From contig JAJZKW010000001.1 of assembly GCA_021803945.1 (NCBI GenBank), forward strand, positions 8,517 to 72,516: a stretch of 64,000 bases of DNA, written 5' to 3'. Source of the stretch: Candidatus Micrarchaeota archaeon. GTDB lineage: Archaea > Micrarchaeota > Micrarchaeia > Micrarchaeales > CABMGC01. A program made the translations under genes and the position numbers. Position 1 is the stretch's first letter; every line of letters begins with the position of its first letter. The notes below the pieces were generated by a model, which was not told where the DNA came from, did no database searches, and saw only the letters and a program-made list of their open reading frames with translations. Of the stretch, positions 1 to 64,000 are shown one piece after another.

Positions 1-128
1 TATCGATTAAGACAATCTTGTCTGTGCCTCCAAACAACTTCGTTTTTGAGAGGGGTTGCCATCTGGCAGATTCTTTAAGCCCGGATTAGATTCTTCCCCA
101 AAAAAGCAAGCATCTTTTTGGACGAAGC

Positions 129-509
129 TCATAACTTGCTCTTAAGTCCTACCCAGATTCCGTCAGGATCATATACAAAACCCATCTTTATCCCTTTTCC
201 CTTAAAGAGCTTCATTGCAACCCGTGCGCCATTCCTGACAAGCCTGTTATACTCTTTCTCCGCGTCTTTGACCTCGAACATCAAATGGTCCATCTCCTCT
301 CCCTTAGTATAGGGTTTGTAGAGCCGGCAGTTCTTACCGTACCACATTATCCTCAATTTTGCGCCGGTCTTCCTGTCTTCGAACAATATACTCTCCTCCC
401 CCGGTATCGGCTTCCTCCTTTCGACAACTCTCAGACCCATCTGTTTTGTGTAGAAATTTACCGATCTCTTTACGTTTCGCACCCTTATGCTTGTATAAAC
501 TAATCCCAT
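129..509 (-). CDS. VOC / glyoxalase I family protein
   Basis: 126-aa ORF with an N-terminal 'GLVYTSIRVRNVKRSVNFY' beta-alpha-beta module and a later 'HLMFEV' module, typical of lactoylglutathione lyase-like proteins. Confidence 0.7.
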   Translation of the reverse strand: MGLVYTSIRVRNVKRSVNFYTKQMGLRVVERRKPIPGEESILFEDRKTGAKLRIMWYGKNCRLYKPYTKGEEMDHLMFEVKDAEKEYNRLVRNGARVAMKLFKGKGIKMGFVYDPDGIWVGLKSKL

Positions 510-885
510 AAGATCATCTGCATACCATATCCATGCAAAAAAGCTTTAAATAAATGAAGCTATCATTTCAGTTACCTCCATACCGGTCCATCTATTTTAT
601 GCCGGTCCTTGAGCACGGGCAATTAGTTCTGGATGTGTGTCTCATGAAAGCAGACTCATAGAAAAAGGCCTGAAAGTAGTAACCTGACAGGATACTAATA
701 ATTTCTGCAAAACAAGGTAATTACCAGGTTATAAGTAGTATTTACGTCTACTATACTATGTCTCCAAGTTTTAAGTTGCACATTATTTAAATATAAAGTT
801 TATTTTTAATAATAAAGTATTATATATAATAAGAAAGACTTATATACTATTATGCCTAATTATATATGAATCTAAAGGCGAGTAT

Positions 886-1077
886 ATGAATAAACAAGAG
901 CTGAAAGGAAAGAGCAAAGTAGTTGAGGGAAAACTCCGTGAGAACGTTGGCAAATTGACAGATGACAAAGTGGAAGAGTTTTATGGCAGAGTTCAGCAGG
1001 TTGAAGGAAAGATGGGCGAGAAGGCAGGAAAACTTGGAGCAAAGTCAAAAAAGTCCAGCTACAGCTCAGAGAAATAG
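886..1077 (+). CDS. CsbD-like stress response protein
   Basis: 63 aa, Lys/Gly/Glu-rich with repeated 'GK..E..GK.TDD...E..G...Q..GK' pattern characteristic of the CsbD family. An AT-rich promoter region lies upstream. Confidence 0.7.
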   Translation: MNKQELKGKSKVVEGKLRENVGKLTDDKVEEFYGRVQQVEGKMGEKAGKLGAKSKKSSYSSEK

Positions 1078-1113
1078 ATCCGCTTCAGGGTTTTGATAAC
1101 AATGTGAATACAT

Positions 1114-1401
1114 ATGACAAAACAAAGTATTTCGAGAGGACATGAGCTAACGGAGTTCTATGGGAAAGAGTGCCCGCATTGCCATGCAATGGATTCGCTT
1201 GTAGACAGACTGGCGAAAGAAGAAAAGGTCACGGTTAAACGGTTGGAAGTGTGGCATAATCATAAAAATGCCAAAACAATGCAGAGCGTAGGTAAGGGCC
1301 GTTGTGGCGGAGTGCCATTCTTTTTTAATGCAAAAACTAGCAAATCCATATGCGGAGAGACAGGTTATGCTGCGTTAAAGAAATGGGCCCTTGAAAAATA
1401 A
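1114..1401 (+). CDS. Thioredoxin-fold (glutaredoxin-like) protein with CPHC active site
   Basis: 95 aa with a CPHC redox motif near the N-terminus and 'GGVPFFF' (cis-Pro loop). It lies 27 nt upstream of a disulfide reductase gene. Confidence 0.6.
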   Translation: MTKQSISRGHELTEFYGKECPHCHAMDSLVDRLAKEEKVTVKRLEVWHNHKNAKTMQSVGKGRCGGVPFFFNAKTSKSICGETGYAALKKWALEK

Positions 1402-1427
1402 TACGCCCTTCAAGACCAGGTTAGTTA

Positions 1428-2804
1428 ATGGCAAAGCTTCAAAAATTCGATTTGATAGTGATAGGAAGCGGGGCTGGGCTTGATGTTGCTTCTGCGGCAT
1501 CAGAGAATGGGCTTAAAACTGCAGTGATAGAGAAAGGGCCTTTAGGCGGGACATGCCTCAACCGCGGATGCATACCATCAAAAATGCTGATACATAGCGC
1601 AGATGTGATAGAAACTATCAACAACGCCAAGGCATTCGGAATAAAGGTAAATGGATACAAAGCAGACTTCTCCTATATAATAAAAAGGACTAATGACACT
1701 GTCGATAAAGATTCTGCACAGATAGAACGCAGCCTTAGGCGTTCCAAAAATCCTGTGCTCTTCAAGGAGAGCTGTGAATTCGTTGGGAAAAAAGTGATAA
1801 GAGTAGGGAATAACGAGATAACCGCAAAAAAGATCCTTATAGCTGCAGGAAGCAGGCCTACGATACCAGATATCCCCGGGCTGAACGGTTCAGGTTTCGT
1901 AACTAGCACTGAGGCGCTCAGGCTTGATAAACAGCCAAAAACATTGACGATAATCGGAGGAGGATATATCGCAGCAGAATTGGCTCATTTCTACGGCTCT
2001 TTAGGAACAAAAATAAACATCATTCATCATAATGACCTGTTAATCAACCGGGAAGACGAAGAGGTTGCCTCCAGATTCACAAAAATTGCCAGATTGAAGT
2101 ATAATATCTACACCAATTCAGAGCCTATCAATGTATCAAAAAAGAACAAAATAATCACTGTCAAGATAAAAAACAGAGCAAACAACAAAACCGACACCCT
2201 GGAATCCGATGCACTGCTTGTAGCTGTAGGCGTGACCCCCAATTCAGATACCTTAAACCTAAATAAGACAGGAGTCAAGACAGATGCTAAAGGCAACGTA
2301 ATAGCTAATGGCTACCTGGAAACAAACGTCAACGGCATATACGCTCTCGGCGACCTGGTTGGTCACTATCTTTTTAGGCATTCGGCCAATCTAGAGGCCG
2401 AGATCGCTTATACAAACATATTCGGAAGCGCTAAGGTTCTTGTAGACTATACTGCTATGCCCCACGCAATCTTCTCTTCTCCACAGATAGGTTCTGTTGG
2501 GCTGACAGAGCAGAAACTCAAAGAAGATGGCAAAGATTATATCGTTGGTAAGGAAGAGTATATCAACACCGCAAAAGGTATGGCGATAGAGGACCGAACT
2601 GGCTTTGTTAAGTTTTTGGTGGATAGGCGCACGAAGAAAATCCTCGGATGTCATATCTTAGGTACCGATGCGTCTACACTAATACATGAGGCTATTGTAG
2701 CGATGAAGAGCGGAAAAGGCACTATAGACAACATCACCAATGCAGTCCATGTGCATCCTGCGTTGAGCGAAGTTGTTGCAAGGGCCGCTTACAATGCAAG
2801 GTAG
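1428..2804 (+). CDS. Class I FAD-dependent pyridine nucleotide-disulfide oxidoreductase (dihydrolipoamide dehydrogenase-like)
   Basis: 458 aa with FAD motif 'VIGSGAGLDVA', redox disulfide 'GGTCLNRGCIPSK', NAD motif 'IIGGGYIAAE' and C-terminal His-Glu dyad 'HVHPALSE'. Confidence 0.85.
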   Translation: MAKLQKFDLIVIGSGAGLDVASAASENGLKTAVIEKGPLGGTCLNRGCIPSKMLIHSADVIETINNAKAFGIKVNGYKADFSYIIKRTNDTVDKDSAQIERSLRRSKNPVLFKESCEFVGKKVIRVGNNEITAKKILIAAGSRPTIPDIPGLNGSGFVTSTEALRLDKQPKTLTIIGGGYIAAELAHFYGSLGTKINIIHHNDLLINREDEEVASRFTKIARLKYNIYTNSEPINVSKKNKIITVKIKNRANNKTDTLESDALLVAVGVTPNSDTLNLNKTGVKTDAKGNVIANGYLETNVNGIYALGDLVGHYLFRHSANLEAEIAYTNIFGSAKVLVDYTAMPHAIFSSPQIGSVGLTEQKLKEDGKDYIVGKEEYINTAKGMAIEDRTGFVKFLVDRRTKKILGCHILGTDASTLIHEAIVAMKSGKGTIDNITNAVHVHPALSEVVARAAYNAR

Positions 2805-2943
2805 ATTATGCCTGGTGGCAAATTGTAAAACAAAGGCAGATGCAATGAGTGCGACACTGGCTTTGATGACATTAGAAGCACAAAAATAAAAAGGCAGGAT
2901 TGCCATAAGGAATGAATATGCTGAGTTATGCTTGGTGAAAAGT

Positions 2944-3459
2944 TCATACCTTTTTCTGTATTCCGATCACGCGGATCCTGAATACCAGCGTCTTTCCTGC
3001 GAGCGGCGGGTTGAAGTCTACTGTGGCTGTTGTTGCATTCGCTGCAGTTATCGTTCCCTGTATCAGGTGCCCGTTTACATTCTCTCCGACAGTCATCCCT
3101 ATCTGCACCGTCCTGTTACCGAAACTGCTCATTGGCACCTTCACTATCAACGAGGCGTTTATCTGGCCATAGGCTTCGTTCGGCTGTACTGTCACTGTTC
3201 TCTCCTCCCCCAGCCTCATCCCTACGACTCCATTGTCAAATCCAGGAATCACCTGCCCTGCCCCTACCGTAAATTTAAGGGGCGGCTGGCCCGCGTTTGA
3301 GCCAAACACCGTGCCATTTGTAAACGTCCCAGTGTAGTTGACCTCAATCGTGTCGCCTATCCCTACCGTAGGCACCGATGCGCTGCTAACTGTAGTATAA
3401 ATTGCCCCTAGCACTGCCAAGGCAACAATTGCAGCTATGAAAACAAACAGTTTTCGCAT
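2944..3459 (-). CDS. Membrane-anchored FKBP-type peptidyl-prolyl cis-trans isomerase
   Basis: N-terminal TM/signal segment 'MRKLFVFIAAIVALAVLGAI', then the FKBP core 'GDTIEVNYTGTFTNGTVF...PLKFTVGAGQVIPGFDNGVVGMRLGEER'. Confidence 0.85.
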   Translation of the reverse strand: MRKLFVFIAAIVALAVLGAIYTTVSSASVPTVGIGDTIEVNYTGTFTNGTVFGSNAGQPPLKFTVGAGQVIPGFDNGVVGMRLGEERTVTVQPNEAYGQINASLIVKVPMSSFGNRTVQIGMTVGENVNGHLIQGTITAANATTATVDFNPPLAGKTLVFRIRVIGIQKKV

Positions 3460-3509
3460 ATTATCCCATGCATATGGCGCTTTCCTGCGCTGCTAAAAAG
3501 CTATGGCGC

Positions 3510-3716
3510 TTACTTCAGGCTCTTGTCCAGAGTCTTCCTGAGCTCAGCTGCCGCCTTATTAAGCGCGTCGGAAAGCGGCTTGAACTCGCCTTCTATGGTG
3601 TTCAGGTTGACTATGAATCCGTTCAGGCAGTCCAGGCATATCGGCTTCTCCGGATGTGCAGTGTTAAAAGCTAACATACTTGTGTTCCTGTCGCATATTG
3701 TGCAGTTCTTTGCCAT
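3510..3716 (-). CDS. Small CxxC...CxxC zinc-ribbon protein, function unknown
   Basis: 68 aa containing 'CTIC' and 'CLDC' pairs. No family recognised. Confidence 0.35.
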   Translation of the reverse strand: MAKNCTICDRNTSMLAFNTAHPEKPICLDCLNGFIVNLNTIEGEFKPLSDALNKAAAELRKTLDKSLK

Positions 3717-3836
3717 CCTATCCCTTTATACGCGTCATCATTGCCCGGAAGGTCCAGCCATGCGAACTCTAGCCTTTCTGCACGACATCCGATGCAAGGC
3801 TGAAGCCAAGCGACTGAGACCGCAGATCCGTTTTAA

Positions 3837-4091
3837 TTATCTCCTTGGTTTCTTGATTATTGCAGCATATACTATAACTGCGCCTATTATTGCAGTTATT
3901 ATACTACCTATCTCCAGTATGGTAGAATTGTAGCATGCCTGAGCTCCAGTGCCTCCGAAGATAGATGTTATCGCTGTAGATATCTTCCCACCAATAGTAT
4001 TGCATTGCGTTACGGTATTGTAATTCTGCCAGAATACCGTCACCCCAATCACCAAGATTATTATTCCTGTTATTGCTTCCCATGTGTTCAT
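3837..4091 (-). CDS. Small integral membrane protein
   Basis: 84 aa with two hydrophobic helices (ITGIIILVIGVTVFW; IGSIITAIIGAVIVYAAI). Confidence 0.4.
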   Translation of the reverse strand: MNTWEAITGIIILVIGVTVFWQNYNTVTQCNTIGGKISTAITSIFGGTGAQACYNSTILEIGSIITAIIGAVIVYAAIIKKPRR

Positions 4092-4103
4092 TTTATTACC
4101 TTT

Positions 4104-4328
4104 TTAAAGTGTTATCTTGTACCCCAGCATCTTAAGCCCGAAGTATATCAATACAAGGCCGATGACTGCCTGCAGGACCTGCGCGAGGTTAAAGAGTATC
4201 AATAATACTCCTATTATGAGTATTATTGCTCCGGCAACCGCACCGTAAGTCAGTCCGTCCTTCTTAAGCTCCCTATCCACTCCTGCCTTGTTCAATCTCA
4301 AATCTTTCCGTTTATCGCTCTTTGCCAT
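4104..4328 (-). CDS. Small integral membrane protein
   Basis: 74 aa with a basic N-terminus followed by two TM helices. Tandem with the previous small membrane ORF. Confidence 0.4.
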   Translation of the reverse strand: MAKSDKRKDLRLNKAGVDRELKKDGLTYGAVAGAIILIIGVLLILFNLAQVLQAVIGLVLIYFGLKMLGYKITL

Positions 4329-4532
4329 ATAATCTTCCTTTGATAGTATTAGGAAGCATGTCTATTTAAACCTTTTTATCACTAAAGTTTTATTCAATAA
4401 CCTAAAATTTTGTTTAAAAAACTTTGATATGGTGGGTGTGCTGACTTAAGTTTGCATCATCATGTGTTAGGCGCAGCATGCCACGCCACCTAAATCTCGG
4501 AATGAAGCTCGCATCCTTCAGGACTTGGTAGC

Positions 4533-5555
4533 TCACGTTTCAGAGATTGCGTCTGCTATGTGCTTTCCGACTTCTGAGCATTTGCTGCTGCCTCCCAGGT
4601 CAACGGTCTTCACACCGTCTTTTATCGACTTCAGCACAGACCTCTCTACAGCCATTGCTGCATTGCCGTGCCCCATCCAGTCGAGCATCATCTTTATGGA
4701 CATTATCGTAGCGATAGGGTTCGCTCTGTCCATGCCCGCATACTTCGGAGCGGATCCGTGTATCGGCTCGAACATTGCATAATCCTCGCCTATGTTTGCA
4801 GACGGGCCTACGCCAACCCCTCCAACGATCATCGCCGCCTCGTCCGACAGTATGTCTCCAAACATATTTTCAGCGACTATTACATCATAATCCTCAGGGT
4901 TCTTTATCAGCCACTGCGCCATTGCGTCTGCATGCGCCTCGTCCACCCTGACTCCCTTGTACCTTTTCGACTCCTTTATTATTGTGTCCCTGAAAAGGCC
5001 GTCAGACACCTTCAGTATGTTTGCCTTGTGCACTATCGTGAGGTGCTTTCTCCTGCTCTTTGCGAGTCCAAGTGCGAATCTGCCGATCCTCTCGCTCCCC
5101 TTCCTTGTTATGACCCTTACAGCAATCGCCTTGTCCTTTGATGCCATGAAGTCTATCCCGGAATACATTCCTTCAGTGTTCTCCCTGACTATTACAAGGT
5201 CTATGCCGCCTTTAAGGCTCCAGACGCCAGGTATGCTCTTCGCCGGCCTTACGTCAGCATACAGGCTGAACATCTTCCTGATCTTGACTGCAGCGCTCAC
5301 CTCAGATCCCGCCCCCTCAGGCGTAGTCATTGGCCCTTTCATCACGCAGTCAGAGCTCTTGAGCAGCGAGATCGTCTTCTTAGGCAGGTTTGTCCCATAC
5401 TTCTTTATGCAGTCAAACCCCGCATCACCTATCTCAGTATGTATGTTCAGCCTGAACCTCCTGTTTACCTGGTCAAGCACGCGCATTGACGCCTCTATCA
5501 GTTCAGGGCCTGTGCCGTCTCCAGGCAGTACTGCGACCTTCCAGCTTTTTTTCAT
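4533..5555 (-). CDS. Isocitrate / 3-isopropylmalate dehydrogenase family (probable isocitrate dehydrogenase from context)
   Basis: 340 aa with 'VAVLPGDGTGPE', 'VRENTEGMYSG' and 'NMFGDILSDEAA...GSAPKYAG' beta-decarboxylating dehydrogenase motifs. It lies 5 nt downstream of aconitase on the same strand. Confidence 0.85.
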   Translation of the reverse strand: MKKSWKVAVLPGDGTGPELIEASMRVLDQVNRRFRLNIHTEIGDAGFDCIKKYGTNLPKKTISLLKSSDCVMKGPMTTPEGAGSEVSAAVKIRKMFSLYADVRPAKSIPGVWSLKGGIDLVIVRENTEGMYSGIDFMASKDKAIAVRVITRKGSERIGRFALGLAKSRRKHLTIVHKANILKVSDGLFRDTIIKESKRYKGVRVDEAHADAMAQWLIKNPEDYDVIVAENMFGDILSDEAAMIVGGVGVGPSANIGEDYAMFEPIHGSAPKYAGMDRANPIATIMSIKMMLDWMGHGNAAMAVERSVLKSIKDGVKTVDLGGSSKCSEVGKHIADAISET

Positions 5556-5560
5556 AAAAT

Positions 5561-8356
5561 TCAGCCTAAAATCCTGTTTATCACGTAATTGAGTATGCCT
5601 CCGGCCTTAAAGTATTCCATCTCTATGCCTGTGTCTATCCTGGACGTTACCTCCGCCTCCTTACTTGCGCCTTCCATGTCTGTATAGTGTATGGCTATGC
5701 TGTCCCTAGGCTTCATCGCGTTGGAAATGCCTATGCTTATTGGCTTTGAATAGTCAATCCTCAGGGACTGCGCATCCTCCCCGTCCTTGAATTGGAGAGG
5801 CATGATCCCCATGCCTATGAGATTGCTCCTGTGTATTCTCTCGAAGCTCCTCGCTATGACTGCCTTGACACCAAGCAGCATCGGGCCCTTGGCGGCCCAG
5901 TCCCTAGAGCTTCCAGACCCATACTCTGCCCCTGCCATCACTACGAGCGGAACCTTCTCTTCCCTGTACTTCATCGCTGCGTCATATATGCTCATCTCCT
6001 CCCTGTCAGGAAAGTGTACAGTGTACCCTCCTTCCTTTCCGCCCAGCATCAGGTTCTTTATCCTGTTGTTTGCAAAAGTGCCGCGCATCATAACTTCATG
6101 GTTGCCTCTTCTTGTCCCGTAGGTGTTGAAGTCCGCCTGTTTCACCCCGTGCTCTGCTAGATACCTGCCTGCAGGGCTGTCTCTGCCTATCGCTCCTGCA
6201 GGGGAGATATGGTCTGTGGATACGGAATCTCCGAATACCGCAAGCACCATTGCATTCTCTATGCTGTCTATGCTCTTTCTCTTTTTCGGGTCGAAGCCCT
6301 CAAAGAACGGCGGCATCCTTATGTATGTGCTGCCCTCATCCCATGCATATTCTATTCCGGCAGAGGTCTTGAGGCCGTTCCAGTAAGGATTAACTCCCTC
6401 CATCCCGCTCCCGTATTCCTTTGTGAACATCTCCCTGCTTACTGACCTGCTCATGGCCTCCCCTATCTCTTCCTTGGACGGCCATATATCCCTGAGATAA
6501 ACATCCTTCCCGTCGCTGCCCTTTCCCAGAGGCTCTGTAGTCAGGTCCTTCAGCACCGTGCCGGCTATGCCGAACGCTATGAGCATCGGCGGGGACATGA
6601 GGTAGTTTGCCTTCACGTCCCTGTGTATCCTTGCCTCGTAGTTCCTGTTGCCGGAAAGCACAGATGCAACCGCAAGCCCGTTAGCATTTATTGCATCGCT
6701 CTGCTTGTCTATCAGTGGGCCGCTGTTGCCTATGCACGTTATGCATCCGTATCCGACAAGTCCGTAGCCCAGCTTTGCGAGCGGCTCCACGAGACCAGCC
6801 TTCTCAAGATACCTCATGACCACTCTTGAGCCAGGACCCAGGCTCGTCTTGACCTTCCGCGTATCGACCTTCAGGCCGCGCTCAAGCGCCTTCTTTGCAA
6901 GTATGCCTGCTCCTATCATCACTGACGGGTTGCTCGTATTAGTGCAGCTTGTTATCGAGGATATGACCACGTCTCCGTCAGCGATGTCCGCCTCGTATCC
7001 ATCATCGTATTTTAAGTGCACCTTCCTTATCTCCTTGTGGGTCTGTGACTCCTTCGCTGCAACATTGTCTGGCACTGCGCTCTCCGAAGAGAGTCTTGTG
7101 AGGTCAGTAACGCTTATCTTCTCCTCCCTCTTCTTCTCAGCGTCAGGCATCATGAACGTGTCCATGAAATTGCGTTTTATATCCCGGAGGGGGATCTCCT
7201 GCTTTGGCAGGCTAGGCCCTGACACACATGGGGCTATGCTGCCAAGATCGACCTGTAAAGTGTCGCTGTAGCTCACATCATCGTAATCGATTTCAAGCAT
7301 GCGCTGTTCCGAATAGTACCTCCTTGCAATCTCTATCTGCTCTGCGCTCCTTCCAGTCATCTCCATGTACCTCAGCGTTTCGCCGTCGACCGGGAAGATC
7401 GCTATAGTCGCCCCGTATTCAGGGCACATATTAGAGAGGGTGGCCCTGTCCGGGAGCGAAAGGCTCTTCACCCCCTCCCCAAAGAACTCAACAAACATGT
7501 TCACAACTCCCTTTTCCCTGAGTATCTTCGTGAGCGTGAGCGCAAAGTCGGTGGCCGTGACTCCATCTGCAAGCTTTCCTGTCAGCTTCACCCCGAGGAC
7601 CTTCGGAGTGGTAAGCGCGACCGCCTGCCCAAGCAGCGCGGCTTCGGCTTCTATGCCTCCGACTCCGAACCCGACAACTCCGAGCCCGTTTATCATAGTA
7701 GTGTGCGAATCGGTTCCAACAAGAGTGTCAGGGAATGCCATGTCCTTTCCATCCTGTTTTGAGACAGAGACACAGGTAGCGAGGTATTCAAGGTTTATCT
7801 GGTGGCATATGCCTGCAGAAGGCGGGAATACCCTGAAATTATTGAACGACGAGTTGGCCCATTTGAGGAGAGAATACCTCTCTCTGTTCCTTTCTATCTC
7901 CATCTCCTGGTTTGTCTCCAGTGAGGATGGCATGTTGAACGAATCCACCTGTACCGAGTGGTCGATTATAAGGTCGACTGGTATGAGTGGCTGTATGCTT
8001 TCCGGAGGTTTCCCAGAAGACGCCATGTACTGCCTTATTGTAGCCATATCTACAACGGCAGGGACGCCTGTGAAGTCCTGCATAAGCACCCTGGCAACCT
8101 TGAAAGGCATGTCCCTGTCGACAGGGCTCTTTGCATTCCAATCTGCAAGAGCCTCTACATCCTCCAGTGTAACCTCTTTCCCATCAAGGTTCCTTATAAG
8201 GGACTCAAGGATTATTCTTATCGAGAAGGGAAGTGCAGATATGCGGTGTCCCAGTCCCTCCAGCTTTGGGAGCGAGTAGTAATTGATCTCCCTTCCAGCT
8301 CCGTCCGTGAATTTTGACAGGAGGCTGGATTTAAGCTCCAGAGCGTCTGTTCCCAT
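5561..8356 (-). CDS. acnA: Aconitate hydratase (AcnA/IRP type)
   Basis: 931 aa with 'GTDSHTTMINGLG', 'SCTNTSNP', 'CITCIGNSGP' Fe-S ligand motifs and the C-terminal swivel domain 'GAEYGSGSSRDWAAKG'. Confidence 0.95.
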   Translation of the reverse strand: MGTDALELKSSLLSKFTDGAGREINYYSLPKLEGLGHRISALPFSIRIILESLIRNLDGKEVTLEDVEALADWNAKSPVDRDMPFKVARVLMQDFTGVPAVVDMATIRQYMASSGKPPESIQPLIPVDLIIDHSVQVDSFNMPSSLETNQEMEIERNRERYSLLKWANSSFNNFRVFPPSAGICHQINLEYLATCVSVSKQDGKDMAFPDTLVGTDSHTTMINGLGVVGFGVGGIEAEAALLGQAVALTTPKVLGVKLTGKLADGVTATDFALTLTKILREKGVVNMFVEFFGEGVKSLSLPDRATLSNMCPEYGATIAIFPVDGETLRYMEMTGRSAEQIEIARRYYSEQRMLEIDYDDVSYSDTLQVDLGSIAPCVSGPSLPKQEIPLRDIKRNFMDTFMMPDAEKKREEKISVTDLTRLSSESAVPDNVAAKESQTHKEIRKVHLKYDDGYEADIADGDVVISSITSCTNTSNPSVMIGAGILAKKALERGLKVDTRKVKTSLGPGSRVVMRYLEKAGLVEPLAKLGYGLVGYGCITCIGNSGPLIDKQSDAINANGLAVASVLSGNRNYEARIHRDVKANYLMSPPMLIAFGIAGTVLKDLTTEPLGKGSDGKDVYLRDIWPSKEEIGEAMSRSVSREMFTKEYGSGMEGVNPYWNGLKTSAGIEYAWDEGSTYIRMPPFFEGFDPKKRKSIDSIENAMVLAVFGDSVSTDHISPAGAIGRDSPAGRYLAEHGVKQADFNTYGTRRGNHEVMMRGTFANNRIKNLMLGGKEGGYTVHFPDREEMSIYDAAMKYREEKVPLVVMAGAEYGSGSSRDWAAKGPMLLGVKAVIARSFERIHRSNLIGMGIMPLQFKDGEDAQSLRIDYSKPISIGISNAMKPRDSIAIHYTDMEGASKEAEVTSRIDTGIEMEYFKAGGILNYVINRILG

Positions 8357-8377
8357 GCTAATAAAAATGCGCTTTAA

Positions 8378-8385
8378 GTTTAAAA
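8378..8385 (-). promoter_or_regulatory. TATA-box-like element (TTTTAAAC on minus strand) upstream of acnA
   Basis: The A/T box ends about 22 nt upstream of the acnA ATG (8356), consistent with an archaeal leaderless or near-leaderless transcript. Confidence 0.35.
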
Positions 8386-8493
8386 GTTTAGACGCCTAAA
8401 TCCTTGAATTCAAGTAATGAACCCACAACTGCATATTTCCATGATGTACTTAACAGAGTTCCATAGAACCTTGCATATGGCAACTCAAACTTC

Positions 8494-9648
8494 CTATCTC
8501 TTATCAATAGGCACGTACTCCAGGTCTATCTTCCCAGTGTAATACTCCAGAGGCCTGAAGAGCCTGTTGTTCTTCCAGTACTCCAGCATGTGCGCGCACC
8601 AACCTGAAGACCTGCTTGCAGCGAATATGGGCGTGAAGAGCTCAACAGGTATGCCTGCAGCTATGTACACAGGGCCGGCGAAGAAATCCACGTTTGGCCA
8701 TATTCCGTGGCTCTGGCCTAGCTTCTCCACCATGAGCTTCTCCGCCCTAAGCGCTATTGCAGTGAGCGTCCTGACCTCCTCAGACGAATGGTCCTGAAGC
8801 CGTATTAGATATTCCTTTATTATCCTTGCTCTCGGGTCGTAGGTTTTGTACACCCTGTGGCCAAAACCCATTATCTTCTGCTTTCCTGCGAGCGCGCTCT
8901 CTATGTAGCTCTCCGTGTTCTCCGGCTTCCCTATGGCTCTCATCATCCTCACAGACGCCTCATCCGCTCCTCCGTGCAGTGGCCCTTTCAGCACAGATAT
9001 GCCTGCCGTTATCGCAGAATAAATGTCTGCGAGCGTGGATCCTGCAACCAGCGTCCCGAAAGTCGATGCGTTTGAGCTGTGCTCAGCGTGTATTATGAAC
9101 ATCACCCTCATTATGTCAAGGCTCTCCTTTGAGGGTCTTGCGCCGTTCAGCATGTAAAGGAAGTTCTCGACATGCCCAAGCGACTTATCCGGAGCTACAT
9201 ACTCCCTGCCTGCAGCTACGCTCCCTATAGTGGCGACTATGCTTGACATCCTCGATATTATCCTTATGCTCTTCCTCATGTTTGCCTCCGGCGAGGCGTC
9301 CTGCACCTCTGTGTCGTATGCCGACAACGCAGACGTTGCAGTCCTGAGTATGTCCATAGGATCTGCCTTGCTGTTCATTTCCTTTATTATGTCGACGATC
9401 CCTTTCGGAAGGTCCCTGGATTCGGCTAGCTGCTTTGTAATCGACTCGAGCTGCTGCCTGTCTGGCAGCTGGCCATTCAGAAGAAGATATGCTGTCTCCT
9501 CAAAATCAGAGTTATCAGAGAGTTGCGCAATGGGATATCCCCTGTAATACAGCCGCCCTTCCTGCCCGTCGACCTTTCCCACGCTGCTTTCATCTACATA
9601 TACTCCTTCAAGGCCCCTGCTTATCTGCGGCATTCCTGCGTCTGCCAT
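8494..9648 (-). CDS. gltA: Citrate synthase
   Basis: Motifs 'GPLHGGA', 'GFGHRVYKTYDPRA', 'NVDFFAG'. The ORF track starts at 9756, but the conserved N-terminus begins at 'MADAGMPQISRGLEGV' (ATG at 9648). Confidence 0.9.
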   Translation of the reverse strand: MADAGMPQISRGLEGVYVDESSVGKVDGQEGRLYYRGYPIAQLSDNSDFEETAYLLLNGQLPDRQQLESITKQLAESRDLPKGIVDIIKEMNSKADPMDILRTATSALSAYDTEVQDASPEANMRKSIRIISRMSSIVATIGSVAAGREYVAPDKSLGHVENFLYMLNGARPSKESLDIMRVMFIIHAEHSSNASTFGTLVAGSTLADIYSAITAGISVLKGPLHGGADEASVRMMRAIGKPENTESYIESALAGKQKIMGFGHRVYKTYDPRARIIKEYLIRLQDHSSEEVRTLTAIALRAEKLMVEKLGQSHGIWPNVDFFAGPVYIAAGIPVELFTPIFAASRSSGWCAHMLEYWKNNRLFRPLEYYTGKIDLEYVPIDKR

Positions 9649-9929
9649 AAAATCATCAGATAATAGATTGCAAAATAGTGATTTATACATTTTGATTAAA
9701 CGGTTTACGTCAGATACACGGCTTGTAATCCAGGCCAGCATCTGCAATACCTTCACGCTGTTGCTCGAAGCAATTACCGCTGCATATGGCTCTTTAAGCG
9801 AAATTTGTGGAGAAAGGCGGCAATCGCAGGCGGCGGAGTGCAGACGATTGCCCAGGGAACAGGGAGAGCGAGGCCTCAGAGCAGTAGCCCATATATATTT
9901 TGCACTCCATCATTATTCCGGTATGCCGT

Positions 9930-10850
9930 ATGGGAAGGAAGGTATCGATAATAGGTGCAGGAAAAGTTGGCGCCACCACTGCGCATCTTATCGCGCTGAA
10001 GGGGTTGGCAGACGTGGTCATAGTCAACAGGACAGCAGGCACGGCACAAGGGATTGCGCTCGACATAAGGGAGGGGATGCCGATAGAGGGATTGGACGTC
10101 AATGTTGCAGGTAGCGGGGATTACAGCGCGATAGCCGGAAGCGACATAGTGGTCGTGACTGCAGGTGCCCAGCGGAAGGAGGGCATGTCTAGGGATGACC
10201 TCCTCAAGATAAATTCGCAGATAGTCTCAGAAGCGGCAGGCGCAATAAAGCAGCACGCTCCAGACAGCATAGTCATAGTGGTCACAAACCCACTGGATGC
10301 CATGGCTTATCTGATGATGCGTAATACTGGATTCAGCAAAAGCAGGGTAATAGGGATGGCAGGAGCGCTCGACTCATCAAGGTTTGCTGCATTCATAGCC
10401 GAAGAGCTCAGGATAAGCGTAAAGGAGGTGAGCACGATGATACTTGGGAGCCACGGAGACTCGATGGTACCATTGATATCGCAGACTACGGCAAAGGGAG
10501 AGCAGGTGTCCAAACTGATAGAGAAGGAGAAGCTAGACAGGATAATCGCCAGGGCAAGGGACGGAGGAGCAGAGATAATCAAGCTCGAGCAGTCAAGCGC
10601 GTATTATGCCCCTGCTTCGTCAGTAGTAAGCATGGTCGAAGCCGTACTGAAGGACAGCAAGAAGGTAATACCCTGCTCTGCATATCTGGAAGGTGAATAC
10701 GGGCACAGTGGAATATTTCTAGGCGTGCCTGTCATGCTTGGAAGAGGCGGGATAGAGAAGATAATGGTCCTCGAGGTCTCAGACGCGGAGAAGAAGGCGC
10801 TTGATGAGTCTGCATCGAAGATCTCCGCCATGATCTCGCAGATAGGCTGA
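9930..10850 (+). CDS. mdh: Malate dehydrogenase (LDH-like, NAD-dependent)
   Basis: 'KVSIIGAGKVGATTA' Rossmann motif, 'VVVTAGAQRKEGMSRDDL', 'GSHGDSMVP'. Start chosen at 'MGRKVSIIGAG'. Divergent from gltA. Confidence 0.9.
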   Translation: MGRKVSIIGAGKVGATTAHLIALKGLADVVIVNRTAGTAQGIALDIREGMPIEGLDVNVAGSGDYSAIAGSDIVVVTAGAQRKEGMSRDDLLKINSQIVSEAAGAIKQHAPDSIVIVVTNPLDAMAYLMMRNTGFSKSRVIGMAGALDSSRFAAFIAEELRISVKEVSTMILGSHGDSMVPLISQTTAKGEQVSKLIEKEKLDRIIARARDGGAEIIKLEQSSAYYAPASSVVSMVEAVLKDSKKVIPCSAYLEGEYGHSGIFLGVPVMLGRGGIEKIMVLEVSDAEKKALDESASKISAMISQIG

Positions 10851-10868
10851 CTGCAGGATTCATTCGGC

Positions 10869-11666
10869 TCAAGTTACTGATATTGCATTTGAAGCTGACT
10901 GTCCAGCGAAGCTCGCTATGACATTGTACGACCCTGCTTCACTGGATGAGAAATAAGAGGTAGAGTTGCCGCCATGGTCTGTCAGCGAGTACAGCGGCGA
11001 GATTGTCGTGTACGCAGGCGAATTCGTAGAGAATGAGACAAGCGCGCTAGGTGCAGGCATGCCGAGTATTGTTACGTGCGCGGTGAAAAGGACAGGAGTG
11101 CCCGTGCCTATCGTGTTTGCAGCCTCATAGAGCACTATGTTCACTGGTATGCCGTTGGAAACCCCTCCAACATAACTGCTGAAGTTTCCATCATAGGTGA
11201 TAGGCCTGGAAGACTGGCAGTCCTGAATATTGCCGAGCAGGCATATCGATGAGCTGAGTGATATCTTGCCGCTTACCTGCAGGGATGTCGGTATGGCCTT
11301 GCTGAGCGACGCGCTGCATAATACCACTCCTCCACCTATAATGTTAGCAGGGCTGCAATTTGCAGTCGCGCTGCCGTATCCAGGTATATCCAGAGTTCCA
11401 TAGGTGGGTCCAACAAGATTGTATTGCTGCGAATTTACAATGATAAAGCTTATGGAATTCGAGGACATAGTATTGGGCCCTATTATTATCCCCCTGCAAG
11501 TTATCCCGTACGGGAAGTAGCATCTCGGAGGGACCAGGGCCTGCGGTATGCTTAGGAAATACGCGAATATGCCGATCGCAATGGCTATTATGACAAGCGC
11601 CCAGGCGTAGGTTATCATGAACTCCATTGCTGCCTGGGCTCTTTGCGGATTCTCCATATCCAACAT
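10869..11666 (-). CDS. Secreted protein with archaeal class III (type IV pilin-like) signal peptide
   Basis: The N-terminus 'QRAQAAMEFMITYAWALVIIAIAIGIFAYF' matches the archaeal prepilin pattern (charged, Q/A cleavage region, E, then a hydrophobic helix). The remainder is Ser/Gly/Thr-rich and extracellular-like. Confidence 0.6.
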   Translation of the reverse strand: MLDMENPQRAQAAMEFMITYAWALVIIAIAIGIFAYFLSIPQALVPPRCYFPYGITCRGIIIGPNTMSSNSISFIIVNSQQYNLVGPTYGTLDIPGYGSATANCSPANIIGGGVVLCSASLSKAIPTSLQVSGKISLSSSICLLGNIQDCQSSRPITYDGNFSSYVGGVSNGIPVNIVLYEAANTIGTGTPVLFTAHVTILGMPAPSALVSFSTNSPAYTTISPLYSLTDHGGNSTSYFSSSEAGSYNVIASFAGQSASNAISVT

Positions 11667-11795
11667 CGATACAGAGTCTTATTTGAAGGTTAAGTTATAA
11701 ATCCGTATCTGGGCCGCATTGGCATGACGTGCAGCCCAAAGCGAACGGATATATTGGTTAATGCTGCAATTATATATGACCTCAAAGGAGATGCC

Positions 11796-13967
11796 ATGAG
11801 CTTATCGAAATTGTCAGGAATCGGCTTCACAGCTCTGAAGAGCAACTTCACGCACCTGGACAGGCCGTACAAACTGACCTTTTCGATTACCTATGGCTGC
11901 CAGAGTAGATGCGTTACGTGCGTTAAGCCAGACGAGGTTATTCTGGGAGACAATACTCCCATTTCAAACCTGCGGATTGGTAGCCATGCTGTGGGATGTT
12001 CAGGGTTGAATGAAATCTCGCAAACATCTTCAAGATCTTATTCCGGAAGGCTCTTTAGAATAAAGGCATCAGGTCTGTTGCCAATAGAAATTACCCCAGA
12101 ACATCCACTGCTTATAATGAGTTCAAGAACCACAAGGCATTCTGAAAGCTCTGCAGGAAATAGTAAATATTATCGCAACTATAATTTCGGAAAACCCACC
12201 TGGAAAGAAGCGAAGGATGTTGTTAAAAAGGGGACTGATACAGATGGTGATTATCTCTGTACTCCTATCATACAAAGAACCATTAAAACTAAAGAAATAG
12301 ATCTGAAGCCATTTAACAGAGGTAGAGGTGTTGCCATATCAAAAGCAAAGGGATATTCACTCAGTTTCCCATTAGATACTGAAACGGCATGGCTTTTAGG
12401 GATTTATGTTGCAGAAGGCTGCCCAGCGTCTAACGGCGCGCGATTCAACTTTAATGTAACAGAAATAAATCTCCATGCAAGAGTGGAAAAAATTGCAAAT
12501 CAGTTAGGCTATTCCATAACTAAAACAGAGAAAAACAACTGCACAACCTGTTGTCTAAGCTCGCATGTTCTTTCGAGAGCATTTGTAGAATGGTGTGGGA
12601 AAGGTGCGTTGAACAAAAAAATACCCGACTTTATTCTATTTAACAATGACGAATCGATACTTAGAGCGTTTCTAAAAGGTTGGGAGGAGGGAGACGGATA
12701 CTGGCGCGGTGATGATTTAATAGGGTCTACAATATCAAAAACTCTTGCCTTGCAGCTTCAGCTTGCTTATGCTTCGATAGGCATCATGGCAAACGTATCC
12801 TTTGTAAAGAAGGAAGGAATGCATATGTTTTATGATAAGCCAATACACAACCATGACGTATATGTGATTAAATATTCAAAAAATCCAGGCATAAGCTATT
12901 CTAGACGCGTAGGCAATTACTATGTGCGGCCGATAAGAAGCGTAAGTGATATCCAGTATAACGGAACAGTGCACAATATAGAAACCAGCGACAATACCTA
13001 CTTAGTATCAAACGCAGTAGTGCACAATTGCAATATATGGCAGATAAAACCAACCGGCGAGCTTGACCTGCGCGAAATACGCGCGTTTGCAGAGAAGAAC
13101 CCTTACTTTAAATGGATAGAGATAACCGGCGGCGAGCCTTTCCTGAGAAGCGACCTGGTTGACATAGTCAGGGCGTTTGCAGAAAGCTCGAAAGGCCTGT
13201 ATGTGCTTACAATGCCTACAAACTCATTATGCAGGCTTGAGTCTGAATCTGAAAGGATCGAGGAGATATTGAAGCTCGGAATCCCGAAAGTGTCCATAAC
13301 GCTCAGCCTTGACGGATACGGGGAGCTGCACGACAAGATACGCGGCATACCCGGCAACTTCGCCAGGGTGATGGCAATGGCAAAGAAGCTCAAGGAGATG
13401 CAGGCACGCTACAAGAATCTCTTCTTCGTCTTCGGATACACCATGAGCAAGTTCAATGAGGGCAGGTTGATAGAGACGGTAGAGGCTGTGAAAAAGGACT
13501 TTCCATGGGTCTCATACAACAATTTCCACGTGAACGCAGGACAGGTATCTGAAATATACTACCAGAATTCAGAGATGAGCATAAAGCCTGAGGCTACCGT
13601 ATTCTCCAAAGAGCTACGGGAATTCATAAGAAGAAGGAAATTTGAGCTAGGCGCTATACCTATAATAGAGTCAGCGTTCCTCAGGAAGCTTGATTATTAT
13701 GTAAAGACAGGGAGACCTCCGATGAAGGGCCGCAGCCTTGACGCATCCCTCTTCCTAGACAGCTACGGGAATGTCTATCCGTCAATAATGTGGGGCAGGA
13801 AGATAGGCAACATAAGGGAAGTCGATTATGACCTTTCAAGGCTGTGGCTAAACGCAGAGGCCCAGGAGGCCAGGAAGCTGATAAGGGAAGGCAAGGAGCC
13901 AAGGGCGTGGACTGCATGCGAGGCATATCAGACCCTTGTCGGGAATATAGGAAGCCTGTTTATTTAG
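11796..13967 (+). CDS. Radical SAM protein interrupted by an intein
   Basis: N-extein '...ITYGCQSRCVT' plus C-extein 'CNIWQIKPTGE...ITGGEPFLRSD' reconstitutes the CxxxCxxC and GGEP radical-SAM motifs. Start taken at ATG 11796 (MSLSKLSG). Confidence 0.85.
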   Translation: MSLSKLSGIGFTALKSNFTHLDRPYKLTFSITYGCQSRCVTCVKPDEVILGDNTPISNLRIGSHAVGCSGLNEISQTSSRSYSGRLFRIKASGLLPIEITPEHPLLIMSSRTTRHSESSAGNSKYYRNYNFGKPTWKEAKDVVKKGTDTDGDYLCTPIIQRTIKTKEIDLKPFNRGRGVAISKAKGYSLSFPLDTETAWLLGIYVAEGCPASNGARFNFNVTEINLHARVEKIANQLGYSITKTEKNNCTTCCLSSHVLSRAFVEWCGKGALNKKIPDFILFNNDESILRAFLKGWEEGDGYWRGDDLIGSTISKTLALQLQLAYASIGIMANVSFVKKEGMHMFYDKPIHNHDVYVIKYSKNPGISYSRRVGNYYVRPIRSVSDIQYNGTVHNIETSDNTYLVSNAVVHNCNIWQIKPTGELDLREIRAFAEKNPYFKWIEITGGEPFLRSDLVDIVRAFAESSKGLYVLTMPTNSLCRLESESERIEEILKLGIPKVSITLSLDGYGELHDKIRGIPGNFARVMAMAKKLKEMQARYKNLFFVFGYTMSKFNEGRLIETVEAVKKDFPWVSYNNFHVNAGQVSEIYYQNSEMSIKPEATVFSKELREFIRRRKFELGAIPIIESAFLRKLDYYVKTGRPPMKGRSLDASLFLDSYGNVYPSIMWGRKIGNIREVDYDLSRLWLNAEAQEARKLIREGKEPRAWTACEAYQTLVGNIGSLFI
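11919..13028 (+). mobile_element. Class 1 intein with LAGLIDADG homing endonuclease (370 aa)
   Basis: Cys1 'CVKPDEVILGDN' (block A), 'ITPEHPLLI' (block B, TxxH), 'LLGIYVAEGC' and 'FLKGWEEGDGYW' (two LAGLIDADG motifs), terminal 'NAVVHN' followed by Cys+1. More A+T-rich than the flanking exteins. Confidence 0.8.
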
Positions 13968-14032
13968 TATGGCAATTTCATGTAGCGAATCTTATAGAAA
14001 AGTATAAGAATCTATACATAAAATATCAAACT

Positions 14033-14614
14033 ATGAGAGTGCAGGAAGTCATAAAAGAGCTAAAGCTTAATGGGCTATCTGTCTTCAATGTCAATGATGT
14101 TTCAAGAATCACAGGAAAGGGCAAAAACTATCTCTATCTACTGCTATCAAAAAGCAGACTAGTGGCAAGAGCACAGAATGGCGTATATTATCTGCCCGAT
14201 ACGGATCCTATGGAAGTAGCCTCTTATATTGCAACTCCTTCTTACATAAGCCTCATATCTGCATTTGGATACTATAAACTTATAGACCAGATACCAAACG
14301 TAGTTAAGGTAATCACAACAAAGAGGCACGGAGAGATGGAGAAAGTGCAGGGCACAAGGATAGTATTCAAGACCACAAAGAGAGAAATGCTCTACGGTTA
14401 TCATAGGGAGCACAACATTTCAATAGCCGATATAGAAAAAGCAGTGGTTGATTCCATATACTTTAATGAAGATATTCGCTATATCAAAGAAGTAATCAAA
14501 AACGGCATCAAGGCTGGCATATTTGACCTAGGCAAGCTAGAAGTGTATGCCAAAACCAGCAGGTCCAAGAGTCTTTTAGAGAAAGTGAATGGCGTGTTAA
14601 GGGTAGTTAAGTGA
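14033..14614 (+). CDS. AbiEi-like antitoxin / transcriptional regulator (type IV TA)
   Basis: About 193 aa from ATG 14033 (MRVQEVIKELK...FNVNDVSRITG, wHTH-like). It overlaps the downstream AbiEii gene by 4 nt. The ORF-track N-terminal extension overlaps the radical SAM gene and is rejected. Confidence 0.65.
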   Translation: MRVQEVIKELKLNGLSVFNVNDVSRITGKGKNYLYLLLSKSRLVARAQNGVYYLPDTDPMEVASYIATPSYISLISAFGYYKLIDQIPNVVKVITTKRHGEMEKVQGTRIVFKTTKREMLYGYHREHNISIADIEKAVVDSIYFNEDIRYIKEVIKNGIKAGIFDLGKLEVYAKTSRSKSLLEKVNGVLRVVK

Positions 14615-15375
14615 TTGGCAGAGATGCAATATTGGAATATTCACGCAGGAAGCGTGTCAATCCTTTCTGGATAGAGAATGACTATCTTCAGTACATAGTG
14701 CTTATGGAACTGTACAAAGAATTTTCTAACGAGCTTGTCTTCAAAGGAGGTACAGCCCTGCAAAAAGTGTACGGACTTGAAAGGCTGTCGAGGGACCTCG
14801 ATTTCAACCTGCAAGGCATTGAGCCAGGACCCAAATTAGAAAGGTCTACAAGAGGCATCAACGATTATTACAAGGCTTCTTGCAGAGGGCCAGAGAAATT
14901 GAAGCACGGATTGAGTTTCATGTTTTATATCAACAGCCCTTCGTACGAAGCAACTGGCAGACAGCACCAGATGCCAATCACATTTAATCTTGAGGAAAAA
15001 GTCATGTTAAAACCAATGTTCAAGACCATCAATCCCGGAGCGATCTATCGCGATCCCGATCTTCACACATATTCGCTGTTAGCCATGGACGAGTCTGAGA
15101 TACTGGCAGAGAAGGTAAGGGCAGCGATGACGCGAAAGGATACAGAACCTCGGGATTTCTATGACATCTGGTTCATGCTAAACAAAGGGGTGCCGCTTGA
15201 CATGGCAATGGTAAGCAAAAAACTTAATTTTGCACACAGTGTATTCTCAATCGCCTATTTCAGATCTAGGCTACGTGGCGTGAAAGAAAATTGGAAGCAG
15301 GACCTAGGTCCTTTAATAGACCCGCTGCCTGAATATGGCGAAGTAGCAAAATATATAATTCATCAATTCAAATGA
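14611..15375 (+). CDS. AbiEii/AbiGii family nucleotidyltransferase toxin
   Basis: 'VFKGGTALQKVYG..RLSRDLDF' is the hallmark NTase motif of DUF1814/AbiEii. GTG start overlaps the upstream stop (GTGA). Confidence 0.8.
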   Translation: MIGRDAILEYSRRKRVNPFWIENDYLQYIVLMELYKEFSNELVFKGGTALQKVYGLERLSRDLDFNLQGIEPGPKLERSTRGINDYYKASCRGPEKLKHGLSFMFYINSPSYEATGRQHQMPITFNLEEKVMLKPMFKTINPGAIYRDPDLHTYSLLAMDESEILAEKVRAAMTRKDTEPRDFYDIWFMLNKGVPLDMAMVSKKLNFAHSVFSIAYFRSRLRGVKENWKQDLGPLIDPLPEYGEVAKYIIHQFK

Positions 15376-15379
15376 ACAT

Positions 15380-17101
15380 GTGAAAAATATGTACATACTT
15401 GGGATTTGGGATGGTCATGATTCCGGAGCTGCGCTAATACGGGACGGCAGGATAATATTTGCATCAAACGAGGAAAGGTACACGAAGAGGAAGCTTGAAG
15501 TCAGCTTCCCGCGCAACGCGATAAACGCAGCGCTCAAGTATGGGAAAATAAGGTCCGGAGATGTAGAGGTTATAGCATTTCCTACCACCGAACTCGCAAA
15601 GACCGTGTCAAGAATATTTCCAACGCAGAAGGAGGCGTACTACAGGTTCAGGAGGAGGAAGATGCTCAAGCCCAGGACAGAAGGGCTCATGCATTATTCA
15701 AAATACGCGCTTACCACGATAGGCAGGCTTCCGTTTTGCGGCGAGATAAGCAGGCACGCAGTATCAGCGGAGTTGAAGGGCCTTGGCTTCGAAAACCCGA
15801 ATGTTGTTGCTGTAGACCACCACCAGGCCCATGCTGCCACTGCGGCCTTTACCTCCGGGTTGGGCGACCAGCTCGTGATCACGCTGGACGGCATAGGCGA
15901 CGGAGCATCAGGATCGGTAAGCGTCATGGAAGGCGGCGAGCTGGAGAGGAAGATCACCATACCTGGCAGGGATTCCGTAGGCATATTCTATGAGCAGGTA
16001 ACGAACATACTCGGCATGAGGGAACTTGAGGACGAAGGGAAGATAATGGCGATGGCCGATTATTCCTTCTCATTCGATTTCAGCAGGAACAAGCTCAAGG
16101 ATTTCTTTTCTGTCGAAGGAGTGGAGATAAAGGCAAAGTATGGGCCACTGAAGCAGTATGATATGCTGAACAGGATCGCATGGGGAACCCCGAGGGAGCA
16201 GTTCGCATACATGGCACAGCAGGTCCTTGAAAATACAGTGACAAGTTTCGTATCCAACGCCATTGATGAATACGGCATCCATGATGTATCATTCTCTGGC
16301 GGAGTGATGTCAAACATAAAGGCAAATATGAAGGTTAGGATGATGGACAAGCTGAAGAGGTGGTATATCTTCCCCCATATGGGAGACGGCGGCATTGCAC
16401 TGGGTGCTGCGATGGCGGTGAACTACACCACGAACGGAATCTCATCGTACGAGTTCAACGATTCATACTTGGGAGAAAGCTACGACGAATCCCATATACT
16501 GAAGGCGTTGAAAAAGGAAAAAGGGCTGGAGTTTGAGTACGAGAAGAGAAAAGATTCGCATGCCGCTGAGATAATAGAGTCCAATCATTATATACTCTGG
16601 TTCCAGGGGCGGATGGAATATGGCCCAAGGGCGCTCGGAAACCGGAGCATAGTGGGAGATGCAGGGTCTGACAAGGTAAAAGACATGCTTAACCTGTATG
16701 TGAAACAGAGGGAATGGTACCAGCCGTTTGCGCCTTCCATGCTTGAGGAAGAGTCAAAAAAGCTCCTTGAAGATGTTAAGGGTACGGACAGGTTCATGAC
16801 AATGGGATATGCCGTAAAGCCTTCCAGGATAAAAGAGATGAAATCCGTTGTGCATGTGGATATGACCGCAAGGCCGCAGATGGTTGGAGGCGAGAACAGG
16901 GAATACAGGGACCTGATTGCAAGGGTGAAGAGGAACTCAGGATACGGCGTGGTGCTCAACACCAGCTTCAACATCCACGGCATGCCCATAGTCGCTTCCC
17001 CCGAGGACGCGATAGACACAATGAAGAAAACTAATTCGAGGTACATGTTCATAGGGGGCTACTTCGTAGAGAACAGTGGCGCGAGGGGTCAAAGGGCATG
17101 A
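15380..17101 (+). CDS. Carbamoyltransferase (NodU/CmcH family)
   Basis: 'MYILGIWDGHDSGAALIRDGRIIFASNEERYTKRK', 'VDHHQAHAATA', C-terminal 'VLNTSFNIHGMPIV'. Confidence 0.9.
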   Translation: MKNMYILGIWDGHDSGAALIRDGRIIFASNEERYTKRKLEVSFPRNAINAALKYGKIRSGDVEVIAFPTTELAKTVSRIFPTQKEAYYRFRRRKMLKPRTEGLMHYSKYALTTIGRLPFCGEISRHAVSAELKGLGFENPNVVAVDHHQAHAATAAFTSGLGDQLVITLDGIGDGASGSVSVMEGGELERKITIPGRDSVGIFYEQVTNILGMRELEDEGKIMAMADYSFSFDFSRNKLKDFFSVEGVEIKAKYGPLKQYDMLNRIAWGTPREQFAYMAQQVLENTVTSFVSNAIDEYGIHDVSFSGGVMSNIKANMKVRMMDKLKRWYIFPHMGDGGIALGAAMAVNYTTNGISSYEFNDSYLGESYDESHILKALKKEKGLEFEYEKRKDSHAAEIIESNHYILWFQGRMEYGPRALGNRSIVGDAGSDKVKDMLNLYVKQREWYQPFAPSMLEEESKKLLEDVKGTDRFMTMGYAVKPSRIKEMKSVVHVDMTARPQMVGGENREYRDLIARVKRNSGYGVVLNTSFNIHGMPIVASPEDAIDTMKKTNSRYMFIGGYFVENSGARGQRA

Positions 17102-18231
17102 AAATAGCATTTGCATACGATGCGCCGTATCCATGGCATGTCGGCGGCATAGAATCAATGAACTACAACGAAGCAGCTGAGCTTGCAAAAGAAAACGACG
17201 TGCACTACTTCACAATGAAATGGCCTGGGATGGAGAGCAGCTTCGCGAAAGACAGGATAATGTACCATGCATGGCATGAAACAAGCCAGGCAAGGCTGTA
17301 CAGGCATGGGCGCAGGTCGATACGCGAAGCTGCATTCTATGCGCTCTCGCTTTTCAGGCTGTTCACGCAGAGGTTTGACGCGGTCATAACCAACGCATTT
17401 CCGCTGCTCCACCTGCCGATAGTGAAGCTGTACTGCAAGATCTCAGGGGCAAAGCTAATAGTCGAGGTTGCCGAGGCATGGAACAGGGAATACTGGAAGG
17501 AGTATCTCGGGGCACCACTCGGAACTATCGCATATGCATATTCCAATTTTGCAATCAGGGGCGCAGACTTTTACGTCACAATATCCAGCACCACGACAGA
17601 TAGGCTCGTCGCGCTCGGAGTGGACAGGAAAAAGACGAAGATATTCGCCCCTGCAATCGACAACAAGGCTATAGGAAAAGCGCGCGCGAAGACTGCAAAA
17701 GGCAAGATTGTGCTATTCTCTGGTAGGATGATAAAGGAGAAGAGGATTGACAAGTGGCTTTCTGCTGTCAAGAGGGCCATTGAGATGGACAACGGGATAA
17801 AAGGAATGATAATAGGAAAGGGGCCTGAGCGCAGCGCAATCGAAGCTTCCATAAAGCGCATGGGCCTCTCAGGCAGTGTCTCAGTGCATGATTTCTATAA
17901 AAGCCAGTCTGAACTATATGCCCAGATAAGCAGGTCTGCACTGACGCTGCACATGTCAGAAAGAGAGGGGCTGAGCATAATCGCAATAGAGAGCATAGCT
18001 CTGGGAACGCCTGTGGTGCTTCCATCATACACCCCTCTCCCCAAGGAGGTAAAAGAGATGTGCATAGTTCTCGGCGAAGACAAGATACCATCGAAGATAG
18101 CAGAGATAGCAAGAAGCAGGGACAAGTCGGCATTCATAAGGAACAAGGGCAACATAAACATGTACTCGAAATCAAAGGTAAACGAATTCTATTCAGGGCT
18201 ATTCAAATCGTTGTATGAAGGCGACCAATAG
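17098..18231 (+). CDS. Glycosyltransferase family 4 (GT-B, group 1)
   Basis: 'VLFSGRMIKEKRID' and 'SEREGLSIIAIESIALGTPVV' (EX7E). ATGA overlap with the carbamoyltransferase stop. Confidence 0.85.
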   Translation: MKIAFAYDAPYPWHVGGIESMNYNEAAELAKENDVHYFTMKWPGMESSFAKDRIMYHAWHETSQARLYRHGRRSIREAAFYALSLFRLFTQRFDAVITNAFPLLHLPIVKLYCKISGAKLIVEVAEAWNREYWKEYLGAPLGTIAYAYSNFAIRGADFYVTISSTTTDRLVALGVDRKKTKIFAPAIDNKAIGKARAKTAKGKIVLFSGRMIKEKRIDKWLSAVKRAIEMDNGIKGMIIGKGPERSAIEASIKRMGLSGSVSVHDFYKSQSELYAQISRSALTLHMSEREGLSIIAIESIALGTPVVLPSYTPLPKEVKEMCIVLGEDKIPSKIAEIARSRDKSAFIRNKGNINMYSKSKVNEFYSGLFKSLYEGDQ

Positions 18232-18234
18232 CGT

Positions 18235-18609
18235 CTACACCACCTTTATATTTTTGTTGTTTATTCTTTCGAATTCTCTATCTATAGTTATTAGCTCCTC
18301 GTTGTTAGATATGCACATGCCTGCTATTAATATATCCGAATCGTTTATCAATTTACCTTTCTCCTTAAGCTGTCGGTATATCTGCGCAGAAATGTCTACG
18401 GACTTCTGGTCCAGATAATAAACGTCAAATGCATTCAAAAATTCGTTCAGTATTTTTGTTTCTACAAATTTAGAGCCTTTAATGAGTTCGTACCTGTTTA
18501 TTATTGTAATATAAATTTTCTCCCTATCTAGATATTTTTCAATAAGTTTTACTGCTTTTGGATTTCCATAAAAGTAATTCACTATTACATTTGTATCAAA
18601 TACAACCAC
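18235..18609 (-). CDS. vapC: PIN-domain ribonuclease toxin VapC
   Basis: 'MVVFDTNVIVNYF', later 'NDSDILIAGMC' and 'LITIDREF' acidic PIN residues. Very AT-rich. Confidence 0.85.
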   Translation of the reverse strand: MVVFDTNVIVNYFYGNPKAVKLIEKYLDREKIYITIINRYELIKGSKFVETKILNEFLNAFDVYYLDQKSVDISAQIYRQLKEKGKLINDSDILIAGMCISNNEELITIDREFERINNKNIKVV

Positions 18610-18618
18610 GATAAAAAC

Positions 18619-18858
18619 CTAAAATTGTTTTATATCCCTTCCAAAGTTCCTTCTATCGTTTTCTATTTGAGATAGCCATTCTTTGGCTGCAGAGTTGTCT
18701 ATTATGCCCTTAAACTTCCGCAGATCCTGCCTCTTTCTGATCTCTTCTCCGAGTTTTGCCTTGTCATTCAACAATTCTGTTATTACTTCTGAAAATGATT
18801 CTCTCTTGCCCTTAAGCTGAACTAAGGTATCGTACACCTTATTCGAAACTGATAGCAA
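18619..18858 (-). CDS. vapB: VapB-type antitoxin (archaeal 'KxVYDxLxxLKGxxESFSEVI' family)
   Basis: 79 aa with 'SVSNKVYDTLVQLKGKRESFSEVITELL', immediately upstream of the PIN gene. Confidence 0.7.
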   Translation of the reverse strand: MLSVSNKVYDTLVQLKGKRESFSEVITELLNDKAKLGEEIRKRQDLRKFKGIIDNSAAKEWLSQIENDRRNFGRDIKQF

Positions 18859-18943
18859 TTTGGACAGATAACCACCTTACTATATATATAGCATATACAT
18901 ATATAAAATTATCCCGTACCAGATCTTCAAGGTAATCGGCGGT

Positions 18944-18956
18944 AAAGCTTTATATT
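18944..18956 (+). promoter_or_regulatory. BRE/TATA-like element AAAGCTTTATATT upstream of leuS
   Basis: A purine-rich BRE-like AAAGC followed by TTTATATT lies 37 nt upstream of the ATG at 18993. The similar strings AAGCTTTAAATAA at 541-553 and AAAGCTTTAAATA at 46089-46101 occur upstream of other genes. Confidence 0.4.
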
Positions 18957-18992
18957 CTACATTTAATAATGAATAACCATTCGTGGTTTCTA

Positions 18993-21848
18993 ATGGATTA
19001 CAGGGAGATTGACAGGAAGTGGCAGAAGGCATGGGATGAGTCCAGGATATTCGAGAGCGATGTGAGCGGCAAGGAGCCGTACATGGTGACTGTCGCATTC
19101 CCATATGTCAACGCGCCGCAGCACATAGGACACATGCGCGTATACGGTACCGCGGACGTCCTTGCGCGGTACAAGAGGATGCGCGGGTACAACGTGCTAT
19201 TTCCCATGGCCTTCCATGCGACCGGAACACCCATACTCGCATTCGCGAAGAGGCTCAAGAACAATGACAAGGACCTGATTGCCGAGCTCAAACTCTTCCA
19301 CATACCTGATTCAGAGATAGCGCAGATGACCGACCCTCTCTACATAGCCAATTATTTTGTCAAGGAGATAGAGAACGGGATGCACCGGGCCGGATACAGC
19401 ATAGACTGGAGGAGAAAGTTCGTGTCCATAGACCCTTTCTTCAGCAAGCTGGTAGAATGGCAGTTCGGCATACTCAACAGCAAAGGCTACTTAGTGAAGG
19501 GGAAGCATCCTGTAGGATGGTGCCCCAATGAGAACAATGCCGTAGGCATGCATGACACAAAGAAGGACGTGGAGCCAGACATCGAAAAAGAGACGGCTAT
19601 AAAATTCAAGGTTGATGGAGAAGATTCCTTCATATTATGCGCAACATACCGGCCAGAGACCGTATTCGGAGCTACAAATATCTTCATAAGCGAGGCCTCC
19701 AAGTATGTATCATGCAAGATAGACGGAAAGGGGAACTACTATCTTTCAAAGGCAGCGGCCCAGGCCCTCAAATTCCAGTTCAATGTAGAGGAGACAAGTG
19801 AAATAAGCGGTTCAGACCTCCTCTCGAAGAGATGCATCAATCCCTCAACAAATGCGCAGATGCCAATATTCCCAGGGTTCTTCGTGGATGAAGGCATTGG
19901 CACAGGGGCAGTTATGAGCGTGCCTGCACACGCGCCTTTCGACTATGTTGCGATAGAGCGGCTCAGGAAGGACGGAAAGGCGCTTGACATAAAGCCGGTC
20001 AAAGTGATAGAGATGCCCGCAAACGGAGTGTCGGAATTCGCAAAGGCTGCAGCAAGGCAGGACTACTTCGACATGCCCGCACTGGCATACATAGAGCTAT
20101 TCAAGACAGGCGATTCCGAAGACGCCGCACTCGAATCAGCAACGAAGCTCCAGTACAGGGAGGAGTCGCATTACGGAAAGATGATGATAAGCGGATATGA
20201 AGGGATGGCCGAGCCTGAGGCAAGGGAAAGGATTTCAAAAGAGCTCCTGTCAGGTGACAAAGCGATTGAGATTTACGTACTGGCCAACAGCCCGGTCTTC
20301 TGCAGATGCGGATACAATGTTGTTGTGAAGGTGGTGGACAACCAATGGTTCCTCAATTATGGGAATCAGGAATGGAAGGCTAAGGCAAAAGAGGCCTTCT
20401 CAGGCATCGTCATACTCCCTGAAAAGTCAAGGAAGGCCTTCGAAGCCGCGATAGATTGGATAGACCTGAGGGCTGTGGCAAGGTCGCAGGGTCTTGGCAC
20501 GAGGTTCCCTCTCGACAGCGAGAAGATAATAGAGTCTCTGTCGGATTCTACCATATACATGTCCTTTTACACCATATCAAATCTGATAAGAGACGTCCCA
20601 GTAGAGAGCCTTAAGCAGGAATTCTTCGACTATGTCTTCCTGAACAAAGGGGATGCCGCAAAGGTCTCAGCCTCAACAGGCATCGACTTCCAGCTAGTGA
20701 AGAGGTGCAGGGAATCGTTTGACTACTGGTACAGGATGACATCAAGGCACTCAGGTCCTGACCTGATATTCAACCACCTTACAATGTACATATTCAACCA
20801 TGCGACGATATTTGACAAACCCTACTGGCCGAAGCAGATAGTGGTCAACGGCTCTGTCCTGAGCGAGGGCGAGAAGATGAGCAAGAGCCTTGGAAACATA
20901 GTGCCACTTGTCGATGCCATAGAAAAGTACGGAGCAGACGTGCTGAGATCCATGGTCGTTGCTAGTGCCGATCTGTTCAGCGACTCGGAATTCAGCGAAG
21001 TCGCGGCGCGCGGCATAGACGAGAGATTCAGGTACATCAACGATATGGCGGAAAAGTCTGGCAGCATGGAGAGCGGCGAGCTCAGGCACATAGACTATTG
21101 GCTGTATTCAAGGATCAACAGGAAGATAAAATCTGCTACAGTGCAGATAGAGCGGCTCGAGCTGAGAGGCTTCAGCACAGGAGTCATATACGACTCGATA
21201 CTCGAGCTTAAGAAATACCTCGCAAGGGGCCCGCCCAACGGCATAGTTGTCAGGGACTATCTTTCAAGCCTAGTGCTGCTCCTTGCGCCCATAGCGCCGC
21301 ACATATCAGAGGAGATATGGCATATGATGGGCAATGCGGGCTTCTCATCCCTCGAGAAGTGGCCTTCCCCTGACGAATCCATGATAAGCGACAAGATTGA
21401 GGCAGAAGAGGAGCTGCTGGAAAGCGTAATATCTGATTCCAAGCAGGTAGTCTCCCTGATGAGGAAGGGCGGCAAGGAGCCCAAGTCGATAAGGCTGATA
21501 GTCGCAGAAGACTGGAAGAGGGTCTTAAACAACGAGCTGTCCGGCAGCAGGAGCATAAAGTCGGTAATGGAGAAGATAAACAATGCAGAAGAAGCGGCAA
21601 GGCTTAAGATAGGCGATGGTGACAGGGAGAAGGCGATAAATTACGTGCAGCAGCTAGCAAAAAAGATAAACGCGGTGAAGCCGTCTGTGTCGACGCAAGA
21701 GGAGGAATACAACCTCCTCTCCGGGGCCAGGGAGTATCTTTCAGAGTCGTTGAGCTGCAGTGTATCAATAGAGCTCGAAGCTCATTCGGATTCGAAGAGG
21801 GCATCCAACGCTCTTCCCCAGAAGCCAGGCGTAGATGTAGTTACGTGA
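18993..21848 (+). CDS. leuS: Leucyl-tRNA synthetase (archaeal type)
   Basis: 'HIGH' motif (PQHIGHMRVY), 'KMSKS' (GEKMSKSLGN) and a CP1 editing domain. Start moved to 'MDYREIDRKWQKAW' based on the promoter position and the conserved N-terminus. Confidence 0.95.
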   Translation: MDYREIDRKWQKAWDESRIFESDVSGKEPYMVTVAFPYVNAPQHIGHMRVYGTADVLARYKRMRGYNVLFPMAFHATGTPILAFAKRLKNNDKDLIAELKLFHIPDSEIAQMTDPLYIANYFVKEIENGMHRAGYSIDWRRKFVSIDPFFSKLVEWQFGILNSKGYLVKGKHPVGWCPNENNAVGMHDTKKDVEPDIEKETAIKFKVDGEDSFILCATYRPETVFGATNIFISEASKYVSCKIDGKGNYYLSKAAAQALKFQFNVEETSEISGSDLLSKRCINPSTNAQMPIFPGFFVDEGIGTGAVMSVPAHAPFDYVAIERLRKDGKALDIKPVKVIEMPANGVSEFAKAAARQDYFDMPALAYIELFKTGDSEDAALESATKLQYREESHYGKMMISGYEGMAEPEARERISKELLSGDKAIEIYVLANSPVFCRCGYNVVVKVVDNQWFLNYGNQEWKAKAKEAFSGIVILPEKSRKAFEAAIDWIDLRAVARSQGLGTRFPLDSEKIIESLSDSTIYMSFYTISNLIRDVPVESLKQEFFDYVFLNKGDAAKVSASTGIDFQLVKRCRESFDYWYRMTSRHSGPDLIFNHLTMYIFNHATIFDKPYWPKQIVVNGSVLSEGEKMSKSLGNIVPLVDAIEKYGADVLRSMVVASADLFSDSEFSEVAARGIDERFRYINDMAEKSGSMESGELRHIDYWLYSRINRKIKSATVQIERLELRGFSTGVIYDSILELKKYLARGPPNGIVVRDYLSSLVLLLAPIAPHISEEIWHMMGNAGFSSLEKWPSPDESMISDKIEAEEELLESVISDSKQVVSLMRKGGKEPKSIRLIVAEDWKRVLNNELSGSRSIKSVMEKINNAEEAARLKIGDGDREKAINYVQQLAKKINAVKPSVSTQEEEYNLLSGAREYLSESLSCSVSIELEAHSDSKRASNALPQKPGVDVVT

Positions 21849-21850
21849 TG

Positions 21851-22570
21851 CTAGAACATCCGCATGCCTGAATATATCACGGAGAACACGAATGCTATTA
21901 CAAGGGCAAACGCAAGCTCCGGAAGTATCGCAGCTCCAGCAACATAATACAAGAACGCGAATATCACTGCCATTGTAACTGCATAGGCCTTCTTGTTCCA
22001 CCTAAGGACCTTGCTGCCATCAAGCGGATACACCGGAAGCATGTTGAAGAACGCGAGCCAGACGCTTATGAACAATGTTACCCCGATTGCATTGTTGATG
22101 TACTTTCCCACCACGAAGTAGCTGTTTGCGATTATCCCTATTGCCATGAACGCTATGAACACTGCAAAATTCGTAAGCGGCCCTGCGAGCGATACAAGCC
22201 CATCCTCCCTTTCAGTAAATCTGTTCGTGTATATCATGGTGGCTCCAGGAAGCCCTATCAGGAAACCGAACAGCGATGACACAAGCGTTATCATTATCCC
22301 GGAATCCCATCTCTTGAATGCGGCTATAGCTCCGAAGCGCTGCGCTACCATCTTATGCATGTATTCATGGAGTATGAATGCCAGGGATACTGCCATGAAC
22401 GATATCGGGAGAAAGTAGAAGAAGCCGATCCAGTCGTTCCTGAGCCCTCCTACGCCTCCAGAGTAAAGGAGCGCGAATGCTATCGTAAGCACGGCATCCG
22501 CTATGATCATGTCCTTTATCTCGCTTGAAAGCCTTACATGTTCACGTAAGCCCGGCATCAGAACCAGCAT
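21851..22570 (-). CDS. M50 family (site-2 protease-like) membrane metalloprotease
   Basis: 'HEYMHKMVAQRFG' HExxH motif, 'FNMLPVYPLDGSKV' second metal-ligand motif, multiple TM helices. The ORF-track start (22633) overlaps the tRNA, so the start was moved to an internal Met. Confidence 0.75.
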   Translation of the reverse strand: MLVLMPGLREHVRLSSEIKDMIIADAVLTIAFALLYSGGVGGLRNDWIGFFYFLPISFMAVSLAFILHEYMHKMVAQRFGAIAAFKRWDSGIMITLVSSLFGFLIGLPGATMIYTNRFTEREDGLVSLAGPLTNFAVFIAFMAIGIIANSYFVVGKYINNAIGVTLFISVWLAFFNMLPVYPLDGSKVLRWNKKAYAVTMAVIFAFLYYVAGAAILPELAFALVIAFVFSVIYSGMRMF

Positions 22571-22625
22571 TCCATATATGCAGGCACATTTATTAAAATG
22601 TTCACCAAGTAAAGCTAGATTGTGC

Positions 22626-22698
22626 AGCTCCATCGTCTAGTGGTCAAGGATAACGGGCTCTGAACCCGTTGACGCCAGTCCGAATCTGGCTGGAGCTA
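22626..22698 (+). tRNA. tRNA-Gln (anticodon CUG)
   Basis: 73 nt. Acceptor AGCTCCA/TGGAGCT is a perfect 7 bp stem. Anticodon arm is ACGGG-CTCTGAA-CCCGT with U33 and A37. T arm is GCCAG-TCCGAAT-CTGGC. Discriminator is A and there is no encoded CCA. Confidence 0.85.
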
Positions 22699-22780
22699 AT
22701 TGATGTTTGTTAGTAGCGCTGTTCTAATAATGTTAGCAGAGATAAAGAAATAGACGCACAACGCTGGAAACGGGATTAAA

Positions 22781-23341
22781 ATGCGACTTGAAACAGACAG
22801 ATTAATCTTAAGGGACTGGAGTAAAAAAGACATCAATGACTTGGTTGAAGGGTTGAATAATCTAGAAGTTTCAAAATGGTTGGCACATATTCCCTATCCC
22901 TATACAAAAAGGGACGCAGAAGAATGGATAAACTACTGCATTAAGAATGCCAAGAAAGGTAAAGAACAGAATTCCTATTATTTTGCCATTGAGCTTAAAT
23001 CAGAGAGAAAAGTTATTGGCGGAATAGGCTTAGAGAGAATAAATAGGGTTCAGGGAACTGGTGGTGGAGGATGGTGGCTTAACGCAAAATATCACAGAAA
23101 AGGATATGGCGCAGAGGCTTTAGTAGCACGAATAAAATTTGCATTTGGTAAACTAAGGTTAAGAAGGATAGAAAATGGGTTCTTCAAAGGAAATTTTTCT
23201 TCATTCAAATTACAAAAGAAGCTTGGCTACAAAATCGAGGGACTACGAAGAAAGGCATATATATGCAAAGCTGATGGGAAAATAAAAGATGAATACATGA
23301 CAGCGTTGCTGAAGGACGAATGGAAAGGGCAACGCAGCTAA
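22781..23341 (+). CDS. GNAT family N-acetyltransferase (RimJ/RimL-like)
   Basis: 'MRLETDRLILRDWSKKDINDL' N-terminus typical of the RimJ/RimL group, and 'HRKGYGAEAL' acetyl-CoA loop. Confidence 0.8.
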   Translation: MRLETDRLILRDWSKKDINDLVEGLNNLEVSKWLAHIPYPYTKRDAEEWINYCIKNAKKGKEQNSYYFAIELKSERKVIGGIGLERINRVQGTGGGGWWLNAKYHRKGYGAEALVARIKFAFGKLRLRRIENGFFKGNFSSFKLQKKLGYKIEGLRRKAYICKADGKIKDEYMTALLKDEWKGQRS

Positions 23342-23405
23342 CTAGTACCTATATTAATCTATTGCTACTAGTTACTAGTAGTAGTATATTACTTATGGTA
23401 CTAGT
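23341..23405. promoter_or_regulatory. 65-bp imperfect palindrome built from four ACTAGT hexamers
   Basis: ACTAGT occurs at 23341, 23367, 23374 and 23400 (spacing 26/7/26). The outer 9 nt (ACTAGTACC / GGTACTAGT) are perfectly complementary. It lies between the GNAT stop and the ATPase start (23417). Confidence 0.5.
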
Positions 23406-23416
23406 AACGTGATTGT

Positions 23417-24502
23417 ATGCTATTTGACCTGAACCCAAAGGAAAACGTCTCGGAGCTATTTGATAGAAAAAACGAACTTGAAGAACTTTCTGGCGCTATA
23501 GAAAGAGGCGAAAAACTTACAGTTGTGTACGGTGTCAGGCGTATAGGAAAGACCAGTCTCCTAAGGAGTTTCATTTCTGAAAAAAAGTCCTTAAGCATCT
23601 TCTTGGACATTCGACAGATATACTACATCCATAAAAGAACCATTCCTTCCGAGGCGGTTTACGAGCAGATATTGCGAGAATTTACCGATCTTATGGGAAT
23701 TCTGGGCATCGGAGCAGAGGAACAGACAAGTGTGTTTTCAGCTTATGGGGAGAACAACATCACAAATTTGCTTTCAGATATAAACAAATGGTGCTCTACA
23801 AGGAAGGTAAAATTTCTTTTAGTACTTGATGAAGCCCAATATCTAAGACATTCAAGGAAAATTTCATATGACGGTGTAATTGCATGGAGTTTAGATAATC
23901 TAAAGAGCATATTTTTCATTGTGTCGGGTAGTGAAGTTGGTGTTTTAAAGGAAATGCTAGATTTTGAAAATACAAAGGCTCCGCTTTATGGTAGGTTCCG
24001 AAATGAAATACTCCTAAAGAAACTAAGCAACGAAGAAAGCTCAGAGTTTCTGTTGAGAGGCTTCAAAGAGCAAAGTCACAAGATAAGCGATGTAGAAATA
24101 AATCAAGTTAATGGAAAAATTGGTGGATTAATAGGTTGGCTTACATATTACGGACATTACAGAACTGCAAACAATATGGCTCATAACGATGCTCTAAACA
24201 AAGTTTTTTCAGAAGGTTCGAAGATTGCAATGTCGGAGATAGAAAATCTAATTAAAAAATCGAAGAAGAGATACCTAGCCATAATGACTGGGATAGCGAA
24301 GGGCATGGGATCATGGGCAGATATCAAAGCCTATACTATAACAAAAACTGGAAAAATTCCAGACTCGGGTCTGGATATGCTACTTTCCTCACTGATTAAA
24401 TTTAGCATAATAGAAAAGGATAGTTCAGGGAGCTATAAGATTGTAGATCCTATACTGAGAGAATATCTAAGTTCGCCTAGTAGCAAATTAAGCCATAGAT
24501 AA
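23417..24502 (+). CDS. Archaeal ATPase (Arch_ATPase/AAA with C-terminal DUF234-like wHTH)
   Basis: 'FDRKNELEELSGAIERGEKLTVVYGVRRIGKTSLL' (Walker A), 'LLVLDEAQYL' (Walker B), then a C-terminal winged-helix-like tail. Confidence 0.8.
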   Translation: MLFDLNPKENVSELFDRKNELEELSGAIERGEKLTVVYGVRRIGKTSLLRSFISEKKSLSIFLDIRQIYYIHKRTIPSEAVYEQILREFTDLMGILGIGAEEQTSVFSAYGENNITNLLSDINKWCSTRKVKFLLVLDEAQYLRHSRKISYDGVIAWSLDNLKSIFFIVSGSEVGVLKEMLDFENTKAPLYGRFRNEILLKKLSNEESSEFLLRGFKEQSHKISDVEINQVNGKIGGLIGWLTYYGHYRTANNMAHNDALNKVFSEGSKIAMSEIENLIKKSKKRYLAIMTGIAKGMGSWADIKAYTITKTGKIPDSGLDMLLSSLIKFSIIEKDSSGSYKIVDPILREYLSSPSSKLSHR

Positions 24503-24680
24503 TCTTTTATTGGATCCGCATGTCGAAACCTTTAAAGGCGGCTATTCTGTTTCCTGTGCTTATGCAACTTTAAATTTGCATCAGAATACGAAGAGGAAAA
24601 ATATATTCACTAAATTAAAGTTATCTTTATCTATGCAAAGTATATTAAACTAGTATCTTCATAGATTAGATTGGATACAT

Positions 24681-25361
24681 ATGAACAATATACTAATAGG
24701 GGTTATAGTAGTAATAGCGATTGCAGTGCTTGTAATGGCCATATCTGCAACAGGTTCGAAGAACACGAGCAGCGTCCTGTTTTCAATTTCTGACACTCCG
24801 GCAACCCTGAGTTCTGTATCCTCCGTATACGTGACTGTACAAGAGGTCAGCATGCACAGCGCCACTACAGGGCAATGGTACAACTTCTCTGCCGCAGGGA
24901 AGGGCGCCTACAATCTAGTTGCACTTAAAAATATTTCCGCTTTCGTAGCCAATGCGCAGGTATCAGCAGGCAATTATGACGAAATAGTGCTTGTAATCTC
25001 AAGTTCAAATGCAACGGTCAACGGCACAGTAAAAAACGTAATACTCCCCAGTGGCAAGCTGAAGATATTTGGAAACTTTAATATATCAAACAAGACGACA
25101 AATTGGGTAAACATGGATTTCAATGTAAATCAGTCGCTTCATGCAACAGGCAACGGAGAGATCATATTGCTGCCAGTAATACAGACAAGGTTTATGCAGG
25201 GTTCAGACGTGACTGTCGAAGCCAACGATACAATAAACGTATCAAGCCGCGGAAATACCTCCTTGGAAGTGAATGACGGAATGGACGCCAATGGCACCAT
25301 GAGAAGCAATTTCGTTGTGCCTGCAAATGCAAATATTATAATAAATACACATATAGGCTAG
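24681..25361 (+). CDS. Membrane-anchored DUF4382-like beta-sandwich protein
   Basis: N-terminal TM 'ILIGVIVVIAIAVLVMAI', then 'VYVTVQEVSMHS...WYNFS...YNLVALKN...AGNYDEIVLVISS...LPSGKLKI', which resembles DUF4382. Confidence 0.55.
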   Translation: MNNILIGVIVVIAIAVLVMAISATGSKNTSSVLFSISDTPATLSSVSSVYVTVQEVSMHSATTGQWYNFSAAGKGAYNLVALKNISAFVANAQVSAGNYDEIVLVISSSNATVNGTVKNVILPSGKLKIFGNFNISNKTTNWVNMDFNVNQSLHATGNGEIILLPVIQTRFMQGSDVTVEANDTINVSSRGNTSLEVNDGMDANGTMRSNFVVPANANIIINTHIG

Positions 25362-25431
25362 TCTGCGCTGTAGGCTGCAACAAAAAGAGGTTTGATCTTC
25401 TGCAGGTCTCTGCCGGAAGAGCCTCAAACAT

Positions 25432-26622
25432 TCATTTTACCAATTCCAGTTCCTTCCCTATCTTTGTTATCTTGTCAATGGCAAATTCAAGGTCCTCTTT
25501 TGAGTGGTCTGCAGACATCATCGTCCTGATCCTGGCTCTTCCCTTCGCCACCATCGGGAAGACTATCGGCAAGGCATACACATCCTCTTCGAAGAGCCGC
25601 TGGCTCATCTTGGCTGCCTTTGACTCGTCATATGTGATTATCGGTATTATCGGCGTTTCGCTTACTCCTGTATCAAATCCGGCTTCTTTGAGCCTCTTCC
25701 TGAAGCTTTTGGTGTTTCTCCAGAGCCTCTTCACCAGCTTGTCGCTTTTCTCGAGCAGCTCAAGCGAGGCAATGCTGGCGGCCACGGTCCCAGGCGGATG
25801 CGATCCGGTCAAAAGCCATGTCCTTGATTTGTTTAGGAGGTATTTCTTAAGCGTCCTCGTCCCAGCGATGTATCCGCCCATGGTACCGAACCCTTTCGAG
25901 AATGTCCCCATGTCCATGTCAACTCGGTCTTCAAGGCCGAAGTGGTTGACGATCCCTCTGCCATGTTCTCCGAGGACCCCGTCGCCGTGGGCGTCATCGA
26001 CATAGGTGCATGCGCCATACTCTTCGGCCAGTTTCACTATCCTGTCCAGCGGGGCTATGTCCCCATCCATTGAGAATACGCCATCAGTTATGACCAGGAT
26101 CCTTTTCGGGTTTTTGGCCTTGGCCTCCTTCAGCCTCGTCTCCAGCTCATTCATGTCCCTGTGCTTGTAGATCATCCTTTCTCCTTTTGTCAGCCTGGTG
26201 CCGTCGATAATGGATCCGTGGTTAAGCTCATCGGAGATTATGATGTCGCCCTCGCGGACCAGGGCCGGTATGGCTCCGCTGTTCGCCGTAAAACCAGAAT
26301 TGTAATAGATCGCATCTTCAGTACGCTTGAACCTCGCTATCGTCTCCTCAAGCTTTATGTGGATATCCATGCTGCCAGCGATAGGCCGCACGCTTCCAGA
26401 CCCCGCTCCATATTTTTTTATTGCGCCAATCGCTGCCCTCTTGAGTATGCGGCTGTTGGAAAGCCCAAGGTAATTGTTCGAACAGAGCATTATAACCTCC
26501 TTGCCTGCTATCTTCGTCTTGGCGCCCGACGGCCCTTCTAGGGTTTTAGGGTTCCACAACAAATTCTTGCTTTCTAGATCCTCCAATTCCGCTCTTAGAT
26601 CGTTCTGAAGCTGTTCGTTCAT
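25432..26622 (-). CDS. kbl: 2-amino-3-ketobutyrate CoA ligase (glycine C-acetyltransferase)
   Basis: PLP alpha-oxoamine synthase motifs 'LCSNNYLGLS', 'DDAHGDGVLGEHGRG' and 'GTFSKGFGTMGGY' (PLP Lys). Confidence 0.85.
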   Translation of the reverse strand: MNEQLQNDLRAELEDLESKNLLWNPKTLEGPSGAKTKIAGKEVIMLCSNNYLGLSNSRILKRAAIGAIKKYGAGSGSVRPIAGSMDIHIKLEETIARFKRTEDAIYYNSGFTANSGAIPALVREGDIIISDELNHGSIIDGTRLTKGERMIYKHRDMNELETRLKEAKAKNPKRILVITDGVFSMDGDIAPLDRIVKLAEEYGACTYVDDAHGDGVLGEHGRGIVNHFGLEDRVDMDMGTFSKGFGTMGGYIAGTRTLKKYLLNKSRTWLLTGSHPPGTVAASIASLELLEKSDKLVKRLWRNTKSFRKRLKEAGFDTGVSETPIIPIITYDESKAAKMSQRLFEEDVYALPIVFPMVAKGRARIRTMMSADHSKEDLEFAIDKITKIGKELELVK

Positions 26623-26753
26623 AAAGACAACGATTTCAGTTTTCCGTTTAAGTTATTAAAAGTTCCTGTCTCTGTCCGGCATTTCGCTGATGAACGAATT
26701 TGTCCTGGCTGCCTGGTGGGATTTAAATGCCTTTTTTCCCTATCCCTTTCATG

Positions 26754-27719
26754 AAAATCTTGGTCACAGGAGCAGCCGGGCAGATAGGATCTGAACTGGT
26801 TCCGGCATTAAGAAGCAGGCACGGAGATGAAAATGTAATTGCCCTTTATCACAGGAATGTGCCAAACGATCCGGGCGAGCAAGTAGTCGGAGATGCTGGA
26901 GACAGGGTGTTCTTGGAGAGCCTGATTGCAGAGCGCGACATAGAAGAAGTATATCACCTGGTCGGGATACTCTCCGCCAGGGGCGAGGAAAATCCTGATC
27001 TTGCCTTCAGCGTGAACATGGGCACCCTCAAGAACGTCCTGGACATAGCCAAAGACAGGAAGAAGGCAGGTAAGCCGATAAAAATATTCTGGCCGAGCTC
27101 GATAGCAGCCTTCGGACCTACCACTCCAAGAGAAAAAACACCGCAGCGCACAGTGCTTGAACCGGCCACGATGTACGGAGTCACAAAAGTTGCCGGCGAG
27201 CTCCTGGTGAATTACTACTTCAAGAAGTACGGCATAGATATCAGGGGATTGCGCTACCCTGGCATAATAAGCTGGAAAACGCCGCCTGGCGGCGGCACGA
27301 CAGACTATGCAGTCGAAATATTCTATGGCGCATTGAATGGCAAGGAATATGTATCTTTTCTAAAACCAGGGACATACCTCCCCATGATGTATATGGACGA
27401 TGCTGTCAGGGCAACAATGGAGCTCATGGAAGCTGACGCCTCCAAGATAAGAGTACGAACTAGCTACAACATTACGGCAGTAAGCTTCGACCCCGAAGGG
27501 ATTGCCGCAGAAATCAGGAAACGAATCCCAGAATTCAAGATTTCATATAAACCGGATTTCAGGCAGCAGATTGCAGACTCCTGGCCAAGGTCAATAGACG
27601 ATTCTTCTGCGAGGGAGGACTGGGGTTGGAAGCCCAGCTTCGGCCTCCCGGAAATAGTCGACGACATGCTAAAAAATCTGGGTCCGAAAGCCAGAGCAGG
27701 CGGTGCACCGGGCATGTAA
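26754..27719 (+). CDS. tdh: SDR/epimerase-type L-threonine 3-dehydrogenase
   Basis: 'MKILVTGAAGQIGSELVPALR', 'YGVTKVAGE' (YxxxK). Divergent from kbl, matching the known SDR-type TDH/KBL pairing. Start set at MKILVTG. Confidence 0.7.
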   Translation, partial: KILVTGAAGQIGSELVPALRSRHGDENVIALYHRNVPNDPGEQVVGDAGDRVFLESLIAERDIEEVYHLVGILSARGEENPDLAFSVNMGTLKNVLDIAKDRKKAGKPIKIFWPSSIAAFGPTTPREKTPQRTVLEPATMYGVTKVAGELLVNYYFKKYGIDIRGLRYPGIISWKTPPGGGTTDYAVEIFYGALNGKEYVSFLKPGTYLPMMYMDDAVRATMELMEADASKIRVRTSYNITAVSFDPEGIAAEIRKRIPEFKISYKPDFRQQIADSWPRSIDDSSAREDWGWKPSFGLPEIVDDMLKNLGPKARAGGAPGM

Positions 27720-27793
27720 AGCCTATCAATTGTGGCGTAGGACCCGCGCCTCATGCAGGTCCTTCTCCATACTGCAACAGATTTAAGCGCTAG

Positions 27794-28402
27794 TTGCCTA
27801 ACAAATTCATGGCCAAGCGGCAGGTGCTGATGAAAGGCTACAGCAGGACAGGAGGCATATTGATGCTTACTGCAGCCATAGGGATACTGCTTTCCGTCCT
27901 GCTAGCACAGCACATGTATCCAGATTACAGCCTCTCAAGCAATTATATCAGCGACCTGAGCATCGGCAGCACGGCCATAATCTTCAATACTGCCATGGAG
28001 CTGTTCGGCCTTATGCTCATGGCAAGTTCATACTTTATGCATAAGGCAGGCTACCTGTATCCTTCCATCGCGCTGCTGGCGGCAGGCGTGGGCGGATTCT
28101 GCATAGGTATATTCCCGGAGACTGCAGGCACACTCCACATCGCTTCGGCTGCCGTGGCTTTCGGCGCAGTGGCAATGGCATCTATCAGTTTTTCCAGGTC
28201 TTTCAGTAAATATCTGTCATATTATTCCGCGGCAGCAGGGCTCCTTGCGCTTTCCGTACTGGCGCTCTTCGCTCTTAACCTTTCCACTGGTTCAAGCATG
28301 ACATTCGGATTCGGCAGCGGAGGGATTGAAGAGATCCTTTTCTATGATGAACTCATATGGGCTTCTGTTACCGGGCTATTCTTCTCCGCGAACCGCGCGT
28401 GA
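27794..28402 (+). CDS. Multi-pass membrane protein (DUF998-like)
   Basis: Six predicted TM segments and a 'NYISDLSIGS' motif after TM1, reminiscent of DUF998. Confidence 0.45.
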   Translation: MPNKFMAKRQVLMKGYSRTGGILMLTAAIGILLSVLLAQHMYPDYSLSSNYISDLSIGSTAIIFNTAMELFGLMLMASSYFMHKAGYLYPSIALLAAGVGGFCIGIFPETAGTLHIASAAVAFGAVAMASISFSRSFSKYLSYYSAAAGLLALSVLALFALNLSTGSSMTFGFGSGGIEEILFYDELIWASVTGLFFSANRA

Positions 28403-28588
28403 ACCTGCCCACAATTCCGCCTTCTGCACCCGGTTCATTTCGATTACATTATCACCAGAAAAAATCCACGGCTGGGTTAGGCAAAGATTTAAATACCTTC
28501 CGAGATATATTATAGCGTTTATCATCGGCAAATTCTATATTTGCTTAGATTTATCCAGCGTTATATTGAACAATATTTGGTGTACTAT

Positions 28589-29854
28589 ATGGCAGACAAA
28601 CCGCACATGAACCTGATATTCATAGGGCACATAGACCACGGGAAGTCAACAACGGTCGGAAGGCTTCTGTACGATACGAAATCGGTGTCAGAGCAGGACA
28701 TGAAGAAGCTGAAGGACGAGGTTGCGAAGTACAACAGGCCTACATTCGAGTTCGCATTCGTTATGGACCAGCTCAAGGAAGAGAGAGAAAGAGGAATAAC
28801 AATAGACATAATGCACAGGGACTTCCAGACCCCTAAGTACTACTTCACTATCATAGATGCGCCGGGGCACAGGGACTTCGTGAAGAACATGATCACAGGC
28901 GCGAGCCAGGCAGATGCAGCAGTGCTCGTAGTCTCCACTCCTGATGGTGTGCAGTCGCAGACAAGGGAGCACGCATACCTCGCAAGGGTGCTGGGCATAA
29001 GGCAGCTCATAGTGGGATTCAACAAGATAGATGCAGCCAGCTATGACAGGGCAAAGTTCGACGATGCAAAGAACAAGGTATCGGAACTGCTCAAGACAGT
29101 CGGTTATGACGTGACCAAGGTCCTTTTCGTTCCTTATTCCGCGCTTGAAGGGGTCAATGTATCATCAAAGTCGGACAAGCTCGGCTGGTACACCGGACCT
29201 ACTCTTCTAGAGGCTCTTGACACACTGCAGCTTCCAGAGAAGCCGCTGAACAAGCCGCTAAGGCTTCCTATACAGGATGCATACAGCATATCTGGATTTG
29301 GAACGGTTCCAGTGGGAAGGGTGGAAACAGGAGTCATGAAGGTCGGAGATTCAATAATAATAATGCCTGCAGGAGTCAAGACTGAGGTGAAGAGCATAGA
29401 GATGCATCATCAGCAGCTGCAGAAGGCAGAGCCTGGAGACAATGTAGGATTCAACATAAAAGGAGTTGACAAGAAAGACGTAAAGAAGGGAGACGTAGTC
29501 GGCCCTTCGGACAACCCCCCTTCCGTAGTATCAGAGTTTACTGCGCAGATAGTGGTGATAAACCACCCTACCGCAATAGCTCCAGGATACACTCCAGTAT
29601 TCCACATACACACTGCACAGATGGCAGCAACCATAACGGAGATAACTGAGAAGAAGGACCCGAAGACCGGCCTTACCGTGCAGAAGAATCCGGAGTTCAT
29701 AAAGAACGGCGATGTTGCCATAGTCAAGGTAAAGCCTACCAAGGCGGTATGCATAGAGAAGTTCAGCGAATTCCCTCCTCTTGGCAGGTTCGCAATAAGG
29801 GACATGGGCCAGACTGTTGCAGCCGGAGTAGTGCTTGACATAGTGAAGAAGTGA
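28589..29854 (+). CDS. tuf: Translation elongation factor EF-1 alpha
   Basis: '[14 protein letters not shown]', 'DAPGHRDF', 'NKID' GTPase motifs. Start set at 'MADKPHMNL'. Confidence 0.97.
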
Positions 29855-29864
29855 ATGTGATTAG

Positions 29865-30170
29865 TTGCCTGTAGCCAGAATAAAGATAATAAGCAGGAAT
29901 GTCAAGGACGCGCATACAATATCATCGCAGATCATAGAGATTGCAAAGCTTGCGACCATAAAGTCCAGGGGCCCAGTACCTCTTCCTACGAAAAGGCTGA
30001 AGATAAGCACCAGGAAGACTCCATGCGGAGACGGCTCGCACACATTCGAGCACTGGGAGATGAGGATACACAAGCTACTCGTCGAGATAGAAGGCAGCGA
30101 CCAGGCGCTAAGGCAGGTGATGAGGATCCCTGTCCCTGACACCGTGCAGATAGAGATGTCGCTTTCCTAA
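29865..30170 (+). CDS. rps10: 30S ribosomal protein S10 (uS10)
   Basis: 'ARIKI...GPVPLPTKRLKISTRKTPCGDGSHTFEHWEMRIHKLLVEI'. TTG start 10 nt after the tuf stop, the conserved archaeal tuf-rps10 pair. Confidence 0.9.
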   Translation: MPVARIKIISRNVKDAHTISSQIIEIAKLATIKSRGPVPLPTKRLKISTRKTPCGDGSHTFEHWEMRIHKLLVEIEGSDQALRQVMRIPVPDTVQIEMSLS

Positions 30171-30263
30171 TCGCAGCAGAAGCCTAATTATAAGCCTGCA
30201 CAAACAAAAGCCACTAACATGGCAAAACGCAGTACTACTCTCTAGCCCTACCGCAATATGCGG

Positions 30264-31127
30264 CTACGCCCTTTTGCCAAGCGCAATCCTAACAGCAGAC
30301 TCTATTGTTGGCTCTCCGAACTCCTTCCACGCATTTCCCGACCTCTTTGATATCTCGAGGAACGCATCGCCCTTAGGCCCTGATGATCCAGGAGCGAGGC
30401 ACAGCAGGCCTTCCTTCACCCCGAACATGCTGTCCGAAAACAGCGCATCAAGCTTTCTGTATCCTATTGTGATGGCCACATTGTCTCCTTCTCCGAATCC
30501 AACGCCTGAGCGCAGCGTTGTGAGCTTTATGTTTCCATACCCATCCACATGCGCAATCCTGTTGATCCCTGGTTTAGGTATTGTTCCAAGGGCTATCTTC
30601 CTGCCGAGGCAGGAATAGTTGCCTTCGGCTATGTCCCTGAGCGCGAATGGGAATATGTCCCTTGACCTGAACTGCGATCCGCGGTCCGGGACGCCGACTG
30701 CGCGGAGGTCTTTTATCATCGGTTTTATGAAGGAGAACGACTCTCCCGAAAGCGCTCCAACGACTTCCACCCCATTGTCAAGCCTTGCATATGCCAGCCT
30801 CTCTCCCTCGTTGTCCTTCTGCGGCTTCGGGCTCCCTTTCCTAGGCGCAGTGTTTAGGAATAGGTATGTCCTGATCGCATCTCCGCCTGGCAGAGACATT
30901 AGCTTGCTATGGTTAAGCGCCAGCTGGTACGCCCAGAACCCTGTCTGGATCGTGCTGAACGGCTCGACGCATACTCTCTGCACTTCAGCCTCTGGGATAA
31001 GGCTGCTTATGAACTGGTGTACCTCTATGAACGAAGGATCGTCCTTTCCGTAGTCTGCTATGACGAATACCTGCAATCTCCTGTTTGCTATCCAATCGCC
31101 CCCAACCACGCCACACGGCCTTTGCAC
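30264..31127 (-). CDS. Divergent SAM hydroxide adenosyltransferase / SAM hydrolase-like (DUF62) protein
   Basis: 'FVIADYGKDDPSFIEV', 'FRSRDIFPFALRDIAEG', 'HVDGYGNIKLT' and 'LEISKRSGNAWKEF' line up with the conserved DUF62 blocks. The usual 'DPGVG' block reads 'NTAPRKG'. Confidence 0.55.
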   Translation of the reverse strand: MQRPCGVVGGDWIANRRLQVFVIADYGKDDPSFIEVHQFISSLIPEAEVQRVCVEPFSTIQTGFWAYQLALNHSKLMSLPGGDAIRTYLFLNTAPRKGSPKPQKDNEGERLAYARLDNGVEVVGALSGESFSFIKPMIKDLRAVGVPDRGSQFRSRDIFPFALRDIAEGNYSCLGRKIALGTIPKPGINRIAHVDGYGNIKLTTLRSGVGFGEGDNVAITIGYRKLDALFSDSMFGVKEGLLCLAPGSSGPKGDAFLEISKRSGNAWKEFGEPTIESAVRIALGKRA

Positions 31128-31130
31128 GGC

Positions 31131-32348
31131 TCAGAATGTCTTATATTTTCCAAGCGATATGTCCATTGTGAATTCCCCTATCCTCTCGAGCCATGAATCA
31201 GCTATATACCTTGCCTTCCCCTTCAGGTTGTTGAAATTTGCCCCTGATGCAGCTGATATCTCCATGTTGAGGTTAAGGGGCTGGTCTATCCTGTGCCCTA
31301 TTTGCGACATTATTGCTATATTGCATTCCCTTATGCCCGGGTACTGCTTCACCACGTCATTTGCTATCTCGGTCGCGAGGAGGTTGTATATCTTGCCTAT
31401 GTGGCTAACAGGGTTCTTGCCTGCTGCAGCCTCCAGGCTCATTGGCCTGAACGGCGTTATAAGCCCATTTACCCTGTTCCCCCTACCTACCGATCCATCG
31501 TCTCCTGCTTCGCAGCTGAGTCCGGTCTTCGTCAGGTACACGGCATCGCTTCCCTCAGGGTCAGCCGTGTTTATCTGTACCTCCACGTCCCTGCCAGTGA
31601 GCCTCTCAGCGAATCTCTTCACATCTCTCCTTATCCTCTCCTTGTATCCTACGTACTGGTCGAGATCTTTGACGAGCTTAGCAACGAATGCTATGGCTAT
31701 GGTGAGGGTTATGCTATCCCCGTTCCTCAGTCCCATCACCTTTATATCTTCCCCTACAGAAGGCATGCGCTGCTTGTACGCCCTGCTGTTCAGGTATCTC
31801 TCCGTCTCGAGCACTATCCTTTCCGTATCAGTGAACGGCGCAAAGCCTATACCGAAGGAGGTATCATTGGCCAGGGGCACTTCATGACCAGATCCCCTGA
31901 CAAACAGGTCCGTGAGGTCAGCGCTCCCGTTCGCTATCTTCGAAACGAACACCACCTCGTTCTTCACGTCAAGGAAACGGGAGTGCTCCTTCAGGTATTT
32001 AATTGCCACCTCCCTCGCTATGCCGTTTACGTCTATCCTGACTCCCTTGTACCTGTCCGTGGCCCTTCCTGTGATTATCACCTCGATCTTCTTGGTGATC
32101 TTCCCGTATCCGAAAGCAGCTTCAGATGCTCCCCCAATTATCAGGCCCTTGTCGACATTGTGGTGCAGTATTGTGTCGTCGCACCTGGCAAGGTACTCCC
32201 TGCTCAGTGCATGGCTCGTCGCGTCCACGATGCCGTCTATCAAGCTGTCCGGGTGCCCTATCCCCTTCCTCTCGACATACTCTATGCTGTGCTCTGCCAC
32301 CGGTATTCCATTCAGCTTATTTACTGATATATTACTCATTTTCACCAT
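31131..32348 (-). CDS. metK: Archaeal-type S-adenosylmethionine synthetase
   Basis: 'VERKGIGHPDSLIDGI', 'GLIIGG', 'GDDGSVGRGNRVNGLITP', characteristic of the archaeal MAT family. Confidence 0.9.
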   Translation of the reverse strand: MVKMSNISVNKLNGIPVAEHSIEYVERKGIGHPDSLIDGIVDATSHALSREYLARCDDTILHHNVDKGLIIGGASEAAFGYGKITKKIEVIITGRATDRYKGVRIDVNGIAREVAIKYLKEHSRFLDVKNEVVFVSKIANGSADLTDLFVRGSGHEVPLANDTSFGIGFAPFTDTERIVLETERYLNSRAYKQRMPSVGEDIKVMGLRNGDSITLTIAIAFVAKLVKDLDQYVGYKERIRRDVKRFAERLTGRDVEVQINTADPEGSDAVYLTKTGLSCEAGDDGSVGRGNRVNGLITPFRPMSLEAAAGKNPVSHIGKIYNLLATEIANDVVKQYPGIRECNIAIMSQIGHRIDQPLNLNMEISAASGANFNNLKGKARYIADSWLERIGEFTMDISLGKYKTF

Positions 32349-32434
32349 CTACAAATCAGGCATACGGAATACCTCAAAGAAAACATATAAATACATATAT
32401 AATTATTACTACGCATAATATTACTGATGATAAT

Positions 32435-33049
32435 ATGTTCCTCCTGCATTCTAAGCCAGAGCCCGGAATGGCCACGCTGGACAAGGTGTCGTCAATGGTG
32501 AGGGAGCGGAGGAAGGCACTGGGGATGACACAGAAGAGGCTTGCAAGGATGTGCGGCTTCAGCCAGAGCACAGTTGCAAGGATGGAGACCGACATAGCCT
32601 CCCTCAATCCGAGCTACCGGTCAGTATTCTACATAATGGACGCCCTGGACAGGTCAAAGGGCACGGGCCACGGCGAGATAATGAGCCGGAGGGCGAAGGA
32701 GATAATGCATAAGAAGATAATATGCGTGAAGGCCGAGGACTCCCTCTTCGAGACGATAGGGGTCTTCAAGGATTACGACTTCCCGCAGCTTCCTGTCCTT
32801 GACAATTCCGGCCATGTCATCGGAACTGTCTACCAGAGGGACCTGCTGAACACAGCGATGCAGGCTCCTGACATGGTGAGAAGGAAGACGGTAAGCAGCA
32901 TAATGAAGGCCTCGCTGCCGCAGGTAGACAAGGAATCGGAGCTTACACGGCTGAAGCCGATACTCGAGGGCGCAGGCGCAGTCATTGTGACGGACAAGGG
33001 GAAGGCGGTCGGCATAATAACCATATACGACATACTCAAGGCAGTCTAG
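32435..33049 (+). CDS. XRE-type HTH plus tandem CBS domain regulator
   Basis: 'VRERRKALGMTQKRLARMCGFSQSTVARMETD' HTH followed by two CBS modules ('...PQLPVLDNSGHVIGTVYQRDLL', '...VIVTDKGKAVGIITIYDILK'). The ORF-track upstream extension is rejected. Confidence 0.75.
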   Translation: MFLLHSKPEPGMATLDKVSSMVRERRKALGMTQKRLARMCGFSQSTVARMETDIASLNPSYRSVFYIMDALDRSKGTGHGEIMSRRAKEIMHKKIICVKAEDSLFETIGVFKDYDFPQLPVLDNSGHVIGTVYQRDLLNTAMQAPDMVRRKTVSSIMKASLPQVDKESELTRLKPILEGAGAVIVTDKGKAVGIITIYDILKAV

Positions 33050-34464
33050 GAGGCAGACTTGCTGCATGCAAGGAGCTTGTATGCCATCCCTCTCTCCTCA
33101 TGTATTATGTTGTTGGCCTCTTCCTTGTCATCCGACACGCAGTACAGCTCATCCATTCTCTTCCCGTAATAGTGTATGAGCTTGTAGCCCTCATGGTACA
33201 CTGCTGTTGCCGGACTATCCTGCTCGGCTTTCTTCCTGTATATCATACCTGCGTTCTTCGACCTTCTCTTGAAGAGCCTAAGAAGATATGTGTCCCATAC
33301 CTCAGTTATGCCGGTATGGTCAGATACAACAGGCTTGCCGGCTTTTGCTGCCAGCCTTCCGGCCATCATCCCATTAAGGTCTGTGAGGCTGAACGGGCGC
33401 TCGATGACTCTGCCTTCGCGCACCTGCCTTCCCGACTTGAATTCAGACACTATTAGCGGCACTCTAGCCACTTCGTTGTACGGGAAGACGTTATGGAACA
33501 TCTCTCCGTGCTCCATGAATGCCTGCCCATGGTCGCTTGATATGATCAATGTGGCGTCATCAAGAAGGCCGCGCCTTTTCATGATGCCTATAGCATCGCC
33601 TATTTTTGCGTCAAGGTATTCTATCCTCTTCCTGTAGGCATCCTTGGTGGCCTTGAGGTCGTCCTCTCCTGCTTCCCCTATCATGTGCAGCCACTTGTCC
33701 TGCTCAACGTAATTCCTGGTCACGAGGTTTGTCGGATACCCTTCATGGCCTTCCATGTAGTTGATGAATATGAAGTTCCTCTTGCTGCTGTCCGATTTGA
33801 GGTATGCGTCGAGCCGCCTATTTGTCTCGCTCGCCCCCTTGTCCAGGCTGTAATATCCGTATTCTACTGAGAAGTGCCTGTTCAGCCTCCTCCTGAGACC
33901 CAGGTACATCTCATCGAGCTTCTCCTCAGGTATAACAGAGGACATGCCGTATGCAAGCCTTATCAGGTTCTTTCTTGCGAAGTCGCTCTGTATGAGGCGG
34001 AGCACAGCCTTCACCGATGTCCTGCCCGAGTCCAGCTTGTTGTCTATGAATATGTTGCTGACATGCGAGAATCCCTTGGCAAGCCCTGTCGGCTCAGAGA
34101 CAAACGGGTTGTTTGAGAAGAGCGCGCTCCTGTATCCGAAGTATTCCATTATGCTTGCAATCGTAAGGTCATTCGACTCGTACCTCGACTTCCTGAGCAG
34201 CGGGTCCGTCTTCATGTCGCTGAACCTCATCCCTGTCCCGTTGAGCCACGGTATGCTGCGCACGCGCTTTCCTGTGAAAATGGAGAGATGCGAAGGCAGG
34301 GTGTATGTGCCAGGTGATATTGCCATGTCATATCTCGTCCCATTCCTTGCGAGCCTGTCCAAGTTGCTTGTCCTTGCCTCTCCTCCATATGGGCTGAGGA
34401 AGTCGGCCCTCACGGTGTCAAGCATCACGAACACAATATTCTCGCTATTCATAGGCCCGCCCAT
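33046..34464 (-). CDS. Sulfatase-family (alkaline phosphatase superfamily) protein with Thr in the nucleophile position
   Basis: 'VFVMLDTVRADFLSPYGG', 'SPGTYTLPSHLSIFTGK' (aligns to CxPSR but reads T-L-P-S-H), 'IISSDHGQAF'. Confidence 0.7.
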   Translation of the reverse strand: MGGPMNSENIVFVMLDTVRADFLSPYGGEARTSNLDRLARNGTRYDMAISPGTYTLPSHLSIFTGKRVRSIPWLNGTGMRFSDMKTDPLLRKSRYESNDLTIASIMEYFGYRSALFSNNPFVSEPTGLAKGFSHVSNIFIDNKLDSGRTSVKAVLRLIQSDFARKNLIRLAYGMSSVIPEEKLDEMYLGLRRRLNRHFSVEYGYYSLDKGASETNRRLDAYLKSDSSKRNFIFINYMEGHEGYPTNLVTRNYVEQDKWLHMIGEAGEDDLKATKDAYRKRIEYLDAKIGDAIGIMKRRGLLDDATLIISSDHGQAFMEHGEMFHNVFPYNEVARVPLIVSEFKSGRQVREGRVIERPFSLTDLNGMMAGRLAAKAGKPVVSDHTGITEVWDTYLLRLFKRRSKNAGMIYRKKAEQDSPATAVYHEGYKLIHYYGKRMDELYCVSDDKEEANNIIHEERGMAYKLLACSKSAS

Positions 34465-35417
34465 CAGAGCAGCTCAAGATAAGAGAACATGACAGGTAGT
34501 ATTATCGTAATGTCGCCGTCTATAGTAGTGTACCTGGCCTTCTCCTTCACCTTTCCCCATGAAACTGCCTCTGTCAGCCTCGCCCCCGAAAGGCTGCCGT
34601 CATACTGCGATGCAGTTGTTATGTAGACCGCGTAATCAAGCCCCCCCTTGAACTGGTTCCACCATATTACATGGTGCTTGCTTATGCCTCCTCCGAGCAT
34701 GAGCGCCCCAGTGGTCTTGTTGTCGAAGGATATGTTGCTAAGCTCAAGCTCGTCCTTTATCAGGTTGAGCTTGAAGTCGTGGTCCTGGGCGAACAGCGAA
34801 AGCTGCGTGCCGAAGGCGCCATCGAGTATTCCCGGAGCATATATCGGGACGTTGTTGAGGTATGCCTGCCTCACTATCGAGTGCTCGTCCGTCATCCTCT
34901 TTCCGAATTCCCTGAGAAGCTCGCTCGCGCTGTATTCCTTCTTGTAATCTTTCGACCTGTAGATATCGCCCATTATCTCCGCGAAGTACTTTTCGAGGGC
35001 TAGGCCATACTGTTCGCTGCCTATGAATATATTGCCTAGCCGATAGATGTCCATCTCGTGCAGCTTTGCGTCGTCAGCCTCGAACTTCCCGAGGCTGTAC
35101 TTGCCTCCGTATGCCTTGGCTATGTCATGGTCAAGAGTCCCGCATGTGGTCACTATTGCGTCAAAGTACTTGACCGAATCCGCGATCATGCCCCGCAGCC
35201 CCGTCGCGATTATGTCGGCAGGGAACGAGAGGAAGTTGAATGAATCCTTGTCAGCAAGCATGCTCTTGAGTATGTCTATGCCCTCTATCATGTGCTGCGC
35301 AGAGAATCCGCCGATGTTCCTCTGCGAGTCTATTAGCTGTCTTACAGTCATCTTCTTCCTGAGCCTGACGTCCTTGACGCGGTTCTCCAATAGTCTCTTT
35401 TTTATATCGCCAGACAT
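34464..35417 (-). CDS. dys: Deoxyhypusine synthase
   Basis: 'LSFPADIIATGLRGMIADSVKYFDAIVTTCGTLDHD', 'GGGISKHH'. Start set at 'MSGDIKKRL'. The stop overlaps the start of the sulfatase-like gene. Confidence 0.9.
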   Translation of the reverse strand: MSGDIKKRLLENRVKDVRLRKKMTVRQLIDSQRNIGGFSAQHMIEGIDILKSMLADKDSFNFLSFPADIIATGLRGMIADSVKYFDAIVTTCGTLDHDIAKAYGGKYSLGKFEADDAKLHEMDIYRLGNIFIGSEQYGLALEKYFAEIMGDIYRSKDYKKEYSASELLREFGKRMTDEHSIVRQAYLNNVPIYAPGILDGAFGTQLSLFAQDHDFKLNLIKDELELSNISFDNKTTGALMLGGGISKHHVIWWNQFKGGLDYAVYITTASQYDGSLSGARLTEAVSWGKVKEKARYTTIDGDITIILPVMFSYLELL

Positions 35418-35579
35418 AGCAACAAACACCAACAGCGCTTCAGCTGCAATTAAATATTGAGCCCAAAAGCCATAATAATGCGACCTTCGGCTTGAACCAA
35501 CAAAAAATACACTGTTTAGATCTTCAAAAGCCTTGGCATTATGCAAGACAAGACGAATACCTTGAGTATGATTTTGTGC

Positions 35580-37046
35580 TCATACCCAAAAATTATCAAT
35601 AGGTCTGTTATGTCCAGCGCTACTCCACGCCTTCGAAGAAACTCCCTCTACGTCTCCTCCGATTACCTGAGATATGCCATAATGTCTTGAAAATTTATTA
35701 TCAAACCTTCTGTGACAAAGAGAACCAACTAATATATTGGTAATTACTAAAGTCCTTTTCCGAATTCCATTGCTTGATGTATTTTGTAAAAACTCTCCCG
35801 TTTTATTCATGTCTCCATCAGACATTATCGGCATGAATAAGATGGCGCTATCAGGCAGGCCCATATAACCTATCAACGAATATTTATTTACCACTGGACC
35901 ATCTGACATATAATCAGCTAACCGTTTTCCCCATGTTTTATAAGTATCTCCCACATTTATGATATCCAATAATATTATACTTATATATTTTATCCCGACA
36001 TCCACGCTTACCGTTGGCCGTTTGATTATCCCCCGCTCCTTTAAATCATGATAAGCTTTCCTTATTGTTCCATTACCTAAATTATAGCCCTTCTCCATAT
36101 CTTTGAAATTTTTCCTACTATCAGCATTCAATTCATTTAGTGCTATAGCCTCTCTATGGGCTAGTTCGTCCGTGCCAATTTTAGTGTGCTTCCTTGTCCG
36201 CTTCCATTCTTTAGCTTTTAGTATACTTTCCATAGTCTCTTTTCTTATCGGTATAAATGAGTGCGTCTGTGCGAGAACCGTAGTGTACCATAATGAATTA
36301 TAATCCCTCAATTCTGAAGTGCGTCTGATGTCGTGAATCTCTTCAAAGGCACTAATAGGGCTATCATGCAGTGAGTATATAATTAGATCATAGTCTCCAT
36401 TAAGTAATGCAGCGAACTGCACATTAACGCTTTTATTTAATATCCTTCTAATCGCATCCAAAGAAGGTTGTTCGCGCTCAAATTTCACAAATGTCACAAA
36501 CGAGACTAGCCCCAGCTGTGCGTTGTCCAGTTCAAGGAGATATCTCATACCAAACGATTTTTCAAGCCTTTTTATCCTACTCCTTACAGCATAAATTCCA
36601 ATACCTACTTTTTTAGCTATTGTAATTACAGGAGTTCTTGCATCCATGCTTAATATAGTTAATATCCTCAGGTCTGTTTCATTCAGATTTAGTGGTAAAT
36701 CCCTTGCCATAGTCTTTTTTTTACTGCTTTCATCGTGCCATAAGACCTCTCCTCCATGCTCTGCAATTAATGCCTTTGCATTCTCCAAGTCTCCCTTTGC
36801 CGAAAACCTCTTTTTTATATATGCTCCATTGTTAGTTATTCTGCCAAGATATTCTGAAGTCACCTTCGTTTTTTGAGCTTCTTTATCCCAAACTCCGGAT
36901 TGTTTATACAGATAATACCTGCCTCCTATGTTCTTCAAAGTAACGTAAAACGGATACACTTTTTTTACTCTTTCCCAAGTGTAAGCTATTTTATCCGGGA
37001 GAGTTTCCATAGTTATATATCCTAATAAGAAACTATTTAATAACAT
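35580..37046 (-). CDS. Large (488 aa) protein with two Lrp/AsnC-like HTH-plus-effector modules
   Basis: 'LNETDLRILTILSMDARTPVITIAKKVGIGIYAVRSRIKRLEK...' followed by a RAM-like segment. A second HTH-like 'NLGNGTIRKAYHDLKERGIIKRPTV' is followed by another RAM-like segment. The N-terminal roughly 110 aa are unassigned. AT-rich. Confidence 0.5.
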   Translation of the reverse strand: MLLNSFLLGYITMETLPDKIAYTWERVKKVYPFYVTLKNIGGRYYLYKQSGVWDKEAQKTKVTSEYLGRITNNGAYIKKRFSAKGDLENAKALIAEHGGEVLWHDESSKKKTMARDLPLNLNETDLRILTILSMDARTPVITIAKKVGIGIYAVRSRIKRLEKSFGMRYLLELDNAQLGLVSFVTFVKFEREQPSLDAIRRILNKSVNVQFAALLNGDYDLIIYSLHDSPISAFEEIHDIRRTSELRDYNSLWYTTVLAQTHSFIPIRKETMESILKAKEWKRTRKHTKIGTDELAHREAIALNELNADSRKNFKDMEKGYNLGNGTIRKAYHDLKERGIIKRPTVSVDVGIKYISIILLDIINVGDTYKTWGKRLADYMSDGPVVNKYSLIGYMGLPDSAILFMPIMSDGDMNKTGEFLQNTSSNGIRKRTLVITNILVGSLCHRRFDNKFSRHYGISQVIGGDVEGVSSKAWSSAGHNRPIDNFWV

Positions 37047-37180
37047 ATGTTAAATATCAATACAATAACCTAATTAATCCATATAATTATTTATAAAGCA
37101 GGTAGTTTGTATTAATAAAATTTGCCATATTCTATAGTTATTATTTAATATCTCTCAAACCATTCTTTATCTATGATAAA

Positions 37181-37936
37181 ATGACAAACACTACAACGAG
37201 CAAAAAAAGACCTATGCAACTAGAAAGAGTAGCTGCACTCATATCAGAAGCAATGAGAAGCCCCAAGTTCCTTGTAGATCTAATGGAGACGTTAAAACAC
37301 CCAGATTTTAGCTCTTCTCAACTAGAAAGATATGTACACGAATTACACTCCAAACCACTCTCTCCCAGAGAAAAGGAACTACTTAAGCCCGAGGCACTTT
37401 CTGGAATAGCGGAATACATGTTTAGCGGAGAAGAAAATTATATCATCGACACAAGCAAATCTGACAGGAGTCGTTTTATATTCATGGTAAATACGCTAGG
37501 CATATCTAATCAGGAATTGGCAGGTGTGTCATTATCTGTTATTGACAAGCTAATTGCAGGGAAAAAACATACACGTAATGCTACTACAAATTTTATAATA
37601 GCATTAAATGTGATTAAAGAACTACATTTAACTAAGGGAGAGGTGCAAGAGCTGAAACCTTCTATCTCTTCTATATTAAATAAATCCGATTCTTATTGGC
37701 TTCGTATCGAGCATAATAACGGATTCCTTGAATGGGCACTCAGTACGCTTCATTTCACCAATGAGGAGCGTAAATCCATAGGCTTTGACCTTCTTAAAAG
37801 AGCTATATTGATAGGTGCATATGAAAATACACCATATGATACACCCACCTTATCCGAACGAATAATAGAAGCGTTCCGCATTTCAGAGAAAGAATTGTTA
37901 ACTGTTCTAATGCAACTTGCTAAGAGAGATCAATAA
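37181..37936 (+). CDS. Hypothetical protein with a possible central XRE-like HTH
   Basis: 251 aa. 'LGISNQELAGVSLSVIDKLIAGKK' resembles an XRE-family HTH. No other recognisable motif. Divergent from the tandem-Lrp gene. Confidence 0.35.
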   Translation: MTNTTTSKKRPMQLERVAALISEAMRSPKFLVDLMETLKHPDFSSSQLERYVHELHSKPLSPREKELLKPEALSGIAEYMFSGEENYIIDTSKSDRSRFIFMVNTLGISNQELAGVSLSVIDKLIAGKKHTRNATTNFIIALNVIKELHLTKGEVQELKPSISSILNKSDSYWLRIEHNNGFLEWALSTLHFTNEERKSIGFDLLKRAILIGAYENTPYDTPTLSERIIEAFRISEKELLTVLMQLAKRDQ

Positions 37937-38153
37937 ATTCCACAGAAAACCGATTAGTGAAATGTGAAAAAAATGTCTACAAAAATAACAATATTTCCCC
38001 AGATATCTGAGAGAAAACCTGTTGCATATACTCAAATACCAGGTGCAAATACACTTAGGCACTACATGATTTTCTGCACAAATTTTCATAAAATATGCAA
38101 TGTTTTAAATAGTCACAACGTGATTAGTAATTCATAGATTAAGTGGTGTCTAT

Positions 38154-39248
38154 ATGAACAATATTGAAGTAAAGGTGCCTTCGAATATAAAAATATCCGG
38201 TGAACATTCAGTAGTTTATGGTGGACCAAGCCTATCTGCAGCAACTTCACCATATGCAACAGCAACTTTAAGCGAAACAAGATCTGGACAGTTGGAGATA
38301 TTTCTAAAAGACCTTAAGATTTCAGCCTCGTTTGATGAGCCTACCTTAAGGGAGTTATATGCAGAGTATAGCAAGAGAGATATAACACCCAAAAAGCCAG
38401 AAGACAAAACCCCTACTGACCTTGCAAAGTATATATCAAGACATACCGAAATAACGAAAGAAATGCTTCCATATGCAACTATAGCAGCCAGGCTTCTTGT
38501 AGAGCATGGTATAATCCCCATCAATAAACGTGTCGTTATTCATTCGGATGTGCCAATAGGAAAAGGCTATGCCAGCAGTGCTGTTTGTTCTACAGCATTT
38601 GCAACAGTTCTTATTAAATCTTCTGGAAAACAGATAGATGACCAAACTGCCATAGATATCTCAAGAGATGGAGAGCGGATAGTGCATGGAATAGAAACAG
38701 GAGGAAGACTTGATGTTGGCCCAATATATTTTGGAGGATATGCAATTTTCAGTGCTAAAGATGGGATAAGGTCGTTGCAAATTTCAACGCCAATAAATGT
38801 TGTTGTAATGGATGTAGGACAAAAACCACCTACCTCAGAGATGGTCAAAAAAGTAAGAGCATTATGGACTGAAGACCAGTCAGGCACAGAGAAGATACTC
38901 AGAGAAATAGACGACATTGTATTGAAATGTATAGCTGCACTTAAAAGCGGCGATTTAGAAGAACTTGGAAGACAAATGTATGATAATCATAAACTCTTGA
39001 AGAAACTTGGGGTTTCCTCCGACAAACTCGATGACGCTGTTTCTATTGCAATGGCAAATGGAGCCCTTGGTGCAAAGTTGTGCGGCGGCGGAGGCGGAGG
39101 AATGGGCATAGCTCTTGTAAAAGACGAAGCTACAGCTAAAAAAGTCATAAACGCGCTTAAAAGTAAAGGTTATGGAGCATACCATAGCGATGTAACACTA
39201 AACGGCGCAAAGAGTTTCTTAAAGCAGAGAAAAAAGACCAAAGTGTGA
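38154..39248 (+). CDS. mvk: Mevalonate kinase (GHMP family)
   Basis: 'IKISGEHSVVYGGPSLSAA' (motif I), 'PIGKGYASSAVCS' (motif II), 'AKLCGGGGGGMGIALV' (motif III). Confidence 0.85.
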   Translation: MNNIEVKVPSNIKISGEHSVVYGGPSLSAATSPYATATLSETRSGQLEIFLKDLKISASFDEPTLRELYAEYSKRDITPKKPEDKTPTDLAKYISRHTEITKEMLPYATIAARLLVEHGIIPINKRVVIHSDVPIGKGYASSAVCSTAFATVLIKSSGKQIDDQTAIDISRDGERIVHGIETGGRLDVGPIYFGGYAIFSAKDGIRSLQISTPINVVVMDVGQKPPTSEMVKKVRALWTEDQSGTEKILREIDDIVLKCIAALKSGDLEELGRQMYDNHKLLKKLGVSSDKLDDAVSIAMANGALGAKLCGGGGGGMGIALVKDEATAKKVINALKSKGYGAYHSDVTLNGAKSFLKQRKKTKV

Positions 39249-39255
39249 TAACAAT

Positions 39256-40341
39256 ATGCAAAAAACCAGAGGAAAAGTAACTGAAAAAGTTACAACGGCA
39301 ATAGGAACTTCAAATATAGCATTTGTCAAGTATTGGGGCAGAAGAGAAGAAAGAATCAATCTCCCAATGAACTCGAGCATAAGCATGACTCTTGATGACA
39401 CGATGAGTACAAAAACAAGCGTGATTTTTTCAAATGACATGGATTGTGACAGGCTGTTTATAGATGGAAAAGAAGAGGACCTAAGAGGAGAACCAAGCGA
39501 GAAATCAAAATTCACAATGGACATGCTTAATTATCTAAGAATAATAAGCAATCAAGATGCACATGTGCTCATAGTTTCAGAAAATGGGTTTCCATCCAGT
39601 AGTGGACTCGCATCAAGCGCATCTGGAGGGGCAACATTAGCGTTTGCCTTGTCGCATGCGCTGAATTTAGGCTTATCACAAAGAGAAATATCCATAATTG
39701 CAAGAAGAATAAGCGGAAGCGCATGCAGAAGTGTTTATGGCGGTATAGTAAAATGGAACAAAGGCTCAAAAGCCGACGGATCAGACTCTTATGCAGAGCA
39801 AGTAGTAAATGAAAACTACTGGTCAGATCTCACAGACATTATTGCAATAGCAGATCCTTCAAAGAAAAAAGTATCATCTAGCACTGGCCATTCCTCTACA
39901 ATTCGAACAAGTTCATTATATGCTTCAAGACCAGCATTCGCTGAAGAAGGAACAGGGATTGTTGCTAGCGCTGTACTTTCAAAAGATTTTCAAAAACTTG
40001 CAGAGGCGATAATGAGGGATAGTAACAATATGCATGCAACCATGCTTGATACCTGGCCACCAATAATCTACCTAACTGATACATCAAGAGATATAATGTA
40101 TGCTATACACGAATTAAACTTGAGAAGCGGCCAGTATGTCGCTGCTTATACTTTCGATGCGGGTGCCAATGCCCACATCATAACTACAGCAAGGCATGCA
40201 AATGAAATATTAGATTTACTTAAAGATGTTCCAGGGGTAACTGACACAATAAAATCAAAATCGGGAAGTGGTCCTAGAATCCTAGGGGATGACGCTTCGC
40301 TTATAGATGCAGACGCCCTTATTCCACTCAAAAGGCGATAA
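39256..40341 (+). CDS. Diphosphomevalonate decarboxylase family paralog A (candidate phosphomevalonate decarboxylase)
   Basis: 'SNIAFVKYWGRREE', 'GFPSSSGLASSASG', 'ISGSACRSVYGG', 'YTFDAGANAHII'. Lies in an operon between mvk and the isopentenyl phosphate kinase gene. Confidence 0.8.
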   Translation: MQKTRGKVTEKVTTAIGTSNIAFVKYWGRREERINLPMNSSISMTLDDTMSTKTSVIFSNDMDCDRLFIDGKEEDLRGEPSEKSKFTMDMLNYLRIISNQDAHVLIVSENGFPSSSGLASSASGGATLAFALSHALNLGLSQREISIIARRISGSACRSVYGGIVKWNKGSKADGSDSYAEQVVNENYWSDLTDIIAIADPSKKKVSSSTGHSSTIRTSSLYASRPAFAEEGTGIVASAVLSKDFQKLAEAIMRDSNNMHATMLDTWPPIIYLTDTSRDIMYAIHELNLRSGQYVAAYTFDAGANAHIITTARHANEILDLLKDVPGVTDTIKSKSGSGPRILGDDASLIDADALIPLKRR

Positions 40342-41137
40342 AATAAGCAAGCTTATTTTGGTAAAATTAGGCGGTAGCGTAATAACAGATATAAATAAAC
40401 CTAAAACCCCAAAACTGCACGAAATACGACGACTTATAAATGAGATTAAAGTAGCAGGAAAACATAAAAAAATAATTATCGGACATGGAGGAGGATCATT
40501 TCCGCATGTCCCAGCGCAGAAATATAAAGTGAGTTTTGGATTTATCAACTCAAAAAGCGCGATTGGAACATCTGTTACACAACGTTCGGCATCAGAGCTT
40601 CACCACATCATAATAAATGAGATGATAAAAGCAGGCCTATCTGCGTTATCTTTTCCTCCATCGAGCGGCGCTGTTGCAAATAAGAAAAGAATAATCAGTT
40701 GGAATACAAAAGCGATAGTAAAAGCGCTTTCGTTAAACTTCGTGCCTGTAGTCTATGGAGACATAACGCTTGACAATAAACAAGGCGTGTGTGTAGTATC
40801 AACAGAAGAAGTATTCAGATATCTTGCCACAAAACTCAAACCAACAAAGATAATAATAGGAACAGATGTAGATGGTGTCTTTAGTGCAGATCCTCAAACT
40901 GTGAAAGACGCAAAGATCATAACAAAGATAGGAACATCTGATATTAGAAAAGTTGCATTCTCCTCAATTAATAGAAAATACAACGTTACTGGAAGCATGC
41001 AAAGCAAAGTAAAGCTTCTATGTGAGATATCAAAGAAGAACTCAGTAACATGCCAAATAGTGAATGCGCGCATCCCAGGAAGGATACACGATGCGATATT
41101 GGGAAAACCTGTTATCTCCACTATAATTAAATTCTAA
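40307..41137 (+). CDS. Isopentenyl phosphate kinase (amino acid kinase fold)
   Basis: 'LILVKLGGSVITD', 'IIGHGGGSFPHVPAQKY', 'VVYGD', 'IIIGTDVDGVFSADP'. The true start may be downstream of 40307 (35-nt overlap with the preceding gene). Confidence 0.8.
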   Translation: MQTPLFHSKGDKISKLILVKLGGSVITDINKPKTPKLHEIRRLINEIKVAGKHKKIIIGHGGGSFPHVPAQKYKVSFGFINSKSAIGTSVTQRSASELHHIIINEMIKAGLSALSFPPSSGAVANKKRIISWNTKAIVKALSLNFVPVVYGDITLDNKQGVCVVSTEEVFRYLATKLKPTKIIIGTDVDGVFSADPQTVKDAKIITKIGTSDIRKVAFSSINRKYNVTGSMQSKVKLLCEISKKNSVTCQIVNARIPGRIHDAILGKPVISTIIKF

Positions 41138-41152
41138 TCCTACTCGTTAGGG

Positions 41153-41158
41153 TTTTTT
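41153..41158 (+). terminator. Oligo-T tract after the mvk operon
   Basis: A T6 run lies 16 nt after the IPK stop, in the convergent intergenic region. Archaeal terminators are typically oligo-T. Confidence 0.3.
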
Positions 41159-41312
41159 AATTATCCAAAGAAATCCGCTTAGAAGCGTTGGACTACTTAA
41201 CATTGAAGGACGAAGGAATACCATAAAAAATAGCACATAAAAATGAGTCTATGCAATAATTTATCAATCAATAGCTTAAGTAACGTAATCAAAATATACT
41301 TAAATTATATGA

Positions 41313-42464
41313 TTATAACGCTCCAGTATCTACTGTGCCTATGTCAATCATGTTTAATTCCTTTCTTGTTCTCCAGAACGAGTGAAGTCTCTTCTGTTCC
41401 TTATCATCCAGCGAAAGCGCAGCAATAGCATCCTTACCTCCAGCTCCAGGAAGCTTCGCAACGAATGCGCCATTGTTCTTGCTTTCTTCTATAAGCCTTG
41501 TGCAATCGTCAGGTTCAATGCTGACATTGCTTAACAGTCCCAATTTCTTTGTAAGTGATCTGCCTCTGTCAAATGCATCTTTGAATTCATCCAGTCCCTT
41601 GTCATTGCCGTTATTGATCTCTTTCAGAGCATTCACAGTTTTCCAGTTCTCCTCATTTATGTCCATAATCAGGTCGGAGTATGTATCTGGGTCGTTCTTC
41701 TTGAATTCCGAAACACTGCCTACAGCTTGCGTTGTTATCATAGATTCTCCAAAGTTTGCGAATGACAACTTGAAATCTCTGGGCAGTGAGAGTTTCTCTA
41801 TCTTATAATCCCATGATGTCTTTACCAAATCTACAAGCTGTTGGTTAGTGTAATCTGTAGGTAAGTTTTTTACCATTTCAGGAGAATATCTTGTATACAA
41901 TATGCTTCCGTAAGACGCAGCTGCTATATCAAATCCGCTCCCCACTTTTCCTGTTGCTATACTGTGTGCAATTTGTGCAAGTTTATGGAGCGCATCATTC
42001 TCACCGAAACTTATCTCAAACGACTTGAGGATAGCACCTACAGTTGCAACTGTTATCGCTGCGCTGCTACCCAAACCGCTTTTCACAACCTTCCCAGTGG
42101 AAATGCTGTATGCAAACGGGGTGTCATTTTTAGCTGCTATATTAAATCCCGAAACCCTTTCTCCAATACCTGCAGCATACCTAGAAGCTATCTCCGCGGC
42201 AGTCTTGAATAGAAGAAGTTCTTTTGGCACAGAGACCGTAATACATCCTGAATCGCCATCTATAATTCCCCTTGATGACATATTTAGCTGTGGCGCATCA
42301 AGCACTACCTCCTTCATTCTGTTGACCTCCAGAGTAGTAGTTACATAGGCGTTCACGGCACTTACAAATGATATGTTTGGTCTCTCAAGTACGGAGTATC
42401 CGCCTACCCAAAGTATCTTGCCAGGCGCTTTTGCATTCGAATCCTTCATCCCCATACCTTTCAC
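41313..42464 (-). CDS. Phosphomevalonate kinase (ERG8/GHMP type)
   Basis: 'APGKILWVGGYSVLERPN' matches the ERG8-type N-terminus (APGKxLLAGGYLVL). 'KSGLGSSAAITVA' is GHMP motif II and 'AKLPGAGGKDAIAAL' is motif III. Confidence 0.8.
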   Translation of the reverse strand: MKGMGMKDSNAKAPGKILWVGGYSVLERPNISFVSAVNAYVTTTLEVNRMKEVVLDAPQLNMSSRGIIDGDSGCITVSVPKELLLFKTAAEIASRYAAGIGERVSGFNIAAKNDTPFAYSISTGKVVKSGLGSSAAITVATVGAILKSFEISFGENDALHKLAQIAHSIATGKVGSGFDIAAASYGSILYTRYSPEMVKNLPTDYTNQQLVDLVKTSWDYKIEKLSLPRDFKLSFANFGESMITTQAVGSVSEFKKNDPDTYSDLIMDINEENWKTVNALKEINNGNDKGLDEFKDAFDRGRSLTKKLGLLSNVSIEPDDCTRLIEESKNNGAFVAKLPGAGGKDAIAALSLDDKEQKRLHSFWRTRKELNMIDIGTVDTGAL

Positions 42465-43534
42465 TATACCGAATGCTTATTTACAAGATCTTCAGTTATC
42501 AATGATTCTTCTTCTCTCAAAAGTCTAGGGCCACAACCAACTTTTGATGACTTTATGTACTGTATCTCACCATTGTCCTCAAGATCCTTAAGTGTTGCAA
42601 GAACTTTTTCCTGGTGCTTCTTTTCGGTTATTATCTGCGGATTTGGACCAGCATCAAAGGTATATCCTGCTATGTTCCTGCCTTCAGACAGGTTAAGTTC
42701 TTCTATCCTATCCATCACATCAAATGATTCCTTGCTTAGGTATCTTATTGAAGGTACTGTACTAAGCATTAATGCATGCATCTCATTGCTGTCTGCCATT
42801 GCAAGGGCAGCTACGGTATGTATATCCTTATTCCTGTAAGCTTCTATCATCTTTTCAATTCTATTTTCTGCTGATTCAGGCCTTAACCTGTAAAGTGGGT
42901 TTGTTTCTACTGTTTGTTTCATCCCTGACCTTGAAGACACCTTCTTCCTTTTCTGTGACACAACAACTATATCGTCAATTATTTCTGGCCAGTAATTCTC
43001 GTCAAACACCTGCTCTGCATAAGAATCACTTCCGTCAGTCAGATGCCCTTTTCTCCACACCACGATCCCACCGAATATACTTCTGCATGCGCTTCCGCTT
43101 CCCTGTCTAGCTATGATTGACAGTTCTTTTTGGTTCAGTTTGGTTCCAAGGGCTTCATTTACAGTATACACGAGGGTTGCTATTCCAGATGCGCTTGATG
43201 CGAGTCCGCTTGCGGTGGGGAAAGTGTTTTTCGATACGACCATTACCTTCAAATCTGCGTTTGCAAAATTCCTAAGCTGATTGATTATTCCAAATCTCTC
43301 CCTTATTTCTGCATCTGCAAGATTTTGCTGTTGTCCGTCAAGGTAGAAAACATCTTCCTTTAGTTTTTCAGAGAACATCACACTTGTAGTTGTGTGAAGC
43401 ACATCTCCTGACATAGTCATGCTCAAAGACGAATTATATGGCAATATGAGCTTCTCATCTCTTTTTCCCCAGTATTTTATGAACGCTATATTAGGTGATC
43501 CCCGCGCAGTAAAGACTTTTTCATCTGATAACAT
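42464..43534 (-). CDS. Diphosphomevalonate decarboxylase family paralog B (candidate classical MDD)
   Basis: 'PNIAFIKYWGKRDEKL', 'TFPTASGLASSASG', 'GSGSACRSIFGG', 'YTFDAGPNPQII'. The stop overlaps the start of the PMK gene (operon). Confidence 0.8.
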   Translation of the reverse strand: MLSDEKVFTARGSPNIAFIKYWGKRDEKLILPYNSSLSMTMSGDVLHTTTSVMFSEKLKEDVFYLDGQQQNLADAEIRERFGIINQLRNFANADLKVMVVSKNTFPTASGLASSASGIATLVYTVNEALGTKLNQKELSIIARQGSGSACRSIFGGIVVWRKGHLTDGSDSYAEQVFDENYWPEIIDDIVVVSQKRKKVSSRSGMKQTVETNPLYRLRPESAENRIEKMIEAYRNKDIHTVAALAMADSNEMHALMLSTVPSIRYLSKESFDVMDRIEELNLSEGRNIAGYTFDAGPNPQIITEKKHQEKVLATLKDLEDNGEIQYIKSSKVGCGPRLLREEESLITEDLVNKHSV

Positions 43535-43596
43535 AATATCAGCTAATCTAGTATCGACATAACTATTTATACTTCTTTGCCTAGATTGTTACGGGT

Positions 43597-44259
43597 GTGC
43601 GCATTAAAAAAGAATTACACCTCAAGCTCGATATAGGGTACAAATCGGTTCCAGGAGCCGACCATGCGTACGGAGACAGGGTACTGGCGGACAGCTCCAG
43701 AGGCCTCTTTGCCGTAGCGGACAGCTACGGGATTTCGCCAAACAGGGGCAGCGTGCCTTCGAGGCTGGCGACGTACATGCTTGCAGACTTCTTCAAGGGA
43801 GACCTCCGGGAGGCGATATCAATGGTTGACAGGACGATGTCAAAGCTCTGCGAGTTCGATGATGGAATCGGCGCTGCGACGATGACTGCAGCATTCATAA
43901 AAGAGGGCGTGCTGAGCGTTGCAAACGTAGGCAACAATCCAGCTTACCTCCTAAGGGATGGAACCATGGCAAAGCTGTATACTCCTGAAAAGCCCAGACG
44001 GGACGGCAGCCTTTCGCAGCATATACTAAGCGGGGAAGGAATCCGGCTGCATATGTGCCAACGTGCCCTGAAGCCTGGAGACATAGTAGTCATAGCATCC
44101 GACGGTGTCCTAAACATACTCAATCCCAGAGACATGCTCCTATTTTCCAGCATGCGCATGGATGCGGCAGCCTCCAGCCTGATAGATCTCTCGCAGGCCA
44201 TCGAAAAAGGAGCAGGCGATGACAAGAGCATAATACTGGTGAAGGCAGAGCGTGCCTGA
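43597..44259 (+). CDS. PP2C/SpoIIE-like protein phosphatase domain protein
   Basis: 'LFAVADSYG', 'TMTAAFI', 'SVANVGNNPAYLLRDG', 'VIASDGV', 'DDKSIILV' follow the PPM block order. The usual 'GDSR' reads 'GNNP'. GTG start. Confidence 0.6.
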   Translation: MRIKKELHLKLDIGYKSVPGADHAYGDRVLADSSRGLFAVADSYGISPNRGSVPSRLATYMLADFFKGDLREAISMVDRTMSKLCEFDDGIGAATMTAAFIKEGVLSVANVGNNPAYLLRDGTMAKLYTPEKPRRDGSLSQHILSGEGIRLHMCQRALKPGDIVVIASDGVLNILNPRDMLLFSSMRMDAAASSLIDLSQAIEKGAGDDKSIILVKAERA

Positions 44260-44295
44260 CCCCGCGCGATAGCCCAGGCAATATTTTTTATACGT

Positions 44296-46020
44296 GTGGG
44301 CAGGTATCTTATCATGATTATAGGGTATGTATTCACAACGGTATTCATCGCGCTTTTCGCTACCCTCATTGCTTCGGCATTCCTTTCCAGGAAGAGGATA
44401 TCAAAGGCTCTTTCAGGAAAGATCAGCCTCTTATCTGCTGCAATGGCTCTGGCTGCCATTGTCTTCTTTCTATCATTCTCCGTGCTTTTCGTTCATCCTG
44501 TGGAGCAGCTTTACTTCGACGAGAACATATACCAGGGCATTGCGCTGAACATACTCCACAGCGGCAATGCGCTGTGGTGCCAGTACGGCACCGCCCTGCT
44601 CTCCTCATGCCCCACCAGCGTTCTATACCACGACCCTGTCGAGATCTCATTCTTCCTTGCGCTGGCATTCGGGCTCTTCGGGGCAGGGATGCAGACTGCA
44701 TACGCCCTTGAGCTTGCTGTCGGCGCCCTGGCGATACTTTTCGTCTTCCTCCTCTCCTCATCCCTATTCGGCAAAAAAACAGGCGCAGCTTCCGCCATAG
44801 TATTTGCCCTGATGCCAGAGCTGTTCATCTGGTCGAGGACGCAGGCCATACCAGACCTCTATTTCACGACTTTCTCAGTGCTTGCGTTCTTCGCCTATTC
44901 GGTTTACAGGAAGCAGCGCAGCCATTCCACCCTTGCATTCCTGCTCTCTTCCCTCGGTATTGCAGTGTACATGAGGATAGAGGGCATAATCCTCCTGCCT
45001 ATATTCCTCGCGCTGGCATTTTACGACACGGCTGCCCTGCATGGGATAAAGGAGGGTATAGACAGGCTTGTTAATCCTAGGGATTCAGCAAAGGTCGCCC
45101 TAATAGTTCTGTTCTCAGCCATGATGATACCTGAGGCCGCGTACATAATGCACGAGTATCAGAACCCGAGCTATGGCGCAACTGCGATATGCAACTCGGC
45201 TTTAGCATCGGATTTCTCCCTAGGCAACCTGGCATGCAACATCTCTCCGAATGTCAAGTTCTTCCTCGGGGCCTTCAATTCCATGCCATACTACCCCGCA
45301 TATTTCTCGGTAATTACCACGGTAATTGCAATAATCGGGCTTTCGTCCCTGCTGCTTAACGTGAAGAAAAGGGGATACACCCCTCTGCTCATTCTCGTCC
45401 TTTGGATAGCCTCATTCTATCTCTTTTACAGCGCCTTCTATGCAGGGTCTGTGCTCTTCGGTGTGGATGTCAGGTTTATGCTCATAATCTACCCTGCAAT
45501 CGCCATCCTGGCAGGCATAGGAATTTCAAGCCTAAGCGATCTTATGCCTGGCAAAAAGCGCAATGCAGGGAAGGCGCTCTCGTCAGCGGCTTTTGCGGCC
45601 CTTATCGTGGCATTTGCAGCATACCCTTTCCTCAATTCCATGAGCATAATAACAATGAACACCTCGCAGATGCCCCAGCAGCAGACAGCCCTCAACGCTG
45701 TCAACTTCATATACCAGAATGCGGCCAAGGTGCCTGCAGACTGCCTGGTCTTCACATTCACCCCTGACGTATGGTACGAGCTGAACAGGAGCGCTGCCCA
45801 GGTGGGTTATTTCGGCGCATCAGATCCGAACTTCACGAGGTTTGCATCAAGGTTCAGCTGCTTTGTCTTTGACCAGGGGTACTGGTGCACGACCACCCAG
45901 TACAAGAACAGCGTCTGCGCTGCAGACCTAGCGAGATACGGTTCGACTGCGATAGCCGCAGCCCCAATCCCAGGCCAGCTAGGCAATGTCTCTCTGTACT
46001 ACGTAAATGGGTATAAGTGA
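44296..46020 (+). CDS. GT-C fold membrane glycosyltransferase (family 39/ArnT/PMT-like)
   Basis: 574 aa with about 11 TM helices, an acidic first-loop motif 'YFDENIYQG' and a C-terminal soluble domain. The AglB WWDxG motif was not seen. Confidence 0.55.
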   Translation: MGRYLIMIIGYVFTTVFIALFATLIASAFLSRKRISKALSGKISLLSAAMALAAIVFFLSFSVLFVHPVEQLYFDENIYQGIALNILHSGNALWCQYGTALLSSCPTSVLYHDPVEISFFLALAFGLFGAGMQTAYALELAVGALAILFVFLLSSSLFGKKTGAASAIVFALMPELFIWSRTQAIPDLYFTTFSVLAFFAYSVYRKQRSHSTLAFLLSSLGIAVYMRIEGIILLPIFLALAFYDTAALHGIKEGIDRLVNPRDSAKVALIVLFSAMMIPEAAYIMHEYQNPSYGATAICNSALASDFSLGNLACNISPNVKFFLGAFNSMPYYPAYFSVITTVIAIIGLSSLLLNVKKRGYTPLLILVLWIASFYLFYSAFYAGSVLFGVDVRFMLIIYPAIAILAGIGISSLSDLMPGKKRNAGKALSSAAFAALIVAFAAYPFLNSMSIITMNTSQMPQQQTALNAVNFIYQNAAKVPADCLVFTFTPDVWYELNRSAAQVGYFGASDPNFTRFASRFSCFVFDQGYWCTTTQYKNSVCAADLARYGSTAIAAAPIPGQLGNVSLYYVNGYK

Positions 46021-46197
46021 CGGGCTGCCCAAAAAGGGCACGCAAAGGCTTTTAAGCATGACTTCGCCTGCTGACGTCTAACCGATGCAAAGCTTTAAAT
46101 ATCTAATTATGCATCATTTATCCACTAGTTTTTAGCGGGTTTTAAAAAATTTGTTATGGGATTTGCCGCATGTTTGCGTTATATTTAAGTGATTGAA

Positions 46198-47226
46198 ATG
46201 GCCAAGACGAACAAGATTCAAAAGAAGGGCAGCCAGGGCAGACCTAGCGATATAGAGATAGTGAACCAGGCGGAATTCGAGCCGCGAAGCGCAGATACCC
46301 CAAGGCCTATGCGGCCAGGGGAGATAAAGAAATGCGCGAGCTGCGGAAGCGCAGACATAATATTCGACAATGAGAAGGGAGAGTACGTATGCAACAACTG
46401 CGGCCTGATCATAGAGGAGAACGTCACGGATTCAGGGCCTGAGTGGAGGGCATTCGACGCGGACCAGAGGAATGCGAGGGCAAGGACAGGGGCACCGATA
46501 AAGTACATGAAGCCGAACAAGGGCCTTGTCACAGAAATAGACATGTACAACAAAGATATAAGAGGAACCAAGCTCCCATCGAAGAGGCAGGCACAGCTCT
46601 ACAGGATGAGGAAATGGCACAAAAGGGCCAGCATAGCGAGCTCCAGCGAGAGGAACTACCTCATAGCGCTTCCTGAGCTGAACAGGGTTGCAAGCTATCT
46701 CGGCCTACCTGACAACATAAGGGAGCAGGCAGCGCTGCTCTACAGGCAGTGCGTCAAGAACAACCTAATAAGGGGAAGGCCTATAGAGACTGTTGTAAAT
46801 GCTGCCCTATATGCGACGTGCAGGTCAGCAGGCATGCCAAGGACATTGGACGAGATTGCAAATGTTTCAGGCGTGCCAAAGAAGGAGATAGGCAGGTCCT
46901 TCAGGGTGATAGCGCATGAGCTCAGGCTGAAGATACCGCTTACAGACCCGTCAAGCTATGTTCCCAGATACGTATCAGCGCTCAAGCTGAGCGGAGATGC
47001 GCAGGAGAAGGCAGTGCTTCTACTCAAGCAGGCCATGAAGAAAGGGCTTGTTAGCGGAAGGAGCCCGACAGGAGTCTCTGCGGCTGCAGTATACATCGCA
47101 GGAGCGCTGGTAGGCGAGCGGAGGACGCAGAAGGAGGTAGCCGACGTTGCAGGAGTGACAGAAGTTACCATAAGGAACAGGTACAGGGAGCTCAAGAAGG
47201 AACTCGACATAGACGTAAACCTGTGA
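46198..47226 (+). CDS. tfb: Transcription initiation factor IIB (TFB)
   Basis: Zn ribbon 'CASCGSADIIFDNEKGEYVCNNCG', B-finger/linker region and two cyclin repeats ('AALYATCR...PRTLDEIA', 'AAAVYIAG...RTQKEVADVAGVTEVTIRNRY'). Confidence 0.95.
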   Translation: MAKTNKIQKKGSQGRPSDIEIVNQAEFEPRSADTPRPMRPGEIKKCASCGSADIIFDNEKGEYVCNNCGLIIEENVTDSGPEWRAFDADQRNARARTGAPIKYMKPNKGLVTEIDMYNKDIRGTKLPSKRQAQLYRMRKWHKRASIASSSERNYLIALPELNRVASYLGLPDNIREQAALLYRQCVKNNLIRGRPIETVVNAALYATCRSAGMPRTLDEIANVSGVPKKEIGRSFRVIAHELRLKIPLTDPSSYVPRYVSALKLSGDAQEKAVLLLKQAMKKGLVSGRSPTGVSAAAVYIAGALVGERRTQKEVADVAGVTEVTIRNRYRELKKELDIDVNL

Positions 47227-47230
47227 GCGC

Positions 47231-47665
47231 ATGCTCGCGGATTTACGGAGTGATCCCATGAAGCAGGAGATGCGTGTTTTTTTAGCCCTGCTTATCTTCC
47301 CTGTGCTGCTTAGCGCCCAGCAGATGTCAGGCACAAACTACACCAGTTCGCAGGCAAACCAGACCATAGCCTCCGCATATTCCTACGTAAACACTGTGAA
47401 TGAGAGCGGTTACCTTGTCTTCCAGCCTAACCTGACAGCGTCGTACAGGTACCTGCTTATGGCATCGCAGATATACAACAGGTCGCCGGACACTGCAGTG
47501 TTCTACGCGCAGAAGGCGCAGCAGATTGCGCAGCAGCAGTACAGCAGCATGGGCTACTACAGGCAGAGGTCGTTTTTCGTTATCGCAGCCATAGCAATAG
47601 CATTTATGGTCATGCTTGCCAAGGTCATGCGTCCTGTAAGTCTCAGGAGAAGAGCAAAGAGATGA
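47231..47665 (+). CDS. Hypothetical secreted/membrane-anchored protein
   Basis: Signal-like 'VFLALLIFPVLLSAQQ', C-terminal TM 'FFVIAAIAIAFMVMLA' plus a basic tail. No family recognised. Confidence 0.35.
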   Translation: MLADLRSDPMKQEMRVFLALLIFPVLLSAQQMSGTNYTSSQANQTIASAYSYVNTVNESGYLVFQPNLTASYRYLLMASQIYNRSPDTAVFYAQKAQQIAQQQYSSMGYYRQRSFFVIAAIAIAFMVMLAKVMRPVSLRRRAKR

Positions 47666-47669
47666 ATTC

Positions 47670-48956
47670 TTGGTGGATAAAAAGAGGGTACTCGGGCTCC
47701 ATAAGAAGGCTGGAGGCAAGATAGAGGTCATGCCGAAGGTCATGATAGACAATGAGGGCGAGCTTTCCATATACTACACCCCAGGAGTGTCATATGTAAG
47801 CGAGGAGATAAAGGGCAATGCAGACAAGGCATACGACTACACCTCGAAATCCAATACCATTGCAATAGTCTCTGACGGGACGAGGATACTGGGCCTTGGG
47901 GACATAGGTCCGTACGCAGGGATACCAGTTATGGAGGGCAAGGCCGCCCTTTTCAAGAAGTTCGGCGGAGTGGATGCAGTGCCTTTATGCATAGGCACAA
48001 CGGACGAGGACGAGATCGTAAAGCTCATCAAGGCAATATCGCCGAACTTCGGCGGCATAAACATAGAGGACATAGAATCGCCTAAGAGCTTCAGGATAGT
48101 GGAAAGGCTATCAGAGGAGCTTGACATACCAATATTCCACGACGACAGGCACGGCACCGGGGTTGTCGCTCTGGCTGCCCTTCTGAACTCCTTGAAGCTA
48201 ACAGGCAGAGGCAAGGGCGCGCGCATTGTGGTAAACGGGGCGGGATCGGCAGGGTTCGGCATAGCAACCCAGCTAATAAGTTCTGGATTCAGGAACATGG
48301 TCGTGCTTGACAAGAACGGCGCGATATACAAGGGCAGGGAGAGCGGAATGAACCCGTTCAAGGAGGAGATAGCCTCGCATACAAACGCGAGAAGGGTTAG
48401 CGGCGATTTGGCAGACATGCTAAAAGACGCAGACGTGCTGATAGGCGCGTCTGAGAGGGGCGCGTTTGGAAAGGACCACATAGCGCTCATGAACGGCAAG
48501 CCGATAGTATTCGCGCTTGCGAATCCGTATCCAGAGATAGAATATGACGAGGCGAAAGATGCAGGAGCGTATATCGTGGCTACAGGGAGAAGCGACAAGC
48601 CCAACCAGGTCAACAACATACTGGCATTCCCAGGGATAATGAGGGGGCTTTTAGATTCAAGGGCTAAGGCGGTTTCCTTCAAGATGCTGCACAACGCCGC
48701 TGTCACAATCGCCAGGAGCGTGGGCAGGAGACTCAGCACAGAGTTCATAATCCCATACGCATTGGAGAGGGGATTCGCTTTCAATACTGTGCCTAAGGTT
48801 GCCGCAAGCGTCGCGGAGTCCGCAGCAGCAGAGGGGCTCGCGCGCAAAGCGATCTCTTTTGAGTCGGAATTCAGGAATGCAGAGAGGCTGATCAGGAGAT
48901 ACGACAGCATGGAGCGCATATCCAAGAGATTCCTCGTTGGAGAAGGCAGGAGATAG
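47670..48956 (+). CDS. NAD(P)-dependent malic enzyme
   Basis: 'YYTPGV', 'GLGDIGPYAGIPVMEGKAALFKKFGG', 'FHDDRHGTGVV', 'VVNGAGSAGFG'. TTG start. Confidence 0.9.
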   Translation: MVDKKRVLGLHKKAGGKIEVMPKVMIDNEGELSIYYTPGVSYVSEEIKGNADKAYDYTSKSNTIAIVSDGTRILGLGDIGPYAGIPVMEGKAALFKKFGGVDAVPLCIGTTDEDEIVKLIKAISPNFGGINIEDIESPKSFRIVERLSEELDIPIFHDDRHGTGVVALAALLNSLKLTGRGKGARIVVNGAGSAGFGIATQLISSGFRNMVVLDKNGAIYKGRESGMNPFKEEIASHTNARRVSGDLADMLKDADVLIGASERGAFGKDHIALMNGKPIVFALANPYPEIEYDEAKDAGAYIVATGRSDKPNQVNNILAFPGIMRGLLDSRAKAVSFKMLHNAAVTIARSVGRRLSTEFIIPYALERGFAFNTVPKVAASVAESAAAEGLARKAISFESEFRNAERLIRRYDSMERISKRFLVGEGRR

Positions 48957-49003
48957 AAGGCAGGGTATATTAGCATATACTGCGTAATATCTATCGTGGT
49001 TTT

Positions 49004-49468
49004 ATGGTAGAAGTAAACGGGCCTGTCCCAAAAGTCTCCCTGTATGATACAGAGATGAACCGTGTCAAAGTGCAGAAGGTCAGCAAGGGCAAGTCGACTG
49101 TGATAGCCTTCTTCCCGGCCGCATTCACAAGCGTTTGCACAAAGGAGATGTGTACCTTCAGCGATGCAATTGCGAAGTTCAACTCCCTTGACGCGAATGT
49201 AATAGGCATAAGCGTTGACAGCCCGTTCTCAAACAAGGCCTTCAAGGAGCACAACAAGATAAACTTTACTCTCTTGAGCGACTTCAAGAGGAAGGCTGTC
49301 AAGAAGTTCGGCGTAGAGCTCAAGGACTTCAACGGCCTGAAAGGGTACATATCAGCCAAAAGGTCTGTTTTCATAGTGAATAAAGAAGGCCTCATAACAT
49401 ACAAGTGGGTTACAGAAGACCAGGCAAAAGAGCCAAACTACGAAGAGATAAAAACCGCCCTTGCCTGA
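49004..49468 (+). CDS. Peroxiredoxin (AhpC/TSA, Bcp-like)
   Basis: 'VIAFFPAAFTSVCTKEMC' peroxidatic Cys motif, 'GISVDSPFSNKAF'. Confidence 0.9.
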   Translation: MVEVNGPVPKVSLYDTEMNRVKVQKVSKGKSTVIAFFPAAFTSVCTKEMCTFSDAIAKFNSLDANVIGISVDSPFSNKAFKEHNKINFTLLSDFKRKAVKKFGVELKDFNGLKGYISAKRSVFIVNKEGLITYKWVTEDQAKEPNYEEIKTALA

Positions 49469-49539
49469 AAACCCTCAGTGTAAAATAGGTTCAACGCCTA
49501 ACAAAAATATTTATAAATAAATATGTAGTATTAAATTTC

Positions 49540-50226
49540 GTGACCAATATGGCCAAGAATCCGACTTTGTTGCAGAAGGCTTTTGTGGAAGGGCTGGGTA
49601 CGTTCATCCTGGTGTTCATAGGTGCAGGAGCTATAATATCGTCAGGACATTTCTTCTCAGGATCGGCTCAGCTGCTTGTGATAGCGCTTGCATTGGGGCT
49701 TGCGCTTGGAATCGCAGTGACAATTGCATTGGACATATCCGGTGGGCACATAAATCCGGCAGTCACCATAGCCATGCTATTGACTAATAGGATAAAGGCG
49801 TATGACGCCCTGGTGTACATAGTGGCGCAGCTCATAGGGGCAGTCATAGGCGCAGGAGTTCTTCTCATAGTCCCGTCCTCGATATCTGCAGGGACGTTCG
49901 GTATGACTGTACTCAACCCTTCAGTCAGCGTGTTCCAGGGAATAGTCATAGAGGCGCTCATAACATTCGTACTGATGATTGTAGTATTCGCAACAACGGT
50001 TGACAAGAGGACGGTCAAGGTAGGCGGATTTGCAGTTGGCCTGGCCCTGACATTGGGAATACTGTTTGCAGGACCGCTCACAGGAGGATCCGCAAATCCT
50101 GCAAGATCGTTCGGCCCTGAGCTGATAACAGGAAACTTCGCGAACTGGTATGTATACTGGATAGGGCCGATAATCGGAGCGGTGCTGGCAGCGCTCATAT
50201 ACCAGTATGTCCTGCTCAGGAAGTGA
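49540..50226 (+). CDS. aqpM: Aquaporin / MIP channel
   Basis: Two NPA boxes ('GGHINPAVT', 'GGSANPARSFGP') and six TM helices. Confidence 0.9.
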   Translation: MTNMAKNPTLLQKAFVEGLGTFILVFIGAGAIISSGHFFSGSAQLLVIALALGLALGIAVTIALDISGGHINPAVTIAMLLTNRIKAYDALVYIVAQLIGAVIGAGVLLIVPSSISAGTFGMTVLNPSVSVFQGIVIEALITFVLMIVVFATTVDKRTVKVGGFAVGLALTLGILFAGPLTGGSANPARSFGPELITGNFANWYVYWIGPIIGAVLAALIYQYVLLRK

Positions 50227-50352
50227 GTAGCAAAACAACAGGCGTATGTGTTATTTTGTGCAATTCCGTTGCATATAAATATCACCCTAGCCATATCTAT
50301 ATTCATATCCAATAACCGCCCCACGGTTATATCTGGAATCTAGGTCGAATCT

Positions 50353-50997
50353 ATGGCTAATAAAACCACCAAAATCCAACTATCAAAACCTGAGTTATCT
50401 GCATTACTGGCCGCAGCTCGCAAAGACGGTTTCGATGCAGGTTTTGAATCTGGTACCAAATCTGCGTTTGCGATTGATGAGAAAACCGGGCTATACACTG
50501 AACGCAGGTTTAAGGAGGATCTCGTACACAATATAAATCGTTTCCGTAGAGATAACATCACTGCAACAATATTGTTTATAGATGTAAACAATATGAAGGG
50601 CCTTAACGATACATATGGCCACGATCTAGTTGATGGTTTATTAATCAAACTTGCAGAAGTTATGAAATCTTCTATAAGAAATACGGACAATGTATACAGG
50701 AGATACATGACCGGAGATGAATTCATGATTATACTTGAACATACAGAAACTTCCGGCGCGCAAAAATTCATTGGAAAATTAAATCTTGCGATCGCAAATG
50801 ATCCCGAATTGAGTCAATACGGATTAAGCGTTTCTATTGGAACATCAAGCATAATTGACATTGTTAATGCCGAAGGTGTTAAGGTTATACATGATCCTAA
50901 TCAGCTAGTCACGACGATGAGTGAAATTGCAGATGCAGCTATGCGAGCTAATAAAATGTCACACAAGCAAGCACTTGTCAAGGCGCAAAGAAAGTAA
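50353..50997 (+). CDS. Stand-alone GGDEF-domain nucleotide cyclase homolog (TGDEF variant)
   Basis: 'DEKTGLYTERRFKEDL', 'ILFIDVNNMKGLNDTYGHDLVDGLL', 'YRRYMTGDEFMIIL', 'LSVSIGTS', 'ADAAMRANK' match the ordered conserved GGDEF blocks. There is only about 45 aa of N-terminal sequence and no sensor domain. Confidence 0.75.
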   Translation: MANKTTKIQLSKPELSALLAAARKDGFDAGFESGTKSAFAIDEKTGLYTERRFKEDLVHNINRFRRDNITATILFIDVNNMKGLNDTYGHDLVDGLLIKLAEVMKSSIRNTDNVYRRYMTGDEFMIILEHTETSGAQKFIGKLNLAIANDPELSQYGLSVSIGTSSIIDIVNAEGVKVIHDPNQLVTTMSEIADAAMRANKMSHKQALVKAQRK

Positions 50998-51052
50998 TGC
51001 ACAATCTCATTACAAACCAAACCTAAAATATTATTAGGAATTCTAATATTAT

Positions 51053-51334
51053 TTGAGTATATATTTTTTCAGTATAAAGAAGCAGATAAAACCAAATAAA
51101 AAGAAAAATAAAGATAAATATTTGAAAGAAAACAATATTGGTGATGAATTGTCACAAATAAAATTCGGAGATCGTCCGCATGGTTTTAGTTTTGTTGGTG
51201 ATAAAAAAGGCCTGCTGGATTTTGCAAGAGCAATAAATGCAATATGCCCAGATAAGCGGTTTGTGGATTTGACTCCACAAGACAAAGAGCTTCTGATTAT
51301 GATGGTAAGACCAATAAAGCCTAGGAACGATTAA
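51053..51334 (+). CDS. Hypothetical small protein (weak call)
   Basis: 93-aa ORF with a Lys-rich, low-complexity N-terminus. No motif recognised, and it may start internally or be non-coding. Confidence 0.2.
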   Translation: MSIYFFSIKKQIKPNKKKNKDKYLKENNIGDELSQIKFGDRPHGFSFVGDKKGLLDFARAINAICPDKRFVDLTPQDKELLIMMVRPIKPRND

Positions 51335-51842
51335 ATACCTGCATGCAAAAATAAACCGATCACGCAATCCATTCCGAACAAGATAATTCTGCGTTGTCGA
51401 AACAAGTCATACTAACAATATTCTAGTAATTCTAATATAGTTTAGAATTGCTCTTTATCTGCGTTTACAGCCCTTATTATCATAGCCAAGTAAATCATCA
51501 AAAGGAAATTATCAGGCTTTGCAAGGCCAATCCTGCGCGATATTTTGACGTCGGAAGACCGTCTTGGTTACACTTCCACTATTCCTCCAGGCGTGAGAAT
51601 ACGCATTCCAAATTTCTGGTTTAATTCTAACTACTTCCATATATTTGGCATAAAAACAGCCCGAAGAGGAAAATCATATCCTTTTCTGCAGTTTTAGCCA
51701 TTAAGGGGGGTGGCATGACCAGGACAAGGCATTTTCCAAAAATACGGAATGCAGGGCTTTACTGAAATCATTTTTTGCGCTAAAATTATGGAAGCCGGCA
51801 GTCTTAGATGCATCTATATGGTGATTTCAATTAAATGAAAGC

Positions 51843-52523
51843 TTACCTTCTCAGCAACTCCAACATCCTGCTTTTCAGTAATTCTCCCGCCTTCTTGTCA
51901 TTTTCAACCGCTTTCCCCATACTTCTTGCAAAATCATCCGGCCATATGGTCATAGGATCTATCAATACCGGTTTTCCATCCACAACTATTATGTTAGTAT
52001 AATTCAGATCGCAATGGCCAACCCCATATTCATGTAGTCTGTTTATAACGCCTATTATCTGCTCTCCCAGATTGACAAATGCAACTACCTTGCTGCGGTC
52101 CCTTTGCGCCTCGATATAATACTCGAGTAGGGCTTTTCCCTCCAAGTATTCAATGACACTCCCTACAGGATTATAATTAATATCGAGTCTTACATATGCC
52201 AATGCTATCGGAGTTGCTGCATTGTCTGGTAATAGTGAATGCAATAGGCGTAAATGCTCAAATTCACCCGGCCTAAAACCCAATGTCCCCCGGATCCCCG
52301 AAGCAGTAGTGAACGGTGTCTTGCTTCCTGTGACTGCGTCTGTCCTTTCTTTTTTGACGATCGGGCCAAGGTATGCTTCAGTCCAACCCGGCCTATAACA
52401 TAATTTTAGGAACAACTTTTCCTTAGTATATCCATGCCCAGCCAGATTCTGGAATAATGCTACGGCATTTGGCGCAGGTATCCTTAACCCTAGCTCAGTA
52501 CTCTGTCTTAATTGTGTAGTCAT
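51843..52523 (-). CDS. Protein kinase-like fold protein (RIO/Kdo/Bud32-like catalytic loop)
   Basis: 'HEYGVGHCDLNYTNIIVVDGKPVLIDP' gives an HxDLxxxN catalytic loop plus an 'IDP' metal-binding position. No clear glycine-rich loop was recognised. Confidence 0.5.
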   Translation of the reverse strand: MTTQLRQSTELGLRIPAPNAVALFQNLAGHGYTKEKLFLKLCYRPGWTEAYLGPIVKKERTDAVTGSKTPFTTASGIRGTLGFRPGEFEHLRLLHSLLPDNAATPIALAYVRLDINYNPVGSVIEYLEGKALLEYYIEAQRDRSKVVAFVNLGEQIIGVINRLHEYGVGHCDLNYTNIIVVDGKPVLIDPMTIWPDDFARSMGKAVENDKKAGELLKSRMLELLRR

Positions 52524-52801
52524 GCTATTTCACACTATTTCCACCAGTTTTGATATATATTACTTTTACTCTCTTGGACAATAGTCTAATTCTAATAACC
52601 TCTTGGAAATTCTAGAAAGATTTAAGTCTAATATTCTGCCTTCCTTTTTCCCGAAGGTTTCCATAAGATATGCCTGTTGAATGCTCCTCCAAAGTCGTTG
52701 AAATTGTAGATAACCGATGTTCACCAATCCACCGAAATTATAAACGGCCAAAGCAAATCACAAACTATTTATATATGCATATGCATATACCTATTGATGC
52801 A

Positions 52802-53023
52802 ATGGTAAAAGTAATCTCAGTATCCGATGAGGCATATGCACTTCTTAAAAGGCTAAAAGGCCAAAAACTGTCGTTTTCGGAGGCAATAAAGGAAGCCGTA
52901 TACAAGAATAAACAGGACAAGACTGCAATAATGGGTCTTTTCGGATCATTGAAAGGCAAGATCAATGCCAAACGATGGAAGGCGCAACTATATGCGGATC
53001 GCGAACGGCCCTGGACCGGGTAA
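52802..53023 (+). CDS. vapB: VapB-type antitoxin (same family as 18619-18858)
   Basis: 'MVKVISVSDEAYALLKRLKGQKLSFSEAIKEAV'. Start moved to ATG 52802. Immediately upstream of a PIN gene. Confidence 0.65.
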   Translation: MVKVISVSDEAYALLKRLKGQKLSFSEAIKEAVYKNKQDKTAIMGLFGSLKGKINAKRWKAQLYADRERPWTG

Positions 53024-53031
53024 GCGATAGG

Positions 53032-53409
53032 ATGGTAATAATCGATACGGATGTATTGATAGACTTCTTGGAAGGCGACAATAGCGTCCGCGAGGCGGTA
53101 TACAAGCGAATGCAGTATGGCAAGGTAGCTACCACAATAATAAACCAGTATGAACTATTCAAAGGCGTCGAATCAAGAGAACAGGAAGATGCGATAGATG
53201 CACTCCTGTCAAAGTTGGAGATTTATGTCATGGATCATGCGTCCATGAAAAACGCCGCGCTGGCATTCCAGGCATTGAAGAAGTCCGGGTATCTTATACC
53301 AGAGGCAGACATTTTGGTAGCAGGTATTGCGCAGTCGCACGGGGAGACCATACTTACAAGAGACCATCACTTTAAGAAGCTGCAGATGATAAAAACCGAG
53401 ATAATATGA
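53032..53409 (+). CDS. vapC: PIN-domain toxin VapC
   Basis: 'MVIIDTDVLIDFLEG', 'EADILVAGIA', 'ILTRDHHF' PIN acidic residues. Start at ATG 53032. Confidence 0.85.
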   Translation: MVIIDTDVLIDFLEGDNSVREAVYKRMQYGKVATTIINQYELFKGVESREQEDAIDALLSKLEIYVMDHASMKNAALAFQALKKSGYLIPEADILVAGIAQSHGETILTRDHHFKKLQMIKTEII

Positions 53410-53510
53410 TCAGTTAAATTACAGCCAAATCAAAACACATCTACCCATGTTTACAGTTTACCTTATAAGTTTTCATAAAGAAAGTTTGTCTGCAGATTCA
53501 AAGGTCTTGT

Positions 53511-54251
53511 ATGCACGTGAAAACCAAAGTACTCATATATGCTGCCGCAATAGTCATTGTACTAGCGTACGGATCAATAGGCAGCTACCTGCTGAGCCAA
53601 AATAATGGATTCAGTACTAAGATAAACAGCCCCATAACAGCGCTTTACTTCACTATAGTGACCGTTTCCACAGTGGGATACGGTGACATAGTCCCAGTGA
53701 CGCGAACCGCAAGGGCATTCACAATGGTCCTGATCATAGCAGGACTCAGCGTCTTCCTCAGTGCAGTTACTGTTTTATCAGGTGATATAATGGATTCGAG
53801 AATAGACAAGCTTTCAGGCAGGATATCTGGGTTCGAGAGGAGGATGCTTAACAAGCACACCATACTGATTGGTGCAGACGCCGCAAACCTCTCCCTTGCA
53901 GAAAAGATGAGGGCAGAAGGCAAAAAGTTCGTATTTTTGACTTCTGACAAGGTAATAGTGGACAAGCTGAGGGAAGACGGATATAATGCCTTTATCGCAG
54001 ACCCGACATCGAACAAGGACCTCCTGTTATACAACCTTGACAAGGCGAAGACGATAATAATAGACCTCAAGGAGAACTCGCGCACTTTCTACACCATACT
54101 GCTTGCAAGGAAGCTGTCAAAAAGCGCAAGGATAATTGCCATAGTCCAGACAAAGGAGATAGAAGAGCACGTGAAGGCGTTCAATCTCAATGTAGAAATA
54201 ATAAATCCGTCAGACAAGATAGCCGATATTGTCAACAAGAACATCAAATAG
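53511..54251 (+). CDS. 2-TM potassium channel with C-terminal RCK/TrkA-N domain (MthK-like)
   Basis: Selectivity filter 'TVSTVGYGD' between two TM helices, then a Rossmann-like 'HTILIGADAANLSLAEKMRAEGKKFVFL'. Confidence 0.85.
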   Translation: MHVKTKVLIYAAAIVIVLAYGSIGSYLLSQNNGFSTKINSPITALYFTIVTVSTVGYGDIVPVTRTARAFTMVLIIAGLSVFLSAVTVLSGDIMDSRIDKLSGRISGFERRMLNKHTILIGADAANLSLAEKMRAEGKKFVFLTSDKVIVDKLREDGYNAFIADPTSNKDLLLYNLDKAKTIIIDLKENSRTFYTILLARKLSKSARIIAIVQTKEIEEHVKAFNLNVEIINPSDKIADIVNKNIK

Positions 54252-54411
54252 CGCAAGCGCCTTGCAACAACTACTGGCTAATCCTGTTGGCCTGTTGATT
54301 AGGAAGCCTGCCCAAACCGATGATCATCGCAGCGCCCAGACAGCTAAAAACGCATAGGTTTTAAAAGCTTGGCCAGAAAAAAAGCAACTTATATATATCA
54401 CAAAAGGAAAA

Positions 54412-54681
54412 ATGACATACGGTTGTACCATGCCAGAACAAATAGCCAAACGTAAAAGTCCTAAAATATTGGAAGCTGCTTTCGGAGTCAGCACATTGGC
54501 AACAGTAGCAGGGTTTGCCGGCTATTTAGGCGTATATGTGACAGAGCCATTATTTCATCTATCAAATAAGATACCAACAGAGATGCTTAGGTACGGGACA
54601 ACGGCGCTAATTGTCTCCTTCGGAGCTCTTCTTCTATCTGGTTTTGTAGAAAGCAATTTCAAGGGGTCAAAAAGGCCTTAA
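54412..54681 (+). CDS. Small membrane protein
   Basis: 89 aa with two hydrophobic helices. No family recognised. Confidence 0.3.
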   Translation: MTYGCTMPEQIAKRKSPKILEAAFGVSTLATVAGFAGYLGVYVTEPLFHLSNKIPTEMLRYGTTALIVSFGALLLSGFVESNFKGSKRP

Positions 54682-54870
54682 TCCAGCATACATTGCTCTG
54701 CTTATACATGCTCCCTTTTTTGTCTGCCAAATCTACTATAAATCCTTAAATACTCTACATCACCCATAGTTTTGGAATGCAATGCAAAGCCGACAACAAT
54801 TAAATACGCACTCACTCAAATATGTGTATGGCAGTCAAACCTGCTTTTATGTGCGGAATGATGATTGGGC

Positions 54871-57800
54871 ATGTTTAAACTTAATGTGATTACAGCCTTC
54901 TCTATTTTGATACTCGGCCTTGTGCTTATCCCTTCTGCGGTCCAGGCAAACCCTTGCGGAACGTTTCCTTCAGGCATGTCGTACTGCCAGCAGCTCTCTA
55001 TAGCAAACCAGCAATCAAGCGCAGTTGCTGCGGGAACGCAGGTGATGCTAAACTACAACGCCCTCGCGTACAATACCTACCTTGCATCGAATCTGATGAA
55101 CATCGAGGTGTATAATTCAATATCCGGGAACGTTCTGTATACGTGGCTCGAGGGCAACACCCTGAACGAGAACCAGGGTACCCTTCTTTCCACGTCAGCA
55201 AACATACTATACTGGATTAACCTCGACACCCCTATAGCTGCAAGCAGCACGGACTCGAATATTTACCTCGCGTACTTCCCAACCACAAACGACCTGTTCA
55301 ATGGGAACAACCTTGGCGCAGCCCCGCAGCTCTACTGCGCAAGCGGATGCCCTACTATTAGCTACAATGCAATAGACAACGGTCAAAAGGTGTTTCCGCT
55401 GCTATACCAGAACTTCGCAGGAACCTTAGTTCCTACTGGATGGGCCAATACTGGAGGGGTCATAAGTAATGGAGTAACGCTGAGCAGCTCTGTAGGTAAT
55501 TCAATGGTCACATCTGCGTTATACGGTCTTAATTCGACTCAGATAGAGGACATATACGGAAATCTTCAAGGATCTAGCACTGCAACAAACATTTATTTTG
55601 GCTATACAAACAGCAATAATGCAGACTGTCTTGGCTGGGGCGTAGGCGGGAACGGAGTTACTGGTGCACCAGCTTCAAATTCCATCATATATAATTTTTA
55701 TGGTAATACGTGTTCACATAGCTCTGCAATTTTTGGAAACCTAAATCCTTCAGAAACAACAAATGCCGTATTCACTACTTATTGGCCCTCGTCAACATCC
55801 ATAATATCAAGTTTTGACTACGGCCCTACCAACGAGATAAGCAGCGCTTATACGGCACAATTGCCAATCGGATCATATGTGGATGGAGGCACTGGCGCTT
55901 TCATGCAGTGGGTCCGCCTTCGAACGTACCCTCCAAACGGAGTTCAGCCTACTGTAACGTTTGGGTCTGTGCAATCCATAAATGCGCCATCATGTACAGT
56001 ATCGATAACCAACCCCTCAAATGCAATAGTAGATGCAGGCCAGTACGAGACATTCATAGCCTCGAATACCAACTGCGTAAGCCCGTATACCTACAATATA
56101 CTCGTGGTTAACTCGATTACGCCTGCAACCATAACACACAACGACCTTGTCACAGGAAGCACTTCATCTTCTATAACATACACCTTCCAGGCTGCAAGCT
56201 ACGATGTCTCCAACAGTCCTGAGGAGGCAAACGTAGTGCTGACGGACTCAGGGACAAATACAGTGACTTCGGGATATTCATCAACATTTACCATAAACCC
56301 CGCACTGGTGGCCAGCGCATCTCCGACTCCAACCTCCCCAACAATATATCAGGGCCAATCTGTCGCGCTGTCGATATCCGCTCCCACTGCAGGAACATCT
56401 CCATATTCATACCAGTGGTATTCAGGCTCATCTTCGACTTGCACATCGGATTCTCCCATTCCAAACGCAGCATCGCTGTCATACACGGCCTCGCCTTCAG
56501 CAAATACATATTATTGCGTAAAGGAAACGGACAATGTAAATGAAGTAGTCTATACCGGCACAGATTTGGTAACGGTCCTCCCAGCCACGAACTTCTCAGA
56601 GACGGGACTGCCTGACGGCGCAGTCTGGACTGTCACATACAACAGCGTAAGCACTAATACAGTAGCATCCAACTCTATATACTTCCACTCCTCCCTAAAC
56701 ACCGGGTCTACCTATTCGTTCATTATAAACAATAGCATAATAAGCGGGGTGCCATACCTGCCCACGCCTTCGGGAGGAAACCTACAGGCAGGCAACGCGA
56801 TCAACATAAAATTTGCACCGCAGAATGTAATAACCCCAAGTCCCACAGAGCGTGTGATAATCCCATTATACATATATCCAAATGCCACTTACTCCCTCCT
56901 TCCGAGCTACATGCCCGGCCTTTACGGCGTTGTGATAAACCCAGACAGCGGTTCAGGCGCAAGCATAAATACGGACTATGCATCTGCAGCCGCGAAGCTG
57001 GAATCCAAAGGAGTGAAGGTCTTCGGGTACGTGCCAACAGGCTACGGAGCAGATCCGCTGTCATATGTCGAAGCCAACATAGTGAACTATTACAGCTGGT
57101 ATCATGTAAACGGGATATTCTTCGATGAGGCGAATTCCATATGCACTACATCAACAGAAAACTACTACAGCTCGCTATACGGGTACATAAAAGGCAATTA
57201 CCTGAGCAATACAGTCATACTAAATCCAGGGGCGCCGAGCGGACCATGCTACCAGTTCTATTCAGATATAATAAACGCATTTGAAAATCCGTATTCAGAT
57301 TACATAAACAGCGTCTATTCTCCTGATTCGTGGGCTTCCAATACCCTGCCATCTCACTTTATGAATATAATCTATGGCGTCCCGAACAATACCGTAGTGC
57401 AGCAGACAATCAACCTTGCCGACAACAGGAGCATTGGCTACGTGTACATCACCAATACTATGGGTGTTTATTCCATATTGCCACCATATTTTGCCCAGGA
57501 AGCAAACATGGTAAATCCGCTGGTAATAAAAAATCCTGTTGCAAGCACAGAGACTGCTGCCAACAGCCAGGCAATATCCTTCAATGTGATTGCAACCGGA
57601 GGGTCTGGCGCATACACATACAACTGGTTCGGCTTACCTCCAGGGTGCACTTCTCCAAACGCGAATTCCCTTAGCTGCACTCCCTCATCTCCAGGCACCC
57701 ATACAATATCAACCCAAGTCACTGACTCATATGGGTTTACCAACTCGTCGTCTCAGATAGTTTTTGATTCAGGAATAATATACAAGGTTCCGATAACGTT

Positions 57801-60102
57801 TACAAACTCCCAGACAAGCAATACGCCAAACCCATGGCAGCAGCCAGTAACAGTCAACAGCCTTGATTACCAAAATGTTGAGAATTCAAATATAATCAAT
57901 ACCGTATTTTTCTATCAAAACGGCACAATCATAAATTCATGGCTTGAAGGAAACGTGCTCAACGAGCAGCAGACAACAGGTCTTGCGACCTCAGAGAATA
58001 GCTTATATTACCTCAAACTGCCGAGTATCCCTGCTTCAAGCAGTCTAACCGTATATATGGGATTTGCTGGGAATACCATAAACCTGATGAATCCTGTTTC
58101 TACCGGAGAAGCTCCGCAGCTGACCACGCAATACGCACAATACGACAACGGGGGGCATGTATTCAGCTATTACCAAAACTTTTCCGGAACTGTTCTATCA
58201 TCTCTTTGGCAAAACCCAAATTCCTATACCGCAATACAGAACAACGGGCTTACTCTGACTGCTCCGTCAGGAGGGGGCCTATTCTATTATAACGTGAACA
58301 TGCCCAGTTCATATGCCGTTGATGCTTACATGAAAGGGAATTCTCTCCTGAGCTCTACAGTTACAGACCTCATGAGTATGGGAGCCGGAGGCAGCCTGAA
58401 CAATTACACAGAGCTATACCTCTCCAACTCATTGCCTTCAACCTGGATACTACAATCCGGCGGAAATTCGGGAGGTGGTACAGTTGTAGGGACCGAAAAT
58501 AACTATTATGTTATGACATTGAGCGGCACTCCGTCTAGCGTATCGTCCTTTGTAAATTACACCCCAATCAGTAGCCTCACAGGAGCCAGCAACTCTATCA
58601 ATCCAAATATCGGCGTATACACAAGCGGCGCAGGCGGAAACTCTTACTTTCTTGATTGGATGCGCGTCAGGTCTTATCCTCCAGGAGGAGTAACGCCATC
58701 TGCGACTTTCGGATCCCTGTCATCCACTACAATCCCTTCCATATCATCTACGCCTTCCCTGCCGAAGACCCTCGATACAGGCCAGACCATAGCATTCAAC
58801 GCGCTTGCAACAGAAGGCAGCGGGTCGTATACGGCTTACAACTTCCTTATATTCAACTCAGCAACCGGAATACAAGTAGGTAACTATCTCACAACGTCCA
58901 ATTCCTTCGCATATTCTATACCTTCATCAGAAGTGGGAAACACCCTGGCAGTAAACGTATTGGTTACTGATTCGAATGGGGAATCTGCCAATTCTATATT
59001 TACAGGAATGCTAACAGTAAACACCCAGCCTACGATATCGATCACTCCGTCGAAGACCTCGATAGACGCAGGACAGACAATAACGATAGCGAATACTGTC
59101 ACTGGAGGCACTGCGCCGTTCACCTACTCATACACAGTCAACTCGATGACAGGGGTCACGATAGGCAGCAACCAGATAACATTCGCGGATGCGGGCACAT
59201 TCAACGTCCTTGAATCAGTGACAGACACTGCAGGAGTCACAGCGTATTCGGCCAACAGCGTCATAACAGTCGCAGCGGCTCCACCTGCTCCCTCACCTCC
59301 AAGCAGCGGCAATGGAGGTTATAACAATAACATAGCCACTGTTACCATATCCAATAAGTTAAATGTTGCAATAGTGTCAAACCATAATAACATCGTGCAT
59401 AATCTTGCCTTCAATGTGACTATCATGATAAGAAGCGTGTTTTCAAACTCGGTAAGCATGTCATTTAAAAATATGACAGGAAACAAGACCATTCCAGGAT
59501 GCAGTTCCAATCTATATTCAATCAACGTCTCTATAATTCCCACTTCAACCGAGCCCATTACCACAGACCTGACCATACCTTATACATACACTTTCAACAA
59601 GGACGGTTTGGTGCCATTCATATGCACAGACAGAGAATGGGTGCCATATACAAATTACAGTATAAACCTGCAAAACCATACAATGACACTTAAAAATATT
59701 CCTTCAGATCCTATAATCGGATTGCTTTATCCAAATTATACTTCCAACGCTACGACTACCACTGTAACTACAATTCCTCAGGTAAACACAACAGTACCGA
59801 CAACATCGATACCTGTAGCACCAAAGACCACATCAATCATATACTCTACAGTAGTAACCACTATTCTTCCAGTTGTCCAGAGCCCTGTATCTGAAAATTC
59901 TAGCCTGTTTACGGCCATTGCAATACTACTGGTAATTATTGCTGTATCAATTTATCTCATTTTCAATAAAATGCGAGAGTCAAAAAGAAGAGATGAGGCA
60001 AAACGAGAAATAAAAAAGAAAGCTGAGGCAAAGACCTCGAAGGTAGACAAAAATCAGAGAAAGCTAATAAGCCACAAGGATAATCAAAAAGCAAAATCTT
60101 GA
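54871..60102 (+). CDS. Giant (about 1740 aa) cell-surface protein with DUF2341/LamG, Ig-like and Spherulin-4-like modules and a TM anchor
   Basis: Signal peptide 'FKLNVITAFSILILGLVLIPSAVQA'. Two DUF2341-like modules ('...NIEVYNSISGNVLYTWLEGN...IYLAYFP', '...VFFYQNGTIINSWLEGN...VYMGFAGN') each end in 'W(V/M)R(L/V)R(T/S)YPP.GV.P..TFGS'. Several roughly 100-aa Ig-like repeats carry 'GG(S/T).(A/P)(Y/F)TY'. The C-terminus has a Thr-rich linker, TM 'FTAIAILLVIIAVSIYLIF' and a Lys-rich tail. Confidence 0.85.
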   Translation: MFKLNVITAFSILILGLVLIPSAVQANPCGTFPSGMSYCQQLSIANQQSSAVAAGTQVMLNYNALAYNTYLASNLMNIEVYNSISGNVLYTWLEGNTLNENQGTLLSTSANILYWINLDTPIAASSTDSNIYLAYFPTTNDLFNGNNLGAAPQLYCASGCPTISYNAIDNGQKVFPLLYQNFAGTLVPTGWANTGGVISNGVTLSSSVGNSMVTSALYGLNSTQIEDIYGNLQGSSTATNIYFGYTNSNNADCLGWGVGGNGVTGAPASNSIIYNFYGNTCSHSSAIFGNLNPSETTNAVFTTYWPSSTSIISSFDYGPTNEISSAYTAQLPIGSYVDGGTGAFMQWVRLRTYPPNGVQPTVTFGSVQSINAPSCTVSITNPSNAIVDAGQYETFIASNTNCVSPYTYNILVVNSITPATITHNDLVTGSTSSSITYTFQAASYDVSNSPEEANVVLTDSGTNTVTSGYSSTFTINPALVASASPTPTSPTIYQGQSVALSISAPTAGTSPYSYQWYSGSSSTCTSDSPIPNAASLSYTASPSANTYYCVKETDNVNEVVYTGTDLVTVLPATNFSETGLPDGAVWTVTYNSVSTNTVASNSIYFHSSLNTGSTYSFIINNSIISGVPYLPTPSGGNLQAGNAINIKFAPQNVITPSPTERVIIPLYIYPNATYSLLPSYMPGLYGVVINPDSGSGASINTDYASAAAKLESKGVKVFGYVPTGYGADPLSYVEANIVNYYSWYHVNGIFFDEANSICTTSTENYYSSLYGYIKGNYLSNTVILNPGAPSGPCYQFYSDIINAFENPYSDYINSVYSPDSWASNTLPSHFMNIIYGVPNNTVVQQTINLADNRSIGYVYITNTMGVYSILPPYFAQEANMVNPLVIKNPVASTETAANSQAISFNVIATGGSGAYTYNWFGLPPGCTSPNANSLSCTPSSPGTHTISTQVTDSYGFTNSSSQIVFDSGIIYKVPITFTNSQTSNTPNPWQQPVTVNSLDYQNVENSNIINTVFFYQNGTIINSWLEGNVLNEQQTTGLATSENSLYYLKLPSIPASSSLTVYMGFAGNTINLMNPVSTGEAPQLTTQYAQYDNGGHVFSYYQNFSGTVLSSLWQNPNSYTAIQNNGLTLTAPSGGGLFYYNVNMPSSYAVDAYMKGNSLLSSTVTDLMSMGAGGSLNNYTELYLSNSLPSTWILQSGGNSGGGTVVGTENNYYVMTLSGTPSSVSSFVNYTPISSLTGASNSINPNIGVYTSGAGGNSYFLDWMRVRSYPPGGVTPSATFGSLSSTTIPSISSTPSLPKTLDTGQTIAFNALATEGSGSYTAYNFLIFNSATGIQVGNYLTTSNSFAYSIPSSEVGNTLAVNVLVTDSNGESANSIFTGMLTVNTQPTISITPSKTSIDAGQTITIANTVTGGTAPFTYSYTVNSMTGVTIGSNQITFADAGTFNVLESVTDTAGVTAYSANSVITVAAAPPAPSPPSSGNGGYNNNIATVTISNKLNVAIVSNHNNIVHNLAFNVTIMIRSVFSNSVSMSFKNMTGNKTIPGCSSNLYSINVSIIPTSTEPITTDLTIPYTYTFNKDGLVPFICTDREWVPYTNYSINLQNHTMTLKNIPSDPIIGLLYPNYTSNATTTTVTTIPQVNTTVPTTSIPVAPKTTSIIYSTVVTTILPVVQSPVSENSSLFTAIAILLVIIAVSIYLIFNKMRESKRRDEAKREIKKKAEAKTSKVDKNQRKLISHKDNQKAKS
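55090..55391 (+). repeat. 302-nt tract 100% identical to 62079-62380 (copy 1)
   Basis: Read directly. From AATCTGATGAACATCGAGG... to ...GACAACGGTCAAAAGGT the two paralogs are identical base for base, while the flanking coding sequence is only about three-quarters identical. Confidence 0.9.
56854..57505 (+). other. Spherulin-4-like (glycoside-hydrolase-like TIM barrel) domain inside the giant surface protein
   Basis: 'VIIPLYIYPNATY...GVVINPDSGSG...GVKVFGYVPTGYG...YYSWYHVNGIFFDEA...ILNPGAP...NAFEN...GYVYITN' resembles the spherulation-specific family 4 pattern (IxPLYxYP...NPxNGPG...GYVxTxY...GIFxDE). Confidence 0.55.
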
Positions 60103-60424
60103 AGGCACATCAGAAAAGTCTGTATAACTTAAAGCCGTATGCCTTCACAATTACCTCTTTGATGACGCATGTATATATACCTTGCTATTGCAAGCCGCCA
60201 GAAAGAGATTATAGAAACTGCACGCTTTGCAAACCTACAAAACTTTTTCATGCGCTAATCTTCATCTTTTACGAAAAAAATCTGGCATGCGCAATCAACG
60301 AACTCAACATATAGATTTAAATAGGAGAATAAATTACCTTGATTTAGTGTTGTAAGTGGTAAGTAAACTCTTGAAGTATGCAGGATTTACGGAACAGAGG
60401 ACGCTATCAGTAATAATCAATAAT

Positions 60425-60455
60425 ATACGGGACATAATGAATAATTATCCCGTAT
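60425..60455. promoter_or_regulatory. 8-bp perfect inverted repeat ATACGGGA-N15-TCCCGTAT upstream of the wHTH regulator gene
   Basis: Located about 50 nt upstream of ATG 60506. Candidate operator. Confidence 0.35.
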
Positions 60456-60505
60456 TGGTTGTTTAAGAGCATAACATAAAAAACTAATCTTTTCAAGGTG
60501 CTCTT

Positions 60506-60847
60506 ATGCAACTACAAAACGATACTATTAGGAATCCCAGTTTAAGCTTAAAGGTTACAGACAAGGAGCTTGCAATCCTCTACGAGATAGGCCTGAATCT
60601 CATACCCACTGCCACGGAATTTGTTGAGAAGGTGGCAACAGAGTACAAAGTCTCGCAGAGCGGGGTGTGGTACACCTTAAAGAAGCTGAAGACGGAGGGG
60701 CTTGTTGATTTTGCAGAGAAAGGAGAGATACACAGGCCGCTATCCCTGACTGCTAATGGCACACATGCGATAAGAAGCAGGGTCCTAGATGTTGATAAGA
60801 GGCAGTATCACCTATTGGCAGGAATGACAGTGCACGCCAAGAACTAG
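60506..60847 (+). CDS. Winged-helix (MarR/ArsR-like) transcriptional regulator
   Basis: 'TATEFVEKVATEYKVSQSGVWYTLKKLKTEGLVDFAEKGE' is an HTH plus wing. Confidence 0.55.
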   Translation: MQLQNDTIRNPSLSLKVTDKELAILYEIGLNLIPTATEFVEKVATEYKVSQSGVWYTLKKLKTEGLVDFAEKGEIHRPLSLTANGTHAIRSRVLDVDKRQYHLLAGMTVHAKN

Positions 60848-60867
60848 GCAACAGGCGGCTGCAACGC

Positions 60868-61263
60868 TCAGCAATCTTTCAAGGCTCTGCTTTTCAGGCC
60901 CTCTATGCCTCCTTTCAGGCTGTATGCTCTAATGCCGAGTCCAGAAAGCTTACTAGCAAACTCTAATGACATTCTACCGTGAGGGCATACTATTATGGAT
61001 CCGTCAAACTTCCTGCCAATGGCTTCGGCCATGCCTTTATCTACTGTGTTGAGCATTATCTGCATTGCTTCTCCCGTGTCTATGCCTTTTGCGCCGTTTT
61101 TAGCTCCAAACACCTCAGTAACAAATTCTAGGTCCGCATAATTGTTCAGGAATACATATATCTCCCTGCCCTTTTTGACAAGTTTCTGCGCATTCTCTAC
61201 TCCTATTTCAATATCTTCTCCCATAGTCTCATCTGAGTATTGCATAAACCAGCGCCAATGCAA
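60868..61263 (-). CDS. Rhodanese-domain protein
   Basis: 'IIVCPHGRMSLEFASKLSGLGIRAYSLKGGIEG' gives a rhodanese active-site loop (CxxxxR(S/T)) and the C-terminal 'L.GG' signature. The start is probably internal ('MQYSDE' or later). Confidence 0.65.
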   Translation of the reverse strand: MHWRWFMQYSDETMGEDIEIGVENAQKLVKKGREIYVFLNNYADLEFVTEVFGAKNGAKGIDTGEAMQIMLNTVDKGMAEAIGRKFDGSIIVCPHGRMSLEFASKLSGLGIRAYSLKGGIEGLKSRALKDC

Positions 61264-61492
61264 TTATAACTATGGCTATGCCTATCGGCAATAAATATTT
61301 CATGATGCGTATGATGCTTATCCCATCTGCTTCTCTAACCGCACCAAAATCGCCCGGGTCTATGTACTTTACCTCTTCTTTCTCCCCGATGCTGTAATCT
61401 CCATCTATCCTTCCTGGATTGTTTGGCATGAAATAACTATAGATTAAAACATATAAATAATTAGCTTTATCCGATTTTACGTACTCATTCAC
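61229..61492 (-). CDS. Small membrane protein (weak call)
   Basis: 87 aa with a C-terminal TM 'LLPIGIAIVIIALALVYAIL'. Overlaps the upstream end of the rhodanese ORF. Confidence 0.25.
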   Translation of the reverse strand: MNEYVKSDKANYLYVLIYSYFMPNNPGRIDGDYSIGEKEEVKYIDPGDFGAVREADGISIIRIMKYLLPIGIAIVIIALALVYAILR

Positions 61493-61683
61493 TAAAAACT
61501 ATTCTACACAGTAAATCCACATCATTGGCCTTGTAGAAATCCTCTCCTATCAAGGAAACCAGTTGGATACCAGATAGGAGGCTTGCTATCGATGCGTTTC
61601 ATTTTTATGAAATGCAAACACCCTTCTTTCCCAATAATGCCTTAGCATTTCTACAGGGCCCACATCATTATCAAATTTACTAT

Positions 61684-61784
61684 AATTGCTCAATATTGTG
61701 TGGCATTTGGGCGATTTTGCATTGAGCTATCGAAGATAGCTAGTTTGGAACTTGTGGTTTTACCACAAGTTATTGAGCAATTAC
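61684..61784. promoter_or_regulatory. Nested inverted repeats upstream of the second surface-protein gene
   Basis: The outer 13-bp perfect arms are TAATTGCTCAATA (61684-61696) and TATTGAGCAATTA (61772-61784). Inside are AGCTATC-GAA-GATAGCT and CTTGTGG-TTTTA-CCACAAG hairpins. Confidence 0.45.
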
Positions 61785-61859
61785 AATTAACCTACTGATT
61801 TTGCCTTTAAATTCTGTTCATGTAAAGGCTTAAATAGGATATAAACTCATATCTCTCAT

Positions 61860-64000
61860 ATGTCAAAATTTAAAGCAATATCAACATTCTCATTTTTGAT
61901 ATTTATCATCGCACTTATACCTTCTTCGGTTCAGGCAAATTCTTGTGGAAAGTTCCCAAGCGGCATGTCTTACTGCCAGCAGCTTACGATCTCAAACCAA
62001 CAGCCAGGCGCAGTTTCTGCAGGGACCCAGATAATGCTCAACTATAATGCATTGAACTACAAAACTTATCTTGCCTCAAATCTGATGAACATCGAGGTGT
62101 ATAATTCAATATCCGGGAACGTTCTGTATACGTGGCTCGAGGGCAACACCCTGAACGAGAACCAGGGTACCCTTCTTTCCACGTCAGCAAACATACTATA
62201 CTGGATTAACCTCGACACCCCTATAGCTGCAAGCAGCACGGACTCGAATATTTACCTCGCGTACTTCCCAACCACAAACGACCTGTTCAATGGGAACAAC
62301 CTTGGCGCAGCCCCGCAGCTCTACTGCGCAAGCGGATGCCCTACTATTAGCTACAATGCAATAGACAACGGTCAAAAGGTATTCCCACTGCTATATCAGA
62401 ACTTCGCTGGAAATACACTTCCAACAGGATGGATAGCAAGTAGCAGCGCAACTGCAAATATAAATAACGGATTGACTTTCAGTACAACTGCACAATATCA
62501 ACAGTACTCGTATAGCAGCGTAACGTTCAATGCACCATATATCTATGAGCTTTACGGTGAGGCAAAAGCTCAGTCAAACCAAAACATTAACCTTGCACCG
62601 CTGCTTACAACTTCCTCTACATCATTAACAAATTACTACGGCACAATATTGTGGAGTAATGGTTTGAATACACCGTTCTATTGGGCATATAGTCCTCAGA
62701 GCCAAGAAAAAGCTAGTACTACCACAAATAATGCAATCCCGCAACTTAATGAATTCTACATCCTTGGAATAAGTGGCACCGCATCTAACTCAAATTATAC
62801 AGTGAACTATCAGAATATAGGTCAAAGCAAAACCGTAGGTTTATCGCCCAATATGTATGCAGGGATATGGGGAGACCAAGGCGTAAACGAATTCATATAC
62901 TGGCTTCGCATCCGTTCATATCCTCCAAGTGATATAATGCCATCTACAACTTTTGGTCCCTTGTCATTTTCTGTTTCTCCTTCCATATCTGCGTCTCCAT
63001 CACTTCCAGCATCACTAGATGTAGGTCAGACTGAAACATTCAATGCTCTTGAGATAGGAGGAACAGCACCGTATACTTATAATTTCCTAATATTCAACTC
63101 GGCAACCGGGATACAGGTTGGAAATTATATCACGGCTTCGAACTCATTCGTATACCAGGTACCGTCATCTCAGGTGGGAAACACCCTAGTAGTAAACGTA
63201 CTGGTCACAGATTCGAATGGAGAATCCGCAAATTCAATAAACACAGGAGTGCTTTCTGTTAAACCTGCGCTCTCAACATCTATTAATTCAATTCCAACTC
63301 TTCCTGCGTCATTAGACGTAGGGCAGACTGAGGCATTCAATGCTATCGCAACTGGAGGATCTGGCACATACACCGCATACAACTTCCTAATATTCAACTC
63401 AGCAACTGGGATACAGGTAGGTAATTATCTCACAACATCTAATTCATTCACTTACTTGATACAATCTTCTCAGTCAGGAAATACGCTAGTCGCAAACGTT
63501 CTGGTTACTGACTCAAACGGAGAGTCATCCAATTCAGTATATACTGGGATACTAACAGTGAATCCATTGCCAGCCATATCCATAACTGCCAACACTCTTT
63601 CCACAGACGTCGGACAGTACATAATGATATCGAACACTGTGACAGGAGGTACTGCGCCGTACTCGTTCACCTACAACGCAGTAGGTCTCACAGTATCAGG
63701 AAATACGATCACGACATCGACTCCTGGAACCTACTACGTAACCGAGAACGTAGTGGACAAGTTCGGGAAGCAGGCGGCATCTAACCTCCTCACCCTCACA
63801 TTCAACGCGCTCCCGACCTTCACGTCATTCTCCCCTCTCACCAACACGATAGACACGGGAGGGTCCGTGACATTCACCAACACGATTGCGGGAGGAACAG
63901 CGCCGTTCGCATACGCATACACGGTCAACGGAATAGGCAACATGATATCAGGAAACACGATAACGTTCAACAATGCTGGAACATTCACAGTATACGAGAC
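61860..64000 (+). CDS. Second giant DUF2341/LamG/Ig-repeat surface protein, 5' part (runs off the window; absent from the ORF track)
   Basis: I translated manually from ATG 61860: 'MSKFKAISTFSFLIFIIALIPSSVQANSCGKFPSGMSYCQQLTISNQQ...NIEVYNSISGNVLYTWLEGN...WLRIRSYPPSDIMPSTTFGP', then Ig-like repeats. I verified the frame is open from about 62373 to 63290. The antisense shadow ORFs listed for 63170-63988 suggest it stays open beyond that, but I did not translate it. Confidence 0.85.
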   Translation, partial: MSKFKAISTFSFLIFIIALIPSSVQANSCGKFPSGMSYCQQLTISNQQPGAVSAGTQIMLNYNALNYKTYLASNLMNIEVYNSISGNVLYTWLEGNTLNENQGTLLSTSANILYWINLDTPIAASSTDSNIYLAYFPTTNDLFNGNNLGAAPQLYCASGCPTISYNAIDNGQKVFPLLYQNFAGNTLPTGWIASSSATANINNGLTFSTTAQYQQYSYSSVTFNAPYIYELYGEAKAQSNQNINLAPLLTTSSTSLTNYYGTILWSNGLNTPFYWAYSPQSQEKASTTTNNAIPQLNEFYILGISGTASNSNYTVNYQNIGQSKTVGLSPNMYAGIWGDQGVNEFIYWLRIRSYPPSDIMPSTTFGPLSFSVSPSISASPSLPASLDVGQTETFNALEIGGTAPYTYNFLIFNSATGIQVGNYITASNSFVYQVPSSQVGNTLVVNVLVTDSNGESANSINTGVLSVKPALSTSINSIPTLPASLDVGQTEAFNAIATGGSGTYTAYNFLIFNSATGIQVGNYLTTSNSFTYLIQSSQSGNTLVANVLVTDSNGESSNSVYTGILTVNPLPAISITANTLSTDVGQYIMISNTVTGGTAPYSFTYNAVGLTVSGNTITTSTPGTYYVTENVVDKFGKQAASNLLTLTFNALPTFTSFSPLTNTIDTGGSVTFTNTIAGGTAPFAYAYTVNGIGNMISGNTITFNNAGTFTVYE
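62079..62380 (+). repeat. 302-nt tract 100% identical to 55090-55391 (copy 2)
   Basis: See copy 1. The identity starts and stops abruptly inside the DUF2341-like module. Confidence 0.9.
62990..63590 (+). repeat. Two tandem ~300-nt (100-aa) Ig-like repeat units, related to 58740-59040 in the first paralog
   Basis: The core '(Y)NFLIFNSATGIQVGNY(I/L)T(A/T)SNSF.Y......(V/S)GNTLV.NVLVTDSNGES.NS..TG.L.V' recurs with a 300-nt period (about 63084 and 63384). One copy sits in the first gene (about 58840). More diverged units follow to the end of the window. Confidence 0.8.

Follow-up and report, generated by a model that had tools for sequence, protein, structure and literature searches.

A 302-nt identity island in two diverged surface-protein genes of a Micrarchaeota archaeon: probable recent gene conversion between neighboring paralogs

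The window (the whole stretch of 64,000 nt analyzed here) comes from the 902-kb genome of a tiny, genome-reduced symbiotic Micrarchaeota archaeon of the Micrarchaeaceae (DPANN), which is represented by a scaffolded metagenome-assembled genome (MAG) of 26 contigs with N gaps. Co-occurring Thermoplasmatales are its putative host. It contains two neighboring paralogs on the same strand, g1 and g2, which lie 7 kb apart and encode large cell-surface proteins (Table 1). Both genes are complete at the 5′ end, each with its own ATG start codon and its own signal peptide, and g2 is interrupted by a 10-N scaffold gap at 64295-64304. The Spherulin4 domain of g1 covers amino acids 661 to 881 (Pfam PF12138, 2.3e-37); indeed, the g1 ortholog P0022 in a sister MAG carries the name 'spherulation-specific family 4 protein [Candidatus Micrarchaeaceae archaeon]'. 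The N-module of the g1/g2 type is present in two copies in the genome, in addition to one distant internal module. The variable region starts at about codon 185 to 191, and the tract that is the subject of this work sits upstream of it, inside the conserved N-module.

Table 1. Position of the two genes, the shared tract, and the segments around it (window coordinates)
Feature	Coordinates	Strand	Description
g1	54871..60102	+	1,743-aa surface protein (translation); in order: signal peptide, DUF2341-like N-module, variable ConA-like region, Ig-like repeats, Spherulin4, second DUF2341-like + lectin module, Ig-like repeats, C-terminal TM anchor
g2	61860..64000	+	Open at window end, runs to ~window-equivalent 65812 (translation; continuation in contig C10); in order: signal peptide, N-module as in g1, different variable ConA-like region, Ig-like repeats, C-terminal TM anchor
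Tract copy 1	55090..55391	+	In g1, codons 74-174; probable donor
Tract copy 2	62079..62380	+	In g2; probable recipient
g1 5′ diverged homologous flank	54871..55089	+	Signal peptide + first 46 mature codons; g2 partner 61860-62078
g1 3′ short homologous flank	55392..55443	+	Reaches conserved-module end (...VFPLLYQNFAG...); g2 partner 62381-62432
g1 variable lectin-like region	55444..55908	+	Module junction to conserved WVRLRTYPP strand; g2 counterpart 62433-62900
g2 lineage-specific upstream region	61463..61859	+	Sister-MAG synteny lost here

The modules resemble the DUF2341 plus ConA-like/LamG lectin modules of archaeal and bacterial surface proteins. PF10102 (DUF2341) matched 9 of 18 aligned homologous modules with a best E-value of 4.2e-9; g1 and g2 themselves are below Pfam detection. 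We know of no established function of DUF2341. A structural model of amino acids 26 to 372 of g2 (pLDDT 79.3, pTM 0.83) had its top Foldseek matches, with a probability of 1.0, to the L-type lectin CRD of Emp47p (E 1.3e-7, TMt 0.58) and to GH16 laminarinases, and the predicted structure of this segment thus matches the concanavalin A-like lectin/glucanase fold.

The two tract copies lie on the same strand at a distance of 6,989 nt, are identical at 302 of 302 bases, and are bounded by mismatches at 55089 and 55392. The assembly is the basis both for the exact figure of 100% (as against ~98 to 99% if a few variants were collapsed) and for the physical linkage of ~50 nt in the middle of the g2 copy. 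The tract occurs exactly twice in the whole genome. In the gapless 573-nt alignment of 54871-55443 with 61860-62432, all 74 differences fall into the 271 flanking positions (27%), and the longest identical run elsewhere is 14 nt. When the 74 differences were permuted 200,000 times, the longest run never exceeded 120 nt, and an analytical bound for an identity run of 302 nt is P ~5e-25. An earlier note, written from the letters of the window, had described a perfect 302-nt identity with sharp edges between flanks that differ at one position in four or five, and this description was correct in both respects: the 5′ flank has 70 to 72.5% nucleotide identity, with 26 of 48 same-amino-acid codons differing, and the 3′ flank has 78%, after which the alignment is lost. 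The note had also considered that properly aligned flanks might turn out equally similar; pairwise alignment showed otherwise. Homology between g1 and g2 starts at the start codon, with unrelated regions upstream of it, and beyond codon 191 the two genes are unalignable (42% nucleotide identity, which is effectively random). Third codon positions differ between g1 and g2 at 0 of 100 sites in the tract and at 45 of 91 in the flanks (Fisher 1.6e-18). A flank dS of 1.40, which is near saturation (dN 0.19), next to a tract dS of 0 excludes both chance and selection at the protein level as the cause of the identity.

The direction of the transfer follows from a comparison with the sister MAG of a Ca. 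Micrarchaeaceae archaeon, which has ~88% nucleotide identity and served as the outgroup. Its g1 ortholog (B1, L025:10001-15247) lies in a locus that is syntenic at 86 to 88% nucleotide identity, and a second, more distant g1 ortholog (o1) is found on L021. The identity between g1 and B1 is 94% in the signal peptide, 89% in the upstream flank, and 87% in the tract; for g2 and B1 the values are 72, 73, and 87%. Likewise, dS to B1 is 0.58 for the tract, 0.50 for the g1 flanks, and 1.41 for the g2 flanks. Of the variable sites upstream of the tract, 48 unite g1 with B1 and 8 unite g2 with B1; within the tract, g1 goes with g2 at all 39 of them. The tract therefore stands at the divergence of an ortholog from B1 while the g2 flanks are as distant as paralogs, which means that g1 donated to g2 after the lineages had split. 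The GC content is in line with this direction, with 49.3% in both the tract and the g1 5′ flank and 40.2% in the g2 5′ flank. At least 55090-55353 has g1 ancestry. Further downstream, 11 substitutions within the 21 nt of 55354-55374 (TISYNAI versus STSYAGV) set g1 and g2 apart from both B1 and o1, and the last ~40 nt of the tract may have an origin other than g1, which would imply a mosaic or a second event. In the 3′ flank, comparison with B1 gave mixed sites, 6 of them g2-like and 4 g1-like.

The g2 locus itself is not conserved in the sister lineage. Synteny by blastn stops at window position 61462 and resumes at 64704, and the 5′ two-thirds of g2 (61463-64703) have no counterpart in the sister MAG, which carries at this position a gene for a 778- to 800-aa Ig-repeat protein devoid of the N-module. 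This different 5′ part was counted in support of the reading, taken up below, that lectin-like cassettes are exchanged in the family. A search of homologous proteins for a g2 ortholog gave nothing above 43 to 44% identity except g1 orthologs, an exhaustive HMMER search of 1.84 billion representatives had a best match of 40% identity, and a scan of the g2 variable region against metagenomes found no match. No other record of the exact g1 protein was found. Furthermore, a tract 21-mer conserved in g1, g2, B1, and o1 had no match in metagenome contigs, and its sole match in genome contigs, in a Limnohabitans MAG, was a chance one.

Taken together, these data make it very probable that the tract is a real and recent ectopic (interparalog) gene conversion. 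Gene conversion is the only reading that fits the tract dS of 0, the flank dS of 1.4, and the switch of phylogenetic affinity in the tract at the same time, and the suggestion of the earlier note that non-reciprocal recombination between the paralogs had taken place is thereby supported. According to our model, an old shared 5′ module (573 nt, comprising the signal peptide and the DUF2341-like N-terminal domain) would have diverged between g1 and g2 before homologous recombination copied the 302-nt segment from g1 to g2, wiping out all differences. The route was presumably strand invasion mediated by RadA, followed by heteroduplex formation and repair or synthesis; a RadA/Rad51 gene is present in the genome (PF08423 at C8:38148-38864, 288.6 bits, in an open frame of 321 aa). 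We infer this molecular pathway, as well as the single-event character of the transfer and the origin of the last ~40 nt.

The conversion is younger than the separation from the nearest sister lineage available. The tract has 0 differences over ~68 synonymous sites, which puts its dS at < ~0.03 to 0.04 (a rough 95% bound), less than one-tenth of the dS of 0.39 between g1 and its sister ortholog. The effect of the conversion is the homogenization (concerted evolution) of a conserved module, and the variable lectin-like regions downstream are untouched. With no identical run longer than 14 nt, the flanks are ill suited to classical homologous recombination; either recombination in archaea tolerates such flanks, or earlier rounds of conversion kept the core more alike than the flanks.

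Since the sequence is that of a scaffolded MAG, it has to be asked whether the copies truly differ and were collapsed by the assembler or polisher, or one filled from the other. Contigs share exactly 127 nt at their ends, as is typical of a de Bruijn assembly with k=127. There are grounds for such a suspicion: a repeat of 302 nt exceeds this k, so that read pairs or loop traversal were needed for its resolution; 1.9 kb downstream of the tract, g2 has the 10-N gap and exact tandem duplicates of 127 and 248 nt; and small bubbles can be popped by metagenome assemblers, which might hide a few real differences. However, bulge removal in a de Bruijn graph is unable to merge sequences that are 27% diverged, as the flanks are, and the tract lies inside a 145-kb contig, a long way from the gap, and keeps the reading frame of both genes. 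In g1, flank, tract, and body follow one another as they do in the independently assembled sister MAG, and with g1 fixed, A-R-B...C-R-D is the sole linear path through the graph. Moreover, the 127-mers at the junctions must link 126 nt or more at either end of the tract to g2-specific flanks. In the worst case, the identity is slightly below 100% and the conclusion unchanged, and we consider an artefact very unlikely. The warning of an assembly hazard in the earlier note was fair, but it fits the tandem Ig-like repeats next to the 10-N gap of g2 better than the tract.

No more probable than an artefact is the replacement of the g2 copy, or of both copies, by an external allele, that is, the ectopic recombination of DNA from a related strain in place of an intrachromosomal transfer from g1 to g2. 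The turnover of the locus, with 61463-64703 lacking a counterpart in the sister MAG, and the replacement of cassettes between alleles seen in the family would agree with such an event. Yet tract and resident g1 are 100% identical, the composition is that of the g1 flanks, and an external donor would need to have an essentially identical g1, so that this explanation differs from gene conversion between g1 and g2 only in the source molecule.

Neisseria pilE/pilS, Borrelia vlsE, and the trypanosome VSG genes are well-known cases of antigenic or phase variation by gene conversion, and the earlier note had alluded to the variation of surface antigens. Like these systems, g1 and g2 are surface-protein genes with non-reciprocal recombination between related copies and with conserved beside variable segments. 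That the event belongs to a programmed system which switches or shuffles surface variants could also be argued from the hypervariable lectin-like region directly 3′ of the converted module, from homologs with swapped lectin cassettes that begin at the same junction, and from the different 5′ part at the g2 locus of the sister lineage. Unlike in these systems, there is no archive of silent cassettes in the genome; the only two copies are full genes with start codon and signal peptide, and no specialized cis element was seen at the locus. Furthermore, a survey of eight related genomes revealed no comparable perfect islands between paralogous modules, with identities of 70 to 92% and one 62-nt run that was nominally significant. 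The converted segment is the conserved N-module and not the variable lectin-like region, and the event therefore homogenizes rather than diversifies. The g1-g2 locus is not a member of the pilE/pilS-type antigenic-variation systems, the allusion is not borne out as stated, and a programmed origin of the tract has, in our view, slightly less to recommend it than the two explanations above. A mechanism of the diversity-generating retroelement (DGR) type was rejected, since the variable regions are unalignable and the differences not confined to particular sites.

Finally, apart from the identity itself, nothing speaks for purifying selection at the nucleotide level on an RNA embedded in the tract, a regulatory element, or a DNA site. 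This explanation is hardly worth considering, and a conserved element of this kind was rejected, since the orthologs vary freely at synonymous sites of the tract (39 sites, ~28 of them synonymous, differ from B1 with a dS of 0.58, and 62 sites differ from o1 with a dS of 1.29, equal to or near the flank values), and Rfam had no match on 54000-64000.

Gene conversion between g1 and g2 has well-documented parallels. The tufA/tufB genes and the rRNA operons show concerted evolution. Concerted evolution is described for prokaryotic paralogs in general (Wang & Chen 2018, PMC6053082), and in archaea the pair mtrA-1/mtrA-2 is a case of gene conversion restricted to one domain (Wang et al. 2015, PMC4632066). 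As in these cases, non-reciprocal homologous recombination within one genome homogenized one shared domain of genes that are otherwise different in architecture, and the detection relies on an identity tract and on paralogs that group together against their orthologs. In contrast to these cases, in which conversion is long-lasting and recurrent, g1 and g2 show what is probably a single recent event of 302 nt, the module flanks are saturated and the homogenization is patchy, and the genes encode fast-evolving DPANN surface proteins and not core enzymes.

The tract ends ~17 codons before a junction that is found throughout the family. In three allele pairs, located on contigs that resemble mobile elements, the ConA-like region beyond this junction has been replaced as a unit, like a cassette. 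These three independent pairs are 86 to 100% identical except in columns ~180 to 360, where identity drops to 13 to 36%; L022 and L024 have 90 to 92% DNA identity up to codon 169, where a 548-nt segment that cannot be aligned begins, and again after this segment. In the neighborhood of the element-borne homologs, PHROGs and Pfam recognized integrases, a resolvase, a D5-type primase, and nothing else, and a relative of the element-type N-module was not found in IMG/VR. It is imaginable, although we regard it as rather unlikely, that the N-module and the W-V/L-R-x-R-x-Y-P-P strand are recombination handles that bracket a swappable ConA-like cassette, common to chromosomal surface-protein genes of Micrarchaeota and to ~1,100-aa membrane proteins on contigs of the mobile-element-like type. 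The 302-nt tract would then be a footprint of ongoing exchange by which the handles stay competent for recombination, and the swapping of cassettes might re-target a putative attachment specificity of the symbiont or of the elements.

In sum, the mechanism that we propose is an ordinary, textbook one, and the added value of the finding is modest unless the cassette pattern across the family proves to be a genuine system for switching specificity. In annotation and assembly, attention is due to a repeat that exceeds the k of the assembler and to a neighboring region of uncertain repeat copy number. For the biology of the organism, the tract is a clean case, both oriented and datable, of paralogs that undergo active homologous recombination in a genome-reduced DPANN archaeon; in this group, to our knowledge, hardly any work on recombination has been done. 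The g1-g2 locus stands out as recombinationally active, and the 302-bp direct repeat also offers a substrate for loss of the 7 kb in between, which would give a g1/g2 hybrid gene.

The genes g1 and g2, two surface-protein paralogs on the same strand that share a DUF2341-like N-terminal module, match at all 302 bases over codons 74 to 174, in same-strand copies spaced 6,989 nt apart. Exactly two copies of this tract occur in the 902-kb, 26-contig assembly. DNA homology of the genes begins at the ATG, with unrelated upstream regions, and runs without gaps for 573 nt; the 271 positions outside the tract account for all 74 differences, and there the longest identical run is 14 nt. When the differences were permuted 200,000 times, the longest identical run never exceeded 120 nt, and an analytical bound puts the chance of a 302-nt run at ~5e-25. 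Third codon positions differ at 45 of 91 sites in the flanks and 0 of 100 in the tract (Fisher's exact test, 1.6e-18), and dS (Nei-Gojobori) and dN are 1.40 and 0.19 in the flanks versus 0 and 0 in the tract. Beyond codon 191 the genes are unalignable (42% nucleotide identity), and their only other similarity lies in Ig-like repeats (71-82% identity). The identity of the tract exceeds both chance and protein conservation, and the pairwise alignment bears out the earlier note, which had described an identical island in otherwise diverged paralogs.

Positions of the features discussed (window numbering; window-equivalent positions lie past the window end on the same contig, C10, and are counted on the window scale)
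Feature	Position	Strand	Remark
g1	54871-60102	+	1,743 aa; Spherulin4 domain (PF12138) at aa 661-881
g2	61860 to ~65812 (window-equivalent)	+	runs off the window; TM anchor at end
Tract, copy in g1	55090-55391
Tract, copy in g2	62079-62380
Substitution cluster	55354-55374 / 62343-62363		last ~40 nt of tract
Diverged patch, g1 versus ortholog B1	55411-55570		g1 aa 181-232
Hairpin-rich element	61684-61784		5' of g2; 13-bp inverted repeat
Synteny with sister contig L025	44795-61462, then 65866 onward		86-88% nt identity
No synteny with L025	61463-64703
Scaffold gap in g2	64295-64304 (window-equivalent)		10 N
Duplicates around gap	64047-64683 (window-equivalent); C10:72563-73199		exact, 127 and 248 nt
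Sister segment at g2 position	L025:16604-17952		counterpart of 61463 to ~64703
RadA gene	C8:38148-38864		288.6 bits
Internal repeat pairs	C5:39585-46616		1,956 nt at 98.5% and 1,124 nt at 94.5% identity
Contig-end overlaps (examples)	C10 1-127 = C19 127-1; C10 145447-145573 = C21 1-127		127 nt
Element-type homologs	L022:2875-6222; L023:94-3579; L024:9733-13092		ENA metagenome contigs

Two orthologs of g1 were retrieved by database search: B1 (P0022), 86% identical across the first 400 aa and encoded on a 40-kb contig (L025) of the sister MAG GCA_054610635.1, and the more distant o1 (P0003; locus L021), 76% identical. The closest NCBI ortholog carries the name 'Candidatus Micrarchaeaceae archaeon', placing the window in Micrarchaeota (DPANN). 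Nucleotide identity to B1 in the signal peptide, upstream flank, and tract is 94%, 89%, and 87% for g1 and 72%, 73%, and 87% for g2; the corresponding dS values in flanks and tract are 0.50 and 0.58 for g1 and 1.41 and 0.58 for g2. Upstream of the tract, 48 sites join g1 to B1 versus 8 that join g2 to B1, and inside it all 39 variable sites join g1 to g2. The tract and the g1 5' flank have the same GC content (49.3% in both), whereas the g2 5' flank is at 40.2%. Taken together, the outgroup identities, site groupings, and GC contents show a g1 ancestry of the tract and identify g1 as the donor and g2 as the recipient in an event later than the split from the B lineage. From zero differences in ~68 synonymous sites, we estimate an age bound of dS roughly <0.03-0.04; over the whole gene, g1 and B1 are separated by a dS of 0.39. 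Gene conversion between the paralogs, as proposed in the earlier note, is thus supported by the zero dS of the tract against 1.40 in the flanks and by the switch of phylogenetic affinity inside it.

A single g1-to-g2 event is not a full account, since the 3' edge of the tract is mosaic. Here, g1 and g2 together differ from B1 and o1 by 11 substitutions in 21 nt (residues TISYNAI versus STSYAGV or ATSYGGV in the orthologs), a cluster whose density separate point mutations along a short branch do not explain, and in the 52 nt 3' of the tract B1 shares six sites with g2 and four with g1. This pattern may go back to an older exchange from g2 to g1, to heteroduplex repair in patches, or to a micro-event distinct from the main one.

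Could the identity be an assembly artefact? Most contig ends share exactly 127 nt, at 100% identity, with the end of another contig, which we take as the mark of de Bruijn assembly with k=127; several contigs could probably be joined via these overlaps. A graph of this kind represents an exact 302-nt repeat as a single edge common to both copies, and at most a few real differences between the tract copies might have been collapsed. However, the 27%-diverged flanks are beyond the reach of bubble removal, junction k-mers must link at least 126 nt at both ends of either copy with the flank that belongs to it, and the flank-tract-body order of g1 is colinear with the independently assembled B1, leaving an artefact improbable, with a small residual risk. 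The assembly hazard of which the earlier note had warned therefore applies little to the tract itself and does apply downstream, where a scaffold gap cuts g2 and exact duplicates flank it within the tandem Ig-like repeats, so that repeat copy number and true length of g2 are uncertain. Elsewhere in the genome, long internal repeat pairs on contig C5 may represent another recent duplication or conversion. Nucleotide-level constraint is excluded, since the tract changes freely at synonymous sites (dS of 0.58 to B1 and 1.29 to o1); no Rfam match was found in 54000-64000.

The family alignment of 18 homologous modules comprises a conserved N-terminal stretch of ~160 aa, ending in g1 and g2 with DNGxxVF..NFAG (NFAG at aa 181-184), a variable stretch of ~160 aa, and a conserved W-V/L-R-x-R-x-Y-P-P strand (aa 347 in g1, aa 348 in g2). 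DUF2341 is matched in 9 of the 18 modules, but not in g1 and g2 themselves. The AlphaFold model of g2 aa 26-372 (pLDDT 79, pTM 0.83) resembles, by structure match, ConA-like lectin and GH16 folds (Emp47p CRD, laminarinases). The tract lies wholly within the conserved N-terminal part, its 3' end ~17 codons short of the loss of homology, so that the conversion makes the conserved module more uniform without adding diversity to the variable part. Furthermore, modules of the g1/g2 type occur only twice in the genome, both in complete genes, unlike the archive system of pilE/pilS. The parallel to surface-antigen variation drawn in the earlier note is, on both counts, not borne out.

As to mechanism, the genome encodes RadA, and the most likely route would be RadA-dependent strand invasion from one direct copy into the other, within one chromosome or between sister copies, followed by heteroduplex repair or gap-directed synthesis that would leave a 302-nt non-reciprocal patch. 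The present flanks, with their short identical runs, are a poor recombination substrate; the module core may have stayed more alike than the edges through earlier conversions, or recombination in this archaeon may tolerate mismatches.

The module junction is a recurrent breakpoint within the family. Element-type homologs (P0005-P0010, P0027, P0028, P0033, P0034) are membrane proteins of ~1,100 aa with C-terminal TM helices and the same conserved N-module, 42-45% identical to g1/g2 overall across residues 1-400. Small unannotated ORFs crowd the contigs of these homologs, and genes for two integrases, a resolvase, and a D5-type primase are also present on L023, suggesting a virus or plasmid. L022 and L024 are 90-92% identical in DNA on either side of an unalignable 548-nt segment starting at codon 169, and the homology of both to L023 stops at codons 169-172. 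In the allele pairs P0005/P0008, P0009/P0028, and P0033/P0034, amino acid identity is 86-100% outside columns ~180-360 and 13-36% within, a swapped lectin-like cassette of ~170 aa being the sole difference. Likewise, g1 and its 88%-identical ortholog B1 drop in identity directly 3' of the junction, with indels (36% amino acid identity and dS ~1 at aa 181-210), and dS is raised again (1.17) in a further patch at aa 293-352; overall dN/dS is 0.12. The gene is otherwise conserved, and its two patches (aa 181-232 and 293-352) are locally hypervariable or recombined. A role of the conserved module as a recombination handle in cassette exchange is rather unlikely. Among the paralogous modules of eight related genomes, whose DNA identity is 70-92%, no comparable perfect islands occur.

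In the position of g2, the sister MAG encodes a surface protein of 778-800 aa that has Ig repeats and lacks the DUF2341/lectin module; the two lineages differ by a replacement of the promoter region and the 5' two-thirds of g2. No g2 ortholog or near relative of its variable region was found in any collection searched. Together with the loss of synteny, this indicates that the locus and its lectin-like region turn over fast. The hairpin-rich element 5' of g2 lies in the lineage-specific segment that the sister MAG lacks.

The closest described parallels are domain-restricted gene conversion between the archaeal paralogs mtrA-1 and mtrA-2 (PMC4632066) and, more broadly, the concerted evolution of paralogs in prokaryotes (PMC6053082); in the literature searched, nothing tied Micrarchaeota surface proteins to gene conversion. 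In sum, the tract is a further example of a familiar process, to which our analysis adds the g1-to-g2 direction, a relative age, the exclusion of nucleotide-level constraint, and the low likelihood of an artefact. What conversion homogenises in these surface proteins is the conserved module, not the variable domain.
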